From: Clostridiales bacterium | GTDB lineage: Bacteria > Bacillota > Clostridia > Oscillospirales > CAG-382 | Direction: 5' to 3' | DNA length: 64,000 bases | Assembly (NCBI GenBank): GCA_003452915.1 | Contig: DMMZ01000027.1 | Location: forward strand, 10,273-74,272 | Part shown: piece by piece, positions 1 to 64,000 of the stretch | Position numbering within the stretch: position 1 is the first letter of the stretch | Layout of the letters: each line of letters begins with the position of its first letter | The notes under the pieces: model-generated | Databases searched by the model: none | Seen by the model: the letters and a program-made list of their open reading frames with translations, nothing else | Told to the model about the DNA's origin: nothing | Translations under genes and position numbers: made by a program

Positions 1-944
1 ACTATTGCTTTCTTTTTCTTTAGCTTTACACCTAGAAATATAAGCATAGAGCCCATTATTAGAAGTGTAATTACAGGGAATCCGGGAATTATTGACATTG
101 CAAGGAGAACACCGCCGGTAATTAATATTACTATCGGATAAGAAACGATCTGTGTTTTCAAATCCGAGCTTAAATCGTTAACAGAAGCAGCACGGGTAAC
201 TATCATACCTGTTGCGGTTGAAATAAGAAGTGCCGATATTTGTGATACAAGACCGTCACCAACTGTTGATGTTATATAAATCCTAAGCACATCAGAAAAG
301 GAACCGCCACCTTGTACCATACCAATAATAATTCCACCGATGCTGTTTATAAAAACAATAAGAATCGATACTATTGCATCACCCTTGATGAATTTGGTTG
401 CACCGTCCATTGATCCATAAAAGTCAGCCTCACGCTGAATTTTTAAACGTCTTGCTTTTGCTTGTTCGTCATTGATAAGTCCGGAGTTTAAATCGGCGTC
501 AATTGCCATTTGTTTACCAGGCATAGCATCAAGAGTGAAACGTGCAGCTACTTCGGCAACTCTTTCTGCACCTTTGGTAATAACTATAAACTGTACTATA
601 ACTATAATAAGGAAGATAATAAAACCGACTACTGCGTTTCCTCCTATAACATATTCACCGAATGCCTTTATGACATGACCTGCGTAACCTCCGTTACCTA
701 ATATTAGTCTGGTTGAAGAAACATTTAATCCGACTCTTAAAAGTGTTGTTATTAAAAGTATAGAAGGAAATACAGAAAATTCAAGTGCTTCTTTTATATT
801 CATCGTAATAAGCAGAATTCCAAGAGAAATTGCAATATTTATAATGAGCATAACATCAAGAAGAGAAGTATTCAAAGGTATGATTATAAGAAAAATTACG
901 CCTACGATAAACAAGGTAAGCATATTGTCTAATACCTTTTTCAT
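1..944 (-). CDS. flhA: Flagellar export gate protein FlhA, N-terminal membrane domain (partial, continues past window start)
   Basis: Manual translation of the minus strand from ATG at 942-944 gives MKKVLDNMLTLFIVGVIFLIIIPL...FPSILLITTLLRVGLNVSSTRLIL...GGNAVVGFIIFLIIVIVQFIVITKGAERVAEVAARFTLDAMPGKQMAIDADL, the conserved FlhA N-terminus. It lies directly downstream of flhB. AGGAA sits about 10 nt upstream of the start. Confidence 0.9.
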   Translation of the reverse strand, partial: MKKVLDNMLTLFIVGVIFLIIIPLNTSLLDVMLIINIAISLGILLITMNIKEALEFSVFPSILLITTLLRVGLNVSSTRLILGNGGYAGHVIKAFGEYVIGGNAVVGFIIFLIIVIVQFIVITKGAERVAEVAARFTLDAMPGKQMAIDADLNSGLINDEQAKARRLKIQREADFYGSMDGATKFIKGDAIVSILIVFINSIGGIIIGMVQGGGSFSDVLRIYITSTVGDGLVSQISALLISTATGMIVTRAASVNDLSSDLKTQIVSYPIVILITGGVLLAMSIIPGFPVITLLIMGSMLIFLGVKLKKKKAI

Positions 945-952
945 AATTATAA

Positions 953-1088
953 TCGTTCCTTTCGTCGAAGTGCGAAGTTTTGTGCCGGTTCCCCGCACAT
1001 TGCGGATTTTTTGTAGAAGCTAAATTTATACCATTCTGTCCGGTGTAAAAGGCATAAAACTCTTTGTTTGAAAGTCTTCTTTCAGACT
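953..1088 (-). repeat. Structured leader element, copy E (degenerate), flhB-flhA junction; candidate cis-regulatory RNA
   Basis: The sense strand reads GTCTGAAAGaagaCTTTCAAAC..GAGTTTTATGCC..(insert with CCGCAatgtGCGG hairpin)..GGCACAAAACTTCG..CGAAAGGAACG-N11-ATG. It has the same block order as copies A-D but is diverged. Confidence 0.5.
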
Positions 1089-2156
1089 TTACCCCTTTTT
1101 CTTGGATTTTTTCAGCTTATAAATAAATGCAAGTATATCAGCGACCGGTTTGTAAAATTCTTCAGGTATTTGTCTGTCAACCTCAACTGCTGCATAAAGC
1201 CCTCTTGCAAGAGGTACATTCTCGGTTACCTGAACACCGTTTTTTTCTGCAATCTCTATGATTTTAAGAGCAAGATAATCCTTGCCTTTCGCTATAACTA
1301 TCGGAGCTTTATCTTTAGGAGGATTATATTTAAGTGCAATGGCATAATGAGTCGGGTTTTTTATAACAACATCAGCTTGCGGTACTTTTTTCATCATACG
1401 CATTGTTGCCATTTTACGCTGAACATCCTTTATACGGCTTTTTACCTGTGGATCACCTTCGGTTTGCTTGTATTCATCTTTGATTTCCTGCTTTGTCATC
1501 TTAAGTTCTTTTTCATGCTCCCACCATTGATAGAAATAATCAGCGACAGCAAAAATCGCCATGTACATTGCAATTTTTATTGTTATGTCATAAATCGTAT
1601 TACCTATCCAGGACATTGCATCGCTTAATTGCAACGCAGGTAACTGGACAACCTCTGACAATCTGAAATTTATTTGCGAATATAAAACCGATGCTATGAT
1701 TACAACTTTTATAAGTGACTTGAGTAACTCAACCAACGACCTAAGAGTAAATATTTTTTGCATACCGGAAATAGGATTAAGACGCGAAAACTTTGGTTTC
1801 AATTTTTTTACGTTGAAAAGAAACTGTGTCTGTATACCACCTAAGATAAAGGATATTAATCCAATAATTATTCCGATTGGTGCGATAATAATTAATATAT
1901 TTATTACGAACTCAACAATTAAATTCATTGTCACTGTTACTGTTAAGTCGGATAATAATGAAGCTTTACTTATTCCGTCTTTTAAAATACTCTTTATAAA
2001 TAATAGAATAGGTGAAATTATTAATTTAAAAATGAATGTGATTGCGATCAAACCGAGTGCATGAATTACATCCTTACTCTGAAATATATTACCTTTTTTT
2101 CGTTCGTCTTCGCGTTTTTTTGGCGTGGCTTTCTCGGTCTTTCCGCTGTTTGCCAT
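1089..2156 (-). CDS. flhB: Flagellar export switch protein FlhB
   Basis: The ORF track 1089..2252 contains MANSGKTEKATPKKREDERKKGNIFQSKDV...NPTHYAIALKY (FlhB autocleavage NPTH motif). I place the start at the internal ATG 2154-2156 (MANSGK, typical FlhB N-terminus). The 32 upstream codons read through the repeat element. Confidence 0.92.
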   Translation of the reverse strand: MANSGKTEKATPKKREDERKKGNIFQSKDVIHALGLIAITFIFKLIISPILLFIKSILKDGISKASLLSDLTVTVTMNLIVEFVINILIIIAPIGIIIGLISFILGGIQTQFLFNVKKLKPKFSRLNPISGMQKIFTLRSLVELLKSLIKVVIIASVLYSQINFRLSEVVQLPALQLSDAMSWIGNTIYDITIKIAMYMAIFAVADYFYQWWEHEKELKMTKQEIKDEYKQTEGDPQVKSRIKDVQRKMATMRMMKKVPQADVVIKNPTHYAIALKYNPPKDKAPIVIAKGKDYLALKIIEIAEKNGVQVTENVPLARGLYAAVEVDRQIPEEFYKPVADILAFIYKLKKSKKKG

Positions 2157-2163
2157 AATTTGA

Positions 2164-2285
2164 CCATTCCTTACCTCGGCGGTTACGCCGGTAGCGGGAA
2201 TTGTGCCGATTCGGCAGAAGCCGAATTGACTTTCCATTAAAGTCAAAGGCACAAAACCGTAGTTTGAAAGATCTATCTTTCAAAC
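2164..2285 (-). repeat. Structured leader element, copy A, fliR-flhB junction; candidate cis-regulatory RNA ending in the flhB SD
   Basis: Sense strand: GTTTGAAAGatagatCTTTCAAAC tACGGTTTTGTGCC TTTGACTTTaatggAAAGTCAA TTCGGCttctGCCGAA tcGGCACAATTCC cgctaCCGGCGtaacCGCCGAGGTAAGGAATGG. It is near-identical to copy B, and the differences fall in loops or are compensatory. Confidence 0.75.
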
Positions 2286-2294
2286 TTCACATCC

Positions 2295-3074
2295 TTATTC
2301 TGATGAGAGCATAATACTAATCCCTTCTTCTAGTCGCTCAAACATATATGTCATTGACGAATCCAACACTCTGGAAGCTATTGGTAGTGTCAGCAAAACA
2401 ACTAATAATCCAACTGCAAGTTTAACCTGTAATCCTATCGCAAAAATATTTATATGAGGTACTATTCTCATAAGTACTCCAAGTCCTGCTTCTGTTAAAA
2501 ATTCAATTGCTATTACAGGAATAGCCAGTTTTAACGCCAAAATAAGAACGTCACCGAAAAGAAGAACTATATAGCTGCCTACACCAAAATTAAATATATC
2601 GTTACCTAAAGGAAACAGTTCACAGGATCTTGTAACTATTCTTATAAGGGTTAAATGACCATTTGACGCAAAAAACATTAATGTAAAAACAGTGTTATAG
2701 ACAGAACCCGTCAATGCCATTGATACATTGCTCTGTGGATCGTAAACTTTTCCCATTCCAAGACCAAGCTGCATATCAATCGATTCGCCTGCTATTAATG
2801 CAATAGAAACAAACATCTGCATCATCATGCCGATTCCGAATCCTATAAGCATTTCTTTTAAGATAATAAATATGAATTGAAGCATTGAATCAATTTGGGG
2901 ATTGGCCTCGCTCAAAGCAGGGGTAATACCGGCAGCAATTACAATAGCAAGTCCTACTTTTAATATTCCGGGTATGTTTTTTTTACCCATAAAAGGGTTA
3001 AATATAAAAGTGCTCGAGAACCTTGTGATAACTAACAGGAAAAGAATATAATTATTACTTAATTCATTAAACAT
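2295..3074 (-). CDS. fliR: Flagellar export apparatus protein FliR
   Basis: Polytopic membrane protein in the fliP-fliQ-fliR-flhB order. The start is set at ATG 3072-3074 (MFNELSNNY), preceded by GGAGG. The track start at 3086 is a GTG that overlaps that SD. Confidence 0.9.
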   Translation of the reverse strand: MFNELSNNYILFLLVITRFSSTFIFNPFMGKKNIPGILKVGLAIVIAAGITPALSEANPQIDSMLQFIFIILKEMLIGFGIGMMMQMFVSIALIAGESIDMQLGLGMGKVYDPQSNVSMALTGSVYNTVFTLMFFASNGHLTLIRIVTRSCELFPLGNDIFNFGVGSYIVLLFGDVLILALKLAIPVIAIEFLTEAGLGVLMRIVPHINIFAIGLQVKLAVGLLVVLLTLPIASRVLDSSMTYMFERLEEGISIMLSSE

Positions 3075-3167
3075 ATTAACCTCCACGCCCTGCAGGGTAC
3101 AAATTGTAATGCAAAATTAGTGGAGGTACGTAATGATGTACTTCTGTTTTTTGTATTTTTCATGCTA

Positions 3168-3434
3168 CTAATACATTCCGTTTATATGTTCGAATATTCT
3201 ATGTGTATACTCAATCAAAATCGAAAAAATCCAAGAACCCAATAATATTAATATCAAACCAACCGCGATGATTTTTAATATAAAAGCAATGCTTTGTTCC
3301 TGTATTTGAGTCGCTGCTTGTACTATTGAAATGGCCAAGCCGATTACCGCAGTAACTGCTAGAAAAGGAGCGGCGATGAGCAGCATTGTCATTATTGCAT
3401 CTTTAATTATATATGTAATATCCGTCTGTGACAT
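3168..3434 (-). CDS. fliQ: Flagellar export apparatus protein FliQ
   Basis: 88-aa two-TM protein (LLIAAPFLAVTAVIGLAISIVQAATQIQEQSIAF) located between fliP and fliR. Confidence 0.9.
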   Translation of the reverse strand: MSQTDITYIIKDAIMTMLLIAAPFLAVTAVIGLAISIVQAATQIQEQSIAFILKIIAVGLILILLGSWIFSILIEYTHRIFEHINGMY

Positions 3435-3460
3435 CTGCTCACTCCTTGCTTTATTTCTAA

Positions 3461-4225
3461 CTAGTTAAATCCGGAAATCAATGTTTGAAAGGTAAGCTGC
3501 CAACCGTTTACCAAAACGAAAAGCATTAACTTGAACGGAAGGCTTATCATTGTCGGCGGCAACATAACCATACCCATAGACATCAATGTACTTGCTACAA
3601 CCATATCTATTATGAGAAAAGGAAGGTAAAGTAAAAAACCTATAATAAAAGCTCTTTTTAATTCACTTGTTATAAATGCGGGGATAACAACCAATGTAGA
3701 TACTTCGTCAAGACTCTCCGGTCGAGGTGAATTATTAACATCGAGAAAAAAATTTAAATCTTCTTCTTTTGTTTGCCTTAACATAAATTCTCTAAGAGGA
3801 ACAATTGCGTTATCAAGCGCTTGTTGTTGTGTTATTTCACCGTTTTTATATGGTGTATAGGCTTGTTCATTTACATCCTGAATAACAGGTGACATTATAA
3901 ATAGCGATAAAAAAATTGCTATACCGACAAGTACCTGATTCGGTGGTGTCTGCTGAAGCCCGATTGCGTTACGCAGAATAGATAATACAATAATTATTCG
4001 TGTAAAGCAGGTAGTCATTATGAGAATTGATGGTATAAGAGCAATAATTGTCAGTGAATAAATTATTCCTAACGTATCGGTGTTGCCCAATAAACCGGAA
4101 ATACCCGAAATATCTTTTGATAATTCTGTAGTACTTTCTTCTGCTGCGGCAGGTATCGACATTATGTAAAATAAAACAACAATTAAGGTGGAAAAAAAGA
4201 GAATCTTCTTCTTGTGCTTTTTCAT
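3461..4225 (-). CDS. fliP: Flagellar export apparatus protein FliP
   Basis: Signal-peptide-like N-terminus followed by conserved FliP blocks ([29 protein letters not shown]...[28 protein letters not shown]). Confidence 0.93.
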
Positions 4226-4581
4226 TCGTCTTTTTTATCCCTCCCTTTAGGAACATCGTCATGTTTATTCATAAAAGATTTTAATATACTCATAAAGTCG
4301 GTTGATGGTCCGGTTGTCTTGTAATTATCAATTATCTCAGGAGGTAGTTCGGTTAAAAGTTCGGTTTTCCCGCTTGAGATAGACATCAGATAAATTTTTG
4401 TGTCTACCTTTACAATGGCAATAAATGCATCTTTACTTAGCATTACCCTTTCGATAACCTTTATAATTTTCCCGCTTGAAAATGAATTCTGCTTTTTTGC
4501 TATCCATTTTGTCGCATAATAAGCGCCGAAAATCATAAGAACAACTATTAGCATTGGGAAGATAATCTCCAGGGTAATCAT
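4222..4581 (-). CDS. fliO: FliO/FliZ-type small flagellar biosynthesis protein
   Basis: 119 aa with a single N-terminal TM helix. It overlaps the fliP start by 4 nt and sits in the conserved position upstream of fliP. Confidence 0.7.
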
Positions 4582-4593
4582 GTAGAACTCCTT

Positions 4594-5697
4594 TTATTTT
4601 TTATCGTTTAAAACCTTTGTTATTCTTACACCGAAATAATCGTCTACTACAACTACGTCACCTTTTGCAATAAGCTGTCCGTTTACAATCACATCAACCG
4701 GATCACCTGCCTGCTTGTCCAGTTCAATTATTGAGCCTTTCGTAATATTAAGAACATCCTTAACCATTTTTTTTGCATGTCCTATCTCAACCGTCACGTT
4801 TACTTCAACACCCATGACAAGGTCAAGATTAAGTTGATCCGGAGAGTTATTCTCTGATTCGTCTTCGTCAAAGTTATCAAATTGGACAGGCTGTACATTT
4901 ACATTTTTTTTATGTTCTTTTGGTCTTTGCGGGGGGGCACCTCCTCTTCTGTTCGATTGTTGTGATTTTACATTTGAAGAAGGAGTAGCTTCGTTTGCAT
5001 AAATCGGTCGAGGTATCTGAGTATGTCCTATTAAATTACCGTAGTCGGCTTGAACTTTATTTTCATCTGAACCTGAGCCATCCATATTCATTGCATTACT
5101 AACCATTTCTTTTACAAAAGATATTGGAAGTACTGTTACAAACTGGCTGTCAATAAGTCCGTCAATAACAAATTTAAAGCTAACGGTCGCAATAGAATCT
5201 CCGACTTCTGCTGAGAAAAAGCTCTCATAAAAAGCATTCGGTTCAATAATTTTTGGTGGTGAAATGTTAATGCTTTTATCAAAGAAAGTCGCAAGTGCTG
5301 TACTAGCTGAACCCATCATTTGATTCATAACCTCACCGAGCGCGCTGTTATGCATTTCATCAAGCTCAGAACTGTTAACACCTATATCGCTTTCGCCTAA
5401 AAGACTACTGACAATCTTTTTTACATCATCAATACTCATAATTAAAAGGTTAGCTCCGTTAAAACCTTCTATATAGTTTATTTCAACACCTATAACAGGC
5501 TCTAATCTTCCATAATCAAAGTTGTCTTTTTTTATGAGCTGTACAACCGGTGTTGTAATACTTACCTGTCTGTTTAGCATTACCGATATAGCAGTAGCAG
5601 CAGCACCCATACTTATGTTTAAGATCTCACCAATTGTATCGACCTCAATATGCGTCAAATCTGCATTTGCATTTAAATTATCAACGCTTGCGTTCAT
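4594..5697 (-). CDS. fliY: Flagellar motor switch protein FliY (CheC-like N-domain + FliN C-domain)
   Basis: The N-terminus DTIGEILNISMGAAATAIS is CheC/FliY-like. The C-terminus LDLVMGVEVNVTVEIGHAKKMVKDVLNITKGSIIELDKQAGDPVDVIVNGQLIAKGDVVVVDDYFGVRI is a FliN/SpoA domain. Confidence 0.88.
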   Translation of the reverse strand: MNASVDNLNANADLTHIEVDTIGEILNISMGAAATAISVMLNRQVSITTPVVQLIKKDNFDYGRLEPVIGVEINYIEGFNGANLLIMSIDDVKKIVSSLLGESDIGVNSSELDEMHNSALGEVMNQMMGSASTALATFFDKSINISPPKIIEPNAFYESFFSAEVGDSIATVSFKFVIDGLIDSQFVTVLPISFVKEMVSNAMNMDGSGSDENKVQADYGNLIGHTQIPRPIYANEATPSSNVKSQQSNRRGGAPPQRPKEHKKNVNVQPVQFDNFDEDESENNSPDQLNLDLVMGVEVNVTVEIGHAKKMVKDVLNITKGSIIELDKQAGDPVDVIVNGQLIAKGDVVVVDDYFGVRITKVLNDKK

Positions 5698-5699
5698 AC

Positions 5700-6677
5700 C
5701 TAAAACCCACCTTTGTAATATTTGCTGAACCTTATTGCTTTACTCGATTTTTTTACACCCGGCTCTCCCCAGAACCATTTATTATTATTTATTGTTACAA
5801 GGACAGGGTTACCAACCTTTTGTTCTAGTTTTATAACATCACCGGACTGTAAATTCATTAAATCTTTAAGCGATAGTTTTGCAGTGCCAATTATACCACA
5901 AACATCGACAAGTGAATTACTTAGCTCCTCTAACATTGCGTTTCTAACTTCATCGGTAGTAATATTATTGTTTAATTTATCTTCGTTTTTTACAACACTC
6001 ATAATCATTGCTTCAACATATGTATAAGGAATACAAGCAGTTATTGTACCTTTTATAGAACCGATTGTTACACTATAAACAATTACTTCCACAACTTCTT
6101 CTATACGTATTGCTTTAATAAATCGCGTACTGGTTTCAATATTCCTAAGCGTAACATTTGTATTGGGTAAGTTTACCAGTGCTTCTTGAATAAACATGCA
6201 CATTTTTTTAAATACCCTTTCCATTAATGCTACTTCAATCTCTGTAAATTCTCTGTTTGGTATTATTGTTGTGTCTACACTTCCGCCTAACATTCTTTCT
6301 ATAAGTGTATAAGTTATTGAATTAGACATATCAAGTAAAATCGAGCCGTTTATTGAATCAATATCAACAACTGCGGTCATAAGGACATCGGGTAGAGAAT
6401 TATTGTATTCGTAATAAGGGTGTTCATCAATGGAATCTACATTTATCTCACAGTAATTTCTGAGTACCCCGGCAAAATAAGCAGCAAGATGCCTGCCAAT
6501 AACATCAGTTAAACTTGACAATGCCTTGTTTTGTTCTCTTGACATCTTCTTCGGGCTTTTAAAGTCATAGTTTTTTATACTATGATCTTCCAAGTCCGAT
6601 GATACTTTGTCAATCTTAACACCGGCAAGCTCATTTAACAAATCATCTATTTGGCTTTGTGATAATATTTCTGCCAT
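5700..6677 (-). CDS. fliM: Flagellar motor switch protein FliM
   Basis: The N-terminal LSQSQIDDLL is a CheY-P binding-type motif. The protein is 325 aa and the gene lies upstream of fliY. Confidence 0.9.
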   Translation of the reverse strand: MAEILSQSQIDDLLNELAGVKIDKVSSDLEDHSIKNYDFKSPKKMSREQNKALSSLTDVIGRHLAAYFAGVLRNYCEINVDSIDEHPYYEYNNSLPDVLMTAVVDIDSINGSILLDMSNSITYTLIERMLGGSVDTTIIPNREFTEIEVALMERVFKKMCMFIQEALVNLPNTNVTLRNIETSTRFIKAIRIEEVVEVIVYSVTIGSIKGTITACIPYTYVEAMIMSVVKNEDKLNNNITTDEVRNAMLEELSNSLVDVCGIIGTAKLSLKDLMNLQSGDVIKLEQKVGNPVLVTINNNKWFWGEPGVKKSSKAIRFSKYYKGGF

Positions 6678-6712
6678 TTGCCGCTCAACCTCTTTTGCTC
6701 AATCTTATAAAT

Positions 6713-6958
6713 TTAATCTACTTGTGGTTTTTCCACAACCTCTGGTTTGTTCCTGTGTTTACGAATAAAAGAACAATTGGCATAAAACATCATCTTAAAT
6801 TCATGTATCTTTGCTATAACTTCCGCTGCTGTCTCTTGAGCATAATGCTTTTTTCCAGTAGTCATAGTAATAAGTGTATCTGGCATCTCTTCAATAATTT
6901 CTATAAGCTCACAGTTTAAATAAAACTTTTCGTTATTAAGTTTTGTTAATTGAATCAT
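6713..6958 (-). CDS. flbD: FlbD/SwrD-family small flagellar protein
   Basis: MIQLTKLNNEKFYLNCELIEIIEEMPDTLITMTTGKKHYAQETAAEVIAKIHEFK matches the FlbD pattern. The start is set at ATG 6956-6958. The 41 upstream codons of the track ORF are read-through of repeat copy B. Confidence 0.85.
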   Translation of the reverse strand: MIQLTKLNNEKFYLNCELIEIIEEMPDTLITMTTGKKHYAQETAAEVIAKIHEFKMMFYANCSFIRKHRNKPEVVEKPQVD

Positions 6959-6966
6959 ATATATGA

Positions 6967-7090
6967 CCATTCCTTTCCTCGGCGGTTTACCGCCGAAAGC
7001 GGGAATTGTGCCGATTCGGCGATAGCCGAATTGACTTTCCAATAAAGTCAAAGGCACAAAACCGTAGTTTGAAAGATTCATCTTTCAAAC
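6967..7090 (-). repeat. Structured leader element, copy B, flgE-flbD junction; candidate cis-regulatory RNA ending in the flbD SD
   Basis: Sense strand: GTTTGAAAGatgaatCTTTCAAAC tACGGTTTTGTGCC TTTGACTTTattggAAAGTCAA TTCGGCtatcGCCGAA tcGGCACAATTCC cgCTTTCGGCGGtaaaCCGCCGAGGAAAGGAATGG. Confidence 0.75.
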
Positions 7091-7154
7091 TTTACCATTT
7101 CTTTCCCCGGAATTTATACCGGAAGCAGTCTAATAATTTTTATATTGTTTTTAT

Positions 7155-7973
7155 TTATCTTTTAAGATTAACAAGCTCTTCGAGAACCTGATCAGAGGTT
7201 GTTATAACTCTTGAGTTTGCCTGAAAGCCTCTCTGTGCAACTATCATATCAGTGAATTCTTTTGTCAGGTCGACGTTAGACATTTCAAGACCACCGGAAA
7301 CCAATGATCCCGCTATACTGCTGCCGGGAGGTGTGAAAACAGGTGTGCCAGAACTGTTTGTCTGCGTATAACTTACATTTCCTTCTTGAGTTAACGCGTC
7401 CGGATTTGAGAAGGTTGCAAGCATAACTTGCCCAAGATTATCTATCTGTAATGTCATCGAATTTGTACCTGTTATTCTGCCGTCACCTGAAATGGATATT
7501 CCTGTATATAGATCAAAACCAGGAATTGTTATTCTATCAAGGCCCCATCCCATTGATGAATACCCGATTACAAAATTACCGTTGGAATCAATAAGAGTTC
7601 CATCCGAATTAAATTTAAAACTTCCTACTCTGGTATATAACTGTTGTCCTGTGGTATCCTGAACAGTAAAATAACCTTCACCCGATATATACATATCCAA
7701 TGTACTTGAGGTTTGCTGGTAACCGCTTCTTGTAGTAATTACGTCGATTGATGCAACTGATGCACCATAACCAATCTGCATTGCTGCTGAGCCGCCCGAT
7801 GTTGCTGTGGGTGCGCTTTCTGCTGAAAGTGTCTGGTAATATAAATCCTTGAATAGAACTCTGCTGGACTTGAATCCTACGGTATTTACGTTTGCTATAT
7901 TATTACCGATTACGTCAAGCATGGTCTGGTGACCTCTTAAACCTGTTACTGCCGAATACATTGATTTTATCAT
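7155..7973 (-). CDS. flgE: Flagellar hook protein FlgE (short, Bacillus-like form)
   Basis: N-terminus MIKSMYSAVTGLRGHQTMLDVIGNNIANVNTVGFK and C-terminus GGLEMSNVDLTKEFTDMIVAQRGFQANSRVITTSDQVLEELVNL, the flagellar rod/hook signatures. The start is at ATG 7971-7973, 9 nt after GGAGG. Confidence 0.85.
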   Translation of the reverse strand: MIKSMYSAVTGLRGHQTMLDVIGNNIANVNTVGFKSSRVLFKDLYYQTLSAESAPTATSGGSAAMQIGYGASVASIDVITTRSGYQQTSSTLDMYISGEGYFTVQDTTGQQLYTRVGSFKFNSDGTLIDSNGNFVIGYSSMGWGLDRITIPGFDLYTGISISGDGRITGTNSMTLQIDNLGQVMLATFSNPDALTQEGNVSYTQTNSSGTPVFTPPGSSIAGSLVSGGLEMSNVDLTKEFTDMIVAQRGFQANSRVITTSDQVLEELVNLKR

Positions 7974-8054
7974 TAATATTGACCTCCGTTTATTTTTTAT
8001 TTCCGCTTTAGGCTTCTCTGTCATTCAAAGCCTGATAGCCCCCGTTAGGTCCGG

Positions 8055-8450
8055 CTATATAATTACGGCGCCGTCTAAATTTGTAAAAACCTTTTGTTCA
8101 CTTATGTCATTACTGTCTAAGACAGTTATAACTACATTTGAAGGAACATTTACGATGAACGCTTTGTTGCTCATTAAAATTAATGAATCTTTAATCCCTT
8201 TGATATCCGCTGTTTCTATTGCCATGTTAAGTTTTTGAATTTCTTCTTCATTTAACTCAATATCTCGTTCATACATTCGTGTTACCGCATGCTTTGAAAA
8301 TGTTATGCTATTTGTTTTTTGTGCTTTGCTCAATATTTGATCAAAAGATTCTGTCGGAGAGTTTTGTTTTGGATCGATTTTTACATTGTTATTAAGTTGT
8401 GTGGCTTCAATTCTGGCTTTGTATTGCAGAAAAGTGTCGTCTATTTTCAT
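8055..8450 (-). CDS. Small flagellar-operon protein of unknown function (flgD-flgE spacer gene)
   Basis: 131 aa. It contains the FSKHAVTRMYERDI motif that I recall from the small 'flagellar operon protein' family found between flgD and flgE in Firmicutes and spirochaetes. This is from memory and was not searched. Confidence 0.6.
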   Translation of the reverse strand: MKIDDTFLQYKARIEATQLNNNVKIDPKQNSPTESFDQILSKAQKTNSITFSKHAVTRMYERDIELNEEEIQKLNMAIETADIKGIKDSLILMSNKAFIVNVPSNVVITVLDSNDISEQKVFTNLDGAVII

Positions 8451-8472
8451 TATTCTTTTATTTTCACCTGCC

Positions 8473-8883
8473 TTAACCGCTTATATCAATTATGTCTGAT
8501 AGCTGATAAAACCCGCCTTTTACGTAGATATATGGCACACCATCACTATAGCTAACCTGTTCAACATCACCTACAACAGTTTGTTCAATTCCCGATTCGT
8601 TAGTTTGAACTACACTAACTGATTTACCTATCAAAGATACTGCCATATTGGATTTAATTGTGTTGTTAAGTTCGCTTATCTGCGACAAGGAAGAAAACTG
8701 GGCCATCTGTGCGATGAACTGTGTATTATCTACCGTATCAAACATACTTTGATTTTCAAGCTGAGCTGCCATTAATTTAAAAAAGTCATTTATTCCTAGA
8801 TTGGAAGCGTCTGTTTTTTTTGCTGTTGAACTTGATACATAAGCGTTATTTGCCATTAATGCGTTAATTCCGTTTACAATCAT
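8473..8883 (-). CDS. flgD: Hook assembly/capping protein FlgD
   Basis: LGINDFFKLMAAQLENQSMFDTVDNTQFIAQMAQFSSLSQISELN is the FlgD N-terminal signature. The gene sits upstream of flgE. Confidence 0.87.
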   Translation of the reverse strand: MIVNGINALMANNAYVSSSTAKKTDASNLGINDFFKLMAAQLENQSMFDTVDNTQFIAQMAQFSSLSQISELNNTIKSNMAVSLIGKSVSVVQTNESGIEQTVVGDVEQVSYSDGVPYIYVKGGFYQLSDIIDISG

Positions 8884-8911
8884 TTAAAAGCTCCATTCCT
8901 TCCGATAAGAC

Positions 8912-10270
8912 CTAAATACTGTAATCTAAAATCCCTGCTCTGATTTTTGCGATTGTTATTGTCTTATCATTTTTTAATACGTTTGAATTGTTAAACATTG
9001 ATTCGTTATCATGTGAATAAGTTTTCTGATTGTTTTCTCTTCCGCCACTGTGCTGACCTCCAGAAAGCGTTGTGCCAATACGGTTTGTTTCCTGCTCAAC
9101 AGATATGTTAGAGAGCTGGTATGTTTTCGTATTGTTGTTTATTGATAATTCCAATTTCAAAGCTTCGATTCCCTCAGAAATAAGTTCTTTTGTAGATGGA
9201 AGCTCGGTTTTTATTGTTATATCAAACTTACCCGAAACATGCTTTAAATCTACAGTAACTTCACCTAATCCCTCAGGCTTCAACTTAATTTTAAATGTAG
9301 AATCTTTACCTTTAATAATCTCGGTTTTTATAGCATTTGTAAGTTGTGTAGCTACCTCTCGTGGTTTAACTTCAATGTTGCCTACCACTTCTGTTTTTTC
9401 GGGTGTTATTTTTGAAAAATTAAGTGCTTTTTCCTGCAAAGGCAATGTATTTTCTTGTTCTGTAACTTTTGTGGTCTGGATTTCTTTTTTTTCTAATGTT
9501 TCTTTTGAATAGGTATTCTTTTTTGTAGGCTCATAACTTTTCGTAATGTCTGAGTCGTTAAGTTCAATTTCTACTTTTTTGGAATAATTAACAGCAATTT
9601 TATTTGAGTTGTTATCAAATATTTGTTCATTTTCAACCTTTAAATTCTTTTCAACAACTTTTTTAAGCTGCACCTCCGCTATTGCTGGAATTTTCTGATC
9701 GGTTTCCAAGGTAGTTTCAGATGTTTTTGCCTGACCGGATGTTTGCTTTGCTGTATAAAAATTCTTTATTATCCTTGTTTCGATTTCACCTATTTCTGTC
9801 ATTGGAATTGTCGCGCTTGGACTTGATACGCTTGAACCTGTTGCACTTGTACTTGTTATGCATTGATTTGTTGTCCTTGATTTTATTTCGCTAGGACTTG
9901 TTACATTTGATATCACTGATGTTTGCTCTGATGTTTTTACAGTTATGTCAGTAATAGAAGCAATATTATTTCTAAAGTTTTTACTTTCTTTTTTTGAGGT
10001 AATTGGTATCGAATCTTGAATTTTTACGAGGTTAACTTTTTCACTTTCGATATTTTTATCTGTAACCATCTCATCTGGGATAATGTTTTTGACTGGTATT
10101 AATCCTAAAAGCCCATAATCAAGGTTTTTTGCATCATCTTTGATATTATAAAAGATGCTATCTTCGGTGTTTTTTACTTGTTCGGAAGTGTTTACTGCGT
10201 CGTCAAATGTTATTTCCTCAGATTCGACCGTTAAAGCACCTAACAAAATGTTACAAAATTCCATTAACAA
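8912..10270 (-). CDS. fliK: Hook-length control protein FliK-like
   Basis: Low-complexity S/T/E/K-rich body. The C-terminal LKPEGLGEVTVDLKHVSGKFDITIKTELPSTKELI resembles the Flg_hook domain. The gene lies between fliJ and flgD. The track start is a TTG, and the frame stays open upstream to 10366 with a GGAGG at 10371-10375, so the true start is uncertain. Confidence 0.7.
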   Translation of the reverse strand: MLMEFCNILLGALTVESEEITFDDAVNTSEQVKNTEDSIFYNIKDDAKNLDYGLLGLIPVKNIIPDEMVTDKNIESEKVNLVKIQDSIPITSKKESKNFRNNIASITDITVKTSEQTSVISNVTSPSEIKSRTTNQCITSTSATGSSVSSPSATIPMTEIGEIETRIIKNFYTAKQTSGQAKTSETTLETDQKIPAIAEVQLKKVVEKNLKVENEQIFDNNSNKIAVNYSKKVEIELNDSDITKSYEPTKKNTYSKETLEKKEIQTTKVTEQENTLPLQEKALNFSKITPEKTEVVGNIEVKPREVATQLTNAIKTEIIKGKDSTFKIKLKPEGLGEVTVDLKHVSGKFDITIKTELPSTKELISEGIEALKLELSINNNTKTYQLSNISVEQETNRIGTTLSGGQHSGGRENNQKTYSHDNESMFNNSNVLKNDKTITIAKIRAGILDYSI

Positions 10271-10393
10271 GTCGACGTTCTCGGTGGTTGGTTTAGATGT
10301 ACAACATCCTCCGTTTGCTCCAATGTTTAGAATGGAGTTGTTTACTGCTGCTGCATTAATTATAAAATCACCTCCTCATTGCTATATTTTTAT

Positions 10394-10840
10394 TTAAATA
10401 TTTATTATAGAGCTTGAGAAAGAAATTAACTCATCAATAAAAAGCTCCTCGTTCTTTCTTTCTGCAGCTTTATACTTTTCCAATTTACTGTCTTTGAGCT
10501 TCTCGACAGTTACCTTTTCTTTAGATATTTCAATTAATCTTTCAATCTGTTTATCTATTTGCATCTGTTTATCTGTCATTTTCTTGTGTAATAGTTTAAT
10601 TTGTTTCTCCAAATCTTTAATATATCTGAGTATAAAGGTTATGGCTGTTATGTTAATACCTTCTCGGCTGCTTTTTAAGTATTTTTGTATATAAAGTTCA
10701 TGTGTCTTTTTTAAATTTTCCAGCTGATTTTCAAGCTGGATATATTCCGACCGTAGAATTGCAAGAATATCTTTTTCTTTTTTTTGCATATGTATATTAT
10801 ATTCAAGCACCTTTTGGAGTGGAAAGTTGAACTTTTTCAT
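10394..10840 (-). CDS. fliJ: Flagellar export chaperone-like protein FliJ
   Basis: 148-aa coiled-coil protein (FPLQKVLEYNIHMQKKEKDILA) immediately downstream of fliI. Confidence 0.78.
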   Translation of the reverse strand: MKKFNFPLQKVLEYNIHMQKKEKDILAILRSEYIQLENQLENLKKTHELYIQKYLKSSREGINITAITFILRYIKDLEKQIKLLHKKMTDKQMQIDKQIERLIEISKEKVTVEKLKDSKLEKYKAAERKNEELFIDELISFSSSIINI

Positions 10841-10855
10841 TGAGTAAACTCCGAA

Positions 10856-12163
10856 TTATTTATTTATAATCAGTTCATTCATTAATTGCATAGTTTGTTT
10901 AAAATTAAACTTCTCATCAATACCTTGTTTTAGAAAAGCATTAATTCGGTCGATATTCTTTATTGCGTGATCTATGTTTGGGTTTGAACCGCTTTTATAA
11001 GCTCCGATACTGATTAAATCGTAATTTTCATAATATGCGGAAAGGATTGCTCTGATTTCCGATGAAGTTTGCATATGCTCAGGTTCCGCAATTTCGGTCA
11101 TAATACGACTTATACTCGCCAATACATCAATTGCGGGATAATGATTACGCATTGCAACCGCTCTTGATAAAACGATATGCCCGTCGATAATACCTCTTAC
11201 CGTATCCGAAATCGGCTCGTTTACATCATCTCCCTCGACAAGCACCGTGTAAATGCCAGTTATAGACCCTTTTTCGAATTTTCCTGTTCGTTCAAGTAAC
11301 TTTGGCATAAGTGCATATAGGGAAGGAGTGTAACCTCTCGCAACTGGTGGTTCACCTGTAGCTAATCCTATTTCTCGCTGAGCCATTGCAAATCGGGTTA
11401 ATGAATCCATCATTAAAAGTACATCCTTGCCTTGGTCTTTGAAATATTCTGCAATGGCTGTTGCTGTAAGTGCACATTTTAATCTCATCATAGCAGGTTG
11501 GTCTGAAGTAGCAACAACACAGACTGTTTTCGCCATTCCTGCTGCTTTTAAGTCTTTTTCAATAAAACCTCTGACTTCTCTTCCTCTTTCGCCAACCAGT
11601 GCAATCACGTTGACATCAGCTTCTATATTTCTGGCAATCATACCCATCAGTGTACTTTTTCCTACACCGCTTCCTGAGAAGATGCCCATTCTTTGTCCTT
11701 TGCCACAAGTTAAGAGAGAATCTATTGCCTTTACACCCATTGTAATCTGCTCGTCTATTTGTGGTCTTAAAAATGGATTTGACGGTGTGTTTTGCACCGG
11801 ATAATTTTTCTCGGTCTTTATTTCACCTTTACCATCAATCGGGTTACCAAAGCCATCGATTACTCTGCCAATAAGATGATCTCCTACCGGAATCTTCAGA
11901 AAATCGCCTGTAGATTCTACAATACTGCCTTTTGTAATTCCGTTTAAATCTTCATACGGCATTAGAAGAACTTTATTTTCTCTAAAACCTACAACCTCTG
12001 CACGTATATTAGCAGTGTTTTTTGAATTATAAATCTTACAGACTGTGCCTATATCGGTCGAAGGTCCTGTACTCTCGATAACCATTCCGACAATTTTATC
12101 TATTTTTCCCTTTATTACGACAGGATCGGTATTATCTATTATCTGATATAGGTCTTTAATCAT
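10856..12163 (-). CDS. fliI: Flagellum-specific ATPase FliI
   Basis: Walker A GSGVGKSTLMGMI, Walker B-region VLLMMDSLTRFA, and F1/T3SS ATPase-like sequence throughout. Confidence 0.96.
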   Translation of the reverse strand: MIKDLYQIIDNTDPVVIKGKIDKIVGMVIESTGPSTDIGTVCKIYNSKNTANIRAEVVGFRENKVLLMPYEDLNGITKGSIVESTGDFLKIPVGDHLIGRVIDGFGNPIDGKGEIKTEKNYPVQNTPSNPFLRPQIDEQITMGVKAIDSLLTCGKGQRMGIFSGSGVGKSTLMGMIARNIEADVNVIALVGERGREVRGFIEKDLKAAGMAKTVCVVATSDQPAMMRLKCALTATAIAEYFKDQGKDVLLMMDSLTRFAMAQREIGLATGEPPVARGYTPSLYALMPKLLERTGKFEKGSITGIYTVLVEGDDVNEPISDTVRGIIDGHIVLSRAVAMRNHYPAIDVLASISRIMTEIAEPEHMQTSSEIRAILSAYYENYDLISIGAYKSGSNPNIDHAIKNIDRINAFLKQGIDEKFNFKQTMQLMNELIINK

Positions 12164-12204
12164 TTAAAGTATCTTAACCTCCAAATAGCAACCACCGTTT
12201 ATTT

Positions 12205-12897
12205 TTAGGTATTAACAACTGATTTATATAGTGTTTCAAGCTGTGTATTTACACTTGCATCTGCAATTTTCTCTGTTGTTTCTACAATGCAGGTACCTCT
12301 GGGAGCGTTTTCCAATACTTCAATCTCAAGTCTTTCCGCACCGCCGACCATGTTTAACAAATATTTGCTATTTGAGGTAATAACCTCAACATCATATTCA
12401 GCTATACTTACTTTAAGCCATTTTTGAGCAACTAAATCCTTTACTGCTTTTTGAAAAAACTGCAAAATTATAGAATCATTTGCTTCTACCTTTTGACTGA
12501 TAATTTTCTCAGCAACCTTAAAAGCAAGATCGATAGCATTTTGCTTGTTGTCTTCAATAAGCTTGCTTTTTTGTTCGTCAAGCTTTTTTAATATTTGCTT
12601 TATCTCATTTAATGTATTTTGATTTTTTCTTTCAATCTCATCCATGGCTATTTCTATACCTGCTTCGTAGCCTGCTGCTTTGGCTTCCTCATAAACGCGT
12701 TCCGCATTTAATTGGGCATTGTCTTTTATTTTTATAGAATATTTGTTTGCTTCGTCAATTATTTTTTTAGCCTCTTCTTTTGCACGAATAGGATCGCTTA
12801 AGATTCTCGTAGATTTATTTGAATCCGGATTAAGATTATTAAACAAAATCTGACTGGATTCGACATTTATATTTTCATATTTTAATAGATTAGACAA
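12205..12897 (-). CDS. fliH: Flagellar assembly protein FliH
   Basis: 230 aa with a charged coiled-coil N-half. The gene lies between fliG and fliI and overlaps the fliG stop. Confidence 0.8.
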   Translation of the reverse strand: MSNLLKYENINVESSQILFNNLNPDSNKSTRILSDPIRAKEEAKKIIDEANKYSIKIKDNAQLNAERVYEEAKAAGYEAGIEIAMDEIERKNQNTLNEIKQILKKLDEQKSKLIEDNKQNAIDLAFKVAEKIISQKVEANDSIILQFFQKAVKDLVAQKWLKVSIAEYDVEVITSNSKYLLNMVGGAERLEIEVLENAPRGTCIVETTEKIADASVNTQLETLYKSVVNT

Positions 12898-13903
12898 TTA
12901 TCTCATCCTTTCGTCCTCTTGAAATATAAATGTCACCCGATTCTTCGAGAGTTCTGACAAGTGTAACAAGCTTCTGTTGTTTTTCCTCTACATCTGAAAG
13001 TCTTACACCGCGTAAATATTTTGATTCTTCTTCCATTGTTTCTTTCATACGCAACGACATATTTTCATAGAACTTGTCAACAACATCTTTATTGAGGCCT
13101 TTTAATGCAATAAGAAGATCGCTTGTATTAACATCCTGAAGGAATCTTTGAATATAAATTGATTCGAGCATTGCAATATCTTCAAATACAAACATACTAT
13201 TACGAATTTGCTCACTGAGTTTTGGATCTTTCTTCGATAGCTCTTCCATAATATATTTTTCTGTTCCTCTATCGACTGAGTTTAGCACCTCGGCTATGTA
13301 TTTTGTTCCTCCTATTTCGGTAAAACCCATAGTATCACTCATTGCCATTTTTCTTTCAATAAGTTTTTCTATATCTTTTACCACTTCGGGTGAAGTACTA
13401 TCCATCAAGGCAATTCGTTCAACAACATCAATTTGGATTTCACGAGGCAACTCGCTGAGAATTGCAGAGGATTGCTCGGTAGAACAATAAGATAATATTA
13501 ATGCAATTGTTTGCGGATGTTCGTTTTGTATAAGAATAAGCAGCTGCTTTGGATCAGCCTTATATATAAAATCAAAAGCTTTAACTTGAAGTGATTTGGT
13601 GATTTTATCAATCAAATCTGATGCTATAGAAGATCCCTTAGACTTTTCAAGTACAGCTCTTGCATATTCAATCCCACCTTCGGTCATATATGACTGGGCT
13701 TGGCATAATCCGTAAAATTCATCCATTGTTGATTCTACGATATCCGATGAAAGAGCTTGCATTGTAGCTATTTCAATTGTTAGCATTTCAATTTCTTCTT
13801 CATGAAGATGCTTGAAAACCTGAGATGCGTTTTCTATACCTAGAGAAAGTACAACAGTTGCTGCTTTTTTTAAGGATTCTGATCTTCTGTTTCTTAAGTT
13901 CAA
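12890..13903 (-). CDS. fliG: Flagellar motor switch protein FliG
   Basis: AATVVLSLGIENASQVFKHLHEEEIEMLTIEIA and a C-terminal MSLRMKETMEEESKYLRGVRLSDVEEKQQKLV, the typical FliG pattern. Confidence 0.93.
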   Translation of the reverse strand: MNLRNRRSESLKKAATVVLSLGIENASQVFKHLHEEEIEMLTIEIATMQALSSDIVESTMDEFYGLCQAQSYMTEGGIEYARAVLEKSKGSSIASDLIDKITKSLQVKAFDFIYKADPKQLLILIQNEHPQTIALILSYCSTEQSSAILSELPREIQIDVVERIALMDSTSPEVVKDIEKLIERKMAMSDTMGFTEIGGTKYIAEVLNSVDRGTEKYIMEELSKKDPKLSEQIRNSMFVFEDIAMLESIYIQRFLQDVNTSDLLIALKGLNKDVVDKFYENMSLRMKETMEEESKYLRGVRLSDVEEKQQKLVTLVRTLEESGDIYISRGRKDEIIV

Positions 13904-15483
13904 TTATTTTCGTCCTCCTTAATCCATACTCTCAATAATTGAGCAACTGTTTCGGGATTATTTGATGAATATTCCTTTATTTGACGTTTTAAAGCCTGTT
14001 CTCTTGTCTCATTAATAACAATCTCTCGGGGCAAATTTTGACCGGAAGAATTTCTGGATATAGCATCTTCAAATTTATCGTTTATAATGGATTTATTTTT
14101 ATTTTTCTTACCTGCTAAAGTTAATATTATAATGATAACGACTATTAAAATAAATCCTGCTCCAATACCACCGATAAGAATAACTTCTTTTGAATTTAAA
14201 TTTAATAATATACCACTTGAGTTTGTTTCTTCCGGGAATGATATTTCAGACACTTCAACAAATTCTGCGTTTGTAACGACAACCTTATCAATCGAGACAC
14301 CCGCGCTGTATGCTACAAGCTCTTTATACTTTGCCTTATTTTCATCGGAAAGCTCGTTTGAATTTATTATTACTGCCACAGAAACATCCGTAATATTTCC
14401 ACCATTATCTTGTATTACTTTTACAAGCTGGTTAACCAGATATTCTGCACTATAATTATCACTGGTTATGATACCGCTGTTTGACTCTTCTGTATCGTCT
14501 GATTCTGTATATATAGGAACACCATCGGTATTTGAGACAGTATCCGTATTTCCCGAATTAGTTGAATTATTACCGGTGGCTTTGCCTGTTCGCTCAACCC
14601 AGGAAATAATTCCATTATCACCGATTACGGGTGTATAAATTATTTCTTCGCTGGAAACCTTGCCAAAATCGACCTTAACATTTACAGCGACACTCATACC
14701 GTTTTCGCCGAATATGGGTTTTAAAAATTCTTCTATATTATTTTCGAATACATTATTGATAATATTAACTGTTTCTATTTTTAAATATGCGTTGTCAACG
14801 CCTTCTTCTGCTTGTTTAGAGTTTAATTGTTCACCCTGGCTGTTGATTATAGCTACTTTTTCTCCGCTTAGCCCCGGTACGCTATTTGCAACAAGCTGTT
14901 CGATGCCTTTTATCTGTTTCGAACTAAGTTCCGCATTAGAATATAATTCAAGTATAACCGATGCTGTTATATCAATTTTTTCATCCTTTAAAACATAGGA
15001 GTTATCTTCGGGAATACTTAAATTTACTATTGCACTATTTACACCTTGGAGCGTTTTTATTGAATTCTGAAGCCTGTCTTGAAGCTGAAAAACAAGCAAT
15101 TGCTTTTTTTCATAATCAGAAGTTAATAAGTCAGATTTTTCGGTAAAAATATCATAGTTTAACGTGCTTTTAGGATAACCTTCTGATGCAAGCTGCATTT
15201 TTAGCTTAGCTTCATCCAATGCAGGAACAAGCAAGGTACCATCATCCTCAACTTTTACATCAACTGCCATTTCTTCTAACAATGCAAAAATCTGTGCCGA
15301 TTCAACAGCCGATAAGCCACTGTATAAAACGGTATATTTACCGCTGTTTAATATTATCGAGATAATTATCGAGCCTGCAATAATTGCGCTCAAAGCTATA
15401 TAAACAAATAGCTTTGTGCCTTTTCCGAGCTTTTTATAAAAACTCCCTAACTGCTTAAAAATGCTTGTAATCGATAAATTCAT
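13900..15483 (-). CDS. fliF: MS-ring protein FliF
   Basis: 527 aa with an N-terminal TM helix, a periplasmic YscJ/FliF-like region (LYSGLSAVESAQIFALLEEMAVDVKV) and a C-terminal TM helix plus a FliG-binding tail. Confidence 0.9.
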   Translation of the reverse strand: MNLSITSIFKQLGSFYKKLGKGTKLFVYIALSAIIAGSIIISIILNSGKYTVLYSGLSAVESAQIFALLEEMAVDVKVEDDGTLLVPALDEAKLKMQLASEGYPKSTLNYDIFTEKSDLLTSDYEKKQLLVFQLQDRLQNSIKTLQGVNSAIVNLSIPEDNSYVLKDEKIDITASVILELYSNAELSSKQIKGIEQLVANSVPGLSGEKVAIINSQGEQLNSKQAEEGVDNAYLKIETVNIINNVFENNIEEFLKPIFGENGMSVAVNVKVDFGKVSSEEIIYTPVIGDNGIISWVERTGKATGNNSTNSGNTDTVSNTDGVPIYTESDDTEESNSGIITSDNYSAEYLVNQLVKVIQDNGGNITDVSVAVIINSNELSDENKAKYKELVAYSAGVSIDKVVVTNAEFVEVSEISFPEETNSSGILLNLNSKEVILIGGIGAGFILIVVIIIILTLAGKKNKNKSIINDKFEDAISRNSSGQNLPREIVINETREQALKRQIKEYSSNNPETVAQLLRVWIKEDENN

Positions 15484-15557
15484 AATCCTTGCTGTTACAT
15501 TTTACCGATCTAATTAGCATTGGTAAAATGCAATCCTTTCTGTTAACTAAATTTCAA

Positions 15558-15869
15558 TTACAGAGTAATACGCATTATCTCATTATAAGCATCAAGAGCT
15601 TTGTTTCTGACTTGAACCAGCGTTTGGATCGCCAGATCCGCTTTTGCCATGTCTATTGTTAAAGTATGTAATGCATCGGTGTCTCCGGATGCGATTTTTA
15701 AAGCATCTACCTGTACTGCTGCATCGGTATTATAAACATTTGCAACAGCGTCCTCCAACATATCAGCAAAGGGTATAAAACTTTCGTCCGTTTCCTGTGT
15801 ATTAAAGCTTTTTGTTATGTTATTTATTATTTCTGATGTATTGATACTGTTTATTGGGATAATTGCCAT
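15558..15869 (-). CDS. fliE: Flagellar hook-basal body protein FliE
   Basis: 103 aa with the C-terminal AKADLAIQTLVQVRNKALDAYNEIMRI, typical of FliE. Order is flgB-flgC-fliE. Confidence 0.87.
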   Translation of the reverse strand: MAIIPINSINTSEIINNITKSFNTQETDESFIPFADMLEDAVANVYNTDAAVQVDALKIASGDTDALHTLTIDMAKADLAIQTLVQVRNKALDAYNEIMRITL

Positions 15870-15924
15870 AATTTATATTCATACCTTTCATCGATATTCG
15901 ATTGCTTGTGGGTGGAAAATATAT

Positions 15925-16362
15925 TTACTGTCCTATTTCAAGAGCTTTTGTTGCCATATTTTTTACTGCGTTAAAAACTGTAATATTTGCTTCATATGAA
16001 CGGGATGCAGCTAACATATCAACCATCTCTTCTACTGTATTTATATTAGGTATCTCCACATAACCTTCTTCGTTTGCGAGTGGATTTTCGGGATCATATT
16101 CCAGCACGAACGCTTTATTATCCTCAACAATTGCGCTGACTTCAACGCCGCCGAAAGAAGATACTTCATTTATAGCGTCGCTGAGTTCTGCTGAAAAATT
16201 ATTGTTGTCTAATTTCTCAGAAAGCACAACCAGCTTTCTTCTATACGCACCTTCTGGCCCTTTAGTATTAGCATTTGCTAAGTTTTGTGATATAACTTCC
16301 ATTCTTAGCTTGTTTGCAGTCAAAGCAGAACCCGATATATTAAGTGAACTTAAGAATGCCAC
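15925..16362 (-). CDS. flgC: Flagellar basal-body rod protein FlgC
   Basis: LNISGSALTANKLRMEVISQNLANANT and the C-terminal SNV-type motif region. GTG start 7 nt after GGAGG. Confidence 0.92.
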   Translation of the reverse strand: MAFLSSLNISGSALTANKLRMEVISQNLANANTKGPEGAYRRKLVVLSEKLDNNNFSAELSDAINEVSSFGGVEVSAIVEDNKAFVLEYDPENPLANEEGYVEIPNINTVEEMVDMLAASRSYEANITVFNAVKNMATKALEIGQ

Positions 16363-16377
16363 GGCTTTACCTCCTTA

Positions 16378-16764
16378 TCATTTACCACCATTAATTGCAT
16401 ATTTTAATCTGTTTATCTGTGATGTTAATGAGCTTATCAAATAATCATATTGTATTTGTGCTCTTGCAAGTTCTATATTTTCGTAATCAAGATTAACACT
16501 ATTTCCATCTTCTTTTGTCGAAGCTGTACTATTTTCTGTTAAAACAGGCTCAATATTTTCGATTGCTCTTTTAACAGCACTGATATTATCATAATTATCA
16601 TTTAATAGATCCTTAAATATATTTTCAAATTCAATACTCTTCGTTTTATAACCTGGAGTCTCGGAATTTGCTATATTATTTGATATAACCTGTTGCCGCA
16701 ACCAAACTGCATCAAGGCTCTTTTGAAGCACATTCATGCTCACACCTTCTAAATAGTTACTCAT
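16378..16764 (-). CDS. flgB: Flagellar basal-body rod protein FlgB
   Basis: LRQQVISNNIANSETPGYKTKSIEF is the rod-protein N-terminal signature. It is the first gene of the operon. Confidence 0.9.
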   Translation of the reverse strand: MSNYLEGVSMNVLQKSLDAVWLRQQVISNNIANSETPGYKTKSIEFENIFKDLLNDNYDNISAVKRAIENIEPVLTENSTASTKEDGNSVNLDYENIELARAQIQYDYLISSLTSQINRLKYAINGGK

Positions 16765-17066
16765 AATATAATCATTCCTCTCTATTCCGGATCATTATGT
16801 TTATACAGATTTGAAGAGATTTATAAACAAAAACTGCATTTTTATACGTAAATTGTAAATAAAAAATCTCGCATTAAAAATGAACGGTAATTAACTATTG
16901 TGACACAATAAACACACTAGCAACACGTTTAGATATAATACGACATTATTCGACAATGTTAATCTTAATTACTATATTAAAAAACAATACTTATAAAAAT
17001 ATTTTAAATTAAATAGATGTATTTATTTTTATTAAAATGTAAGATTTATTCAATTATTTTATTATT

Positions 17067-17095
17067 AATATAGCATATTATTTAAAGGGTGTCAA
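17067..17095 (-). promoter_or_regulatory. Sigma-A-type promoter candidate for the flgB operon
   Basis: The minus strand reads TTGACA (17095-17090), a 17-nt spacer, then TATATT (17072-17067). This implies a 5' UTR of about 295 nt, almost pure A/T, before the flgB ATG. Confidence 0.5.
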
Positions 17096-17136
17096 TGAGT
17101 AAAATGATAAAAAATACATTTTTTTTAGTAATTAAC

Positions 17137-17163
17137 TAAACTATATTTGGTAACTGTCGATAT
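17137..17163 (+). promoter_or_regulatory. SigD/FliA-type promoter candidate for fliD-fliS-orf-motAB
   Basis: TAAA (17137-17140), a 15-nt spacer, then GTCGATAT (17156-17163), compared with the Bacillus SigD consensus TAAA-N15-GCCGATAT. It lies about 215 nt upstream of the fliD ATG. Confidence 0.5.
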
Positions 17164-17379
17164 ATATTCGCCAAAATTTATACCATAAATTAACTGTAAC
17201 ATTTAAGTCTTATAAATAAATCAAATTGTAGTTAAACCTTTATAAAAATTACACGATATATAATATAAAGAGTATAATTATTAAAATCATAACTTTATAA
17301 ATATTATTTTCTACTTTTTGTTTATTTTATCGATATTAATATTTACCGTCTAAAAAGACGAAAGGAAGGTTTTATAAAG

Positions 17380-19278
17380 ATGTCAACAGTAAGCAACACC
17401 ACTATGAGATTGTCCGGTTTAGCGTCAACGTTAGATACTGAATCAATTGTGCGTGATTTAATGGAAGTGAGCCGAATAAAAGTTGATCAAGTTGGTCAGC
17501 AAAAACAAATACTGGAGTGGAAGCAGGAATTTTATAAAGAAATTGCGACAAAACTATATGAATTTCAAACGAAATTCTATAATAGTTCGTCCTCTTGGAG
17601 TGATGAACTTTCTAAGCTTTCAGCATCCTATAATTCTAATTATATTTCAGTTAATACTTCCTCAAATTCAACAGCGGGTAATATCTATATAGATGACATT
17701 ATAAGTCTTGCTTCATCAACAAAAGTAGTTAGCAGCACGTCAGTCAGCTCTAATCCTTCTATTGAAATAAATACAGACAACCTTAGTGAACTGGTAGGTA
17801 AAAGCATTGTAGTAAATTTAAACGGTATTGAAAAGCTGCTTACCTTTACAGACAGAACATATGCTACCTCTGTGGATGTACAGGGTGAACTTCAATCACT
17901 TATAAACAATTCTTTTGGCAATGGAAAAGCAACCGTCAATCTTTATGGCAATACTATGTCGCTTAATGCAGAAAATAGTACTATAATTCTAAAAACACCA
18001 ACTGATGGCACAGAACCATCATCTGTTTTAACTTTTGACAGTTATTCGTCAAATAGAGTGGATTTCAATGTATCTCTAAGTTCTGCTACATTAGCTTCGC
18101 CTGCTTTAAACGGAAATGATGTTAAATTTACTATCAACGGTAAGCCATTTGAATTTACCTCAGCAAATACACTAAACGATATTATGACAAAAATAAATTC
18201 AAGTAGTGCTGGAGTACAATTGACTTACTCCATACTTACCGATAAATTCACTCTTACTTCTACTGCAACAGGTTCTGCAAATGATATTACTTATACGGAT
18301 ACTGCCGGCACTTTGATGAGTTCTCTTTTTGGAGCAGGTGTTAAAACAAGCGGTACAGATGCTGTTGTAAAACTTAACGCTAATGGTTCTACAAATGCGG
18401 AGGATATGATAACCATAACAAGAAGCACAAATATAATAGATGTTGATGGAACAACCATTACCCTTTTGAGTAAAGCTACGGACGAGTCTTCAGAAAAGAT
18501 AAACATCACACTTAGTCGTGAAAACGAGTCTATAATCAGCAAAATAAAATCTTTTGTTGATGATTATAATAGCTTACTCTCATCAATAACAACAAAACTT
18601 TCCGAAGAACATGAAAAAAATTATACTCCGTTAACCAATACACAAAAAGAAGACATGAGCGAAACTGAAATAGAATTATGGACAAAGAAAGCCAAAATCG
18701 GACTTTTAGCTAATGATACATATTTAAAAGCAATCGCTGCCGAACTTCGCAGCATATTTTATACACAGGTATCTGAACTTGGAGATAGCACCGCATCAAT
18801 TGGTTTAATGTCTGAAATTGGTATTTCAACAACCGTTTATTCTGATAAAGGTAAACTAACAATAGACGAAACAAAGCTAAAAGCTGCCTTAATTAATAAT
18901 TCTGAAAAAGTAATGGCTTTATTTAAACAGAAAAGCGATAAAGCATTTTCATTATATTCGACTGCTGAGGTTCAACAGGAACGTTTTAATGAATCCGGAA
19001 TATTCGATCGATTAGGTGATTTTTTAAGTAAAAACCTTAGTAAAGTCGGTAAAAAAGGTGTTCTAATAAATCTTGTGGGATCTCCAACCGACACTTATAC
19101 GGGAGAAACCGATTATAGCAAACGAATTAGTGCTCTGGAAAATAAAATGGAAGATATGGAAGAATCTTTAGTTGACGAGGAAAATCGTTATTGGAGGCAA
19201 TTTACAGCAATGGAATCAGCGCTGGCAAAACTCAATCAGCAAAGTGCATGGTTATCAAATATGCTAGGCGATAAATAA
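17380..19278 (+). CDS. fliD: Flagellar filament cap protein FliD
   Basis: N-terminus MRLSGLASTLDTESIVRDLMEVSRIKVDQVGQQKQILEWKQEFYKEI and a C-terminal coiled coil (RYWRQFTAMESALAKLNQQSAWLSNML). Confidence 0.9.
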   Translation: MSTVSNTTMRLSGLASTLDTESIVRDLMEVSRIKVDQVGQQKQILEWKQEFYKEIATKLYEFQTKFYNSSSSWSDELSKLSASYNSNYISVNTSSNSTAGNIYIDDIISLASSTKVVSSTSVSSNPSIEINTDNLSELVGKSIVVNLNGIEKLLTFTDRTYATSVDVQGELQSLINNSFGNGKATVNLYGNTMSLNAENSTIILKTPTDGTEPSSVLTFDSYSSNRVDFNVSLSSATLASPALNGNDVKFTINGKPFEFTSANTLNDIMTKINSSSAGVQLTYSILTDKFTLTSTATGSANDITYTDTAGTLMSSLFGAGVKTSGTDAVVKLNANGSTNAEDMITITRSTNIIDVDGTTITLLSKATDESSEKINITLSRENESIISKIKSFVDDYNSLLSSITTKLSEEHEKNYTPLTNTQKEDMSETEIELWTKKAKIGLLANDTYLKAIAAELRSIFYTQVSELGDSTASIGLMSEIGISTTVYSDKGKLTIDETKLKAALINNSEKVMALFKQKSDKAFSLYSTAEVQQERFNESGIFDRLGDFLSKNLSKVGKKGVLINLVGSPTDTYTGETDYSKRISALENKMEDMEESLVDEENRYWRQFTAMESALAKLNQQSAWLSNMLGDK

Positions 19279-19304
19279 ATTATTATAGGAGATTAGGAAT
19301 AAAT

Positions 19305-19685
19305 ATGAATGCACAATACCAAAGATACCAAAAACAGTCTGTCAACGCATTAACTTCAGGTGAACAATTGGTTTTATTATTTGAGCAGGCTTGTGTTAAT
19401 ATCTCAAAGTCTATAAATTTTATAGAAAAGAATGATATTTTCGGTGCTCACAATTCAATAATAAAAACAGAGAATATATTTTATTACCTTATTGATAATC
19501 TTGATTTGACCTATCCAATTTCAGCCAATCTTTTTTCTCTTTATAATTTTATTACCGACAGATTGGTTCAAGCGAATATTAAAAAAGATGCTAAAATTCT
19601 TTACGAAGTTCAAAAGCTTACTTGCGAGCTTCGGGATACTTGGAAAGAAGCGGAATATCTATCACGTAATGGAGCATCTAAATGA
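19305..19685 (+). CDS. fliS: Flagellin-specific chaperone FliS
   Basis: 126 aa: YQKQSVNALTSGEQLVLLFEQACVNI...IFYYLIDNLD, a FliS four-helix-bundle pattern. It lies downstream of fliD. Confidence 0.9.
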   Translation: MNAQYQRYQKQSVNALTSGEQLVLLFEQACVNISKSINFIEKNDIFGAHNSIIKTENIFYYLIDNLDLTYPISANLFSLYNFITDRLVQANIKKDAKILYEVQKLTCELRDTWKEAEYLSRNGASK

Positions 19686-20176
19686 AAAACGCAGATATCC
19701 AACTATTAATAATCCAAGAATTGGAAAAAACTATTGAACAGGAAATTAAACAATTACATTGTTTAAATGTTATTTATACAAGCGCTTTAGAATTTATAGA
19801 AAATAAAAAGTATGATGAATTTTTTGACAAACTTGATGAACAGCAAATTGTTGAAAATGCATTGATAAATACCCAACAGCAAATATCAATTACTGCTGAT
19901 AAATATAAGAATAGAGTTGAAATAGCTACTTTATTAAGTGGAAGTAATTCTTCTTTAAACTTACCTCATTATTTGCGAAAGTTGTCGGATGATGTTTTAA
20001 TTTCCAGAAAGTTATTAAAAAGCTGTAAGCTGCTTAATGAAAAAATTAAATATCATGTCAAAGAAGTACAAACAGAAATACAACAAAAAATGGCTTCTTT
20101 TAAAAACCGCAGATTAATTAAAACGGGATACAGTTCGCTTAATCCATATAAAACAGGTCTGGTTATTGATTGTTAA
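19682..20176 (+). CDS. Hypothetical helical protein in the flagellar late operon (possible FliT/FlgN-like chaperone)
   Basis: 164 aa, helical and charged. It has an ATGA overlap with the fliS stop. The functional guess rests on position only. Confidence 0.55.
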   Translation: MKNADIQLLIIQELEKTIEQEIKQLHCLNVIYTSALEFIENKKYDEFFDKLDEQQIVENALINTQQQISITADKYKNRVEIATLLSGSNSSLNLPHYLRKLSDDVLISRKLLKSCKLLNEKIKYHVKEVQTEIQQKMASFKNRRLIKTGYSSLNPYKTGLVIDC

Positions 20177-20202
20177 TAAAGTAATGTTAGTGGGGTACAT
20201 AT

Positions 20203-21015
20203 ATGGATATAGCAAGTATTATAGGATTAATATCGGGTATAGGCTTTGTAATCTATGGTTATACAATGGACGGTGGTAAAGTAGGATCCTTATGGTTGAT
20301 TAGTGCCGTAGTTATTGTTGCAGGGGGCAGCTTCGGTTCCGTCTGTCTTTCATATGGCATGAATCAATTAAAGAAGTTTCCAAAACTTCTTATCGAAGTT
20401 TACACAAATCCCAAATCAACCGTTAACGATACAATTGAATATTTAATAACTTTATCACAAACAGCAAAGCAGAACGGATTATTAAGTTTAGAAAAAGCTG
20501 TAATGACGGCCGACCCAAAAAAGAAAATTGATCCTTTTTTAAAACGTGGTATATTAAGTGTGGTTGACGGTACCGATCCTGAAAAAATCAATGAAATTAT
20601 GCAAAGTGATATCTATGTTTATGAACAAGATAAACAAATTGCTATATCTATGTTTGATTCACTTGCGGCATTCGCTCCTGCATTCGGTATGATAGGCACG
20701 ATTATCGGAATGATATCAATGCTATCGGCAGGTATGGATAACCCAGATAAATTAACATAAGCAATTGCTGTCGCTTTTATCACAACCCTTTACGGAAGCT
20801 TATTATCAAACTTGGTTTTTATTCCCTCTGCAACTAAGTTACGCGCAAGATTATCGAATTACCGTTTGGAAAAAGAAATGATTATTGAAGCTGTTTGTGC
20901 TATCAGAAACGGTGTTAACCCAAAAATGCTGAGAGAACAATTATCATCCTATTTAATTCTGGATGCAAAATCACCTAAAAAGAAACCGCCCGTTAAAAAA
21001 GGTGAAGTAAAATGA
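20203..21015 (+). pseudogene. motA: Stator protein MotA interrupted by one in-frame TAA (20758-20760)
   Basis: Track ORFs 20203..20760 and 20812..21015 are in the same frame. Read-through gives ...AFAPAFGMIGTIIGMISMLSAGMDNPDKLT*AIAVAFITTLYGSLLSNLVFIPSATKLRAR..., a contiguous MotA/ExbB channel region. Confidence 0.85.
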
Positions 21016-21791
21016 AAAGGAAAACTGGCGAATCTAAAAAGATAGAAGCCGGAGGATGGCTTACTACATACGCAGACCTTATGAACAATCTTCTGGTCTT
21101 TTTTATATTGCTTTATATGATGAGCGTTATGGACCTAGAAAAATTCCAAATGCTTATCAGTAGTTTCAACGCCACATTCAAAGGAGAAACTACTGAAACT
21201 TCGATTGCAGGAGGTCTGAACGGTGATGATGACTTATCATATGAAATATCAATCGACTCTAACTCTGAAAACTCAGAGGATGAAAGTTTGGAGACATCGT
21301 CAGACGAAGATAATATTCTTGATGACCTCGACAAATTTGTCGCAAAAATAACTACTATTATCAAAGAAAAAGGATTTCAAGATCAAATAATAGTGGAAAA
21401 AGTTGATGAGTATGTTTACTTTAGGTTTTCTGAAGGTGTCTTATTTGAACCAAATAAAGCTATCTTAAAGGATGGAAGTTATATAGCTCTAGATTTTATT
21501 GCTGAAATTTTAATTGAAGCATATGATGAGATTTCAAGTATTGAAATAGCAGGGCACACTGCCTGGGTTCCTATCGATGAATTGGATTCCAATTTCTCAT
21601 CCTGGGAGTTATCAGCAGACCGCGCGATGACGGTATTGAAGTTTTTAGTTCAAAATTGCGATCTTGACAAAGAAAAAATGACTGTTATGGGTTTTTCCAG
21701 CACACAACCTTATCGTACCGGAGACACCGAAGAAGATAAACAATTAAACAGAAGAGTAGAAATAAGAATTTCACGTTTAATCGATGATTAA
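21012..21791 (+). CDS. motB: Stator protein MotB (OmpA-like C-domain)
   Basis: N-terminus WLTTYADLMNNLLVFFILLY (TM helix carrying the conserved Asp). C-terminus ELSADRAMTVLKFLV...NRRVEIRI (OmpA/MotB peptidoglycan-binding domain). Confidence 0.92.
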   Translation: MKRKTGESKKIEAGGWLTTYADLMNNLLVFFILLYMMSVMDLEKFQMLISSFNATFKGETTETSIAGGLNGDDDLSYEISIDSNSENSEDESLETSSDEDNILDDLDKFVAKITTIIKEKGFQDQIIVEKVDEYVYFRFSEGVLFEPNKAILKDGSYIALDFIAEILIEAYDEISSIEIAGHTAWVPIDELDSNFSSWELSADRAMTVLKFLVQNCDLDKEKMTVMGFSSTQPYRTGDTEEDKQLNRRVEIRISRLIDD

Positions 21792-21856
21792 AACGTTTCA
21801 AATAATAATAGATTAACATAGTACATCAGAATAAAATTCAATTTTTACAATAATTG

Positions 21857-21905
21857 AAAAGCCCTTAAAAACGCCTGTTAATACAGGATTTTAAAGGGCT
21901 TTTTG
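21857..21905. terminator. Intrinsic terminator after motB
   Basis: AAAAGCCCTTAAAA..(CCTGTtaatACAGG)..TTTTAAAGGGCTTTTT, a long hairpin flanked by A and T runs. Confidence 0.8.
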
Positions 21906-22207
21906 ATTGTAGAAATAGAATTTGAACCCGGGAAACAGAGTCAGTACCATTTATTTAGTTGACAAATACTATCCATCCTGCGCCTATAATCTAAAATCAA
22001 GCATCTTACCTGTATTTATTAACCTGTTACCGATATAAAACTACCAGATAATGAAAAGATATTTTAATATAAAAAATATTATGATACAATGCTTTCAAGA
22101 TAAATTTTTAGATGGGAGATAAAGTTTGAGTAAATTTTCAAGAAGACTAAATTAAAACAGCGTAATTCTCACTTCGAGATAAATATCACAGAAAAGAAAG
22201 GTCATAA

Positions 22208-22293
22208 ATTTGAAAGATAAATCTTTCAAACACGGTTTTGTGCCGTTACGGCACAATTCCTGCTTTCGGCAAGAATGCCGAGGAAAGGTATGG
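22208..22293 (+). repeat. Structured leader element, copy C (minimal form), upstream of the ABC ATPase; candidate cis-regulatory RNA
   Basis: ATTTGAAAGataaatCTTTCAAAC ACGGTTTTGTGCCG-tta-CGGCACAATTCC tgCTTTCGGCAagaaTGCCGAGGAAAGGtATGG. The variable hairpins of copies A, B and D are replaced here by a 3-nt loop. Confidence 0.75.
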
Positions 22294-23213
22294 TTAATTT
22301 GAAGAACATAATTGAAGTCAAGGATTTTGTAAAGAAATACAATAATTTTACAGCAGTTGATAATGTTTCATTTGAGGTAGAGGAAGGAAGTATATTTGCG
22401 TTTTTAGGTCCAAACGGTGCAGGAAAAAGTACAACAATAAATACATTATGCACTATTTTCGATAAAACTTCAGGTTCCTTGTTTATTGATGGAAAAGATG
22501 TCACGCACGAAAAAGATGCTGTCAGAAATATTATTGGGGTTGTATTTCAAGAACCAACTTTGGATAATAAAATGACCGTTAATGAAAATCTGATTATGCA
22601 CTGTCATTTCTATGGAATATCTAAAAATGAAGCTACTGAACGTATTCAATTTGCTTTAAATTTAGTGGATTTGTTGGATTGGAAAAAAGCTATGGTAAGC
22701 AGTCTGTCCGGCGGTATGAAACGCCGTGTTGAAATAGCAAGATCATTGTTACATTATCCAAAAGTATTGTTTCTGGATGAGCCGACCACCGGTCTTGACC
22801 CACAAACTAGAGCACATATTTGGGATTATATTGTTAAATTGCAAAAGGAAAAAAACATTACTATATTTTTAACTACACATTATATGGACGAGGCTGAGAT
22901 TTGTGGCAAGGTAGCGATAATGGATACCGGTAAAATCGTTGCGCTAGACACTCCTTATCGTTTGAAACAACAATATACCAAGGATAAAGCTTATATAACC
23001 ACGAAGGATGAGCAAGGGTTGATATCATTGTTGGATAAAGGTAATTATAGTTACAAGCAGAAACCTGGTTATTTTTCAATTGAAGTTGACGATATTCCAA
23101 AGCTTATGGAGTTATTAAGCGAACAGAAGTCGGTAATTACTGATTTGGAAATTAAAAAAGGCACTCTCAATGATGTGTTCTTAGAAATCACAGGAAAAGA
23201 TATACGAAAATAA
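22290..23213 (+). CDS. ABC transporter ATP-binding protein (ABC-2/DrrA-like)
   Basis: Walker A GPNGAGKST, signature LSGGMKRRVEIA, Walker B VLFLDEPTTGLD. The start is set at ATG 22290 (MVNLKNIIEVKDF). The earlier ATG at 22275 lies inside the repeat. Confidence 0.93.
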   Translation: MVNLKNIIEVKDFVKKYNNFTAVDNVSFEVEEGSIFAFLGPNGAGKSTTINTLCTIFDKTSGSLFIDGKDVTHEKDAVRNIIGVVFQEPTLDNKMTVNENLIMHCHFYGISKNEATERIQFALNLVDLLDWKKAMVSSLSGGMKRRVEIARSLLHYPKVLFLDEPTTGLDPQTRAHIWDYIVKLQKEKNITIFLTTHYMDEAEICGKVAIMDTGKIVALDTPYRLKQQYTKDKAYITTKDEQGLISLLDKGNYSYKQKPGYFSIEVDDIPKLMELLSEQKSVITDLEIKKGTLNDVFLEITGKDIRK

Positions 23214-23250
23214 ATCTGAAAGACTTTCGGCGTATCGCCAAGGAAAGGGA
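23214..23250 (+). repeat. Leader element fragment, copy F (3' hairpin-SD module only), ATPase-permease junction
   Basis: TCTGAAAGA CTTTCGGCGtatCGCCAAGGAAAGGG. It shows the same CTTTC..GAAAG hairpin running into the SD as copies B and C. Confidence 0.45.
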
Positions 23251-23261
23251 TAATTTTACAT

Positions 23262-24098
23262 ATGGATATAGTATTAGCTCTATGGTATAGAAATATAAAA
23301 ATTTTTACACGTAATCGTGTTCAGCTTAGTTTCACGATTATAATGCCGTTTTTCTTCTTGTATGTGTTCAGCGCAATATTTAAAAACGACAACATTTTAA
23401 ATCCGGTCAATTATATGCTTGCCGGTATTGTGATAACAACAGTTTTTCAAACATCACTTAGTATTGCAACCAGTACAATTGAAGATATTGTTTCGGGTTT
23501 TATGAAGGAAGTGTTGGTTAGTCCTGTTAAGCGTATTCAAATTGCCGCCGGTCAATTATTGTCAGCAGCAACAATAGCAACCTTACAGGGAATTATAATT
23601 TTATTTATCGGTTATTTTATAGGACTTAAATTTACATCCATTATTACACCTTTTGCAGTAATAGGCGTGATGATTGTTGTCGGACTTGTATTTTCAGGGT
23701 TAGGGTTGTATATAGCAGCATTGGTCAAGAATTCGCAAACGTTTCAAATTGTTATTATGGCTATTACAATGCCATTGACATTTCTATGCGGTGCATATAT
23801 ACCGCTCTCGTTGTTACCGAATGTACTACAATATATCGCTTACTTTAACCCTATGACTTACACAACAGCATTTTTTAGAACAATTATATTAGAGAAAACC
23901 ACTTTAACAACCGATCAACTGATAGCAGAGCAGCTTGCTTTTAAAATAGGGAATTTTGTAATAACACCCGCAATCAGTATGTTTATTGTAATCGTTTTTG
24001 GATTCGTATTTTTATTATTATCAACATATGTTTTCTCAAAGGTTGATTTTTCTCGGATTAACCGTTCAAAAAGTAAAGAAGGAGATATCTGGAGTTAG
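23262..24098 (+). CDS. ABC-2 type transporter permease
   Basis: 278 aa with about 6 TM helices, immediately downstream of the ATPase. Confidence 0.85.
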   Translation: MDIVLALWYRNIKIFTRNRVQLSFTIIMPFFFLYVFSAIFKNDNILNPVNYMLAGIVITTVFQTSLSIATSTIEDIVSGFMKEVLVSPVKRIQIAAGQLLSAATIATLQGIIILFIGYFIGLKFTSIITPFAVIGVMIVVGLVFSGLGLYIAALVKNSQTFQIVIMAITMPLTFLCGAYIPLSLLPNVLQYIAYFNPMTYTTAFFRTIILEKTTLTTDQLIAEQLAFKIGNFVITPAISMFIVIVFGFVFLLLSTYVFSKVDFSRINRSKSKEGDIWS

Positions 24099-24249
24099 TT
24101 ATATAACATAAAATTGCATTTCACCAATTATTTTTAACCTCTTACCCGTATTATGCAACCTGTTGTCAAATAGTACTTTATTTATTATGAAGAATACGTT
24201 ATAATAGTAACATAAGCAATATAAGTTTATAATATAAGGTGGTGATACG

Positions 24250-24714
24250 GTGAAGATAAAAATTGAGATTGTAGATGATTTGAACGAGGATGAGGTGTTA
24301 ATCCGCTGTGGCCGCGTGGATAATACAATTCAAAAGATACATCAATATATTTTAGAACAATCCTTATTGAGCTCAAAAATTATATTCTACAAGCAAAATC
24401 AGGAATTCTACTTTCCTTTAGATGATGTTTTATTCTTCGAAACCGAAGGTGAACAAATATATGCACATACAATAAATGATACTTACCGTATTAAATACCG
24501 TTTATATGAATTAGAAGAAATACTTCCTAAGCATTTTGTCAGAGCAGCAAAAGCAACAATAGTTAACATATTGCAAGTGTATTCTATTACTCGTAATATC
24601 ACCGCTTCAAGTCTAATACAGTTTATAGGTAGTCATAAACAAGTATACGTGTCAAGACATTATTATAATAATCTTAGGCAACGTATAAACGAAAGGAGTT
24701 ATTATGAAAAATAA
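24250..24714 (+). CDS. LytTR-domain DNA-binding protein
   Basis: YFPLDDVLFFETEGEQIYAHTINDTYRIKYRLYELEEILPKHFVRAAKATIVNI is the LytTR pattern. GTG start after AAGGTGGTG. Confidence 0.85.
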   Translation: MKIKIEIVDDLNEDEVLIRCGRVDNTIQKIHQYILEQSLLSSKIIFYKQNQEFYFPLDDVLFFETEGEQIYAHTINDTYRIKYRLYELEEILPKHFVRAAKATIVNILQVYSITRNITASSLIQFIGSHKQVYVSRHYYNNLRQRINERSYYEK

Positions 24715-25408
24715 AAATTGGTTTTGGGGATTTTTCTTTTTATTAGCAGCAGTATTTGTTGTAGCAAGTCAAACAGATTCATTTGGTGAAATAGGATTTT
24801 TAAGTATTATAGCCACAATATTACTCGTATCACTTTTTATTCATAGTTTGATTAAATTAAATTTTTTCGGAGTATTTTTACCATTAGCGTTTCTTTATAT
24901 GATTTATTGGCAACCGCTTGATCTAATCGAAATATCAAATTGGGTTTTAATATTAACGAGTATTTTGATCAGCATTAGTTTTAGCATTCTCTTTAATGTT
25001 CATCCAAAGAAGGTAGAGCATTGGCATTGTGGTAACAAAAACTTCAACCAGACAACCGAAAATATTGATGATAATAATCCTCAAACAAAAGTATCTTTTG
25101 GTGCGTCCAGCAAGTATCTGCACGCTGATTGTTTGAAAAGTGGGCAGTTTACTGTTTCCTTCGGTGCTCTTGAAGTGTTTTTTGACCAAGCACAGCTAAG
25201 CCCCGACGGAGCTGAAATATTTCTTGATTGTAGCTTTGGTTCCATAACGTTGTATGTTCCAAAGCACTGGAAGGTAAAAGAAAGTATAAATGCGAGTCTT
25301 GGAGGGGTAGAAAATAACATGCGTCATTCCCAACCTACCGAAAACGCACCTGTTTTAACCCTTAAAGGCAATGTTCGACTAGGCGGAATTGAAATAAAGT
25401 ATATATAA
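24704..25408 (+). CDS. Membrane protein with LiaF-like C-terminal domain
   Basis: TM helices in the N-terminal half. The C-terminal repeated beta-type segment (VSFGALEVFF...SFGSITLYVP...GNVRLGGIEIKYI) resembles LiaF/YvqF-type (DUF2154-like) domains. This is from memory. Confidence 0.7.
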   Translation: MKNKNWFWGFFFLLAAVFVVASQTDSFGEIGFLSIIATILLVSLFIHSLIKLNFFGVFLPLAFLYMIYWQPLDLIEISNWVLILTSILISISFSILFNVHPKKVEHWHCGNKNFNQTTENIDDNNPQTKVSFGASSKYLHADCLKSGQFTVSFGALEVFFDQAQLSPDGAEIFLDCSFGSITLYVPKHWKVKESINASLGGVENNMRHSQPTENAPVLTLKGNVRLGGIEIKYI

Positions 25409-25428
25409 ATATTCGACGATATAAACAA

Positions 25429-25470
25429 CACCGCAGCGGTTTTTCATAACCGCTGCGGTTCGCTTTTCTT
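25429..25470. terminator. Bidirectional intrinsic terminator between convergent genes
   Basis: CACCGCAGCGGtttttcataaCCGCTGCGGTtcgcTTTTCTT. Confidence 0.75.
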
Positions 25471-25477
25471 AGTTATA

Positions 25478-26935
25478 TTATGGTAGCGTTATTTCCGTTA
25501 ATTCCGATTCGTTGCCGCTGAAGTCATAAACGGAAATATAATATTTACCAGCTTTTTCTGCTTTATATGTTTTTTGTATAACGCTGTTTTTTTCTTTGCC
25601 TATCTCAACAGTTGCAATAAGGCGAGTTTTTGTTTCGTCAAAAACACGGAAGCCGCATATGTCTTTATTGTCGATTGCATCCCATGTAATAGTCAGACCA
25701 TTTGCAGTTAAAACAGGTTTGCTTGGGGATTCAGTTTCCAATTTCCCGTTTTGTACATAATACACATAGGACTTGTTATATCCAGGATTTCTTTGCAGAG
25801 GTGAATAATAATGGTTCCAGGAGAAGCAAATATTCGCTTCTGCGTATTTTGATGTAACATTGATTTGCTTGTTCACAAATTCATTAATGGTCGCAACACT
25901 ACCTCCCTCACGGAAGTTTTCATTATTTGCCCAAAGAATCAGCCCTGGCTTTGCATCAGCTGCCGCTTTGTAGTTTACCCACCATTTATCAAGGTCTAAA
26001 CTGGGATTTCCGCCGAACGAATCCTGCGGACTGAAAATATCGCCTTCCCGGAATTCTGTCAGTTTAAATATATCCTTCCACATTTTTCCGCACTCATCCG
26101 GCGTGGACAATGTAGGATTTATAAACGGGCTTAACATCATTGGCATTCCCGGTGTGATTTGATTAAAATAACGAAGGTAAAGATTAAAACTGTTAGATAA
26201 TAATTTTGCATAAACACCGCCATCTGTACCCTTGCATGCTATGTCTATATTCCAAATCTCGTTATTATAATACCAACAATAAATCTGATCCTTGTAATCA
26301 TTGCCATACTTCTGGTAAATTTCATCTGCAATTTTATTGCTGATATCCGCATTTTCTTCTATAAACTTAGCAAAATAACTATTTGTTATAATATCTGTAG
26401 AACCATCCGGCATTTTCGGGAGCCCCCACCCGTAAAGCCACCAACGATTATCGCTGACAAGGCCTATAATAACTTGAATACCTGTTTTTTTACAAGCTTC
26501 CAGACATTTTTTAAGTGCATCATTGCCTGTGTTTGCCGACTTTAATTCAAGCAGGTCAGAAGGGTATAAAGAATTCACTCCTGTTGTAACATATGTATCC
26601 GGATTCTGACCTAATTGGGTGTCCGTATTATAAGTTAAATCAACAACCGATTGCAAAATTATGTATTTCATACCGGCATCAGCCATGTTCTGGCATTCTG
26701 TATCCCAACGAGTTTGTGACCAATTTCTAACCAACCAGGATTGAATGAAGGATCCGCAAAGAGTCCTCACCTCGGGTAATGATGGAGCATCTGACGTTGT
26801 TTCCGAATTGGTATCGGAAGATGAAGAAGATTCATCTGTGTTGATTTTTGCGTTACAACCAGTAAGGAAAATAGAAATACATGATAAGATTGCCGCCATC
26901 ATTTTGACTCGTTTTTTGATAATTCTATCTTTCAT
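25478..26935 (-). CDS. Lipoprotein, glycoside-hydrolase-like (DUF4434-like by memory) with C-terminal Ig/Fn3-like domain
   Basis: Lipobox ILSCISIFLTGC and an S/T-rich linker. The start is set at ATG 26935 (MKDRII), 8 nt after AGGTGA. The functional label is tentative. Confidence 0.6.
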   Translation of the reverse strand: MKDRIIKKRVKMMAAILSCISIFLTGCNAKINTDESSSSSDTNSETTSDAPSLPEVRTLCGSFIQSWLVRNWSQTRWDTECQNMADAGMKYIILQSVVDLTYNTDTQLGQNPDTYVTTGVNSLYPSDLLELKSANTGNDALKKCLEACKKTGIQVIIGLVSDNRWWLYGWGLPKMPDGSTDIITNSYFAKFIEENADISNKIADEIYQKYGNDYKDQIYCWYYNNEIWNIDIACKGTDGGVYAKLLSNSFNLYLRYFNQITPGMPMMLSPFINPTLSTPDECGKMWKDIFKLTEFREGDIFSPQDSFGGNPSLDLDKWWVNYKAAADAKPGLILWANNENFREGGSVATINEFVNKQINVTSKYAEANICFSWNHYYSPLQRNPGYNKSYVYYVQNGKLETESPSKPVLTANGLTITWDAIDNKDICGFRVFDETKTRLIATVEIGKEKNSVIQKTYKAEKAGKYYISVYDFSGNESELTEITLP

Positions 26936-26968
26936 TATTACGGTCACCTGCTTCGAATAATATAATAA

Positions 26969-27868
26969 TTAATTGAGTTGATACCTGTGAACCATGTTGA
27001 TATAATCCACATCGTCAGCTACAGGGTGATCGCTCAGACCGGAAATCTGCAGGTCGAGTATGTTGGCACCTTGAACAGACCAGACATAATCCAGGCGGTC
27101 TTCTGTCCAGTGTGTTCCGTCAAGCCGCAGATCACGCATAGTAGCAACAAGATAAGTTTCATCAGCGTCGTCGTCGGAAAGCTTGCCGGAACGTGGAACC
27201 ATAGACATGAAACGGGTAAAACGTAGCATCGGCTTGCCGTTTTCGCTTCGAGCAAAAATTTCACCAAAACCACGTTTGAATTCCAGTGATAGAGTGGCAA
27301 TCACATTTTTATTTTCATTGAGAAACTCATAAATACAAGTTACTGTGTCTGTTTCCTCTGTTCCGCTTACCCTAAAGGTATTTCTGAAATAACGTGTATC
27401 GGGATAATTCCTGGTATTAAAATTATGTACATCATCATTGGTACAGTTGTCAGGACTTCCGTAATGGGAACCCCAGGAAAATGCACTCCAGTAATCTTCC
27501 TCGGAATTATTTGCAAGTCCAGTATCCATGTGCCAGTATTTTCCGCCGGAAACATAACCCAGACACAAATACGCATTGCGACAGGGCTTGCCATCAATGT
27601 TCACCCTACGGATCTTCAATTCCCGAAGGTCAATAAGAGCCGAAGATTCCGTGTAAAGGTCAGAATAAACGCTGTGAGCGTAATAATGCGCACCGGCACA
27701 AAGCTCAAGCATACATTTGATATGATCTTTAAGAGGAACATCAAAACCGTAAAGACTTTCACGTGAACGGTAAATATAACCTCCAACCTTATCTATTGCA
27801 TGATAAGGGCCTATATAAACATTATCCATGCTGTTGTCAAGATCTTCCACTTTGTAATTATGTGACAT
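26969..27868 (-). CDS. Hypothetical cytoplasmic protein (no recognisable domain)
   Basis: 299-aa ORF with no signal peptide. Local G+C is elevated (spot counts of 42-52% per 60 nt), which also produces several shadow ORFs on both strands. Confidence 0.6.
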   Translation of the reverse strand: MSHNYKVEDLDNSMDNVYIGPYHAIDKVGGYIYRSRESLYGFDVPLKDHIKCMLELCAGAHYYAHSVYSDLYTESSALIDLRELKIRRVNIDGKPCRNAYLCLGYVSGGKYWHMDTGLANNSEEDYWSAFSWGSHYGSPDNCTNDDVHNFNTRNYPDTRYFRNTFRVSGTEETDTVTCIYEFLNENKNVIATLSLEFKRGFGEIFARSENGKPMLRFTRFMSMVPRSGKLSDDDADETYLVATMRDLRLDGTHWTEDRLDYVWSVQGANILDLQISGLSDHPVADDVDYINMVHRYQLN

Positions 27869-27996
27869 AATTTTATCCTTTCAGAATAGATTATTTATCT
27901 TACGTTGCATTCATGTTGCGCTTTTTATTATAAACTAAAGTTTATATAATTTCAATATTTTTCAGAAGATAATTATATGCAAATTACTAATTATAT

Positions 27997-28043
27997 TAAA
28001 AACCCCCGAAAACCTTGATTTACAAGGATATTCGAGGGTTTTT
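27997..28043 (-). terminator. Two-tier hairpin terminator; one of two near-identical 47-bp copies (the other is at 52316..52363)
   Basis: AAAAACCCCCGAAAACCTTGatttaCAAGGatatTCGAGGGTTTTTA, downstream of the 28098..29645 gene. Confidence 0.75.
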
Positions 28044-28097
28044 AATGCAATGAACGAGAAATAAAAATAACTAAATATACGCTAATTTAGAAAGAAT

Positions 28098-29645
28098 TTA
28101 TGTTTTTTTGTATTTTAATTTACTATATATCAATATTCCGACCGATGTTATTATTACTGCCGAAATTCCTAAAATCCAAGGAAGAACAGATGCTTCTTTG
28201 TTTTTTATTTTATCGGTTGAATTTATCGTTTCATTTGATTCAATCGCTTCTGATGCTTCTGTTGAGTTTGACTCTGTTTCGCAATTACTTACAGTTTCGC
28301 TTTCCGTTTTTGTATATGAATTAATCTCTGACTCAATTTCATAGCTATTTTCAGAATTTGTCTCGGAAGAAAGCGTATATAGTTCGCATAGGATAATAAG
28401 TATATGACCAGCTTCTGCACAGTAATAGGGCTCGATATGATTTTTTTGTATATAACTTCTATTAATGGTTTTTATGTAATCGTTAACACGGTCTAAGTCA
28501 TTCATTAAAACAGCTGCACGACCTATCAGAGCCCACGGGTAAGCGTCCCCGCAATCCATATTTACCCAATCTTTTCTCGTTACTCCTGTTTTTCCGAATT
28601 CCTCGTTAAAACGGTTATATATAAAAGTTGCTTTTTCACTTTGTGTCTCAAGTAGGCCGAATATTACTGGGAACAACTGACTTGTTGCGTTAGGATAAAA
28701 TACTTTCATATCCTCCTTTGTTGTACCAAAAGCAGGCTTACCGTTATCAAATACCCCGGGAGAAAATGCTTTGTTATTATCATCCCAAAAAGTGTTAAGC
28801 AAAGCTGACTTTATCTTTTCCGTATTTACAAAGCATTCTTTAGCATAAGATTTATCATCAATAAATTCCGTAAAAATTTTGTCGGCTGCAAGGTAACCTT
28901 TATACACCTCACAGTTATCCATAAGGTATGCAACCATATAATCCGGTTTTGCTCCTGTCAAATCGAGGTTCTTAATATATGTAGCATTTATCACATCAAT
29001 GAGAGTTTTGACAAGCTCTTTTTTATCATTTAAGAAATCATTGTCAAATACTCTTGTGTATTCGTATAGAAGTTCAAGAAAGATCGCTGCATATGAATCG
29101 GTACTGTCATAATTACTTTTGCGTAAAAGTTCGTTTTTGTGATTTTTATAAGCTGTCGGATAATCAAGCTCGATAATTTTTCCGTTATCGCCTATAAAAA
29201 CATAATAATCATAAACAGTACCCTTGACCCCGTTGACATCACTTTTTAGAGTATTCATATGTAAAATATACCAGTTGATATAATTCAAGGCAGTATCTTT
29301 ACCATCATTAATTTTTAATGTATCACAGCCTTGTATCAGTCCAAGAACGGCAAAAGCAGAAAAATAAGGAATAATTTTTGTACTTTTCCAAGATGTATAT
29401 TCGCTTGATTTTATACCATCAATATCAGGCAGTGGTAGGTATTCAGAGTATGAAATAATCTTTGGTAATGAGAATGCGATAGCACTGTTTGGTAACGCAA
29501 GAGAATTAACATATTCTATTTCTTTGTAAATCAAGTCTTTATAATAATTACTATTTTCCATATTACCAAACTCCTCAGCTATACATATTAAGGATAGTGG
29601 AAATGCTAAAACAATCGATAATAATAAACATATCAGCTTTTTCAT
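28098..29645 (-). CDS. Secreted, C-terminally membrane-anchored protein of unknown function
   Basis: N-terminal signal peptide (MKKLICLLLSIVLAFPLSLICIA), an S/E/T-rich linker, and a C-terminal TM helix plus a KYKKT tail. Confidence 0.7.
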   Translation of the reverse strand: MKKLICLLLSIVLAFPLSLICIAEEFGNMENSNYYKDLIYKEIEYVNSLALPNSAIAFSLPKIISYSEYLPLPDIDGIKSSEYTSWKSTKIIPYFSAFAVLGLIQGCDTLKINDGKDTALNYINWYILHMNTLKSDVNGVKGTVYDYYVFIGDNGKIIELDYPTAYKNHKNELLRKSNYDSTDSYAAIFLELLYEYTRVFDNDFLNDKKELVKTLIDVINATYIKNLDLTGAKPDYMVAYLMDNCEVYKGYLAADKIFTEFIDDKSYAKECFVNTEKIKSALLNTFWDDNNKAFSPGVFDNGKPAFGTTKEDMKVFYPNATSQLFPVIFGLLETQSEKATFIYNRFNEEFGKTGVTRKDWVNMDCGDAYPWALIGRAAVLMNDLDRVNDYIKTINRSYIQKNHIEPYYCAEAGHILIILCELYTLSSETNSENSYEIESEINSYTKTESETVSNCETESNSTEASEAIESNETINSTDKIKNKEASVLPWILGISAVIITSVGILIYSKLKYKKT

Positions 29646-29716
29646 TAAAAAATTTCATCCTTTTAAGCAAGATTTAAAATATCAACAGTATTTAGAATTG
29701 ATTTATTGAGTAATTT

Positions 29717-32215
29717 TTAATCTGAAGACTCAACCATCTTAATAAATATTTCAGTAAATAAGGGATCAAAATACAATCCTGACTTTTCACGAATTGCTTT
29801 TATTGCTTCTTCTTTACTAATTGGTTCGAAATTTGAGCTGCCATACAATTTTCGTTCGTAATTCTCTGCCAGATTAATTATTCTTGAAAGCATTGGTATT
29901 TCTTCGCTCTTTAAACCCTTAGGATAACCTGAACCATCCCAGCGTTCCTGATGCGAAAGTACGATTTCTGCCATGTCAATGGTACTGTCAAAAGAATTTA
30001 ATATTCTATACCCGATAACAGGGTGCTTTTTTATTTCATTCCATTCTTCATCATTGATATTTACATTTTTGTTTAATAATTTAGGTTCCAACACAATTTT
30101 ACCTATATCATGAAGATAGCCAGCTTCTCTTAATTTTCTGATCTCTACGTTGGAAAGATTCAGCATTTTTCCCATATTACCGCAAAGCTCACTCACATGA
30201 ATAGAGTGTTCTTTTTCTCTGGGGTTGTTCTCGTGAAGTGTTTTAATAATTGTATCAATAGATTGGCTTTTAAAATTATCTCGTTCAATACTTTTTGCTT
30301 CATACATTTTTTCTTCAGCTCTATTCAATACGCACAGGATACTTTGGGCTTCATCTTGTTTTGTATCAGTACCAATTGAAATACTGCCCCTTATTGCTTT
30401 AATCTGCACTTTTTTTAATTCATCTTTTATCCTAAAAGCTATGTCTTGTGCTTCTGAGTAACTAGTTTGGGGTAAAAGTATTATAAACTCGTCCCCACCC
30501 CATCTGGCAATTATATCTCTATTTTTACAAACATTACACATAACCTGAGCGGTGTTTTCTAAGAGTTTATCTCCATATGTATGCCCGAAAATATCATTGG
30601 TCAATTTTAATCCATTAACATCTCCCATTATAATTGAAAGAGGCAGATTCTGCTTATTATCTAAACGGCGTAATTCATCCTCGAAAAATCTGCGGTTATA
30701 TAATCCGGTTAAAGAATCATGAAAACTTAAATAATCGATTTTTTTCCTTTGCTCCATTTTATCTGTAACATCCCGAAAGACAAGAATAACGCCGACAGTT
30801 TCACCAGAGTCATCTTTAATGGGAGCTGCACTGTCTTCCAACGAATATTTTATTCCGTTTTTAGATGTAAGTATAGCGTGGTTTCCGAATTCCTGTACGT
30901 TATCAGTTTCAAAAACTTTCTGTATAGGATCGTTTATTACCATTTCTTTGTTTTCGTCAGAAATATCAAATATTTCTTTATATTGTTTTCCAAGTGCTTG
31001 TGATAAAGTCCAACCGGTTAAATCCTCCGCAACTTTATTGAGCATATCGATATTTCCGTTTTTATCAACAACCAAAACACCATCACCGATTGAAAATAAT
31101 GTCTGCAGATATTTATTTCGTTCAAAGGATAATCTCTCTTGTTTTTCTCTTCTTTCTACAGCATTCCATACCCCGTTCATTAATAATATCATTTCGTATA
31201 CATCATTATCATCATAGTCATTAATTTTATTTGCAAGTCCTATCACTGCAAGAATTTTCTCATCAATTATAACCGGAATAGACATAAATTTACTCAGCGC
31301 AATATGACCTGCCGGATGACCTTTTTTAAGAGGATTAGGCTGTTTAAAATTATTTACTATTATTGGTTTACGTTGTCTGACAACCTCGCCCCAGATACCG
31401 GTTTTGTCTAAATGATAAGTGCTCTGTTTATCCATAACCTGGCATGCTTCCATAACACCTATTGTCCAGGAATTAAGGGTAAATTGTCTTTTTTCTTCGT
31501 CATACATATATATGTATCCATACTTACTTTCAGTTAATTCCAAAGCTTGATGCAATACATAATCAAGCTGTTCTTGTCTGCTTTTAAAATTACTGTTTAG
31601 AACATCAACAAGTATTTTATGACGGTAAAGTATTTTTTCTGTTTTTTTCAGTCTAATTCGTTCATCAGTTATATCCTTTAAATAAGCACCTACGCCGAAT
31701 TTACCGTTTAGCATTTTTACAGGAAATTTTGTTATTTTATAAATGTAACCTTGCAATTCTGCTTCTTCAATAATTAATTTTCCGTTTTTTAAAACATCGA
31801 GATCTGTTTGCCTTTGGTGTTCTACCCTCTCATCATTTAAAAAAACAGTATCATCATGACCGATAATTTTTTCTGATTGAATTTTATAAACAGATTCAAA
31901 CGCCTTGTTTATAAAGACGTATTTTAAATTTTCGTCCTTTAAATAAACCAAACTATCTTCCGCATCACCGAATGTTTTCATTAAATTGTTAATGTTTATA
32001 ATATTTTTATTTAAAATTTTTAATTTTTTATTATTCAATATTAAAATCAGCAATATAAAAATAAATAAGGCGAATATAATTATTATCTCAGTACCATGAT
32101 CGTTAAATATATTTGTTATATTTATATCATTTGTTACGTTTTTTGCACCTACAACAGTTGACATAGAGGATATAATTATGAAAAATATTATTACGTAAAT
32201 AACTATTTTTGTCAT
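29717..32215 (-). CDS. Membrane PAS-GAF-PAS-GGDEF-HD-GYP c-di-GMP turnover protein
   Basis: Two N-terminal TM helices. GGDEF (RWGGDEFIILLP) is intact and the I-site position reads KNRD, not RxxD. HD-GYP is intact: HDIGK ... HQERWDGSGYPKGL. Confidence 0.9.
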   Translation of the reverse strand: MTKIVIYVIIFFIIISSMSTVVGAKNVTNDINITNIFNDHGTEIIIIFALFIFILLILILNNKKLKILNKNIININNLMKTFGDAEDSLVYLKDENLKYVFINKAFESVYKIQSEKIIGHDDTVFLNDERVEHQRQTDLDVLKNGKLIIEEAELQGYIYKITKFPVKMLNGKFGVGAYLKDITDERIRLKKTEKILYRHKILVDVLNSNFKSRQEQLDYVLHQALELTESKYGYIYMYDEEKRQFTLNSWTIGVMEACQVMDKQSTYHLDKTGIWGEVVRQRKPIIVNNFKQPNPLKKGHPAGHIALSKFMSIPVIIDEKILAVIGLANKINDYDDNDVYEMILLMNGVWNAVERREKQERLSFERNKYLQTLFSIGDGVLVVDKNGNIDMLNKVAEDLTGWTLSQALGKQYKEIFDISDENKEMVINDPIQKVFETDNVQEFGNHAILTSKNGIKYSLEDSAAPIKDDSGETVGVILVFRDVTDKMEQRKKIDYLSFHDSLTGLYNRRFFEDELRRLDNKQNLPLSIIMGDVNGLKLTNDIFGHTYGDKLLENTAQVMCNVCKNRDIIARWGGDEFIILLPQTSYSEAQDIAFRIKDELKKVQIKAIRGSISIGTDTKQDEAQSILCVLNRAEEKMYEAKSIERDNFKSQSIDTIIKTLHENNPREKEHSIHVSELCGNMGKMLNLSNVEIRKLREAGYLHDIGKIVLEPKLLNKNVNINDEEWNEIKKHPVIGYRILNSFDSTIDMAEIVLSHQERWDGSGYPKGLKSEEIPMLSRIINLAENYERKLYGSSNFEPISKEEAIKAIREKSGLYFDPLFTEIFIKMVESSD

Positions 32216-32230
32216 ATTTTTATCTCCTTC

Positions 32231-34969
32231 CTAATTTGAAAAAGACTGTACACACATTATTTTTTCAAACGCTTCTACAATTTGAGGATCAAATTGTGTT
32301 CCTGCATTCTTTATAATTTCGTTAATCGCATCTTTTTCTGTCATTGCTTTACGATATACTCTGTCATTCGTCATAGCATCATAAGCATCCACAATTGAAA
32401 GAATTCTTGAAAGCAGTGGTATAGCCTCTCCCTTAAGTCTGTGAGGATAACCCTCTCCGTCCCAACGCTCATGGTGTGCAAGTATGTAATCTGCGATATG
32501 CTCCAATCCTGATGAAGCTTTAGCTATTCTATAACCAATTTCGGGATGCTTTTTCATGATGATCCATTCATCTTCGGTAAGTTTTCCCGGTTTGTTTAAA
32601 ATTGCGTCATCAATTACCGCTTTACCAATGTCATGAAGTACTGATAAAAGTTCTAATTCGCCAAGGGTTTTTTGTGGTAGATTTAACTTTTCACCTATTT
32701 TTTTAGACATAACAGAAAGTCTTTTTGCGTGTTCTTCTGTTTCCTGACTCTTTTCATAAACAGTTGCCATTATTGATGAAATAAGGTTACTATGGAAACT
32801 TTTGCTATTTAAAAGTTTTTGATTGCGTAAATATTCATCTGCCATTTTTGCTGTTTCTTCGATATTTACATTCGAATTATTTTTTGTGCAAAATCCGATC
32901 GAGAGATTGATTTCATATAATTTTATTTTATGATTCTCATTAAATACATCGCATTCCTTATTGATTAAATTAAACATTTTATATGCTTCTTCATTATTGG
33001 TGTTAGGCATAATTATAACAAACTCGTCACCGCCGATTCTTGCTAAAACATCTTCCTTTCGACAGCATTTTTGTAGAATAATCGAGGTTTCTTTAATTAA
33101 CTTGTCTCCTTCTGCATAACCAAAAGCATCGTTTATAAGTCGTACACCGTTTATATCAGCGATTAAAATTGATATGGGAAGATAATATTCCTTATCTAAC
33201 ATTATTTTAATTTCTTCATAATATTTTCGATTGTAAAGCCCGGTTAGATAATCGTGGTATATTAAATAAACGAGATCATCTTGTGCTTTTTTTCTATCAG
33301 TTATATCACTCGCAAAACCAAGAAATTGGTTTTCTGTTAGCTTTACAGAATTGATTCTCCACCATCTGATTGTTCCGTTTTTATGTTTATATCTCAATTC
33401 TGTTTTCATAGAACCTGTTTTTAATAAAAACATAAAATTTTGTAAGGCTTCATGTAATGAATCTTTGAAAGTAATGTCTTTGATATTAGTATGCAAAAGC
33501 TCATCTTTACTATAACCCGTCATAGTAATTGTAGCTTTGTTTACATCAATAAATTGTCCTTTTTCATTAACGACAAAAATTCCATCTGGTGCATTTTCAA
33601 TATAGTTGCTATATTTTTTTTCACTTTCCAATAAATCGTTTTCAGTACGCTTACGATCAGTAACATCTCTGATATTACATTGAATTAATTTTTGACTTTT
33701 AACTAAATAAGCAATGCTGATAAATTCAATGTTAATACTCTGTCCATTTGCTTTTTTTATGATCAAATCTTCAAAATAATTATAATCTTTCTGAAGTATT
33801 TCGAAGAAATCATTTAAGTCTTTTATTATATCTTTTAACGCGTCGGTCTCCCAAATCAGTTTATTTATTAATTGTTCTTTTTTGTAACCTAATAAACTTG
33901 TTATAAATGGATTGATGTCTAGAATTATACCGGTTGTTGCGTCAAGAATTATTATTCCGTCTTTTGATGCTTCAAAAAGACGGCGATAACGCATTTCTGA
34001 AGTTATTAATGCTTCTTCAACTTTTTTATGCTCGGTAATGTCACGAAGAATACAATGTGTTTGCTTAAAATCGCCATTATAATCAAGTCCGATTTTTCCG
34101 TCAAAGGAAATAGTTAGTATTGTCCCGTTTTTATGAAGCATTTCAAATTCACTATGTATTTTTCCTTGAGCTTTAATTAGAGAAAACCGTTTTATGAATC
34201 CTTCTTTACAAAACGGTGTAAGAAAATTTCCAAACCATTTACCGATTACCTCCTCACGTGTATAGCCGAGAGTATCAAGCCATTGTTGATTGACATCAAT
34301 AAAATATCCGTTTATATCCAACGATTGATATCCAAGCGGTGCTTTATTAAAAAGAAGCTGAAATCTTTCTTCGGATTCTTTTAATTGTTCTTGATAACGT
34401 CGACGTTCTTGTTGTCTAATTAATAATAAACTTAACAATATAGATGCTATCGGGTAAATTAATAAAACCGGTAAGGCAATTTCCTTTATAACTTTAAATC
34501 TATCAGGATGTAAAAGCATACAGGCTAACATTGTAATATGTACTACTATACTCATTGTATAAATATTTAGCGAACGTAATTTCCTAGATTTAGGATAAAG
34601 CCATTTTCTCCATGCCAAACCAATTAAAGCGCTTGCAGCGATAACCGTAAGTCCCGGTATTGTACCGCTGCCGCCAACGATTATTCTATAAATAGCAGCC
34701 ACTGTTGCTGTTATTATTGTAGGTATTGATCCGAAAATTAAAGCTGTGACACTAATTAAAATAGATCTGGTATCAAAAACCAAACCCGGCTGCAGTTTAA
34801 ATGGCATTAACATAATAGCTATGCAAATAATTGATATAAGTATGCCATTAATTATAGGTTCGAATCGTTTATACTTAATAGGTAATAAATAACTAAACTC
34901 ATAAATTACCGATAAAACCAATAACAGGGCAGCATTATTCACCAAAGCAGTCACTAAAGTCTGGTTCAT
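32231..34969 (-). CDS. 5TMR-LYT membrane sensor-PASx3-GGDEF-HD-GYP c-di-GMP turnover protein
   Basis: LytS-type multi-TM N-domain followed by PAS repeats. GGDEF (RIGGDEFVIIMP) has an RKED I-site 5 residues upstream. HD-GYP: HDIGK ... HHERWDGEGYPHRL. Confidence 0.9.
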   Translation of the reverse strand: MNQTLVTALVNNAALLLVLSVIYEFSYLLPIKYKRFEPIINGILISIICIAIMLMPFKLQPGLVFDTRSILISVTALIFGSIPTIITATVAAIYRIIVGGSGTIPGLTVIAASALIGLAWRKWLYPKSRKLRSLNIYTMSIVVHITMLACMLLHPDRFKVIKEIALPVLLIYPIASILLSLLLIRQQERRRYQEQLKESEERFQLLFNKAPLGYQSLDINGYFIDVNQQWLDTLGYTREEVIGKWFGNFLTPFCKEGFIKRFSLIKAQGKIHSEFEMLHKNGTILTISFDGKIGLDYNGDFKQTHCILRDITEHKKVEEALITSEMRYRRLFEASKDGIIILDATTGIILDINPFITSLLGYKKEQLINKLIWETDALKDIIKDLNDFFEILQKDYNYFEDLIIKKANGQSINIEFISIAYLVKSQKLIQCNIRDVTDRKRTENDLLESEKKYSNYIENAPDGIFVVNEKGQFIDVNKATITMTGYSKDELLHTNIKDITFKDSLHEALQNFMFLLKTGSMKTELRYKHKNGTIRWWRINSVKLTENQFLGFASDITDRKKAQDDLVYLIYHDYLTGLYNRKYYEEIKIMLDKEYYLPISILIADINGVRLINDAFGYAEGDKLIKETSIILQKCCRKEDVLARIGGDEFVIIMPNTNNEEAYKMFNLINKECDVFNENHKIKLYEINLSIGFCTKNNSNVNIEETAKMADEYLRNQKLLNSKSFHSNLISSIMATVYEKSQETEEHAKRLSVMSKKIGEKLNLPQKTLGELELLSVLHDIGKAVIDDAILNKPGKLTEDEWIIMKKHPEIGYRIAKASSGLEHIADYILAHHERWDGEGYPHRLKGEAIPLLSRILSIVDAYDAMTNDRVYRKAMTEKDAINEIIKNAGTQFDPQIVEAFEKIMCVQSFSN

Positions 34970-35562
34970 GTAAACTCCTCTTTCTATTATGTCATAACTA
35001 TGTCAGATTAAATCATTTTTACTATAACATAAAAAAACTTAAATTTCAACAAAATATGATATGATGTAATATTTTACTTTGTTATTTATATATAAAAGAT
35101 ATCAATATATTTATTAACAAATGATGATTATTTCATTTTTATGTATAAGAATAATTCATAAAATGAAATGCACAGCCCTAATCAAAGGAGTGTGCATTTC
35201 TTTTTTGGAATTCGTTAGAATACTGATAACTATTCAGATTTAATTCAAGGTTTAAATTTTAAAATAACTCAATAAATCAATGCTGTCTCATTGATAGTCA
35301 AGCTACATTTGTCAGAATCAAGAAAAGCCCTGACACCAAAAGGAAAGGTAATTTTTTGACTATAGTGACTTTTAATAGTTAGTCACCTTTAAGCTTACTG
35401 TCTATTTAAAAAATACTTAAGCTTCAAAGTAATAAAGTAAAATATGCTTGATAACTTTCTGGTATAATGATTTCAGATGGAAAAGAATCAGAAAAAGTAA
35501 CCATAAAAAAATCAAGCATATCGTTATCGATAAAGAATTAGATATATTCGGTTAGGAGAGTT

Positions 35563-35850
35563 ATGATGGAACTAAATGAAAAAGTACAAAGCGTATTTCA
35601 ATATAAAGTAGTTAAAAAAGGTATATTAAACAGCTTAAAAAGCAGCATTAAACTACCTGTATATGTACTGGAGTTCTTATTTCTCAATATGCAGATAAAG
35701 ATTTAAGTAATGAGGAGGTTGTTAATAAAGTTAAAGACATCCTAAATAAGCACTACATATTACCGTAAGATAAAATCAAAATTATAGATGCTAAAGTGCA
35801 TGATAATGCCAACCATTATACCAACTATAAGGCTTGTGATTATTGGTAGA
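35563..35850 (+). pseudogene. Decayed N-terminal relic of a Lon-like BrxL-type (BREX-associated) gene
   Basis: After AGGAGAG: MMELNEKVQSVFQYKVVKKGILNSLKSSIKLPVYVLEFL, then a 1-nt frameshift, then ISQYADKDLSNEEVVNKVKDILNKHYILP*. It resembles the conserved BrxL N-terminus (..K..F.GK.V.K......VP.YVLEYLLGQY) as I recall it. It is truncated after about 95 codons by stops. Confidence 0.45.
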
Positions 35851-36112
35851 AAAGGGTTAAATAATCATCACCAAGATGGGATGAATTAGATATACAAAAC
35901 ATTCTTACTATAATAAAACTCGTATTGTATGGATTATATGTTTTTAAATGTAGGAGTTTCAACCACACCACAAGTTCAATCGTTTTATTGAAAAAGATAA
36001 AGAACAATAAACTGTAATAAGAAACATCGTAAACGTTTATCTTTAGTAGAGATTGTTGCTACAAATTAATATTTTTTAGTTTTTAAAATTCTTGATTTTG
36101 CGTATAATTAAT

Positions 36113-36141
36113 TTGACGTTTACAAATGTTTATGTTATAAT
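36113..36141 (+). promoter_or_regulatory. Sigma-A promoter of the rib operon
   Basis: TTGACG (36113-36118), a 17-nt spacer, then TATAAT (36136-36141). Confidence 0.7.
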
Positions 36142-36154
36142 GTTATTTAATTTA

Positions 36155-36270
36155 ATAGAAGTCTTCAGGGCAGGGTTAAATTCCCTACCGGTGGTATAGC
36201 CCACGAACCGAGAGGTATGATTTGGTGAAATTCCAAAGCCGACAGTATAGTCTGGATGAAAGAAGATAAA
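36155..36270 (+). promoter_or_regulatory. FMN riboswitch (RFN element) aptamer
   Basis: GTCTTCAGGGCAGGGTTAAATTCCCTACCGGTGGTATAGCCCACGA...GGTGAAATTCCAAAGCCGACAGTATAGTCTGGATGAAAGAAGA matches the conserved RFN core blocks. It lies upstream of ribD. Confidence 0.93.
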
Positions 36271-36304
36271 TATATCAGCATTATTGCTTATATTGTAATC
36301 GTTG

Positions 36305-36337
36305 CTCTGAAATGTTTATTGCATTTCAGAGTTTTTT
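36305..36337 (+). terminator. Riboswitch expression-platform terminator
   Basis: CTCTGAAATGtttattgCATTTCAGAG followed by TTTTTT. Confidence 0.85.
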
Positions 36338-36412
36338 ACAGTGATAATATATTTGTAAAAAGTGCTTTGAACATTTTGTTTAAGGCACTATATTTATTAC
36401 AGGCGGTGTGAA

Positions 36413-37519
36413 ATGTCTAATATAGAGTATATGAAAATAGCTATTGAAAATGCCAAAAAAGGGTGCGGTTATGTAAATCCGAACCCTATGGTTGGAGCTA
36501 TTATTGTAAAAAACAAAAAAATAATCGGCTCTGGTTATCATGAAAAATATGGCGGTTTACATGCTGAAAGAAATGCTTTAGAGTCTTGTACATGCTCCCC
36601 ACAAGGTGCAACGATGTATGTAACCTTAGAGCCTTGCTGTCATTATGGTAAAACTCCTCCTTGTACAGAGGCAATTATTAAAAACAGTATTAAAAGAGTT
36701 GTTATCGGCTCAAAAGATCCTAATCCTCTTGTAGCAGGAAAAGGGATAGAAGCTCTTATTCTAAACGGTATAGAAGTAATCACGGGTGTATGTGAAGAAG
36801 AATGCAATAAATTAAACGAAGTTTTTTTTTACTATATCAAGACGAAAACACCTTTTGTCGTTATGAAGTACGCTATGACCATTGATGGAAAAATTTCAAC
36901 ATATACAGGATGGTCAAGATGGATTACAGGTGAAAAAGCGAGAGAACATGTCCATCAATCGCGACATAGATATACTGCAATTATGATAGGAGTAAATACA
37001 GTAATATCCGATGATCCACTACTCACCTGCCGATTACAAAACGGTAAAAATCCTGTTAGAATTATCTGTGATACAAATTTACGAACACCACTTAATTCTA
37101 AAATTATAAAAACTGCAAACGATATTTCTACCTATATTGCCACTGCCTGCACTGATGTTGAAAAGCAAAAACAATTCATTAATTTTGGTTGCAAGCTTCT
37201 TATAATACCTAAAAAAGAAGAACATATTGATCTAAATGTCTTAATGTTGCGATTAGGCGAGCAAAATATAGATAGTGTTTTATTAGAGGGCGGATCAACT
37301 ATAAATTACAGTGCATTGCAAGCTGGTATCGTTAAAAAAGTACAATGTTATATTGCGCCAAAAATATTCGGAGGTAACACTGCAAAAACTCCCGTAGGAG
37401 GACTTGGTATTGAATTACCTGACAATGCATTTTTGCTAAAGGATAAACAAATAATATTTTTGGATGATGATATTTTAATTGAAGGCGAGGTAATACAAAA
37501 TGTTCACAGGTATAGTTGA
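36413..37519 (+). CDS. ribD: Bifunctional riboflavin biosynthesis deaminase/reductase RibD
   Basis: Deaminase zinc motifs HAE...PCxxC (GGLHAERNAL, TLEPCCHYGKTPPC) and a C-terminal reductase domain. Confidence 0.93.
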   Translation: MSNIEYMKIAIENAKKGCGYVNPNPMVGAIIVKNKKIIGSGYHEKYGGLHAERNALESCTCSPQGATMYVTLEPCCHYGKTPPCTEAIIKNSIKRVVIGSKDPNPLVAGKGIEALILNGIEVITGVCEEECNKLNEVFFYYIKTKTPFVVMKYAMTIDGKISTYTGWSRWITGEKAREHVHQSRHRYTAIMIGVNTVISDDPLLTCRLQNGKNPVRIICDTNLRTPLNSKIIKTANDISTYIATACTDVEKQKQFINFGCKLLIIPKKEEHIDLNVLMLRLGEQNIDSVLLEGGSTINYSALQAGIVKKVQCYIAPKIFGGNTAKTPVGGLGIELPDNAFLLKDKQIIFLDDDILIEGEVIQNVHRYS

Positions 37520-38147
37520 AGAAATAGGTAAAATTGTAACTATGAATAAAGGACGCAATTCCTCCGTCCTAACCATAAGTGGTAAAGTGATATTTGGAGA
37601 TTTAAAAACCGGCGACAGTGTTGCTATAAACGGAGTTTGCTTGACAGTTACAAATCTTACAGGCAATACCTTCACAGCTGATGTAATGAACGAAACACTG
37701 AGCCGTAGTTCACTTGGAACTCTAAAAATCGGGAGTTTTGTAAACATAGAAAGAGCAATGCCTTCAAACGGTCGTTTTGGTGGGCATATAGTGTCGGGAC
37801 ATATTGACGGAACGGGTACAATAATCAAAATTGAAAAGGACGATAATGCGATCTGGTATACAATAAGCGCTAAAAAAAACTTGTTAAAATATATTGTAGA
37901 AAAAGGATCGATTGCAATAGACGGTATCAGCCTTACAATAGCCAAAGTAACTAACGAAGACTTTAGTGTTTCTATAATACCTCATACCGCTAGAGAAACA
38001 ATATTATCTAAAAAATCAGTACAGGATATTGTTAATTTAGAAAATGATATTATTGGAAAATATGTTGAGAAATTAATTGGGGTTGATAATAAACAAAAAT
38101 CCCAAAGCAAAATAACAAAGGAATTTCTTTTGAAATCAGGATATTAA
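37500..38147 (+). CDS. ribE: Riboflavin synthase alpha subunit
   Basis: MFTGIVEEIGKI...INGVCLTV...IDGISLTI, the duplicated lumazine-binding repeat. Confidence 0.93.
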   Translation: MFTGIVEEIGKIVTMNKGRNSSVLTISGKVIFGDLKTGDSVAINGVCLTVTNLTGNTFTADVMNETLSRSSLGTLKIGSFVNIERAMPSNGRFGGHIVSGHIDGTGTIIKIEKDDNAIWYTISAKKNLLKYIVEKGSIAIDGISLTIAKVTNEDFSVSIIPHTARETILSKKSVQDIVNLENDIIGKYVEKLIGVDNKQKSQSKITKEFLLKSGY

Positions 38148-38162
38148 ATAAGGAGAAATAGT

Positions 38163-39362
38163 ATGTTTAAGTATAACACAATTGAAGAAGCATTGCAGGA
38201 TCTACGGGAAGGCAGAATTATACTTGTTACAGATGATGAGGGCAGAGAAAACGAAGGTGACTTTATCTGTGCGGCTCAGTTTGCCACAACCGAGAATGTA
38301 AATTTTATGGCTACTTATGGTAAAGGTCTTATCTGTATGCCAATGAGCGAAGAAATCGCAAAGAGGTTGCAGTTACCCCAAATGGTTTCTGAAAATACAG
38401 ATAACCATTTAACTGCCTTTACCGTATCAATAGATCATATTAGTACTACCACAGGCATATCAGCTACCGAACGGTCTGTAACGGCATTAAAAAGTGTAGA
38501 TGATGATGCAAAGCCGGAAGACTTTCGCCGCCCGGGGCATATGTTCCCTCTTTTATCCAAGAAAAATGGCGTTTTAGAGCGTGATGGACATACAGAAGCA
38601 ACTGTTGATTCAATGCGGTTAGCTGGATTAAAAGAATGTGGTCTTTGTTGTGAGATTATGAATGATGACGGTAAGATGATGAGAACGCCTGAGCTTATAG
38701 AATTAGCCATTAAATTTAATCTTAAATTTATAACAATAAAAGATTTACAAGCATACCGAAAGAAAAATGACCAGTTAGTAGAACAGATAGCGGTAACAAA
38801 GATGCCTACCAAATATGGTAATTTTAATGCTTATGGATATATTAATACACTCAATGGCGAGCATCATGTTGCACTAGTAAAAGGCGAAATAGGAGATGGT
38901 AAAAATATACTCTGCCGTGTTCATTCAGAGTGCTTAACGGGAGATGCTTTTGGATCTGCTCGTTGTGACTGTGGCGAACAATTTGCTTCCGCTATGAAGC
39001 AAATTGAAAAAGAAGGTCGAGGAATATTACTTTATATGCGTCAGGAGGGTCGTGGCATCGGGCTGATAAACAAGTTAAAGGCATATGCCTTACAGGATAC
39101 AGGACTTGATACTGTACAAGCAAATATTGCTCTTGGGTTTAAGAATGATTTACGCGAATACTATATCGGTGCACAGATACTTAGAGACTTAGGTGTTAAA
39201 TCATTAAGGCTGTTAACCAACAATCCGCAAAAGGTATATGGAATTTCCGACTTCGGTATAGATATTCTTGATAGATTACCTATACAGATGGACATCACGA
39301 CACATGACGAATTTTATTTAAAAACAAAGCAGAATAAAATGGGACATATATTAAATTATTAA
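38163..39362 (+). CDS. ribBA: Bifunctional DHBP synthase / GTP cyclohydrolase II
   Basis: [12 protein letters not shown] (RibB) and [19 protein letters not shown] (RibA zinc site). Confidence 0.95.
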
Positions 39363-39382
39363 ACAAAAGGGAGAATATTAAA

Positions 39383-39856
39383 ATGAAGACTTATGAAGGT
39401 AATTTTGTATCAAAAAACATTAAAGTTGGTATTATTGCTGCACGATTTAATGAATTTATCACAGCAAAATTGTTAGGTGGTGCATTAGATGCTTTGAAGC
39501 GCCACGAGGTTGAGGAAAAAAATATTGACGTTGCATGGGTTCCCGGAGCATTTGAAATCCCGCTAATCGCCTCAAAAATGGCAAAAAGCGGAAAGTATGA
39601 CGCTGTTATATGCTTAGGTGCCGTAATCCGAGGTAGCACCACTCATTATGATTATGTTTGTAGTGAAGTATCAAAGGGTATTGCGACTGTATCTTTAAAT
39701 AGTGGCATCCCTGTTATGTTTGGCGTGCTTACTACCGAAAACATAGAACAGGCAATTGAACGTGCTGGCACCAAAGCTGGGAACAAAGGATTTGACAGTG
39801 CGGTTTCTGCCATTGAGATGGTAAATTTGATCCGTGATATTGAAGCGCAAAAATGA
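39383..39856 (+). CDS. ribH: 6,7-dimethyl-8-ribityllumazine synthase
   Basis: 157 aa: [11 protein letters not shown]...VPGAFEIPL...[15 protein letters not shown]. Confidence 0.95.
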
Positions 39857-39870
39857 AGTAAATAATAATG

Positions 39871-41268
39871 TTAACGAATTATTTTTGATAACGTTTTTAT
39901 TGCAGGCTCTACTTTTGCAACATCAACACCAGAATAGTTAATAATTACCATGGATTTTATTGCATTCTCCTGCTTGTAACAGTACTGTGACAAGCAGGAA
40001 ATTTTTATATTATTTATTTTCGCTTGATGAACTATTTCTTCATCACTCATATCTGTTTCAAGCTTCAAAATTAAATGTAGTCCAGAGTTCTCCTCTAAAA
40101 TATCGATTTTACTTTCAAGAGAGCTGGATCTAATAACTTTTATTATTAGATCTCTCTTAAGTTTATATAATTTTCTCATTCGATTAATATGTCGTTCGAA
40201 ATAGCCATTTTCTATAAATTTTGCTAGGGTATATTGTTCGAAGCTTGAAACAGTACAAGAGTAAAAGTCCAGTTCCTCTTTATATTTCTTAGCGAGTGAA
40301 CATGGCAGCACCATATAACTTATACGGATAGCAGGAGATATGGTTTTTGAGAATGTGTTAATATATATCACTTTGTCTTGTACATCGATACTTTGCATTG
40401 TAGGAATTAACTTCCCTGTAAAGCGAAATTCGCTATCATAATCATCCTCGATAACATAACGATTAATTTCTTCGTTTGCCCAATTTAATAGCTCCTGGCG
40501 TCTCTTTATCGGCATTACAATCCCAGTCGGGAAATGATGTGATGGAGAAATATGCACAATATTGACGTCACTCTTTTTTAATTCTTCAACAGATATTCCG
40601 TATTTATCAAGGCTTATATGTCTACAACTTACATTTTCTTTTTTATAAATTTGAGTAATTTTTTTATACCCAGGGTCTTCAACTGCATATATATCATCTT
40701 TACCAAGTAATTTAACAAGCAGCCCATATAGATATTCTGTTCCTGCACCAATTATAATTTGTTCTGGCAAGACTAACATTCCTCTGAAGTGATGTAAAAA
40801 AACTGCAATAGCATTTCTTAGTTTTAAAACTCCTTCAATAGGACTTTTGCGGAGTAGTTCACTATCGCGTTCAGATAAAACATCTCTCATTTGCTTTGAC
40901 CAAATAGAAAAAGGAAAATTACCGATATTGATACTATTTTCACAAAAATCAATATAATACTCATCAGTATTTTTATTTAATTGTTTTACCAAAACATTCT
41001 TATTAGAAACTGTAGTATTAAACCACTCTAAATCAGACGCATAATATCCGCTTTTTTCACGAGAATAAATATACCCCTCAGACAAAAGCTGTAGATATGC
41101 ATTTTGTACTGTCATAATACTTACTTTTAAGTGCTCGGCAAGATTACGCTTGGATGGCAGCTTCTCGTTTGATTTTATTGTTTTGTTTTCAATATCTAAT
41201 TTTATACAATTATAAAGATAGATATATATTGGTGTGCTTCCTCTGCTTTCGATATTGTAGGTTAACAT
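39871..41268 (-). CDS. pdxR: MocR/GntR-family PLP-dependent transcriptional regulator (PdxR-like)
   Basis: N-terminal GntR wHTH (LPSKRNLAEHLKVSIMTVQNAYLQL) plus an aminotransferase-fold domain. It is divergent from pdxS-pdxT, the arrangement described for PdxR. Confidence 0.8.
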   Translation of the reverse strand: MLTYNIESRGSTPIYIYLYNCIKLDIENKTIKSNEKLPSKRNLAEHLKVSIMTVQNAYLQLLSEGYIYSREKSGYYASDLEWFNTTVSNKNVLVKQLNKNTDEYYIDFCENSINIGNFPFSIWSKQMRDVLSERDSELLRKSPIEGVLKLRNAIAVFLHHFRGMLVLPEQIIIGAGTEYLYGLLVKLLGKDDIYAVEDPGYKKITQIYKKENVSCRHISLDKYGISVEELKKSDVNIVHISPSHHFPTGIVMPIKRRQELLNWANEEINRYVIEDDYDSEFRFTGKLIPTMQSIDVQDKVIYINTFSKTISPAIRISYMVLPCSLAKKYKEELDFYSCTVSSFEQYTLAKFIENGYFERHINRMRKLYKLKRDLIIKVIRSSSLESKIDILEENSGLHLILKLETDMSDEEIVHQAKINNIKISCLSQYCYKQENAIKSMVIINYSGVDVAKVEPAIKTLSKIIR

Positions 41269-41381
41269 TGTTTTCTCTCCTATATAATCTGGTATTATTA
41301 AATATTAGTAAAATGGATATTTTGATAATATCATAATGTATTATAATATATATAAACAAATAAGTAAAGGAGATATATAAT

Positions 41382-42257
41382 TTGTTAAATGAAAGATACA
41401 GTTTAAACAGGGAGCTCGCACAAATGCTTAAGGGTGGTGTTATTATGGATGTTACAACACCCGAACAGGCAATAATTGCCGAAAATGCAGGTGCATGTGC
41501 AGTCATGGCTTTGGAAAAAATTCCTGCAGATATTAGGGTTGCAGGAGGTGTATCTCGAATGAGTGATCCGAAAATGGTAAAAGGAATACAACAAGCAGTG
41601 TCTATTCCTGTAATGGCAAAATGTAGAATCGGACACTTTGTAGAAGCGCAGATACTTGAAGCAATTGAAATTGATTATATTGATGAAAGCGAAGTTTTGT
41701 CACCAGCAGATGATATTTACCATATAAATAAAACAAAATTTAATGTTCCTTTTGTTTGTGGTGCTAAGGATTTAGGAGAAGCTTTACGCAGAATAAATGA
41801 AGGAGCTGCTATGATTCGAACAAAGGGTGAACCAGGCACAGGTGATATTATACAAGCTGTTCGACATATGCGTATTATTCAAAGTGAAATTAGAAGACTT
41901 ACTTCAATGAGTGAGGACGAGCTCTATAATGCAGCAAAACTATTACAGGTCCCATACGATTTAGCACTTTTTGTTCATAAAAATGGTAAACTTCCTGTTG
42001 TGAATTTTGCCGCTGGTGGCATTGCAACTCCTGCCGATGCCGCTCTTATGATGCAGCTTGGTGCTGAAGGAGTTTTTGTAGGTTCTGGAATATTTAAATC
42101 TGGAAATCCAGAAAGAAGAGCTGCGGCTATAGTAAAGGCTGTAACAAATTTTAATGATCCTATGATACTTGCAGAAATATCAGAGGATTTAGGAGGAGCC
42201 ATGGTTGGAATCAATGAAAGTGAAATAGCTCTTTTAATGGCGGAGCGTGGAAAATAA
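41382..42257 (+). CDS. pdxS: Pyridoxal 5'-phosphate synthase lyase subunit PdxS
   Basis: [34 protein letters not shown]...[35 protein letters not shown] start 9 nt after AAGGAG. Confidence 0.95.
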
Positions 42258-42832
42258 TGAATATTGGTGTCCTTGCTGTACAAGGTGCATTTGCTGAGCA
42301 TATCAAAATACTTGAAAAGCTAAATGTTAATAGCTTTGAAATTAGAAAAAAGAATGATTTAAATAAGTATTTTGACGGATTGATTTTACCAGGCGGAGAG
42401 AGCACAGTAATGGGAAAGCTCCTCATTGATTTTGATATGATGAATACGATAAGAAATTATATAAATAATGGGTTGCCTGTTTTCGGAACTTGCGCAGGAA
42501 TGATTTTACTTGCAAAAGAATTAGAAAACAGCAACATATCACACCTTGCAACAATGGATATTACAGTTATACGTAACGCATACGGTAGACAGCTTGGTAG
42601 TTTTAATACAATATCAGAATTTAAAAACGATACTCTGATAAAGATGCCTTTTATAAGAGCACCGTATATTAAATTTGTAGGTAATAATGTTGAAGTTTTA
42701 TCTATAGTAAACAGAAAAATTGTAGCGGCACAGCAGAATAATCAACTTGCAGTCGCTTTTCATCCCGAACTTACCAACGAAACGATTGTACATGAACATT
42801 TTTTAGAAATGGTAAATAATAAACGATTATGA
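42257..42832 (+). CDS. pdxT: PLP synthase glutaminase subunit PdxT
   Basis: IGVLAVQGAFAEH...LPGGESTVMGKL...GTCAGMILLA...FHPELT. Confidence 0.95.
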   Translation: MNIGVLAVQGAFAEHIKILEKLNVNSFEIRKKNDLNKYFDGLILPGGESTVMGKLLIDFDMMNTIRNYINNGLPVFGTCAGMILLAKELENSNISHLATMDITVIRNAYGRQLGSFNTISEFKNDTLIKMPFIRAPYIKFVGNNVEVLSIVNRKIVAAQQNNQLAVAFHPELTNETIVHEHFLEMVNNKRL

Positions 42833-42877
42833 TGATGAACCCGTGCATTCATTAGCATATAAGAAAGTCAGTTTGAT

Positions 42878-42903
42878 AAAGAGCCGGTAAATATCGGCTC
42901 TTT
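42878..42903 (+). terminator. Hairpin after pdxT (weak T-run)
   Basis: AAAGAGCCGgtaaatatCGGCTCTTT. Confidence 0.5.
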
Positions 42904-42904
42904 A

Positions 42905-43036
42905 TACCATACAAAATACCGCTCGGAAAGTGAGTTTCGTAAAGCTGTCGATAATTACATGGAATTTTACAATACAAAACGACCTCACCGAAAGCTAAAA
43001 TACAGGTCACCGGATCAATCAGAGTCCGATTTTTGA
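42905..43036 (+). mobile_element. IS3-family transposase (OrfB) C-terminal fragment
   Basis: Translates as YHTKYRSESEFRKAVDNYMEFYNTKRPHRKLKYRSPDQSESDF*, the typical end of IS3/IS150-type DDE transposases. It has no start and no upstream part. It begins with the 32-nt segment repeated at 49855..49886. Confidence 0.75.
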
Positions 43037-43250
43037 CTTAAACAAAAGGTGATCGAGTATGGGTTCGAAAGTTAACGTTTTTGATATTTTATTATATGTT
43101 TTAAGATTTTTCAGAAATCATTTCCAATTTCATGTTGATAAATAAAACGTCTGTAGTTCGCATGAAATAAGGAAAAATAGAAAAATAGTAGTTGATGTCC
43201 AAACCTCAGGGGTTCGGATTTCAACTACTGTTTCGTTATTATAAATCAGA

Positions 43251-44477
43251 TTATATAGAGCGTTTGTCTTTATTAATTTTCTCATAAATAATTGCTCCGA
43301 ACCATGACAAAATAGGATTAAATATAACTCCAAGTGCAGTCAATAGTATAATGATAATTCTACTTTTTATATTCTCGATTAGTATAATATTTTTTATACC
43401 CGTATTTATAAACGGAATAAAAATCCCAAACAACAGAACAGTCCATACAAGAGGGGGAAATGATAAATACTTTATTGGAATAGCAGTAATGCCCACAATA
43501 GTACCCATAATGCCAAGTATAATGGCTGAACAACGCATAGGACGCTTCATCATATACAAAGGTATTAAAAAACTTCTCCAAAGTGATCCTGTTTGTGCGC
43601 CGCCGAATAAACCACCTATAATATTTCTTATAGATACCGCAGTAAATGATCTATTAACATTTAAATCCTCTTCTTTCTTATCTTTCTTTTTTAAATCAGA
43701 ATTAATTATTGCTTGAATTGATAATGTATCTATTGTCCAAAGAAAAACAACAAAAAGTGCAAACGGGAATGTTTTTAAAATTGTTTTTAAATTAAAGCCA
43801 AAGCCAATTCCCCATATATCTTCCCACCAATAAATAGGGTTAAATTGAATTGAATTAAAGGACGAGAAGGAAGACGTTGTTTCTATACCGAAAATCCAAC
43901 CATACAAAAGTGATATACATGCTGCAATGGGAATAATAAGCCAAGCTTTTTTAAAAATAAGCAAGAAAATATATATCATGCCAAGTGAGATAATAAGCAA
44001 GAGCAATGGTACAAGCCGATTCCCGAAAAATAAGCATAATCTTTGAACACATAAAAGCACACCGGAAATCCCGAATATAAGGGTCACGCTGGTTTTGCAA
44101 ATATAACCGGAAAGAGAAAGTAACTTCTTAAATACATTGGTTTTTATGCTTATGATTCCTATCATGCCAATAAAGATGCTTAAAATAAAAGGGTGTACGC
44201 CAAACCCTGCCATTGTCGGGATAAGTACGATCAAGGGTGCGAGCGTCCCTACCGGAGCTGTATTGGGAATAAAAATCGCAATTATAAGAGTAATTAAACT
44301 TCCAATAATCAACTCTAATCTTACATTGTCAAAAACAAAATTAGGTGTGCTTATCCCAAGCTCCTTTGCCCAAACAAGTGCAAAGGATGATACAAGAGCT
44401 ACTTTACCTATTAATCCCCCTAAAGCCGGTATTAAATCCAACAAGAAATTTTTAATAAAATTTATTATTTTCTTCAT
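43251..44477 (-). CDS. Polytopic membrane protein, putative permease (family not identified)
   Basis: 408 aa with about 11-12 predicted TM helices. Its start lies 8 nt downstream of the stop of the 44485..46365 gene, so co-transcription is likely. Confidence 0.7.
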   Translation of the reverse strand: MKKIINFIKNFLLDLIPALGGLIGKVALVSSFALVWAKELGISTPNFVFDNVRLELIIGSLITLIIAIFIPNTAPVGTLAPLIVLIPTMAGFGVHPFILSIFIGMIGIISIKTNVFKKLLSLSGYICKTSVTLIFGISGVLLCVQRLCLFFGNRLVPLLLLIISLGMIYIFLLIFKKAWLIIPIAACISLLYGWIFGIETTSSFSSFNSIQFNPIYWWEDIWGIGFGFNLKTILKTFPFALFVVFLWTIDTLSIQAIINSDLKKKDKKEEDLNVNRSFTAVSIRNIIGGLFGGAQTGSLWRSFLIPLYMMKRPMRCSAIILGIMGTIVGITAIPIKYLSFPPLVWTVLLFGIFIPFINTGIKNIILIENIKSRIIIILLTALGVIFNPILSWFGAIIYEKINKDKRSI

Positions 44478-44484
44478 GATGCTC

Positions 44485-46365
44485 TTAATATTTCATAGGA
44501 ATTAAATCGGAATACTCCTCAACCGGAGCGTTGTTTAAAAACATTTGTATAATTTGTTGTCCCAGAGGATCCAATAAAGGAGTATTGAATTTCTCAACTT
44601 CCTTTTTAAAAAATTCGGTTAAGATTCTTGCTCCTTCATCATAGCCTTCATTTCCTACCTCTGCCTGCATTTCGGGTTGTAAAAAGGCCTTTCTTATGTA
44701 TTGACCGTCTACTTTCAATGATTCTAATGTATAACCTAATAAAGAACAACGGGCTTGTTTTAGATGCTCCACTTTAAATTTTGCACTACCTCTACGGGCT
44801 ATATATTCTCTTGCAATCCATTGAGGCATAAAGCCAACCTTATAAGCACCAATATGCTGATTAGGAATAAGAACATATCTTGTATTGGTAGAGCTAACGA
44901 TTTGCTCCAATAATAGGTTTGCTTGTTCTACCATTTTTCCGGTTGCAAACGGCCAATAGGAGCCGACACCTTCACTACTCATTCCTACAGAGGTAGTAAT
45001 GCTTGGGTTATTATGACCCCTTGGAGCAACAAGTCTCCATAACCATGCAAGAGCAGGTGGTAAAATATGAAACATGCCTAAAATGCCGTAAGAAGGGTTT
45101 TCTTTTGTGCAAGGTGGTGTTCTTACTCCAAAGCTTCTTACATCAACTTCGACAGGCTCATTAATTACATTTGGAACCAATCGACGAGGTAAAATAACTC
45201 TTGGATTAGGGCATGGAGTCCCATCTGAATCTATTGTATGCTCCCATACAAGGCATGTAGATTTTGCAATTCCTTGGATATTCAAAAATATCAGTGGCTC
45301 AGACGGCTGTATAAATATTTTTTCATATTTTGGAGTTGTACCATAGGCTTTGATATGATCTAATCTTAAAAACCAGCCTTGCTCGGCATCCTTAACAACA
45401 AGCTTCTTACTTTTATTTTGCATTTTTGGATGGCAAAGTGCCATATCATCGGTTACTGGACGAAGCTCGCAGGTTTCTTTAAGCTCAATATAGTTTATCT
45501 CTCCGGTTACAGTATTTTGCCCTAAAATAATTCGTCCGTCAAATTCCTTGTGTATATTTTCTATCATTTCACTTTTCCCGCCGCCAGATGCTCCCTCATG
45601 CATAATTACAATTTCATTGTCATAAGGAGTAATTACCTTAACGGTTGAGGCATGAACGGTAATCCAGCCTTCATTTTCACCAATGTTCAAAAGAACTCCG
45701 TAAATACCTTTTTTTGCACTGGGTCCCGGGTATAGATTATAGGAAAACAACTCATGGATTTTTTCCAGTCTATTGTGAATTACAATTTGCTTCCCATTAA
45801 AATGTGTATGCCTAAAGGGTGGAGCAAGAAAAATAATTGCTTTTGGGCAGAAGTTTTTAGTTATGTCCTTTATGCTGATAAAACCTTGCAAATCTGCAAG
45901 ACCGCATGCAAAAAAAGCTGCATTGACAGGGGCAATAAGAAGTGAATCATAGCCATATTCCTGACCACCCGATTTGAACGGAAGTATTATAATCCTTTGC
46001 TTTTTTAACCATTCAAAGGTCGCATCTCTTAATGGCTCAAAATCCTCATTGTAGATATCATCATATTTTGGTTTATCTGTATCGTTATCATCTGCGACCA
46101 ATAAGCAGTCCGGGTCACGTCTTCTCATATAGTCATCCGGATAGTTTACAACAGCACCATTTTTACAGCGAGTAACGCTTGCTTCGGTAATTTTTCCAAA
46201 CCCTTCTACCTCGTATTCAACACTAAAAAAGTCATTTTCCTTATTTCCAAAGGCAAGAGCAATAATCTCTTCTCTTGTTTCGGGGAAAATAACCTCACTG
46301 CTACTTTCAATGATTTCAACAACATAATTAGGCAATTTAAATTTATTCATAAAGTTTTTCATCAT
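44485..46365 (-). CDS. PEPCK/HprK-fold P-loop protein of unknown function (DUF4914-like by memory)
   Basis: 626 aa. GPSAKKGIYGVLLNIG ... VHASTV ... IMHEGASGGGKSEM parallels the PEPCK kinase-1a region, but the P-loop is the HprK-like GxSGxGKSE rather than the PckA GLSGTGKTTLS. Confidence 0.6.
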   Translation of the reverse strand: MMKNFMNKFKLPNYVVEIIESSSEVIFPETREEIIALAFGNKENDFFSVEYEVEGFGKITEASVTRCKNGAVVNYPDDYMRRRDPDCLLVADDNDTDKPKYDDIYNEDFEPLRDATFEWLKKQRIIILPFKSGGQEYGYDSLLIAPVNAAFFACGLADLQGFISIKDITKNFCPKAIIFLAPPFRHTHFNGKQIVIHNRLEKIHELFSYNLYPGPSAKKGIYGVLLNIGENEGWITVHASTVKVITPYDNEIVIMHEGASGGGKSEMIENIHKEFDGRIILGQNTVTGEINYIELKETCELRPVTDDMALCHPKMQNKSKKLVVKDAEQGWFLRLDHIKAYGTTPKYEKIFIQPSEPLIFLNIQGIAKSTCLVWEHTIDSDGTPCPNPRVILPRRLVPNVINEPVEVDVRSFGVRTPPCTKENPSYGILGMFHILPPALAWLWRLVAPRGHNNPSITTSVGMSSEGVGSYWPFATGKMVEQANLLLEQIVSSTNTRYVLIPNQHIGAYKVGFMPQWIAREYIARRGSAKFKVEHLKQARCSLLGYTLESLKVDGQYIRKAFLQPEMQAEVGNEGYDEGARILTEFFKKEVEKFNTPLLDPLGQQIIQMFLNNAPVEEYSDLIPMKY

Positions 46366-46400
46366 TATAACCTCTCTCTGAAAGAAATATATTAGGAATT

Positions 46401-47100
46401 TTAAAGATCCTCTCCTAATAAACGCTTTAAAACCTCTTTGTAGGCATCTTCAATACCACCTAAATCTCTTCTAAATCTGTCTTTATCGAGCTTTTCACCT
46501 GTATTACTATCCCAAAAGCGGCAAGTATCCGGTGAGATTTCATCGGCTAATATAATTTTTCCGTCAGTTGTTTTTCCAAACTCTAACTTAAAATCAATAA
46601 GCTCAATATTAAGGTCTTTAAGATAGTTTTGCAGTAGTTCATTAATTTTAAATGAATAATTTGCAATTAAAGTAAGCTCCTCATTCGTAGCTAGACCAAG
46701 TGCAGCAATATGATAATTATTAATTATAGGGTCGCCTAAGGCATCATCCTTGTAGCAATATTCAAGAACGGTTTTTGAAAGCTTTGTTCCTTCCGGCAAT
46801 CCTAAACGTTTCGAAAGTGAGCCTGCCACTATATTGCGAACAATTACTTCAATTGGTATTATTATGACTTTTTTTACCAGTGTTTCTCTTTGAGATAGTT
46901 CTTCAACAAAGTGGGTTGGAATATCATTTTTCTCAAGTAATTTCATTATTATTAATAACTCCTTTTCCTAATATCGTTCCTTTTTTCTCGCCGTTAAAAG
47001 CGGTGGCATCATCTTTGTAATCTACTATGTATAATTCGGGATTTTCTGTTGTGTATACCTTTTTTGCTTTTCCCTCATATATTTGTGTTAGTTTAGTCAT
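46401..47100 (-). pseudogene. purC: SAICAR synthetase PurC, disrupted (frameshift/deletion near 46933-46946)
   Basis: N-fragment [55 protein letters not shown]. The C-fragment is in another frame: (M)[42 protein letters not shown]... Total length is 700 nt, not a multiple of 3. About 6 residues of the conserved helix between the NN and GIPTHF blocks are missing. Confidence 0.75.
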
Positions 47101-47171
47101 TTTAATTCTCCTCAATTTATAATTTATAACCTTCTTTAAAAACATTTAGATTTATATCAATAAATTTCTTA

Positions 47172-47675
47172 TCATATCTTCCACCACATTTCAGTTTGTA
47201 ACTTTTCATCCTTTTTTACAACTTCATTAACCATATCGGTTTTCATCTTTGAAAGCTTTTCTGACGTTTCTTCATTAAAGACTCCTAAAATTTGCGCTGC
47301 TAGTATTCCCGCATTATCTGCACCGTCAATAGCAACGGTTGCAACCGGGATACCCTTTGGCATTTGTACAGTTGATAATAGTGCGTCCAATCCATCAAGA
47401 TTAGAGGATTTGCAAGGAATACCGATTACAGGCAGTGTAGTATGTGCAGCGAGAACACCTGCTAAATGTGCTGCTTTTCCGGCTGCTGCGATAATTACAC
47501 CAAAACCATTTTCTTTTGCTTTTGTTGCAAATTCACAAGCAATTGCAGGAGTGCGATGAGCACTCATTACATGTACCTCTATTGGTATTCCAAAGCCTTT
47601 TAGAACAGTAATTGCCCCTTTTACTATAGGAAGGTCACTGTCGCTCCCCATAATAATTGCTACTTTTTTACTCAT
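47172..47675 (-). CDS. purE: N5-carboxyaminoimidazole ribonucleotide mutase PurE
   Basis: [18 protein letters not shown]...SAHRTP...[13 protein letters not shown]. Start at ATG 47675, 9 nt after GGAAGGA. Confidence 0.93.
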
Positions 47676-47704
47676 AAAAATACATCCTTCCAAAAATTAA
47701 TATA

Positions 47705-47745
47705 TAAAAAAGCCGATATCCTTAGAATAATCTTAGGATATCGGC
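47705..47745 (-). terminator. Intrinsic terminator after the DUF2294-like gene
   Basis: Minus strand: GCCGATATCCtaagattattctaaGGATATCGGC followed by TTTTTTAT. Confidence 0.8.
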
Positions 47746-47788
47746 TTACTTACAACTTAGCTATGCTATTTTGTTTTGTCTTCCGAAA

Positions 47789-48154
47789 TTATTTTTTTGT
47801 AATTAATTCTTCTAAATTCCTGTCGGTGGTAATAACAATAATCTTTTCTCCCGTTTTTGTACTTATATCCGAGTGAGTGCTGACTATAGCTACACCAATT
47901 ACATCAATAATCAGTGTTTCTAAATATCCACGCCCACCTTCAAAAAGTGAGGTACGTACCTTTTTAAACAATTCAATACCCTGAGGATTATCGGTGAGCT
48001 TTTGCTCAGAAGGACTCAAAAACCCGGTAAGCCTTACGATTATCATATCACTGATTATATAGGTGCGAATGTTTTTCGGTCCTCTGCCCATATACTCAAT
48101 TTCAAATTTACTGATAGCTTCGCTGATTTTTGCTTCCATTTGTCCTTTAGTCAT
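47789..48154 (-). CDS. DUF2294-like small protein
   Basis: MTKGQMEAKISEAISKFEIEYMGRGPKNIRTYIISDMIIVRLTGFLSPSEQKL...HSDISTKTGEKIIVI matches my memory of the DUF2294 family. Start at ATG 48154 after GGAAGGTG. Confidence 0.75.
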   Translation of the reverse strand: MTKGQMEAKISEAISKFEIEYMGRGPKNIRTYIISDMIIVRLTGFLSPSEQKLTDNPQGIELFKKVRTSLFEGGRGYLETLIIDVIGVAIVSTHSDISTKTGEKIIVITTDRNLEELITKK

Positions 48155-48180
48155 GAATTCACCTTCCACTCATTATTCAT

Positions 48181-48209
48181 ATATTATCGTAAAATTAGGT
48201 TTTTGTCAA
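48181..48209 (-). promoter_or_regulatory. Sigma-A promoter candidate for the DUF2294-like gene
   Basis: Minus strand: TTGACA (48209-48204), a 17-nt spacer, then TAATAT (48186-48181). Confidence 0.6.
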
Positions 48210-48294
48210 TATCATTTTTTGAATTTTGAATTACTTTTATTACAAACTTGCAAAATGATTAAATGATAATATAATTAAATAGTCTAAAAATTTA

Positions 48295-48323
48295 TTGACA
48301 TAAAAAACTTGATGTGCTATACT
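48295..48323 (+). promoter_or_regulatory. Sigma-A promoter candidate driving a short non-coding transcript
   Basis: TTGACA (48295-48300), a 17-nt spacer, then TATACT (48318-48323). Confidence 0.6.
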
Positions 48324-48329
48324 TTCCTC

Positions 48330-48453
48330 ATTAAAAGGGAGTAGTTATAATTATAAAGTCAACATCTTGGTGTTTATTTACCTGGCTTTATAACCTTAAG
48401 AGGTAACCAGACTTTTAGTGCGATTCATTTGAATTGTTCTAAAAGTCTTTTTT
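48330..48453 (+). ncRNA. Candidate ~125-nt sRNA or attenuating leader (unclassified)
   Basis: Bounded by the promoter above and a strong terminator, AGACTTTTAG..(ATTCAttTGAAT)..CTAAAAGTCT plus TTTTT (48409-48453). It has no ORF with a start codon and RBS. An internal TTACCT/AGGTAA helix is present. Confidence 0.45.
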
Positions 48454-48632
48454 GAATATTATCTTGAAAGAAAGTATTAACTAAACTAATGAACATATTC
48501 TCTAGCGATTAGGCGCAAATTCCCAAACAGGATTAAACGATATAGAGTTTACTGCATTCTTACAAATTTAAAAAAGGAATAACTAATTTAAAGATCCTAA
48601 ATTGGGATAATTACTGGGATATTTAGTTATAT

Positions 48633-49670
48633 GTGATAAAAATGAAAACATTGCTCCTGGATACAAAAGGGGATGAATATATAAATATTTGTTCTGATAT
48701 TGTTAAAAAAAGCGGCATAGTTGCACTACCTACTGAAACAGTATACGGACTTTGCGCAAATGCCCTTGACGAAAGTGCAGTAAAAAAAATATTCAAAGCT
48801 AAAGGTCGTCCGCAGGATAACCCGCTTATTGTACATATTAGTGGCCTTAAGGATGTTGAAAAATATGCAAAAAATATACCTGAAAGTGCATATTTACTCT
48901 TTGAAAAATTTTGGCCTGGACCCCTTACTGTTATCTTAAAAAAAAGAGATATTATATCTGATTTGATTACTGCAAACCATGATACAGTAGCATTAAGACT
49001 TCCAAATAATAGAGTCATGCAAAATATAATAAAAAAAAGCGGGGTGCCCCTTGCAGCACCTTCAGCCAACCTTTCTGGAAGACCTTCTCCTACAGAATTT
49101 TCACATGTTGTAGAAGATATGAACGGAAAAATAGATGCTATTGTTGATGGAGGGAAATGTGATATAGGAGTTGAGTCCACTGTAATATCACTTATTGATG
49201 ATCCGATAATTTTAAGACCAGGTTTTATAACAATCGAGGAAATTGAAAAATTTTTACCAACTGTAAAGCTTTACGATAAAGTTTTTAGTGAAATAAATGA
49301 GAAGGAGAAAGTCCTATCACCAGGTATGAAATACCGACATTATGCGCCAAAATCTCCTCTTATTTGCGTAATTGGTGAAGATAATAAAGCAGCAAACTAT
49401 ATTAACTCAAATTTGGAAATAAACACATTCTGCATTGTTTTTGATAATGAGAGTCATCTATACAAAACAAAAAACATTATAACCTATGGGATAAAGCAAA
49501 TGCCTAATACACTTCTCAAGAATTTGTATTCCGCACTAAGAAAAGCGGATAGCTATAATGCAGAAAAAATCTATATTCACTGTCCAGAAATGGATAAAGA
49601 ATTTAACGCACTATATAATAGAATAATTTTAGCTTCAAGTCATAATGTTATATATCTTGGAAATAAGTAG
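48633..49670 (+). CDS. tsaC: L-threonylcarbamoyladenylate synthase, long Sua5/YwlC type
   Basis: PTETVYGLCANALDESAVKKIFKAKGRPQDNPLIVHI...APSANLSGRPSPT plus a C-terminal Sua5 domain. The start is uncertain (GTG 48633 or ATG 48642). Confidence 0.9.
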   Translation: MIKMKTLLLDTKGDEYINICSDIVKKSGIVALPTETVYGLCANALDESAVKKIFKAKGRPQDNPLIVHISGLKDVEKYAKNIPESAYLLFEKFWPGPLTVILKKRDIISDLITANHDTVALRLPNNRVMQNIIKKSGVPLAAPSANLSGRPSPTEFSHVVEDMNGKIDAIVDGGKCDIGVESTVISLIDDPIILRPGFITIEEIEKFLPTVKLYDKVFSEINEKEKVLSPGMKYRHYAPKSPLICVIGEDNKAANYINSNLEINTFCIVFDNESHLYKTKNIITYGIKQMPNTLLKNLYSALRKADSYNAEKIYIHCPEMDKEFNALYNRIILASSHNVIYLGNK

Positions 49671-49723
49671 TTTGCTACAATGGATTATTAGCTATACATT
49701 TGTATTTTAAATAAAATTGATGA

Positions 49724-49888
49724 AAGGAGCAGCAGAAACTCGTTGCTAATGGTATTCAGCAGAGTATGTCGCGCAAAGGTAATTGTTTTGACAATGCAGT
49801 AATGGAAAACTTCTTTGCGGAATCATTCTTTTCTTCTATGAAGCGTGAAGAATAATACCGTACAAAATACCGCTCGGAAAGTGAGTGA
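49724..49888 (+). mobile_element. IS3-family transposase (OrfB) internal fragment with in-frame stop
   Basis: KEQQKLVANGIQQSMSRKGNCFDNAVMENFFAESFFSSMKREE*YRTKYRSESE*. SMSRKGNCxDNAxxExFF is the IS3 DDE-domain signature. It ends with the 32-nt segment shared with 42904..42935. Confidence 0.75.
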
Positions 49889-49942
49889 TATGCCCTCTGT
49901 CAAGTAGACAGTAATAAAAACAAAAATATTTAGTTTGTATTA

Positions 49943-49975
49943 ATTCTCCCTGCTGCGCAGCAGGGAGAATTTTTT
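49943..49975. terminator. Perfect 14-bp-arm palindrome with T-run
   Basis: ATTCTCCCTGCTGC/GCAGCAGGGAGAAT followed by TTTTT. Confidence 0.6.
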
Positions 49976-50222
49976 ACGCTGCGAAAGCGCTGTGGTAGTC
50001 CGTGACTGCTTGTAGTTTTAATTCTTTGCTATACTTAGTGTTACCTCGCTTTGGAAGCAGTCCTTCTGCTCCTTGTGAGTCATAAACCGCAACCATGTCT
50101 TTTAAACTTATATCTGAAATTCCATATTTTATCGCTATATTTGTATAGCTTCCTTGCCTGGTTTTGTATTCATTGATTGCTGCTATCTTTTCTTCATAGC
50201 TCAACTTGCTTTTTCTTGACAT
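49974..50222 (-). mobile_element. IS3-family OrfA (HTH) N-terminal fragment
   Basis: MSRKSKLSYEEKIAAINEYKTRQGSYTNIAIKYGISDISLKDMVAVYDSQGAEGLLPKRGNTKYSKELKLQAV resembles IS3/IS150 OrfA. It is truncated at 82 aa and lies on the opposite strand to the OrfB fragment. Confidence 0.7.
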
Positions 50223-50355
50223 AAATATTCCCCTTAGTGTAGTCTTGAATTTTTGTTATTTCAAGTGTCTACTCTAAGGGGATTATATCACAAAACCGAG
50301 AACGGGGCTATTTTATTTATCCTTAGGTCCAATTTTTTGGTTAATTAATTTAGAT

Positions 50356-50862
50356 TTAATCACCAATTATTATTATTTCACACGAAAGAGTTTTGCTTTG
50401 ATATGAAGGAACAGCATAATATGTGACACCGTCATAACTACATGTTTGATTAAAAACAGCGGTTTGTTCTACCCTGTGCATAAATGTTCCGTCTGGAATA
50501 GTACAAATTGATTCTATAGGTGTATAATAACCATCAGTTAAATACATAGCTTGGTAAAAACTAACCGATCCGGTAATTCCGCCGGGAGTACCGTCACCAT
50601 AATATGCAGTCATATTTACGTATGCAGGAATATCATATTCAGCATTATAAAAATCCTCTACCCATGAACTTCCTTCTACAGAATTGGTTGAATCATCATA
50701 TTCAACATATGATCGACACAAATATACAAGTTCATTGTTATCGTTGTACATCCATTGATCGTCCTGATCAGAATAACTAGAAGCGCTTACGGAGAAAGAT
50801 GATACCAAAACGGAAATTAGTAGAACCATGCAAATCATTGGAATTTTGAATTTCTTTTTCAT
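50356..50862 (-). CDS. Small secreted Tyr/Asp-rich protein, unknown function
   Basis: Signal peptide MKKKFKIPMICMVLLISVLVSSFSVSA. 168 aa. Confidence 0.6.
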   Translation of the reverse strand: MKKKFKIPMICMVLLISVLVSSFSVSASSYSDQDDQWMYNDNNELVYLCRSYVEYDDSTNSVEGSSWVEDFYNAEYDIPAYVNMTAYYGDGTPGGITGSVSFYQAMYLTDGYYTPIESICTIPDGTFMHRVEQTAVFNQTCSYDGVTYYAVPSYQSKTLSCEIIIIGD

Positions 50863-51114
50863 AATTAATATCCTTTCAATTTAACATTTATACATCAATA
50901 CTTTATCAGCATCGATAAAGTATTTTTGTATTTATAATGCTTTACAAAACTAATATACCATATTATATTTGTCGTTTTATGTCATTATTTATCATTATAC
51001 TATTATAAATTAAAAACTCCGTTAATTTTCTTAATTTATGGAAATAGCTATGCAAATTTTATTTATACTTACTTTCGGAGCGGATAAAGCAGACGAACCG
51101 CCTAATTAATAAAA

Positions 51115-51152
51115 AATATAAAAAACGAAGGCAGTGCAGGCACTGTCTTCGT
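51115..51152 (-). terminator. Intrinsic terminator after the abi-like gene
   Basis: Minus strand: ACGAAGACAGTGcctgCACTGCCTTCGT followed by TTTTTTATATTTTTT. Confidence 0.8.
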
Positions 51153-51159
51153 AAAAACT

Positions 51160-52112
51160 TTATTTGAGTTTTTGGTCGTTGATATCATTATATGCAAAGT
51201 AATCGAAATTGTCAACTACTTTTGCTAAAAAATTTATAGTAGATTTTATTATATCGTTTTTAGAAAAATAATCAATATTACGATTAAATCTTTCAATCAT
51301 TACGATTAAACTTTGATAAGTATAATGCTTGATAGATTTACTATCAACAACTTTATCAAATGCAAATAAAAGAGCTGCAAAGTCATGTATAACAGGTATT
51401 TTCATTTTTTTAATCCTTGAATCTGGATTAATTTTTGGTATTTTCGACACCATAGTATTCAACTTCTTTGACAGATTAAAATCACTATTTACTTTAACAT
51501 ATTCATGTTTTATTTGCCTTTTTAAGCTGTTTATTAAGCAATTATTATGTGCAGCTGCATTTCTTATAAATTTAACAGGTAATAAAAGACTAAGTATATC
51601 ATTATTTTTTTCGTATAAATCACAATAATATTTGTAAAATGTAATAAATTCGCCGAACGATAATAATTCTACAAAATTCCAAAGAGCAAAGTTCCTTATG
51701 TACTTTTTTAATAAATCACAATTGTAAGGTGAATTGGTTCTTATTTTATAATTAATATTATCTTGTATTTTTTCATGTTTATCTAAAAATCGTCTTACAA
51801 TATTATAACCATCTTCTTGAGTATTTTCTGAAAAATGACGATTTAATTGCACTTTTAAACTATGTTCAATATTTAACGACATATTTAATATTATTTTTCT
51901 TAAATGCATGTCTAAAATTGATAATTCTTTTAAGTAAGCAAACTCAAGATTTATATATTAGCAAATGCTTTTATTTTAAAACAATAAGTATTATTAGTTA
52001 TGTATTCAACAGCTTCTTCTTCAGATATAACATTAAACTTAATTCCTTTTCTTTTCATATGCTGTATTTGATCATAAATACATAATTTTTGTTTATGTAA
52101 AACGGAATCCAA
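51160..52112 (-). pseudogene. Abi_2 (AbiD/AbiF-like) abortive-infection gene with a frameshift near 51951-51957
   Basis: The C-part (track ORF 51160..51909) has the FIRNAAAHNNCLIN motif (RNxxAH). The N-part starts at TTG 52110-52112 after GAGGTGG: LDSVLHKQKLCIYDQIQHMKRKGIKFNVISEEEAVEYITNNTYCFKIKAFANI*. The next frame continues YINLEFAYLKELSILDMHLRKI. Total length is 953 nt, not a multiple of 3. Confidence 0.7.
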
Positions 52113-52315
52113 AATTTACCACCTCATTTATATTTTATCAGATAATTACTAAAATGCAATAATTATTAAAAATATTATTAAATCACAAAGTCCTTTGTTC
52201 ATAACGAGTAGGGGGCTGTATTTGATTTTTATACGACACTTTTACGACATAAAGAGTATGTTTATGTAGGTTTTTATAGGTCAACGGGCATTTTGAACAA
52301 GAAAATATCTAAAGT

Positions 52316-52363
52316 AAAAACCCTCGAATTTCCTTGAAAATCAAGGGTTTTCGGGGGTTTTTA
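52316..52363 (-). terminator. Two-tier hairpin terminator downstream of tRNA-Gln; inverted near-identical copy of 27997..28043
   Basis: Plus strand: AAAAACCCTCGAAtttCCTTGaaaatCAAGGgTTTTCGGGGGTTTTTA. Confidence 0.75.
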
Positions 52364-52364
52364 C

Positions 52365-52441
52365 TGGCAGGGATAGATGGACTCGAACCATCGGAATGCA
52401 GGAGTCAAAGTCCTGTGCCTTACCGACTTGGCTATATCCCT
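52365..52441 (-). tRNA. tRNA-Gln (anticodon UUG)
   Basis: The minus strand folds manually as a cloverleaf: AGGGATA TA GCCAAGTCGGTAAGGCA CAGGA CTTTGAC TCCTG CATTC CGATG GTTCGAGT CCATC TATCCCT G CCA. The anticodon loop is CU-UUG-AC, and the sequence is close to Bacillus tRNA-Gln. Confidence 0.9.
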
Positions 52442-52559
52442 AAATTTCTTTGCTTTTTCACAAACTCATGTGATATGATTATCTCAGAGAGTTTGCGTGC
52501 TTGGATATTATATATTAAAACCATCTTAATGTCAATACAAAATACTTAAATAACAATTG

Positions 52560-53201
52560 TTACATTTTAAAAATGTCAGGTCGTGAGTCAATAGCGGCGG
52601 CAAGTATCAAAGCATGATCGCCTGCGAGAGGGCTTTTTCCAACAATTTCGTATACAGCATCTACCGGGATTGTTAATATAGGTGTTTTTCGCAATATTAT
52701 ACAAGATGGATTTTCTTTTCCGTTTGATAGTTTAATCTCGTATTCACTGACTGCAAAGTAAGTTTTACCATCCAACTTTTTATAATCCTTGATTGGACTT
52801 ATTGAAATATCAAACCACGAAGCCTGCGCAGCGTCGTCTCCTGCCCTAAAACTCTTGTTATCCGAAACAAACTGCGCGGTAAACGCTATAGTAATTATCC
52901 TTGTCCTCGGGTCACGCTTAGGGTCGGAAAAGCTGCGAAGATGCCGGATAGCTACATCTTTGGTGCCTGTTTCCTCGTATAGCTCACGCATTGCGGCGGC
53001 TTCCACCGTCTCGTTAGGCTCAACAAAACCACCGGGGAAAGCCCACATGCCCAAGCAAGGATGTCCACCCCTTTTAATCATAAGGGTTTTCGCACCGTCA
53101 AAAAGTATTATATCAACAGTTACTGAAGGACGTTCGTATTTATAAGGATCATATGTCTTTATGAATTCTTCTTCGGTGAGTCCGTTTTTATCCCTTAACA
53201 T
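52560..53201 (-). CDS. NUDIX hydrolase
   Basis: Nudix box GGFVEPNETVEAAAMRELYEETG. Start at ATG 53201, 8 nt after GGAGG. Confidence 0.85.
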   Translation of the reverse strand: MLRDKNGLTEEEFIKTYDPYKYERPSVTVDIILFDGAKTLMIKRGGHPCLGMWAFPGGFVEPNETVEAAAMRELYEETGTKDVAIRHLRSFSDPKRDPRTRIITIAFTAQFVSDNKSFRAGDDAAQASWFDISISPIKDYKKLDGKTYFAVSEYEIKLSNGKENPSCIILRKTPILTIPVDAVYEIVGKSPLAGDHALILAAAIDSRPDIFKM

Positions 53202-53216
53202 TGTAAAATCCTCCAA

Positions 53217-53915
53217 CTAAAGCGGTGCTTTTGTAATCTTTGCGTATTGCCTTGGAAAATCGTTTGATGTTGCCACAACCTTTTCAATAACAATAAGTGT
53301 ATGCTTTCTGTCAAAAAGCGGAACATCTACATTAATTATGTCAACCGTTTTTCCACCTAAGGCTTTTATTGCTTTTTCGGCTTCTTCTAATTCTTCTGCG
53401 CCTTTACTGCCCTTCATTGCAACAAAATGTCCGCCTTTTTTCACTAACGGCAAACATAGCTCACATAAAATATTTAACCTTGCCACCCCACGTGCAACTG
53501 CAATATCAAAGCTCTCTCGCTTTTGTGTACGAGCGATTTCCTCAGCTCTGCCGAACAGGGTTTTTAGATTAGTTATCCCTATTGTCTTTACTGTTTCTTC
53601 AACAAAATTAAGCTTTTTTGCTGTTGAATCGTTTGCCGTAACGGTGCATTTATCCGAACAAACTGCAAGCGGTAAAGACGGAAAACCACCGCCGCAGCCA
53701 ATGTCAATTATACTTTTCCCTGTGAATAAACCTGTTTTTAACAAGGTAAGAGAATCAAAGAAATGCAGTATTGCAATCTCCTCATCGGTTTTTAAAGCGG
53801 TGAGGTTAAGGACACCGTTCATTTCGGTTAACTTTTCACTTATTATTGACAGTTTTTCAGCTTGAGATGATGTTAACGGATAATATTTATTTGTTATTTC
53901 AATTATTTTATTCAT
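53217..53915 (-). CDS. rsmG: 16S rRNA m7G527 methyltransferase RsmG (GidB)
   Basis: SAM motif IIDIGCGGGFPSLPLA. It lies downstream of mnmG. The start could be at 53915 (MNKIIE) or 53939. Confidence 0.9.
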   Translation of the reverse strand: MNKIIEITNKYYPLTSSQAEKLSIISEKLTEMNGVLNLTALKTDEEIAILHFFDSLTLLKTGLFTGKSIIDIGCGGGFPSLPLAVCSDKCTVTANDSTAKKLNFVEETVKTIGITNLKTLFGRAEEIARTQKRESFDIAVARGVARLNILCELCLPLVKKGGHFVAMKGSKGAEELEEAEKAIKALGGKTVDIINVDVPLFDRKHTLIVIEKVVATSNDFPRQYAKITKAPL

Positions 53916-55803
53916 TATTATTGTTTTCCCTGTTTCCATACTGAGCCAGATAAATCAACAAGACTGAAATGTCCGCAGGTGAAATACCCGAAATTCGTGA
54001 CGCTTGTCCGATATTTTCAGGACGGATTCTGTCCAGCTTTTGTATAGATTCGTTACGTATACCCTTTATTTTCTTATAATCAATGTCAGCAGGCAGACGC
54101 TTTTCTTCCAGCTTTTTAAACCTTTCGACCTCGGATATCTGTCTTTTTATATAACCCTCGTACTTTATCTCGATTTCGGCACGTTTTTTAATGGATTTTG
54201 GTAAATCGGAAGTATTATCCTCCAAAATATAAATATCCTCAATGGTAACAAGCGGACGTTTTATTAAATCCGCTTTACGCATTCCAACGGTAATTTCTTC
54301 GTAACCATACCCTGCCAGCATCTTATTTAATTCGGCAGTACAGGGAAGTGACTCGTTGCGAAGTCTGTATATTTCTGCTTCAAGCGTTTCCTGCTGATTT
54401 TTATATTCTTCATACACCTTGTCGCTAACAAGTCCTGCTTTTCTGCCTTTTTCGATAAGGCGTGTCTTTGCGTTGTCCTGTCTTAAAAGCAAGCGGTATT
54501 CACTGCGTGAAGTCATTATTCTGTAAGGCTCGTTTGTGCCTTTTGTAACAAGATCGTCGATTAAGGTTGCGATATAGCTTTCGCTTCTTAATAAAATTAA
54601 CGGCTCCTTGTCCCTTATTTTTAAAGAGGCGTTTATTCCTGCAATCAAGCCCTGTGCAGCAGCCTCCTCGTATCCTGAGCTACCGTTAAACTGCCCTGCA
54701 CCGTAAAGGCCTTTTATACTCTTGAATTCCAACGTTGGATAAAGCTGTGTCGGATCGCAGCAATCGTACTCGATAGCGTAAGCGGTACGCATAAAAACTG
54801 CTTTTTCCATACCTTTTATACTGTGTACAATCTTTTTTTGTACCTCCTCGGGTAGAGAAGAAGAAAGACCTTGCAGATAAACTTCTTTTGTACTTTCTCC
54901 CATCGGTTCAACAAAAAGTTGATGTCGCTCTTTATCTGAAAAGCGGACAACCTTGTCCTCGATGCTTGGGCAATAACGCGGACCTGTGCCTTTTATTACT
55001 CCCGAAAACAATGGCGAACGGTGCATATTTTCTTTGATTATCCGGTGTGTTTCCTCGTTTGTGTAGCAGATGTAACAAACCTTTTTATTATCCTTGGGTG
55101 TATCCGTTGAAAACATAACCGGCGCTTCGTCACCTGATTGAACCTCCAGCTGGTCGTAATCGATGCTGCCGGAATGTAAACGTGGCGGCGTTCCTGTTTT
55201 AAAACGGACAAGCTTTATTCCTGCGTTTATAAGACTATCGGAAAGCCTTGTTGCAGCAACGGTGTTATCCGGTCCTGACGAATAGGATTCCTCGCCGCAG
55301 ATTATTTTGCCCCCGAGAGAGGTTCCCGTTGCAATAACAATCGCCTTGGCTGGGTAAAAAGCACCAAAAGCGGTATAAACTCCGCTTATAGTATCATTTT
55401 CGACTTCGATTCCGGTAACCTCTGCCTGAATCATCGTTAAATTGTCGGTACGCTCTATAAGGTTCTTCATGTAATCCATGTATTTTCGCCTGTCCGCCTG
55501 TATGCGAAGGGAATGAACAGCAGGCCCCTTGCTCAAGTTCAGCATACGGCTCTGGAGCATAACAGCGTCCGCTGCTTTGCCCATTTCACCGCCCAATGCA
55601 TCTATTTCAAAGACGAGCTGCCCCTTGCCGGTACCGCCAATAGAGGGGTTGCAGGGCATATTGCCCACAAGGTCAAGCGTAAGCGTAAAAAGAGCGGTTT
55701 TTAAACCTGTCCTTGCCGCTGCTAGTGCCGCTTCAATTCCTGCGTGTCCCGCTCCTATGACAATAACATCAAATTCTTCTGCTGTATATAAAGAATGGCT
55801 CAT
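53908..55803 (-). CDS. mnmG: tRNA uridine 5-carboxymethylaminomethyl modification enzyme MnmG (GidA)
   Basis: FDVIVIGAGHAGIEAALAAAR (FAD fold) and a conserved MnmG body. 631 aa. Confidence 0.96.
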   Translation of the reverse strand: MSHSLYTAEEFDVIVIGAGHAGIEAALAAARTGLKTALFTLTLDLVGNMPCNPSIGGTGKGQLVFEIDALGGEMGKAADAVMLQSRMLNLSKGPAVHSLRIQADRRKYMDYMKNLIERTDNLTMIQAEVTGIEVENDTISGVYTAFGAFYPAKAIVIATGTSLGGKIICGEESYSSGPDNTVAATRLSDSLINAGIKLVRFKTGTPPRLHSGSIDYDQLEVQSGDEAPVMFSTDTPKDNKKVCYICYTNEETHRIIKENMHRSPLFSGVIKGTGPRYCPSIEDKVVRFSDKERHQLFVEPMGESTKEVYLQGLSSSLPEEVQKKIVHSIKGMEKAVFMRTAYAIEYDCCDPTQLYPTLEFKSIKGLYGAGQFNGSSGYEEAAAQGLIAGINASLKIRDKEPLILLRSESYIATLIDDLVTKGTNEPYRIMTSRSEYRLLLRQDNAKTRLIEKGRKAGLVSDKVYEEYKNQQETLEAEIYRLRNESLPCTAELNKMLAGYGYEEITVGMRKADLIKRPLVTIEDIYILEDNTSDLPKSIKKRAEIEIKYEGYIKRQISEVERFKKLEEKRLPADIDYKKIKGIRNESIQKLDRIRPENIGQASRISGISPADISVLLIYLAQYGNRENNNNE

Positions 55804-55870
55804 GAATGTTTTCCTTCGACCTAATATTTTATGCTTTATATAATTGTCAATAACTTTTTGCTCGCAAAAA

Positions 55871-57229
55871 TTATTTCCCTACACAAAAGTGTGAAAATAT
55901 CTCGTTTACAACCTGTTCGGATGCCAATCTGCCATCAAGCTCACCAAGGCAGGCTATCGCTTCCTCAATATCCATGCCTGCAATATCCTGCGTAAAACCA
56001 TCAAGTGAGGATAAGGCGTTGTCAATCGCAACAAATGCTCGGCTCAATGCCGCATACTGCCTTGCTCCGACTATAATTTCTCCCAAAGAAGAAATATTAC
56101 CCTCTCCGAACATCTCACCTATGATTTTTTCTAATCTTTCTTTTCCTAGCCCTTCCAAAGCTGAAAAGAATATCTGTTTTCCGAAGGCTATTTCGGGTAA
56201 AACCGTCCTCAAATCACTCTTGTTTAACAGACAAACTGTACAGTCCTCTTTACCTGTAAGACTTATTTGCTTTATTATTTCTTTGTCGTCCTCGTCAAAC
56301 GGTCTTGAGCCGTCAAAGACAGCTAAAACAAGCTCCGCATCAGCAAGCGCTTGCTTGCTTTTATTTATCCCGATACTCTCAATCACATCACTGCTTTCAC
56401 GAATTCCTGCTGTGTCCGAGAGGTTGAGCAGCAGGTCGCCAAGTCGAATTTGTTCTGTAACAATATCTCTTGTCGTTCCGGCGATATCGGTAACAATCGC
56501 ACGGTCATATCCGATTAAAGTGTTTAAAACAGAGCTTTTTCCTGTGTTTGGCTTGCCGATTATAACGGTGTTTATACCCTCGCTGATGGCTTGTCCATAT
56601 CTGTGCGTTTCTTTTAATCGGAATAATTCATCTCGTATTACTAAAAGGCTGTCTTTCATTTCTTCGACGGAAACATCTCGTAAATCCTCATCAGGATAAT
56701 CTATATAGGCATATACCGATGCCGCAAGCAAAGTCAGTTTGTCCGATAAATCTTTTATCTTAGCCGACAAAGCTCCTTTTGACTGTAAAAGCGAAACCGT
56801 GAGGTGTTTTTCGTTCTTTGCGTCAATAATACCACCGACAGCCTCCGCTTGAGAAAGTGTGAGTTTTCCGTTTATAAATGCTCTTTTTGTAAATTCCCCT
56901 GCTTCGGCATAATATGCTCCAGCGGTTATTGCCGTTTCCAATAACTTTTTTGTAACAAGAATTCCACCGTGACAGCATAACTCAACGGTATCCTCACCTG
57001 TATAGCTTTTCGGAGCACGGTAGATTGTAATAATACCGTCGTCAAAAACCCCGTCTTTATCAAAAAAACTGCCATAAACGGCCGTGTTTGAGCTTATATC
57101 TTCAATATTCTTACCGCTTTTGGGCGTAAAAAGTGCAGAGGTAACCTTAATAGCGATGTCCCCTGTAATTCTTATCATAGCCACACCACCCTTGCCGAGT
57201 GGAGTGGAAATAGCGGCAATAGTTCTCAC
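55871..57229 (-). CDS. mnmE: tRNA modification GTPase MnmE (TrmE)
   Basis: TIAAISTP...GKPNTGKSSVLN...DTAGIR...NKSD, with the C-terminal FCVGK (CxGK). Confidence 0.96.
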   Translation of the reverse strand: MRTIAAISTPLGKGGVAMIRITGDIAIKVTSALFTPKSGKNIEDISSNTAVYGSFFDKDGVFDDGIITIYRAPKSYTGEDTVELCCHGGILVTKKLLETAITAGAYYAEAGEFTKRAFINGKLTLSQAEAVGGIIDAKNEKHLTVSLLQSKGALSAKIKDLSDKLTLLAASVYAYIDYPDEDLRDVSVEEMKDSLLVIRDELFRLKETHRYGQAISEGINTVIIGKPNTGKSSVLNTLIGYDRAIVTDIAGTTRDIVTEQIRLGDLLLNLSDTAGIRESSDVIESIGINKSKQALADAELVLAVFDGSRPFDEDDKEIIKQISLTGKEDCTVCLLNKSDLRTVLPEIAFGKQIFFSALEGLGKERLEKIIGEMFGEGNISSLGEIIVGARQYAALSRAFVAIDNALSSLDGFTQDIAGMDIEEAIACLGELDGRLASEQVVNEIFSHFCVGK

Positions 57230-57714
57230 AAAAATAATTTCCCCTTAAGATTCAATCCCTCAAAATCACGCTGTCTAAGTACCTCATAAACCGCTATTGC
57301 GGCGGAATTTGATAAATTCAAGCTGCGTAGTTCACCAAGCATGGGAATTCGCACACAGCTTTCTTTATTTTTAAGTAACAATTCCTCTGGAAGCCCTTTG
57401 GTTTCTTTTCCAAAAAATAAAAAGACTTTGCCCTCATATTTTACGTCTGTATAATTTATTGCAGCCTTTGTTGTGAAATAATAAAAGAAGCCGTCTGTAT
57501 TTTTGGAATAAAAATCGTTTAAATCCTTATAGTAATGAATATCCAGATGCGACCAGTAATCAAGCCCTGCTCTCTTAAGCTGCCTGTCCGTAATTGTAAA
57601 ACCAAGCGGCTCTATCAAATGTAAAGAAGAACCCGTTGCGGCACAGGTGCGTGAAATATTTCCAGTATTCTGCGGTATCTCTGGCTCCAGGAGTACAATG
57701 TTTATATCGCTCAA
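57226..57714 (-). CDS. trmL: SpoU-family tRNA (cytidine/uridine-2'-O)-methyltransferase, TrmL-like
   Basis: NIVLLEPEIPQNTGNISRTCAATGSSLHLIEPLGF...LNLSNSAAIAVYE. Confidence 0.85.
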   Translation of the reverse strand: MSDINIVLLEPEIPQNTGNISRTCAATGSSLHLIEPLGFTITDRQLKRAGLDYWSHLDIHYYKDLNDFYSKNTDGFFYYFTTKAAINYTDVKYEGKVFLFFGKETKGLPEELLLKNKESCVRIPMLGELRSLNLSNSAAIAVYEVLRQRDFEGLNLKGKLFL

Positions 57715-57885
57715 GCTTTATGTTTCCCCTCTAATTAAAGGTATTAATATATATTATATATCTATTTTACCATTTTTGCAATTATTTTTACAAAAAGAGG
57801 TGTATTTATTTGTTAATTTATGATATTATTATTCAGTTAAAATTAAAAACGGAATTACTTTCTCACGAAAGGAACGGTAATAGCA

Positions 57886-60636
57886 ATGTCTTTATTTAAT
57901 AAAATGTTTGGAACATACAGCGATCGACAAGTAAAAAAGCTGGAACCTATTGCACAAAAAATAGAAGATTTAAGCAGCAAATATGCTGCTATGGATGATG
58001 ATACTCTTAGTAATCAGACCGAAATATTAAAAACCAGATTGAAAAACGGTGAAACATTGGATGATATTCTTCCGGATGCCTTTGCGGTGGTTCGTGAGGT
58101 TTCGGATCGTGTTTCTGGTAAAAGACCGTTTCACTCTCAGTTGTTGGGCGGAATAGTTATTCACCAAGGGCGTATTGCTGAAATGAAAACAGGCGAAGGT
58201 AAAACATTGATGGCCGCTCTCCCTGCATATCTTAATGCACTTACAGGTCAGGGCGTTCATGTTGTCACTGTAAACGATTATCTAGCAAAATATCACAGTG
58301 AGTTGATGGGTAATATCTACCATTTTCTTGGACTTTCTGTTGGACTTATAATTCATGGCATAACTCCTGATCAACGCAGAGAAGCGTATGCTGCGGATAT
58401 TACTTACGGAACAAACAATGAATATGGCTTCGATTATCTTCGTGATAATATGGTTATATATAAAGAGCATCTTGTTCAACGCGAACATGCTTTTGCGATA
58501 GTGGACGAGGTAGACAGTATTTTAATTGACGAAGCAAGAACCCCTCTCATTATTTCGGGACAAGGCGAAGAGAGCAGCGATATGTACCGTAAAGCTGATG
58601 AATTTATTCGCAGGCTTAAATGCTACCGTATAAAAGAATTTGACGCCAAAAAGTCGGACGAGGATATTGTAGAGGATTATATAGTTGACGAAAAAGCTAA
58701 AAGTGCTGTTTTATCGGCTAATGGTATAAGAAAAGCAGAGTCGCACTTTAATGTACAGAATCTAGGCGACGCTGAAAATATAGAGCTTATGCACTACCTA
58801 AACAACGCAATTCGTGCAAGAGGAGTTATGCAGCTTGATGTTGATTATGTTGTCAAGGATGGAAAGGTTTTGATTGTCGACACCTTTACAGGTCGTATTA
58901 TGCCCGGAAGACGATATTCCAACGGGTTACATCAGGCAATTGAAGCAAAAGAAGGCGTTGAGGTAGAGAAGGAAAATAAAACTCAGGCGACAATCACCTT
59001 CCAGAATTATTTCCGTATGTACAAAAAGCTATCGGGTATGACAGGTACAGCTCTGACGGAAGAAAATGAATTCCGCGAGATATACTCGCTGGATGTTGTT
59101 GAAATACCCACAAATAAGCCTATGATTCGTAAAGATCAAAACGACCTTGTTTACCGTGGTATTGAGGGGAAATATAATGCAATAGTAAATCAGATAGAAG
59201 AATGTCGTGAAAAAGGTCAGCCTGTGCTTGTTGGTACTGTTTCAATTGAAAAGAGTGAGCTCATTTCACGGCTTCTTGAAAAAAAAGGAATCAAACATAA
59301 TGTCCTGAACGCTAAGTTCCACGAAAAGGAAGCAGAGATTATCGCTCAGGCAGGTAAGCTTGGTGCTGTAACGATTTCTACCAACATGGCAGGACGCGGA
59401 ACCGATATTATGCTCGGAGGTAACAGCGAGTTCCTTGCAAAAGCACAAATGCGTAAAGAAGGTTTTGACGAATACCTTATTTACGAAGGAACAAATTTTG
59501 GTAAGTCGGATGATGAGCAGATTTCAGCAGCCAGAATCAGATTTAAAGAACTTAAAGATAAATACGAAGAAGAAATAAATCAAGAAGCAGTGCTTGTTAA
59601 GCAGGCAGGTGGATTATATATTCTGGGAACAGAGCGTCACGAAAGCAGACGTATAGACAATCAGCTTCGTGGTCGTGCGGGCAGACAGGGCGACCCGGGC
59701 GAAAGCAGATTTTTTATATCCATGCAGGACGATCTTATGCGTCTGTTCGGTTCTGATAGAATTATTGGTATAATCGACGCTCTTAAAATGCCGGCTGACC
59801 AGCCGATCGATGCAAAAATGCTCTCGAATTCAATTGAAGGCGCACAAAAACGTATTGAAGGACAGAACTTTGAACGCAGAAAAAACGTATTGCAATACGA
59901 CGATGTAATGAACAAGCAACGTGAGCTTATTTACAAGCAACGCAGAGATGTTCTTAATGGAGCAAACCTAAAAGAAACAATTTTAAAGATGGTCAACGAT
60001 TTTATCGGCGGTGTTGTCGTTCCCTTTACCTCAGGTGATGTTCCGGATGATTGGAATTTTGACGGTATAAGAAACGAGTTTGGTGGAATTTTGTGTAATA
60101 AGGATGATTTCCATTACACGCAGGACGAGATCGGTTCGCTTAATCAGGAAGATATTATTACAATGCTTTACGAAAGAGCAGAAAAGAAATATGCCGAACA
60201 GGAAGAAATATTCACTTCCGAGATTTTCAGAGAAGTTGAACGTGCTGTACTTTTAAGAACCGTTGACAAGCATTGGGTGGATCATATTGATGCCATGGAC
60301 GACCTTACAGGAAGCGTGGGACTTAACGCTTACGCACAGCGTAATCCTTTTGTTGAATACAAGATACAGGGCGGAGCGATGTTCGAGGATATGATAGCTT
60401 CTATCAGAGAAGAAACCGTTCGAATGCTGCTTACTGTAATGCCGAAGAAAAAGATAGAGCGCGAGCAGGTGCTTGTTGGTGACGCTACTTTAAAGGGTCA
60501 AGAGGGTAAAAAAGTTAAACCCACACCGAAACGCAAGATTGAAAAAGCTGGACCGAATGACCTTTGCCCCTGCGGAAGCGGTAAAAAATACAAAAAATGC
60601 TGCGGCTCAGTCGGAGATACACCAAAAGTAAAATAA
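57886..60636 (+). CDS. secA: Preprotein translocase ATPase SecA
   Basis: MKTGEGKTL, DEVDSILIDEARTPLIISG, TNMAGRGTDI, and the C-terminal zinc motif CPCGSGKKYKKCCG. Confidence 0.97.
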   Translation: MSLFNKMFGTYSDRQVKKLEPIAQKIEDLSSKYAAMDDDTLSNQTEILKTRLKNGETLDDILPDAFAVVREVSDRVSGKRPFHSQLLGGIVIHQGRIAEMKTGEGKTLMAALPAYLNALTGQGVHVVTVNDYLAKYHSELMGNIYHFLGLSVGLIIHGITPDQRREAYAADITYGTNNEYGFDYLRDNMVIYKEHLVQREHAFAIVDEVDSILIDEARTPLIISGQGEESSDMYRKADEFIRRLKCYRIKEFDAKKSDEDIVEDYIVDEKAKSAVLSANGIRKAESHFNVQNLGDAENIELMHYLNNAIRARGVMQLDVDYVVKDGKVLIVDTFTGRIMPGRRYSNGLHQAIEAKEGVEVEKENKTQATITFQNYFRMYKKLSGMTGTALTEENEFREIYSLDVVEIPTNKPMIRKDQNDLVYRGIEGKYNAIVNQIEECREKGQPVLVGTVSIEKSELISRLLEKKGIKHNVLNAKFHEKEAEIIAQAGKLGAVTISTNMAGRGTDIMLGGNSEFLAKAQMRKEGFDEYLIYEGTNFGKSDDEQISAARIRFKELKDKYEEEINQEAVLVKQAGGLYILGTERHESRRIDNQLRGRAGRQGDPGESRFFISMQDDLMRLFGSDRIIGIIDALKMPADQPIDAKMLSNSIEGAQKRIEGQNFERRKNVLQYDDVMNKQRELIYKQRRDVLNGANLKETILKMVNDFIGGVVVPFTSGDVPDDWNFDGIRNEFGGILCNKDDFHYTQDEIGSLNQEDIITMLYERAEKKYAEQEEIFTSEIFREVERAVLLRTVDKHWVDHIDAMDDLTGSVGLNAYAQRNPFVEYKIQGGAMFEDMIASIREETVRMLLTVMPKKKIEREQVLVGDATLKGQEGKKVKPTPKRKIEKAGPNDLCPCGSGKKYKKCCGSVGDTPKVK

Positions 60637-60674
60637 TAAATATATAAATATTTAAAAAGAAAGGAATTGCAGAT

Positions 60675-61265
60675 ATGGGTTTTGGAATAGCTACATTAGG
60701 TTATGGATTTTTGCTTACGTATGAAGCAGGCGGCGGAATCTTTGCAGGTATTTTACTTGCATATGGTTTTTATTTAACTTCGTTAGTAAATAAACGATTT
60801 TTAGCAGCCTCTATATCTGCTCTTCTTTTAATTCCTCATTCGGTTTTATTGCTCCTTATAGTTATAGGGGTAGTTGATGAAACAAAAATTCAGCTTTTAA
60901 TACAAATAAGCCGCAGTGTGTTTTATCTTGCATGGTTGTCTATGGCGTATAATTATTTTACAGCTATCAAAAATATAGCTATCGAAAACAAAAATATAAG
61001 ATTGCAAAATAAAGCTATGAATAGATTATATTTAACTGTTTTAATATTACTTGCAATCTTATCTACTATTATTTTTAGTGTATTAAATACTTCATCTGTA
61101 AGTAATATCCTTTATGTTTCACAATATTTAGTTATTCTTATAAACATACTATTCTTGCATAACTGCTTTATAATGATAACAACAGAATCGCAATATAAAA
61201 AAGACAAAAGAAAATATATTGAAGAAGAAAAAAAGTTATTAGAGAAAAGGAAAAAAGAAAAATAA
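60675..61265 (+). CDS. Hypothetical membrane protein with Lys/Glu-rich tail
   Basis: 196 aa with about 5 TM helices and a C-terminal KKDKRKYIEEEKKLLEKRKKEK. A/T-rich relative to secA. Confidence 0.6.
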   Translation: MGFGIATLGYGFLLTYEAGGGIFAGILLAYGFYLTSLVNKRFLAASISALLLIPHSVLLLLIVIGVVDETKIQLLIQISRSVFYLAWLSMAYNYFTAIKNIAIENKNIRLQNKAMNRLYLTVLILLAILSTIIFSVLNTSSVSNILYVSQYLVILINILFLHNCFIMITTESQYKKDKRKYIEEEKKLLEKRKKEK

Positions 61266-61380
61266 GCGTTAGCGTGAAAAATATAAGAAATTGAGGTACA
61301 TTGGCTCGTATTAAATGTACACAACGGTGTACCATGCGATTTTTTCATTACTGTTTATGTTCGGCAGGACGTGGAGGTTA

Positions 61381-61530
61381 GTTTGAAATATTCCATTTTT
61401 CAAACACGGTTTTGTGCCTTTACTGCAAGAGGTGCAGTAATTCGGCTGTTGCCGGAACGGCACAATTCTAATGTATGAAAGTGTAACTTTCATACAATGT
61501 GGTTGGCGTAAACGCCACGGAAAGGAATGG
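61381..61530 (+). repeat. Structured leader element, copy D (largest form), upstream of the 427-aa membrane protein
   Basis: GTTTGAAAtattccatTTTTCAAAC ACGGTTTTGTGCC TTTACTGCaagagGTGCAGTAA TTCGGCtgttGCCGGAA cGGCACAATTC taatg TATGAAAGTgtaACTTTCATA caatgtggt TGGCGtaaaCGCCAcGGAAAGGAATGG. Confidence 0.75.
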
Positions 61531-62810
61531 ATCATATGAAAGAAAAAACAATTATCAGTCGAAGTCTTACTTGGGTATCTGTGGGAATGTTCTTTTTAAT
61601 CAACCCACTGTTAAATGTGGTTGATGTGCTTCCCGATTTTTTTGGATATTTAATTATTTATATCGGAGCTTCTAAGTTAGCAATGCTTAATGGGCGATTG
61701 GAATCCGCACTCAAAAAATTACAATATCTGATAGTTATCAGCGCTCTTAAACTAGCTATAACTTACTCTGTAATATCATCTGCGGTGGATTATGATAGAT
61801 TATTAGCAGCTTTTTGCTTTGCGATAGTTGAATTATTACTCTTGGTAATTACCGCTTTTGAATTTTTTGAAGGTTATGAGTATTTAATAATCCATAACGA
61901 AGGCAAGAAAACAGCTTCATTAATACCTAATGTCCGATTTTTAACAACTTTATTTTTTTCATTTAAAATCGTATTATCTGTTGTCCCCGAGCTTTATGCT
62001 TTTATAGAAACACGACAGCAAATTGATGTTTCAAACTTCCAATTTCTAAACAGTTTACAAAGCACAAGAGGTTTAGTAACCGCATTTTGTTTATTTATTG
62101 TATTAATTTTAGGAATTATATGGTATGTAAATATTATAAGAATGCTTAGTACTACCAAAAATGATGAAGAATTAAACAAGAAGTTGACAGATCGTTATAA
62201 TAACGAATTTATTGCATATCCCGAAAAACAAAATCTAAAATCACTTAAATTCGGACTATACATCGCATTATTAGGCTGCATTTTCTTTTTTGACATTACT
62301 GTTGACGGAGTTCGGATACTTCCGACAGCTATGGCAATAGTATTATTTTCGGTTTCTGCATTTATATTAAAAAGATTCGCTTCATTTACAAGAACCATCA
62401 AATCAGCACCTTATGTTATTATTATTCAAATTATTACCGAGATATTTAGATACCTTTATGCCGATAATGAAGCTGTTTTTCTCTCCGAACTTGATCTGAC
62501 AATTGTAGTATACAGCTCGTTGGTAGTCGTGATTAGCGCGTGTGCTGTAATGCTATTTATGAGCAACTTTCTTGACGATCTTCGTGACATGTATGCAGGT
62601 ATAACAACAAACAAAATTCCGACTTTTTATATGAAAAGCTTTTTGTTTTTAGTGTTTATTGTTATCGGGTCGCTCCAGATTGTTCTTCCAACCATCCGTG
62701 ATGAAACCTCTGCAATCGGTTTTTTAACTGTAGCATTATGGGTTTTCCTGTGCGGAAAGCGGTTTTTATTTATCATTGAAGATTACGGCAAATCAATAAG
62801 ACTATTATAA
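61527..62810 (+). CDS. Hypothetical polytopic membrane protein
   Basis: 427 aa with about 10 TM helices. The start is either the element-internal ATG at 61527 or ATG 61536. No recognisable family. Confidence 0.65.
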   Translation: MDHMKEKTIISRSLTWVSVGMFFLINPLLNVVDVLPDFFGYLIIYIGASKLAMLNGRLESALKKLQYLIVISALKLAITYSVISSAVDYDRLLAAFCFAIVELLLLVITAFEFFEGYEYLIIHNEGKKTASLIPNVRFLTTLFFSFKIVLSVVPELYAFIETRQQIDVSNFQFLNSLQSTRGLVTAFCLFIVLILGIIWYVNIIRMLSTTKNDEELNKKLTDRYNNEFIAYPEKQNLKSLKFGLYIALLGCIFFFDITVDGVRILPTAMAIVLFSVSAFILKRFASFTRTIKSAPYVIIIQIITEIFRYLYADNEAVFLSELDLTIVVYSSLVVVISACAVMLFMSNFLDDLRDMYAGITTNKIPTFYMKSFLFLVFIVIGSLQIVLPTIRDETSAIGFLTVALWVFLCGKRFLFIIEDYGKSIRLL

Positions 62811-62854
62811 AAATTTAAAAAGACTCCGAAAGACAAGAGGTTAAATAAAGACAC

Positions 62855-64000
62855 ATGTGTGGTTTTGTTGGAATATATAAAAAAGTCGGACTTACCGAAA
62901 GAAATAAATCAGACGGCAGAAAGATGTCATATGCAATCCGCCACAGAGGTCCTGACCTTGATAAGGTGTATGAGGGCGAAAAACTGATTTTCGCTTTTCG
63001 ACGCCTTTCTATAATAGACCTTGAAGGCGGCAGTCAGCCTTTTATAAGTGAAGATGGCAGATTCTCTTGCGTTTATAACGGAGAAATCTATAATTACCTT
63101 GAACTAAAAAGCGAACTTGAGCAAAAGGGGCATACATTTGTAACCAACTCCGAAGTTGAAGTTATGGTAAGAATGTATTCTCTTTACGGAGCAGGTTTTA
63201 TTAGCAGACTGCGTGGTATGTTTTCGTTCCTTATATATGATAAGGAAAACGATGTTATAATGGCGGGACGTGACCCTTTTGGAATAAAGCCACTATATTA
63301 CCATTGCGATTACGAGGGTATAGTTTTTTGCAGTGAAATGAAAGGCTTTTTCTTCGATTCCGGTTACAAAGACTTTGGTGTGGACAAGACGTTGTTGCAG
63401 CACTATATGACCTATCAATACGTAACAGAGCCTGACACAATAAACGGAAATTTATCTATACTTCCCAAGGGAAGCTATATGCTATATGACGGAAAAGAAA
63501 ACGGAAGAATCGATATCCTTTCTTATTATAAGCCGATTTTTTCGCCAAACAAAAATACTACCTATGAACAAAAAAAAGTTAGACTTCGCGAGGCTATAGA
63601 AAGTTCGGTACGTTATCATATGCTCTCGGATGTTCCGCTTGGTTCCTTTTTGTCAAGCGGTATTGACAGTGCTGTTATAACCGCAATCGCTTCAAAAATA
63701 GCACCTGGAATAAAAGCTTTTACCGTTGGCTTTAATGTAAAGGGTTATTCGGAGCTTGAGGATGCGGCAGCTATTTCCTCGCATCTCGATATTGACCATA
63801 TAAAGCTGCAATGTACATTAAAAGACTTTACCGATAATTACGAGAAGGTTATTTATCACCTTGATTCACCGCTTGCCGACCCATCGGTTGTTGCAATTTA
63901 TTTGATAAGCAAAGAAGCGGCAAAGCACGTAAAGGTAATTCTCTCGGGAGAGGGCAGTGACGAACTATTTGCAGGCTACAGACAATATTCTTCCGCAATT
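62855..64000 (+). CDS. asnB: Asparagine synthase (glutamine-hydrolysing), partial (runs off the window end)
   Basis: Manual translation from ATG 62855: MCGFVGIYKK...IRHRGPD...FRRLSIIDLEGGSQPF (Ntn glutaminase, Cys2), then the PP-loop SSGIDS at about 63657-63674 (LSSGIDSAV). Open to position 64000. Confidence 0.92.
   Translation, partial: MCGFVGIYKKVGLTERNKSDGRKMSYAIRHRGPDLDKVYEGEKLIFAFRRLSIIDLEGGSQPFISEDGRFSCVYNGEIYNYLELKSELEQKGHTFVTNSEVEVMVRMYSLYGAGFISRLRGMFSFLIYDKENDVIMAGRDPFGIKPLYYHCDYEGIVFCSEMKGFFFDSGYKDFGVDKTLLQHYMTYQYVTEPDTINGNLSILPKGSYMLYDGKENGRIDILSYYKPIFSPNKNTTYEQKKVRLREAIESSVRYHMLSDVPLGSFLSSGIDSAVITAIASKIAPGIKAFTVGFNVKGYSELEDAAAISSHLDIDHIKLQCTLKDFTDNYEKVIYHLDSPLADPSVVAIYLISKEAAKHVKVILSGEGSDELFAGYRQYSSAI

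Follow-up and report, generated by a model that had tools for sequence, protein, structure and literature searches.

Between fliR and flhB in this stretch of a Clostridiales genome lies a strongly folded sequence that ends just before the flhB start codon. What is this sequence, and how did it come to stand there? A preliminary description of the 64-kb window, that is, the whole stretch of DNA analysed, had reported a family of such leaders at six sites. All six are present, with the coordinates and strands then given, and the family is genuine: it consists of structured, sense-oriented elements whose 3' end supplies the Shine-Dalgarno sequence (SD) of the downstream gene.

A dispersed family of structured elements

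Four of the copies in the window are intact (A, B, C and D); the other two are a member of a divergent subfamily (E) and a likely deletion derivative (F). Their features are listed below with the evidence for each; P1 to P3 are helices, and SD2 is the ribosome-binding site (RBS) borne by the element.

948..1090 (-): copy E, divergent subfamily (GTCTGAAAG..; P2 = GAGTTTTATGCC/GGCACAAAAC), from the flhB stop to the flhA start (ATG 942-944); sequence, model
2157..2176 (-): SD2 of copy A, AGGTAAGGAATGG plus the spacer TCAAATT, followed by the start codon (2154-2156); sequence
2159..2288 (-): complete copy A, lying between fliR (stop 2295-2297) and flhB (ATG 2154-2156); sequence, covariance model, fold
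2177..2190 (-): P3 of copy A, hairpin CGGCG-TAAC-CGCCG; fold
2197..2258 (-): P2 of copy A, GGTTTTGTGCC (2248-2258) with GGCACAATTCC (2197-2207), UU/UU internal loop; sequence, alignment, fold
2226-2247 and 2210-2225 (-): hairpins P2a and P2b, respectively, inside P2 of copy A; fold
2262..2285 (-): P1 of copy A, 5'-terminal hairpin GTTTGAAAG-ATAGAT-CTTTCAAAC; sequence and fold
2286..2297 (-): native (ancestral) flhB SD TAAGGATGTGAA, overlapping the fliR stop and now upstream of the element; comparison with the relative L054
6962..7093 (-): copy B, before flbD (ATG 6956-6958; FlbD confirmed by Pfam); sequence, covariance model, fold
7094..7167 (-): hairpin and RBS-like tract GGGGAAAGAAATGGTAAA immediately 5' of copy B; model, 25 bits over 7091-7167
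22134..22204 (+): RBS-like tract 5' of copy C (..AATTCTCACT..GAAAAGAAAGGTCATAA); model, 19 bits over 22134-22206 (E 0.11), and pattern match at 22191-22206
22205..22298 (+): copy C, short form, before an ABC ATPase (ATG 22290 or TTG 22299; Pfam ABC_tran); sequence, covariance model
23201..23258 (+): copy F, with a P1 fragment, P3 hairpin GGCG-TAT-CGCC and SD, before an ABC-2 permease (ATG 23262); sequence, model
57845..57885 (+): secA RBS GGAATTACTTTCTCACGAAAGGAACGGTAATA-GCA-ATG, like a hairpin-less 3' module; resemblance only
61378..61535 (+): copy D, long form, before a 424-aa protein (ATG 61536); sequence, covariance model

The P2 strand GGTTTTGTGCC occurs exactly four times in the window, once in each of copies A to D, and the P1 palindrome GTTTGAAAG-N6-CTTTCAAAC gives three matches against a chance expectation of 0.06. 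Scored with a covariance model trained on 18 copies, the window sites reach 148.3 bits for copy B (6962-7090, minus strand), 144.5 bits for A (2159-2285, minus), 92 bits for D (61381-61510, plus; 61381-61536 in another run), 86 bits for C (22208-22298, plus) and 28.7 bits for E (948-1087, minus; E about 1e-3). The 16.6 bits of copy F (23201-23258, plus; E 0.38) are alone not significant. This copy is likely an internal-deletion derivative, and mini-copies resembling it are found elsewhere (L033 2232-2269 and L041 9280-9361). In copy C, P2 closes a 5-nt loop without P2a or P2b, and copy D carries an extra hairpin between the 3' strand of P2 and P3. Copy E had been described as degenerate. The site stands, but mere degeneracy does not, given that E belongs to a divergent subfamily also found at L033 1728-1859 and L001 1337-1452, in which U-A pairs take the place of the UU/UU mismatch of P2.

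The tract that precedes copy B represents one of two things, the original flbD RBS or a remnant of earlier date. In relatives, the flbD junction has a native hairpin followed by GAAAGGACTTATATT-ATG. Judging from a weak match, the tract before copy C may be the 3' portion of an earlier copy. Nested insertions at these two places were downgraded to possible, being indistinguishable from native hairpin-plus-RBS sequence. The secA RBS may be a remnant of the element, judging from its resemblance to the 3' module.

In total, 55 distinct copies were collected from 46 sources (public contigs, the rest of the source genome and the window), which comprise at least five Clostridia assemblies, mostly metagenome-assembled genomes, and several metagenomes; one carrier, Massiliimalia massiliensis, is cultured. 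Most copies were retrieved with an exact 21-nt pattern, so the set is biased toward intact copies. The elements are ~90-180 nt long and strongly folded. Between genomes, alignment is confined to the element, at 80-97% identity; in the relatives L052-L057, identity over syntenic coding DNA is just 65-78%. The element was held to lie outside the known RNA classes, and we agree: no Rfam 15 family matches it even at E<=10, flagellum-associated motifs included. At gathering level, the whole window yields only FMN (36157-36271) and one tRNA, and at E<=10 copies A and D give only chance-level matches of 9-19 bits. Literature searches with element sequence strings retrieved unrelated primer matches only, and a keyword search for RBS-associated repeats in Clostridia retrieved nothing specific.

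The covariation claimed for the stems is supported. The fold, composed of P1, P2 (with P2a and P2b) and P3, holds across copies: the share of paired cells is 95.1%, whereas slid controls reach 35-50%, and of its 27 pairs, 16 change on both sides. The compensatory P3 variants quoted in the preliminary description are present, and the pattern extends over the 55 distinct copies, with four of the six P3 pairs changed on both sides. The sequence of P2 is almost invariant, P2a and P2b covary, and P1, a perfect 9-bp palindrome, has compensated variants in other copies (GTCTG/CAGAC and TTCG/CGAA). Within subfamilies, loops are conserved across genomes as well as stems. On the other hand, P2a and P2b are absent from copy C, L027 and L049, and large optional inserts of 30-60 nt occur at two places of the element. 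The 5' edge of the element probably lies ~3 nt upstream of the coordinate first noted, because the three bases left of GTTTG are subfamily-specific.

The predicted fold of copy A has a free energy of -54.8 kcal/mol (z = -4.5), and that of copy B reaches -60 kcal/mol (z = -7.2); in the latter fold, AUUCC and CUUUC pair with SD2. The ATTCC:GGAAT pairing proposed earlier is predicted in some copies, such as B, but is absent from the predicted fold of A. Across the family, SD2 is predicted to be paired (probability >=0.5) in 34 of 52 copies. By eye, the ATTCC:GGAAT pairing shows no compensating variation, and the SD variants GGTAT, GGCAT, GGGAT and GGATT still face AATTCC. On the sense strand, G-U pairs exceed A-C mismatches by 49 to 31, which is a weak excess.

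Start codons and empty junctions

The conserved 3' end ...GAAAGGAATGGTCATA stands exactly 3 nt before the start codon in 38 of the 55 copies and at most 11 nt before it in at least 49, the module ...GAAAGGAATGGTCATA-NNN-ATG being conserved across the 55 copies. Sense orientation is found in 55 of 55. Both orientation and placement also hold for diverged copies that were not picked by the search pattern. Moreover, copies track gene orientation on both strands of the 64-kb window, which argues against a replication-strand bias; GC skew in the window goes with the strand of the genes and therefore does not reveal which way replication runs.

The native RBSs of this clade resemble the 3' end of the element, and of 54 left flanks, 39 contain an SD-like 4-mer, compared with a background of 14%. 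The element sits between the native SD of the gene, which is left ~125 nt upstream, and the start codon, and its own SD is the working ribosome-binding site after insertion. A same-strand ORF ends within ~130 nt upstream in 36 of 53 copies (within 30 nt in 22), so these copies are probably intercistronic. No internal sense-strand promoter of the sigma-70 type was found in copies A, B and D. The genes downstream are functionally unrelated, with no common theme or pathway: their Pfam assignments include FlhB, FlbD, ABC ATPase, ABC-2 permease, Iso_dh, PseudoU_synth_2, DivIVA and GATase, as well as RNase III, ExoVII_L, DHDPS, Tyr_Deacylase (Dtd), SBF and UxaC. The 424-aa protein downstream of copy D has no Pfam match. 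We also considered an N-terminal extension starting at the ATG of GGAATGG, which is in frame at the 3-nt spacer (MVIxM...). It was rejected as conserved coding, since this ATG is replaced by ATA or another triplet in about ten copies and the TAA in the loop of GTGGCG-type P3 hairpins closes the frame of the gene.

Orthologous sites are polymorphic for the presence of the element, and three junctions filled in the window genome are empty in relatives. The fliR-flhB junction is 24 nt long and element-free in L053 and L054, the flhB-flhA junction is empty in L052 and L054, and the fliA-flgF junction is empty in L053 and L054. The element-free fliR-flhB junction of L054 reads TAAGGGTGTGAATATAATTG and keeps TAAGGGTGTGAA, the left flank of the element in the window. 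Over a syntenic 20 kb, model matches amount to four copies in the window genome, one in L057 and none in L056. Deletion derivatives lose internal parts and retain the 3' SD module only.

Regarding the termini, there are no terminal inverted repeats, the 5' end (W)AAGTTTGAAAG and the 3' end GGAATGGTCATA being non-complementary by direct reading. A gapped test for target-site duplications, comparing own with other flanks, gave 12.4 versus 11.6 (p = 0.011), a difference driven largely by L010, and ungapped anchored tests with k = 6-10 gave p = 0.06-0.94. A long target-site duplication of the RBS was rejected, as the likeness between left flank and 3' end is not copy-specific, L010 being the sole exception. 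The left flank has a purine tract and a subfamily-specific WAA only, with no fixed tetranucleotide. A search for an autonomous copy, one in which an ORF would separate the 5' module from the 3' module, returned model matches that were all full-length and short.

Origin and role of the element

The explanation that we favour, and consider reasonably probable, sees the element as a mobile repeat, non-autonomous and orientation-specific, which inserts between SD and start codon and carries an RBS to replace the native one. As part of this explanation, it would be mobile, now or recently, in an uncultured Clostridia clade that includes Oscillospiraceae relatives. The element would be transcribed within the mRNA and fold into P1, the P2 junction with P2a and P2b, and P3. 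Its RBS cargo would make insertion at this site tolerable, and after insertion the host would require the 3' SD module alone, which would explain the erosion by internal deletion down to the RBS. Secondary effects on the host gene would be likely, including uncoupling from the upstream cistron, partial sequestration of the SD and possibly a 5' stabiliser hairpin. Hairpins of conserved sequence, together with the lack of terminal inverted repeats and target duplications, point to one of three insertion routes: a structure-recognising recombinase might act in trans, insertion might be RNA-guided or RNA-mediated, or copies might be pasted by short-homology recombination between similar RBS regions. 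In a more specific form, which is possible but doubtful, the element would home to RBSs: its integration machinery or an RNA guide with anti-SD-like stretches (such as CUUUC, CCUUU and AUUCC) would read the SD-spacer-AUG signature, which is near-universal in genes, insert at about -3 and deliver the replacement RBS. The exact spacing to the start codon could be partly a product of selection.

Some observations weigh against mobility. No transposase, integrase or autonomous copy was found in the sequences analysed, and no DNA transposition mechanism known to us accounts for insertion at position -3 relative to the start codon. In the genomes with the nearest empty sites, FlhB is only 67-80% identical, and no fresh insertion was caught. 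In addition, the conservation of loops within subfamilies may reflect a host-level function instead of recency. Carriage by phages or plasmids was rejected, as viral, phage and plasmid collections contain no element matches. A MITE-like repeat with randomly oriented copies had been named earlier as an outcome that would refute the structured-leader reading. The insertions are indeed polymorphic, as in MITEs, but orientation is not random, and the element differs from MITEs in lacking terminal inverted repeats and copy-specific target duplications.

The preliminary description had favoured a translational riboswitch, a thermosensor or a protein-titrated leader, built on two mutually exclusive pairings. 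This proposal is not supported, in view of the unrelated downstream genes, the empty orthologous junctions, the native SD surviving upstream and the decay to the SD module. What survives best of the regulatory readings is a global cis-acting leader selected by the host, bound by a dedicated RNA-binding protein or acting as a thermosensor or a processing-and-stabiliser module. Genes for CsrA and FliW lie nearby. After cleavage, P1 would become the 5'-terminal hairpin of the downstream mRNA, and a useful setting of translation or stability would have driven the spread of the leader, which makes this reading compatible with a mobile origin. It draws on the near-invariant P2 with its retained UU/UU loop, the covarying stems, the folding z-scores of copies A and B (-4.5 and -7.2), the predicted pairing of SD2 in 34 of 52 copies, the probable intercistronic position of 36 of 53 and the 49 G-U pairs against 31 A-C mismatches on the sense strand. 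However, that last excess is weak, the SD:anti-SD pairing lacks compensating variation by eye, presence at orthologous junctions is lineage-specific, the downstream genes have no common theme, and many copies are eroding or contain large optional inserts. We therefore regard a global leader as unlikely.

A translated bridging uORF is a much poorer candidate. Here, the native SD would direct initiation at the UUG in GTTTGAAAG, with read-through and re-initiation at the gene start preserving coupling, much as in MIRU (mycobacterial interspersed repetitive units). These are short repeats in operon intergenic regions whose ends overlap the adjacent genes, which they share with the element; they lie in gene orientation and occur as tandem arrays. 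An SD-like tract does precede the UUG by 4-9 nt in most copies, and the commonest frame is open for ~30 codons, its stop often being the TAA of the P3 loop or a codon close to the gene start. Yet no frame is conserved, with 27, 9 and 6 copies in the respective frames, stops lie anywhere between 3 and 566 codons, and the variants in which compensation keeps P1 paired (GTCTG/CAGAC and TTCG/CGAA) have lost the UUG, so that the hairpin and not the codon is conserved. A conserved leader peptide starting at the P1 UUG is ruled out by the same unconserved frame and UUG loss. MIRU ORFs overlap the neighbouring genes, whereas the stops of the element's UUG frame are scattered; its copies are single, apart from possible nested remnants.

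Just as improbable is a site acting at the DNA level without an RNA role, either a folded single-strand recombination site, such as an integron attC or a substrate of REP/RAYT, or a palindromic operator to which a protein binds. The palindromic P1, hairpins with conserved mismatches, the lack of terminal inverted repeats and target duplications, and G-U and A-C counts that favour the RNA strand only weakly are consistent with such a site. In contrast, it is difficult to account for strict sense orientation and a fixed start-codon distance if translation plays no part. Within one 64-kb window, copies on either strand are oriented like the genes, and genes of a flagellar operon are not integron cassettes. 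Integron attC sites have R''/L''-L'/R' boxes and occur in arrays beside intI, on the 3' side of mobile cassettes that lack a promoter. The copies studied here are embedded in a conserved flagellar operon with the gene order seen in relatives, and the attC core GTTRRRY is absent, because the 5' end of the element reads GTTTGAA. IS200/IS605-derived palindrome-associated elements (PATE) and REP/RAYT carry the same hairpin at both ends and have a 4-5-nt left target. The element resembles them in lacking terminal inverted repeats and target duplications, in its hairpins with conserved mismatches and in strand-specific insertion. It differs in that P1 (AT-rich, terminal) is unrelated in sequence to P3 (GC-rich, ~20 nt from the 3' end) and the left flank has no fixed tetranucleotide beyond WAA; no Y1 transposase was found in the sequences analysed.

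Finally, a metabolite or second-messenger riboswitch controlling translation, for instance in response to c-di-GMP, the leading idea at the outset, is scarcely credible: a conserved fold with a junction abutting the SD is all that was found in its favour, against which stand the absence of Rfam matches even at E<=10, downstream genes that form no functionally coherent set or shared pathway, the three orthologous junctions empty in relatives, and a supposed aptamer core that seems dispensable at least in part, since near-invariant P2 strands enclose a 5-nt loop in place of P2a and P2b in copy C, both hairpins are likewise missing in L027 and L049, and inserts of 30-60 nt are tolerated at two places.

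Related repeats and significance

Among known sequences, the closest in kind are the REP2 repeats of Neisseria and the IR of Borrelia, repeats carrying an RBS and ATG. REP2 and the similar IR of Borrelia plasmids are dispersed repeats of ~120-150 bp without terminal inverted repeats, with internal stem-loops toward the 5' side and an RBS abutting the ATG of diverse genes, and their origin and mode of proliferation are unexplained (Delihas 2011, PMC3184786). Compared by description, the element shares with REP2 the lack of terminal inverted repeats, the internal stem-loops and the 3' RBS at the start codon of diverse genes. Unlike REP2, which is described as containing a promoter (PMC3184786), it has no sense-strand promoter match in copies A, B and D, and its genes are unrelated, whereas REP2 marks a co-regulated set. 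The host phyla also differ, which makes sequence homology to REP2 unlikely. ERIC/IRU, Neisseria Correia and REP/BIME sequences are likewise non-autonomous, co-transcribed and hairpin-forming, and can alter mRNA stability or expression (in part from PMC3184786), but they have terminal inverted repeats or are simple palindromes and occur in either orientation, at varied intergenic positions and at no fixed distance from start codons. 

The element misleads gene callers, as called ORFs run into it: flhB is called with 382 aa versus 355, and flbD with 122 aa versus 81. In the 64-kb window, at least six of ~60 genes, and possibly eight to ten, start behind element-derived sequence. As a portable, strongly structured leader-plus-RBS module, it may serve studies of translation initiation in Clostridia, and the many filled and empty junctions provide material for studying the proliferation of RBS-bearing repeats such as Neisseria REP2. 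If RBSs are indeed targeted, the element would be a selfish one, persisting because it replaces the very signal that its insertion disrupts, and a natural source of new RBSs. RBS homing, if true, would be a way of choosing targets that is new among bacterial mobile DNA and would offer a mechanism for the long-unexplained REP2-type repeats.

Copies of the element and their fold

On the minus strand, the fliR stop and the flhB start are 122 nt apart; this spacer has exactly the sequence given in the preliminary description, and the five further sites named there are all present at their places. The four intact copies, A (before flhB), B (before flbD), C (before an ABC ATPase gene) and D (before the gene of a 424-aa protein), each contain the string GGTTTTGTGCC once, and the window has it nowhere else. 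The palindrome of P1, the 5' hairpin, has three matches in the window against 0.06 expected; hence, these motifs are not due to chance. Copies A and B have 90.7% sequence identity across 129 nt, and the G+C content of the window is 34.5%. The first 12,156 bases of the window are identical to part of MGOX01000002.1 (GCA_001795415.1). The window genome, represented by locus L055, has an extra intact copy just outside the window:

L055 14081-14205 (+): intact copy at the fliA/flgF junction, 128 bits

In the left flank of this copy, 20 nt upstream, lies another partial 5' end, AAAGTTTGAAAAGAAC.

Outside the window, a 21-nt pattern running from the P1 3' arm through the P2 5' strand was found at nine loci in five species-representative assemblies and at 42 loci in metagenomes (together with regions of relatives, L001-L057), and at no locus in viral contigs. 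The phage and plasmid collections gave no BLAST match to copy B. The carrier assemblies are cultured Massiliimalia massiliensis and four MAGs:

Clostridiales bacterium GWF2_38_85
an Oscillospiraceae MAG
Firmicutes HGW-21
contig binned as 'Margulisbacteria GWF2_35_9'

Alignment of the other loci with the window is limited to the element, at 80-97% identity; syntenic flagellar coding DNA in the relatives' regions (L052-L057) is only 65-78% identical. Two copies (L005 and L009) lie on MFRH01000061.1, binned as 'Candidatus Margulisbacteria GWF2_35_9'. The G+C content and coverage label of this contig are near those of the window's probable MAG (GWF2_36_10), so it may be mis-binned, in which case there would perhaps be no cross-phylum occurrence.

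On an alignment of 18 standard copies, RNAalifold computed a consensus of four helices: P2 (GGUUUUGUGCC paired with GGCACAAUUCC, with a UU/UU loop), the two hairpins P2a and P2b inside it, and the terminal hairpin P3. The covariance model from this alignment gave 57 matches, 55 of them distinct once window duplicates were dropped. Standard pairs occupy 95.1% of cells in the 55-copy alignment, a share that falls to 35-50% with partners shifted by 1-3 columns and to 80% after shuffling; the statistic counts sequences rather than events, on an alignment itself fitted to the model. The compensatory stem changes previously proposed were recovered by this covariation check, with both-sided changes in 16 of the 27 pairs, none of them in P2. 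The stem of P2a exists in essentially two or three versions, that of P3 in at least five. P1, which the structure of the model left out, is a 9-11-bp hairpin with compensated variants (GTCTG/CAGAC, TTCG/CGAA). In the subfamily typified by copy E, a divergent member before flhA, U-A pairs replace the UU/UU mismatch, which supports a continuous P2 helix. Single sequences fold far more stably than their shuffles, with z = -4.5 for copy A and -7.2 for copy B. The sense strand has 49 G-U pairs against 31 A-C mismatches, an excess that is a weak sign of selection on the RNA strand. Moreover, the element is modular: short forms (copy C, L027, L049) have neither P2a nor P2b, long forms (copy D, L013, L025, L038, L046) have additional hairpins, either within P2 or in the P2-P3 interval, and the 3' module has either P3 or CGCTCACTnnn in its place.

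Position before start codons and regulatory readings

We found that the start codon of a long ORF lies exactly 3 nt past the last model position (...TCATA) in 38 of the 55 distinct copies, 0-4 nt past it in 45, and 7-11 nt past it in four more. The remaining six are:

L003: precedes the short rpmJ gene
Copy D: alignment edge effect, the ATG overlapping the hit end
L051: copy cut by the contig end
L015 241-341 (-): 4 nt before a tRNA gene, with no start codon there
L041 12822-12950: start about 50 nt downstream
L050: no ORF

The L015 contig has 57% G+C, and a TATAAT-like box lies just upstream of its element. All 55 copies are in sense orientation, as are about a dozen diverged matches not picked by the exact pattern. 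The downstream genes are functionally unrelated. In the window they encode FlhB, FlbD, FlhA, an ABC ATPase and an ABC-2 permease; elsewhere, isocitrate dehydrogenase, pseudouridine synthase, DivIVA, glutamine amidotransferase, RNase III, exonuclease VII, DHDPS, D-Tyr-tRNA deacylase, an SBF transporter and glucuronate isomerase. Upstream of 22 of the 53 copies, a same-strand ORF ends no more than 30 nt away, and with a limit of about 130 nt the count rises to 36, so most copies, though not all, are probably intercistronic; for the other 17, no such ORF ends nearby.

Gene calls extend into the element at window 1089-2252 (-) and 6713-7081 (-) (P0001): FlhB has 382 aa on record versus 355 aa from the conserved ATG, and FlbD was called at 122 aa versus 81 aa. 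These calls indicate systematic start-codon misannotation caused by the element.

P1 followed by ACGGUUUUGU fits a loose intrinsic-terminator pattern at window 2261-2286 (-) and 7066-7091 (-), with 11 pairs (three G-C) and then five U in 8 nt. Efficient termination at P1 is doubtful, since the stem is AT-rich and the U-run offset; partial attenuation inside operons is conceivable. FliW and CsrA genes adjoin the flagellin genes of the window genome (L055 19628-20349, outside the window). GGA motifs occur at the P2a type-1 loop edge and in SD2, the ribosome-binding site (RBS) borne by the element, and none in the P2a type-2 loop (AGAGG).

The preliminary description had AUUCC pairing alternatively with GGAAU of the SD or at the P2 base. 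This switch is predicted in copy B and not in copy A. SD2 is predicted to be paired at 0.5 or above in 34 of 52 copies, SD variants inspected by eye lack matching changes in AAUUCC, and only two base pairs are at stake between the two pairings. Thus, neither the fold predictions nor the variants give evidence of a switch between mutually exclusive pairings. A ligand riboswitch, also suggested there, is very unlikely, given genes without a theme, a seemingly dispensable core and polymorphic positions. In agreement with the earlier failure to place the element in a known class, no RNA family in Rfam matches it, and no description was found in the literature searched. A conserved peptide from UUG in P1 was rejected (frames 27:9:6, stops 3-566 codons away, UUG missing in compensated P1 variants), and no sigma-70-type promoter match was found on the sense strand inside copies A, B and D.

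Other RNA features of the window are:

36157-36271 (+): FMN riboswitch, 110.6 bits, full length; a + strand ORF run starts at 36413, about 140 nt downstream
52368-52441 (-): single tRNA gene, 65 bits

Filled and empty junctions

An SD-like 4-mer lies within 14 nt to the left of the element in 39 of 54 flanks, versus 14% at random positions. The junctions of relatives show this tract to be the original RBS of the gene. The fliR/flhB junction of L054 is 24 nt long, TAAGGGTGTGAATATAATTG; in the window, TAAGGATGTGAA is followed by the element and ATT-ATG. In L052, the closest relative (FlhB identity 80%), this spacer has 51 nt and contains AATTCC...GGAGAGGTATGATCCGTATTTATG, apparently what erosion has left of the element's 3' part. 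Between flhB and flhA, L052 has stop-AAA-ATG where the window holds copy E, L054 is empty, and L053, which lies on the L057 contig, carries a short copy that differs from E. The fliA/flgF junction, filled in the window genome, is empty in L053 and L054. With its filters switched off, the model detects E and three intact copies across the 20-kb syntenic flagellar stretch of the window genome, a single copy in that of L057 and none in that of L056.

The ends of the element are not inverted repeats. Its left flank resembles the 3' end of the element, the copy's own end being no closer than those of other copies; a weak gapped own-flank signal (p = 0.011) is driven largely by L010. As this likeness is not copy-specific, flanks compared with own and other 3' ends reveal no target-site duplication. 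The flbD RBS of relatives is GAAAGGACTTATATT-ATG, and the native RBSs of the clade simply resemble that of the element. At L010 4520-4646 (-), the left flank and the copy's own 3' end share an identical, atypical 12-mer, GGAAGGTTGATA, the sole clear copy-specific match, which may have arisen through conversion or duplication at this locus. Immediately left of GTTTG, 12 of the 20 GAAAAT-type copies have TAA and 16 of the 25 GAAAGAT-type copies have AAA; as these three bases vary by subfamily, they are part of the element. The triplet before the ATG shows no such dependence.

Two mini-copies were found:

L033 2232-2269: P1 joined to the SD across ACGG microhomology
L041 9280-9361: most of P2-P3 gone

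Copy F, before the ABC-2 permease gene, has the same look. Mini-copies arise through internal deletions that retain the SD module. Matches to the 3'-module pattern also precede other genes, such as secA, and two RBS regions resemble a hairpin-less 3' module:

Window 57845-57885 (+): secA, GAAAGGAACGGTAATA-GCA-ATG
Window 16767-16790 (-): another gene, GAGAGGAATGATTATA-TT-ATG

Both may be domesticated remnants.

Spread of the element and comparison with known repeats

The element separates the native SD from the start codon, the SD closest to that codon is now its own, and orthologous junctions either have it or lack it. It is probably mobile in trans; carriage of an RBS would make insertion at such a site tolerable, and the SD module would be all that the host needs afterwards. 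The -3 position could be found by a recombinase recognising the folded strand, by an RNA-guided or RNA-mediated route via the anti-SD-like segments, or by copy-paste, in which RBS regions would recombine through short homologies (purine tracts to the left, WWT-ATG-A-rich sequence to the right). Neutral intergenic DNA has almost no copies, L050 being one possible case, which makes it unlikely that the placement is due to selection alone. Orthologous copies precede the same ferredoxin-like gene at L002 1492-1605 and L012 1808-1922; these contigs have five differences in 1,960 nt, four clustered in 22 nt of the element's 3' linker, which points to conversion of this patch by another copy.

Among described repeats, Neisseria REP2 comes closest, with the similar IR of Borrelia plasmids. 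These repeats of 120-150 bp have internal stem-loops and no terminal inverted repeats, carry an RBS and ATG, and sit immediately upstream of genes; their mode of proliferation is unknown (PMC3184786). Unlike REP2, the element has no sense-strand promoter match, closely follows a same-strand ORF in about two thirds of its copies (probably intercistronic), precedes unrelated genes rather than a regulon, and has a larger, covarying, multi-hairpin fold. MIRUs, which have bridging ORFs, also sit inside operons. The element resembles ERIC, Correia, REP and IS200/IS605-derived elements in transcription, hairpins or lack of duplications, but none of these has its fixed relation to start codons. Altogether, the element is real, and is best filed under the rare kind of 'RBS-bearing dispersed repeat' rather than as a riboswitch.
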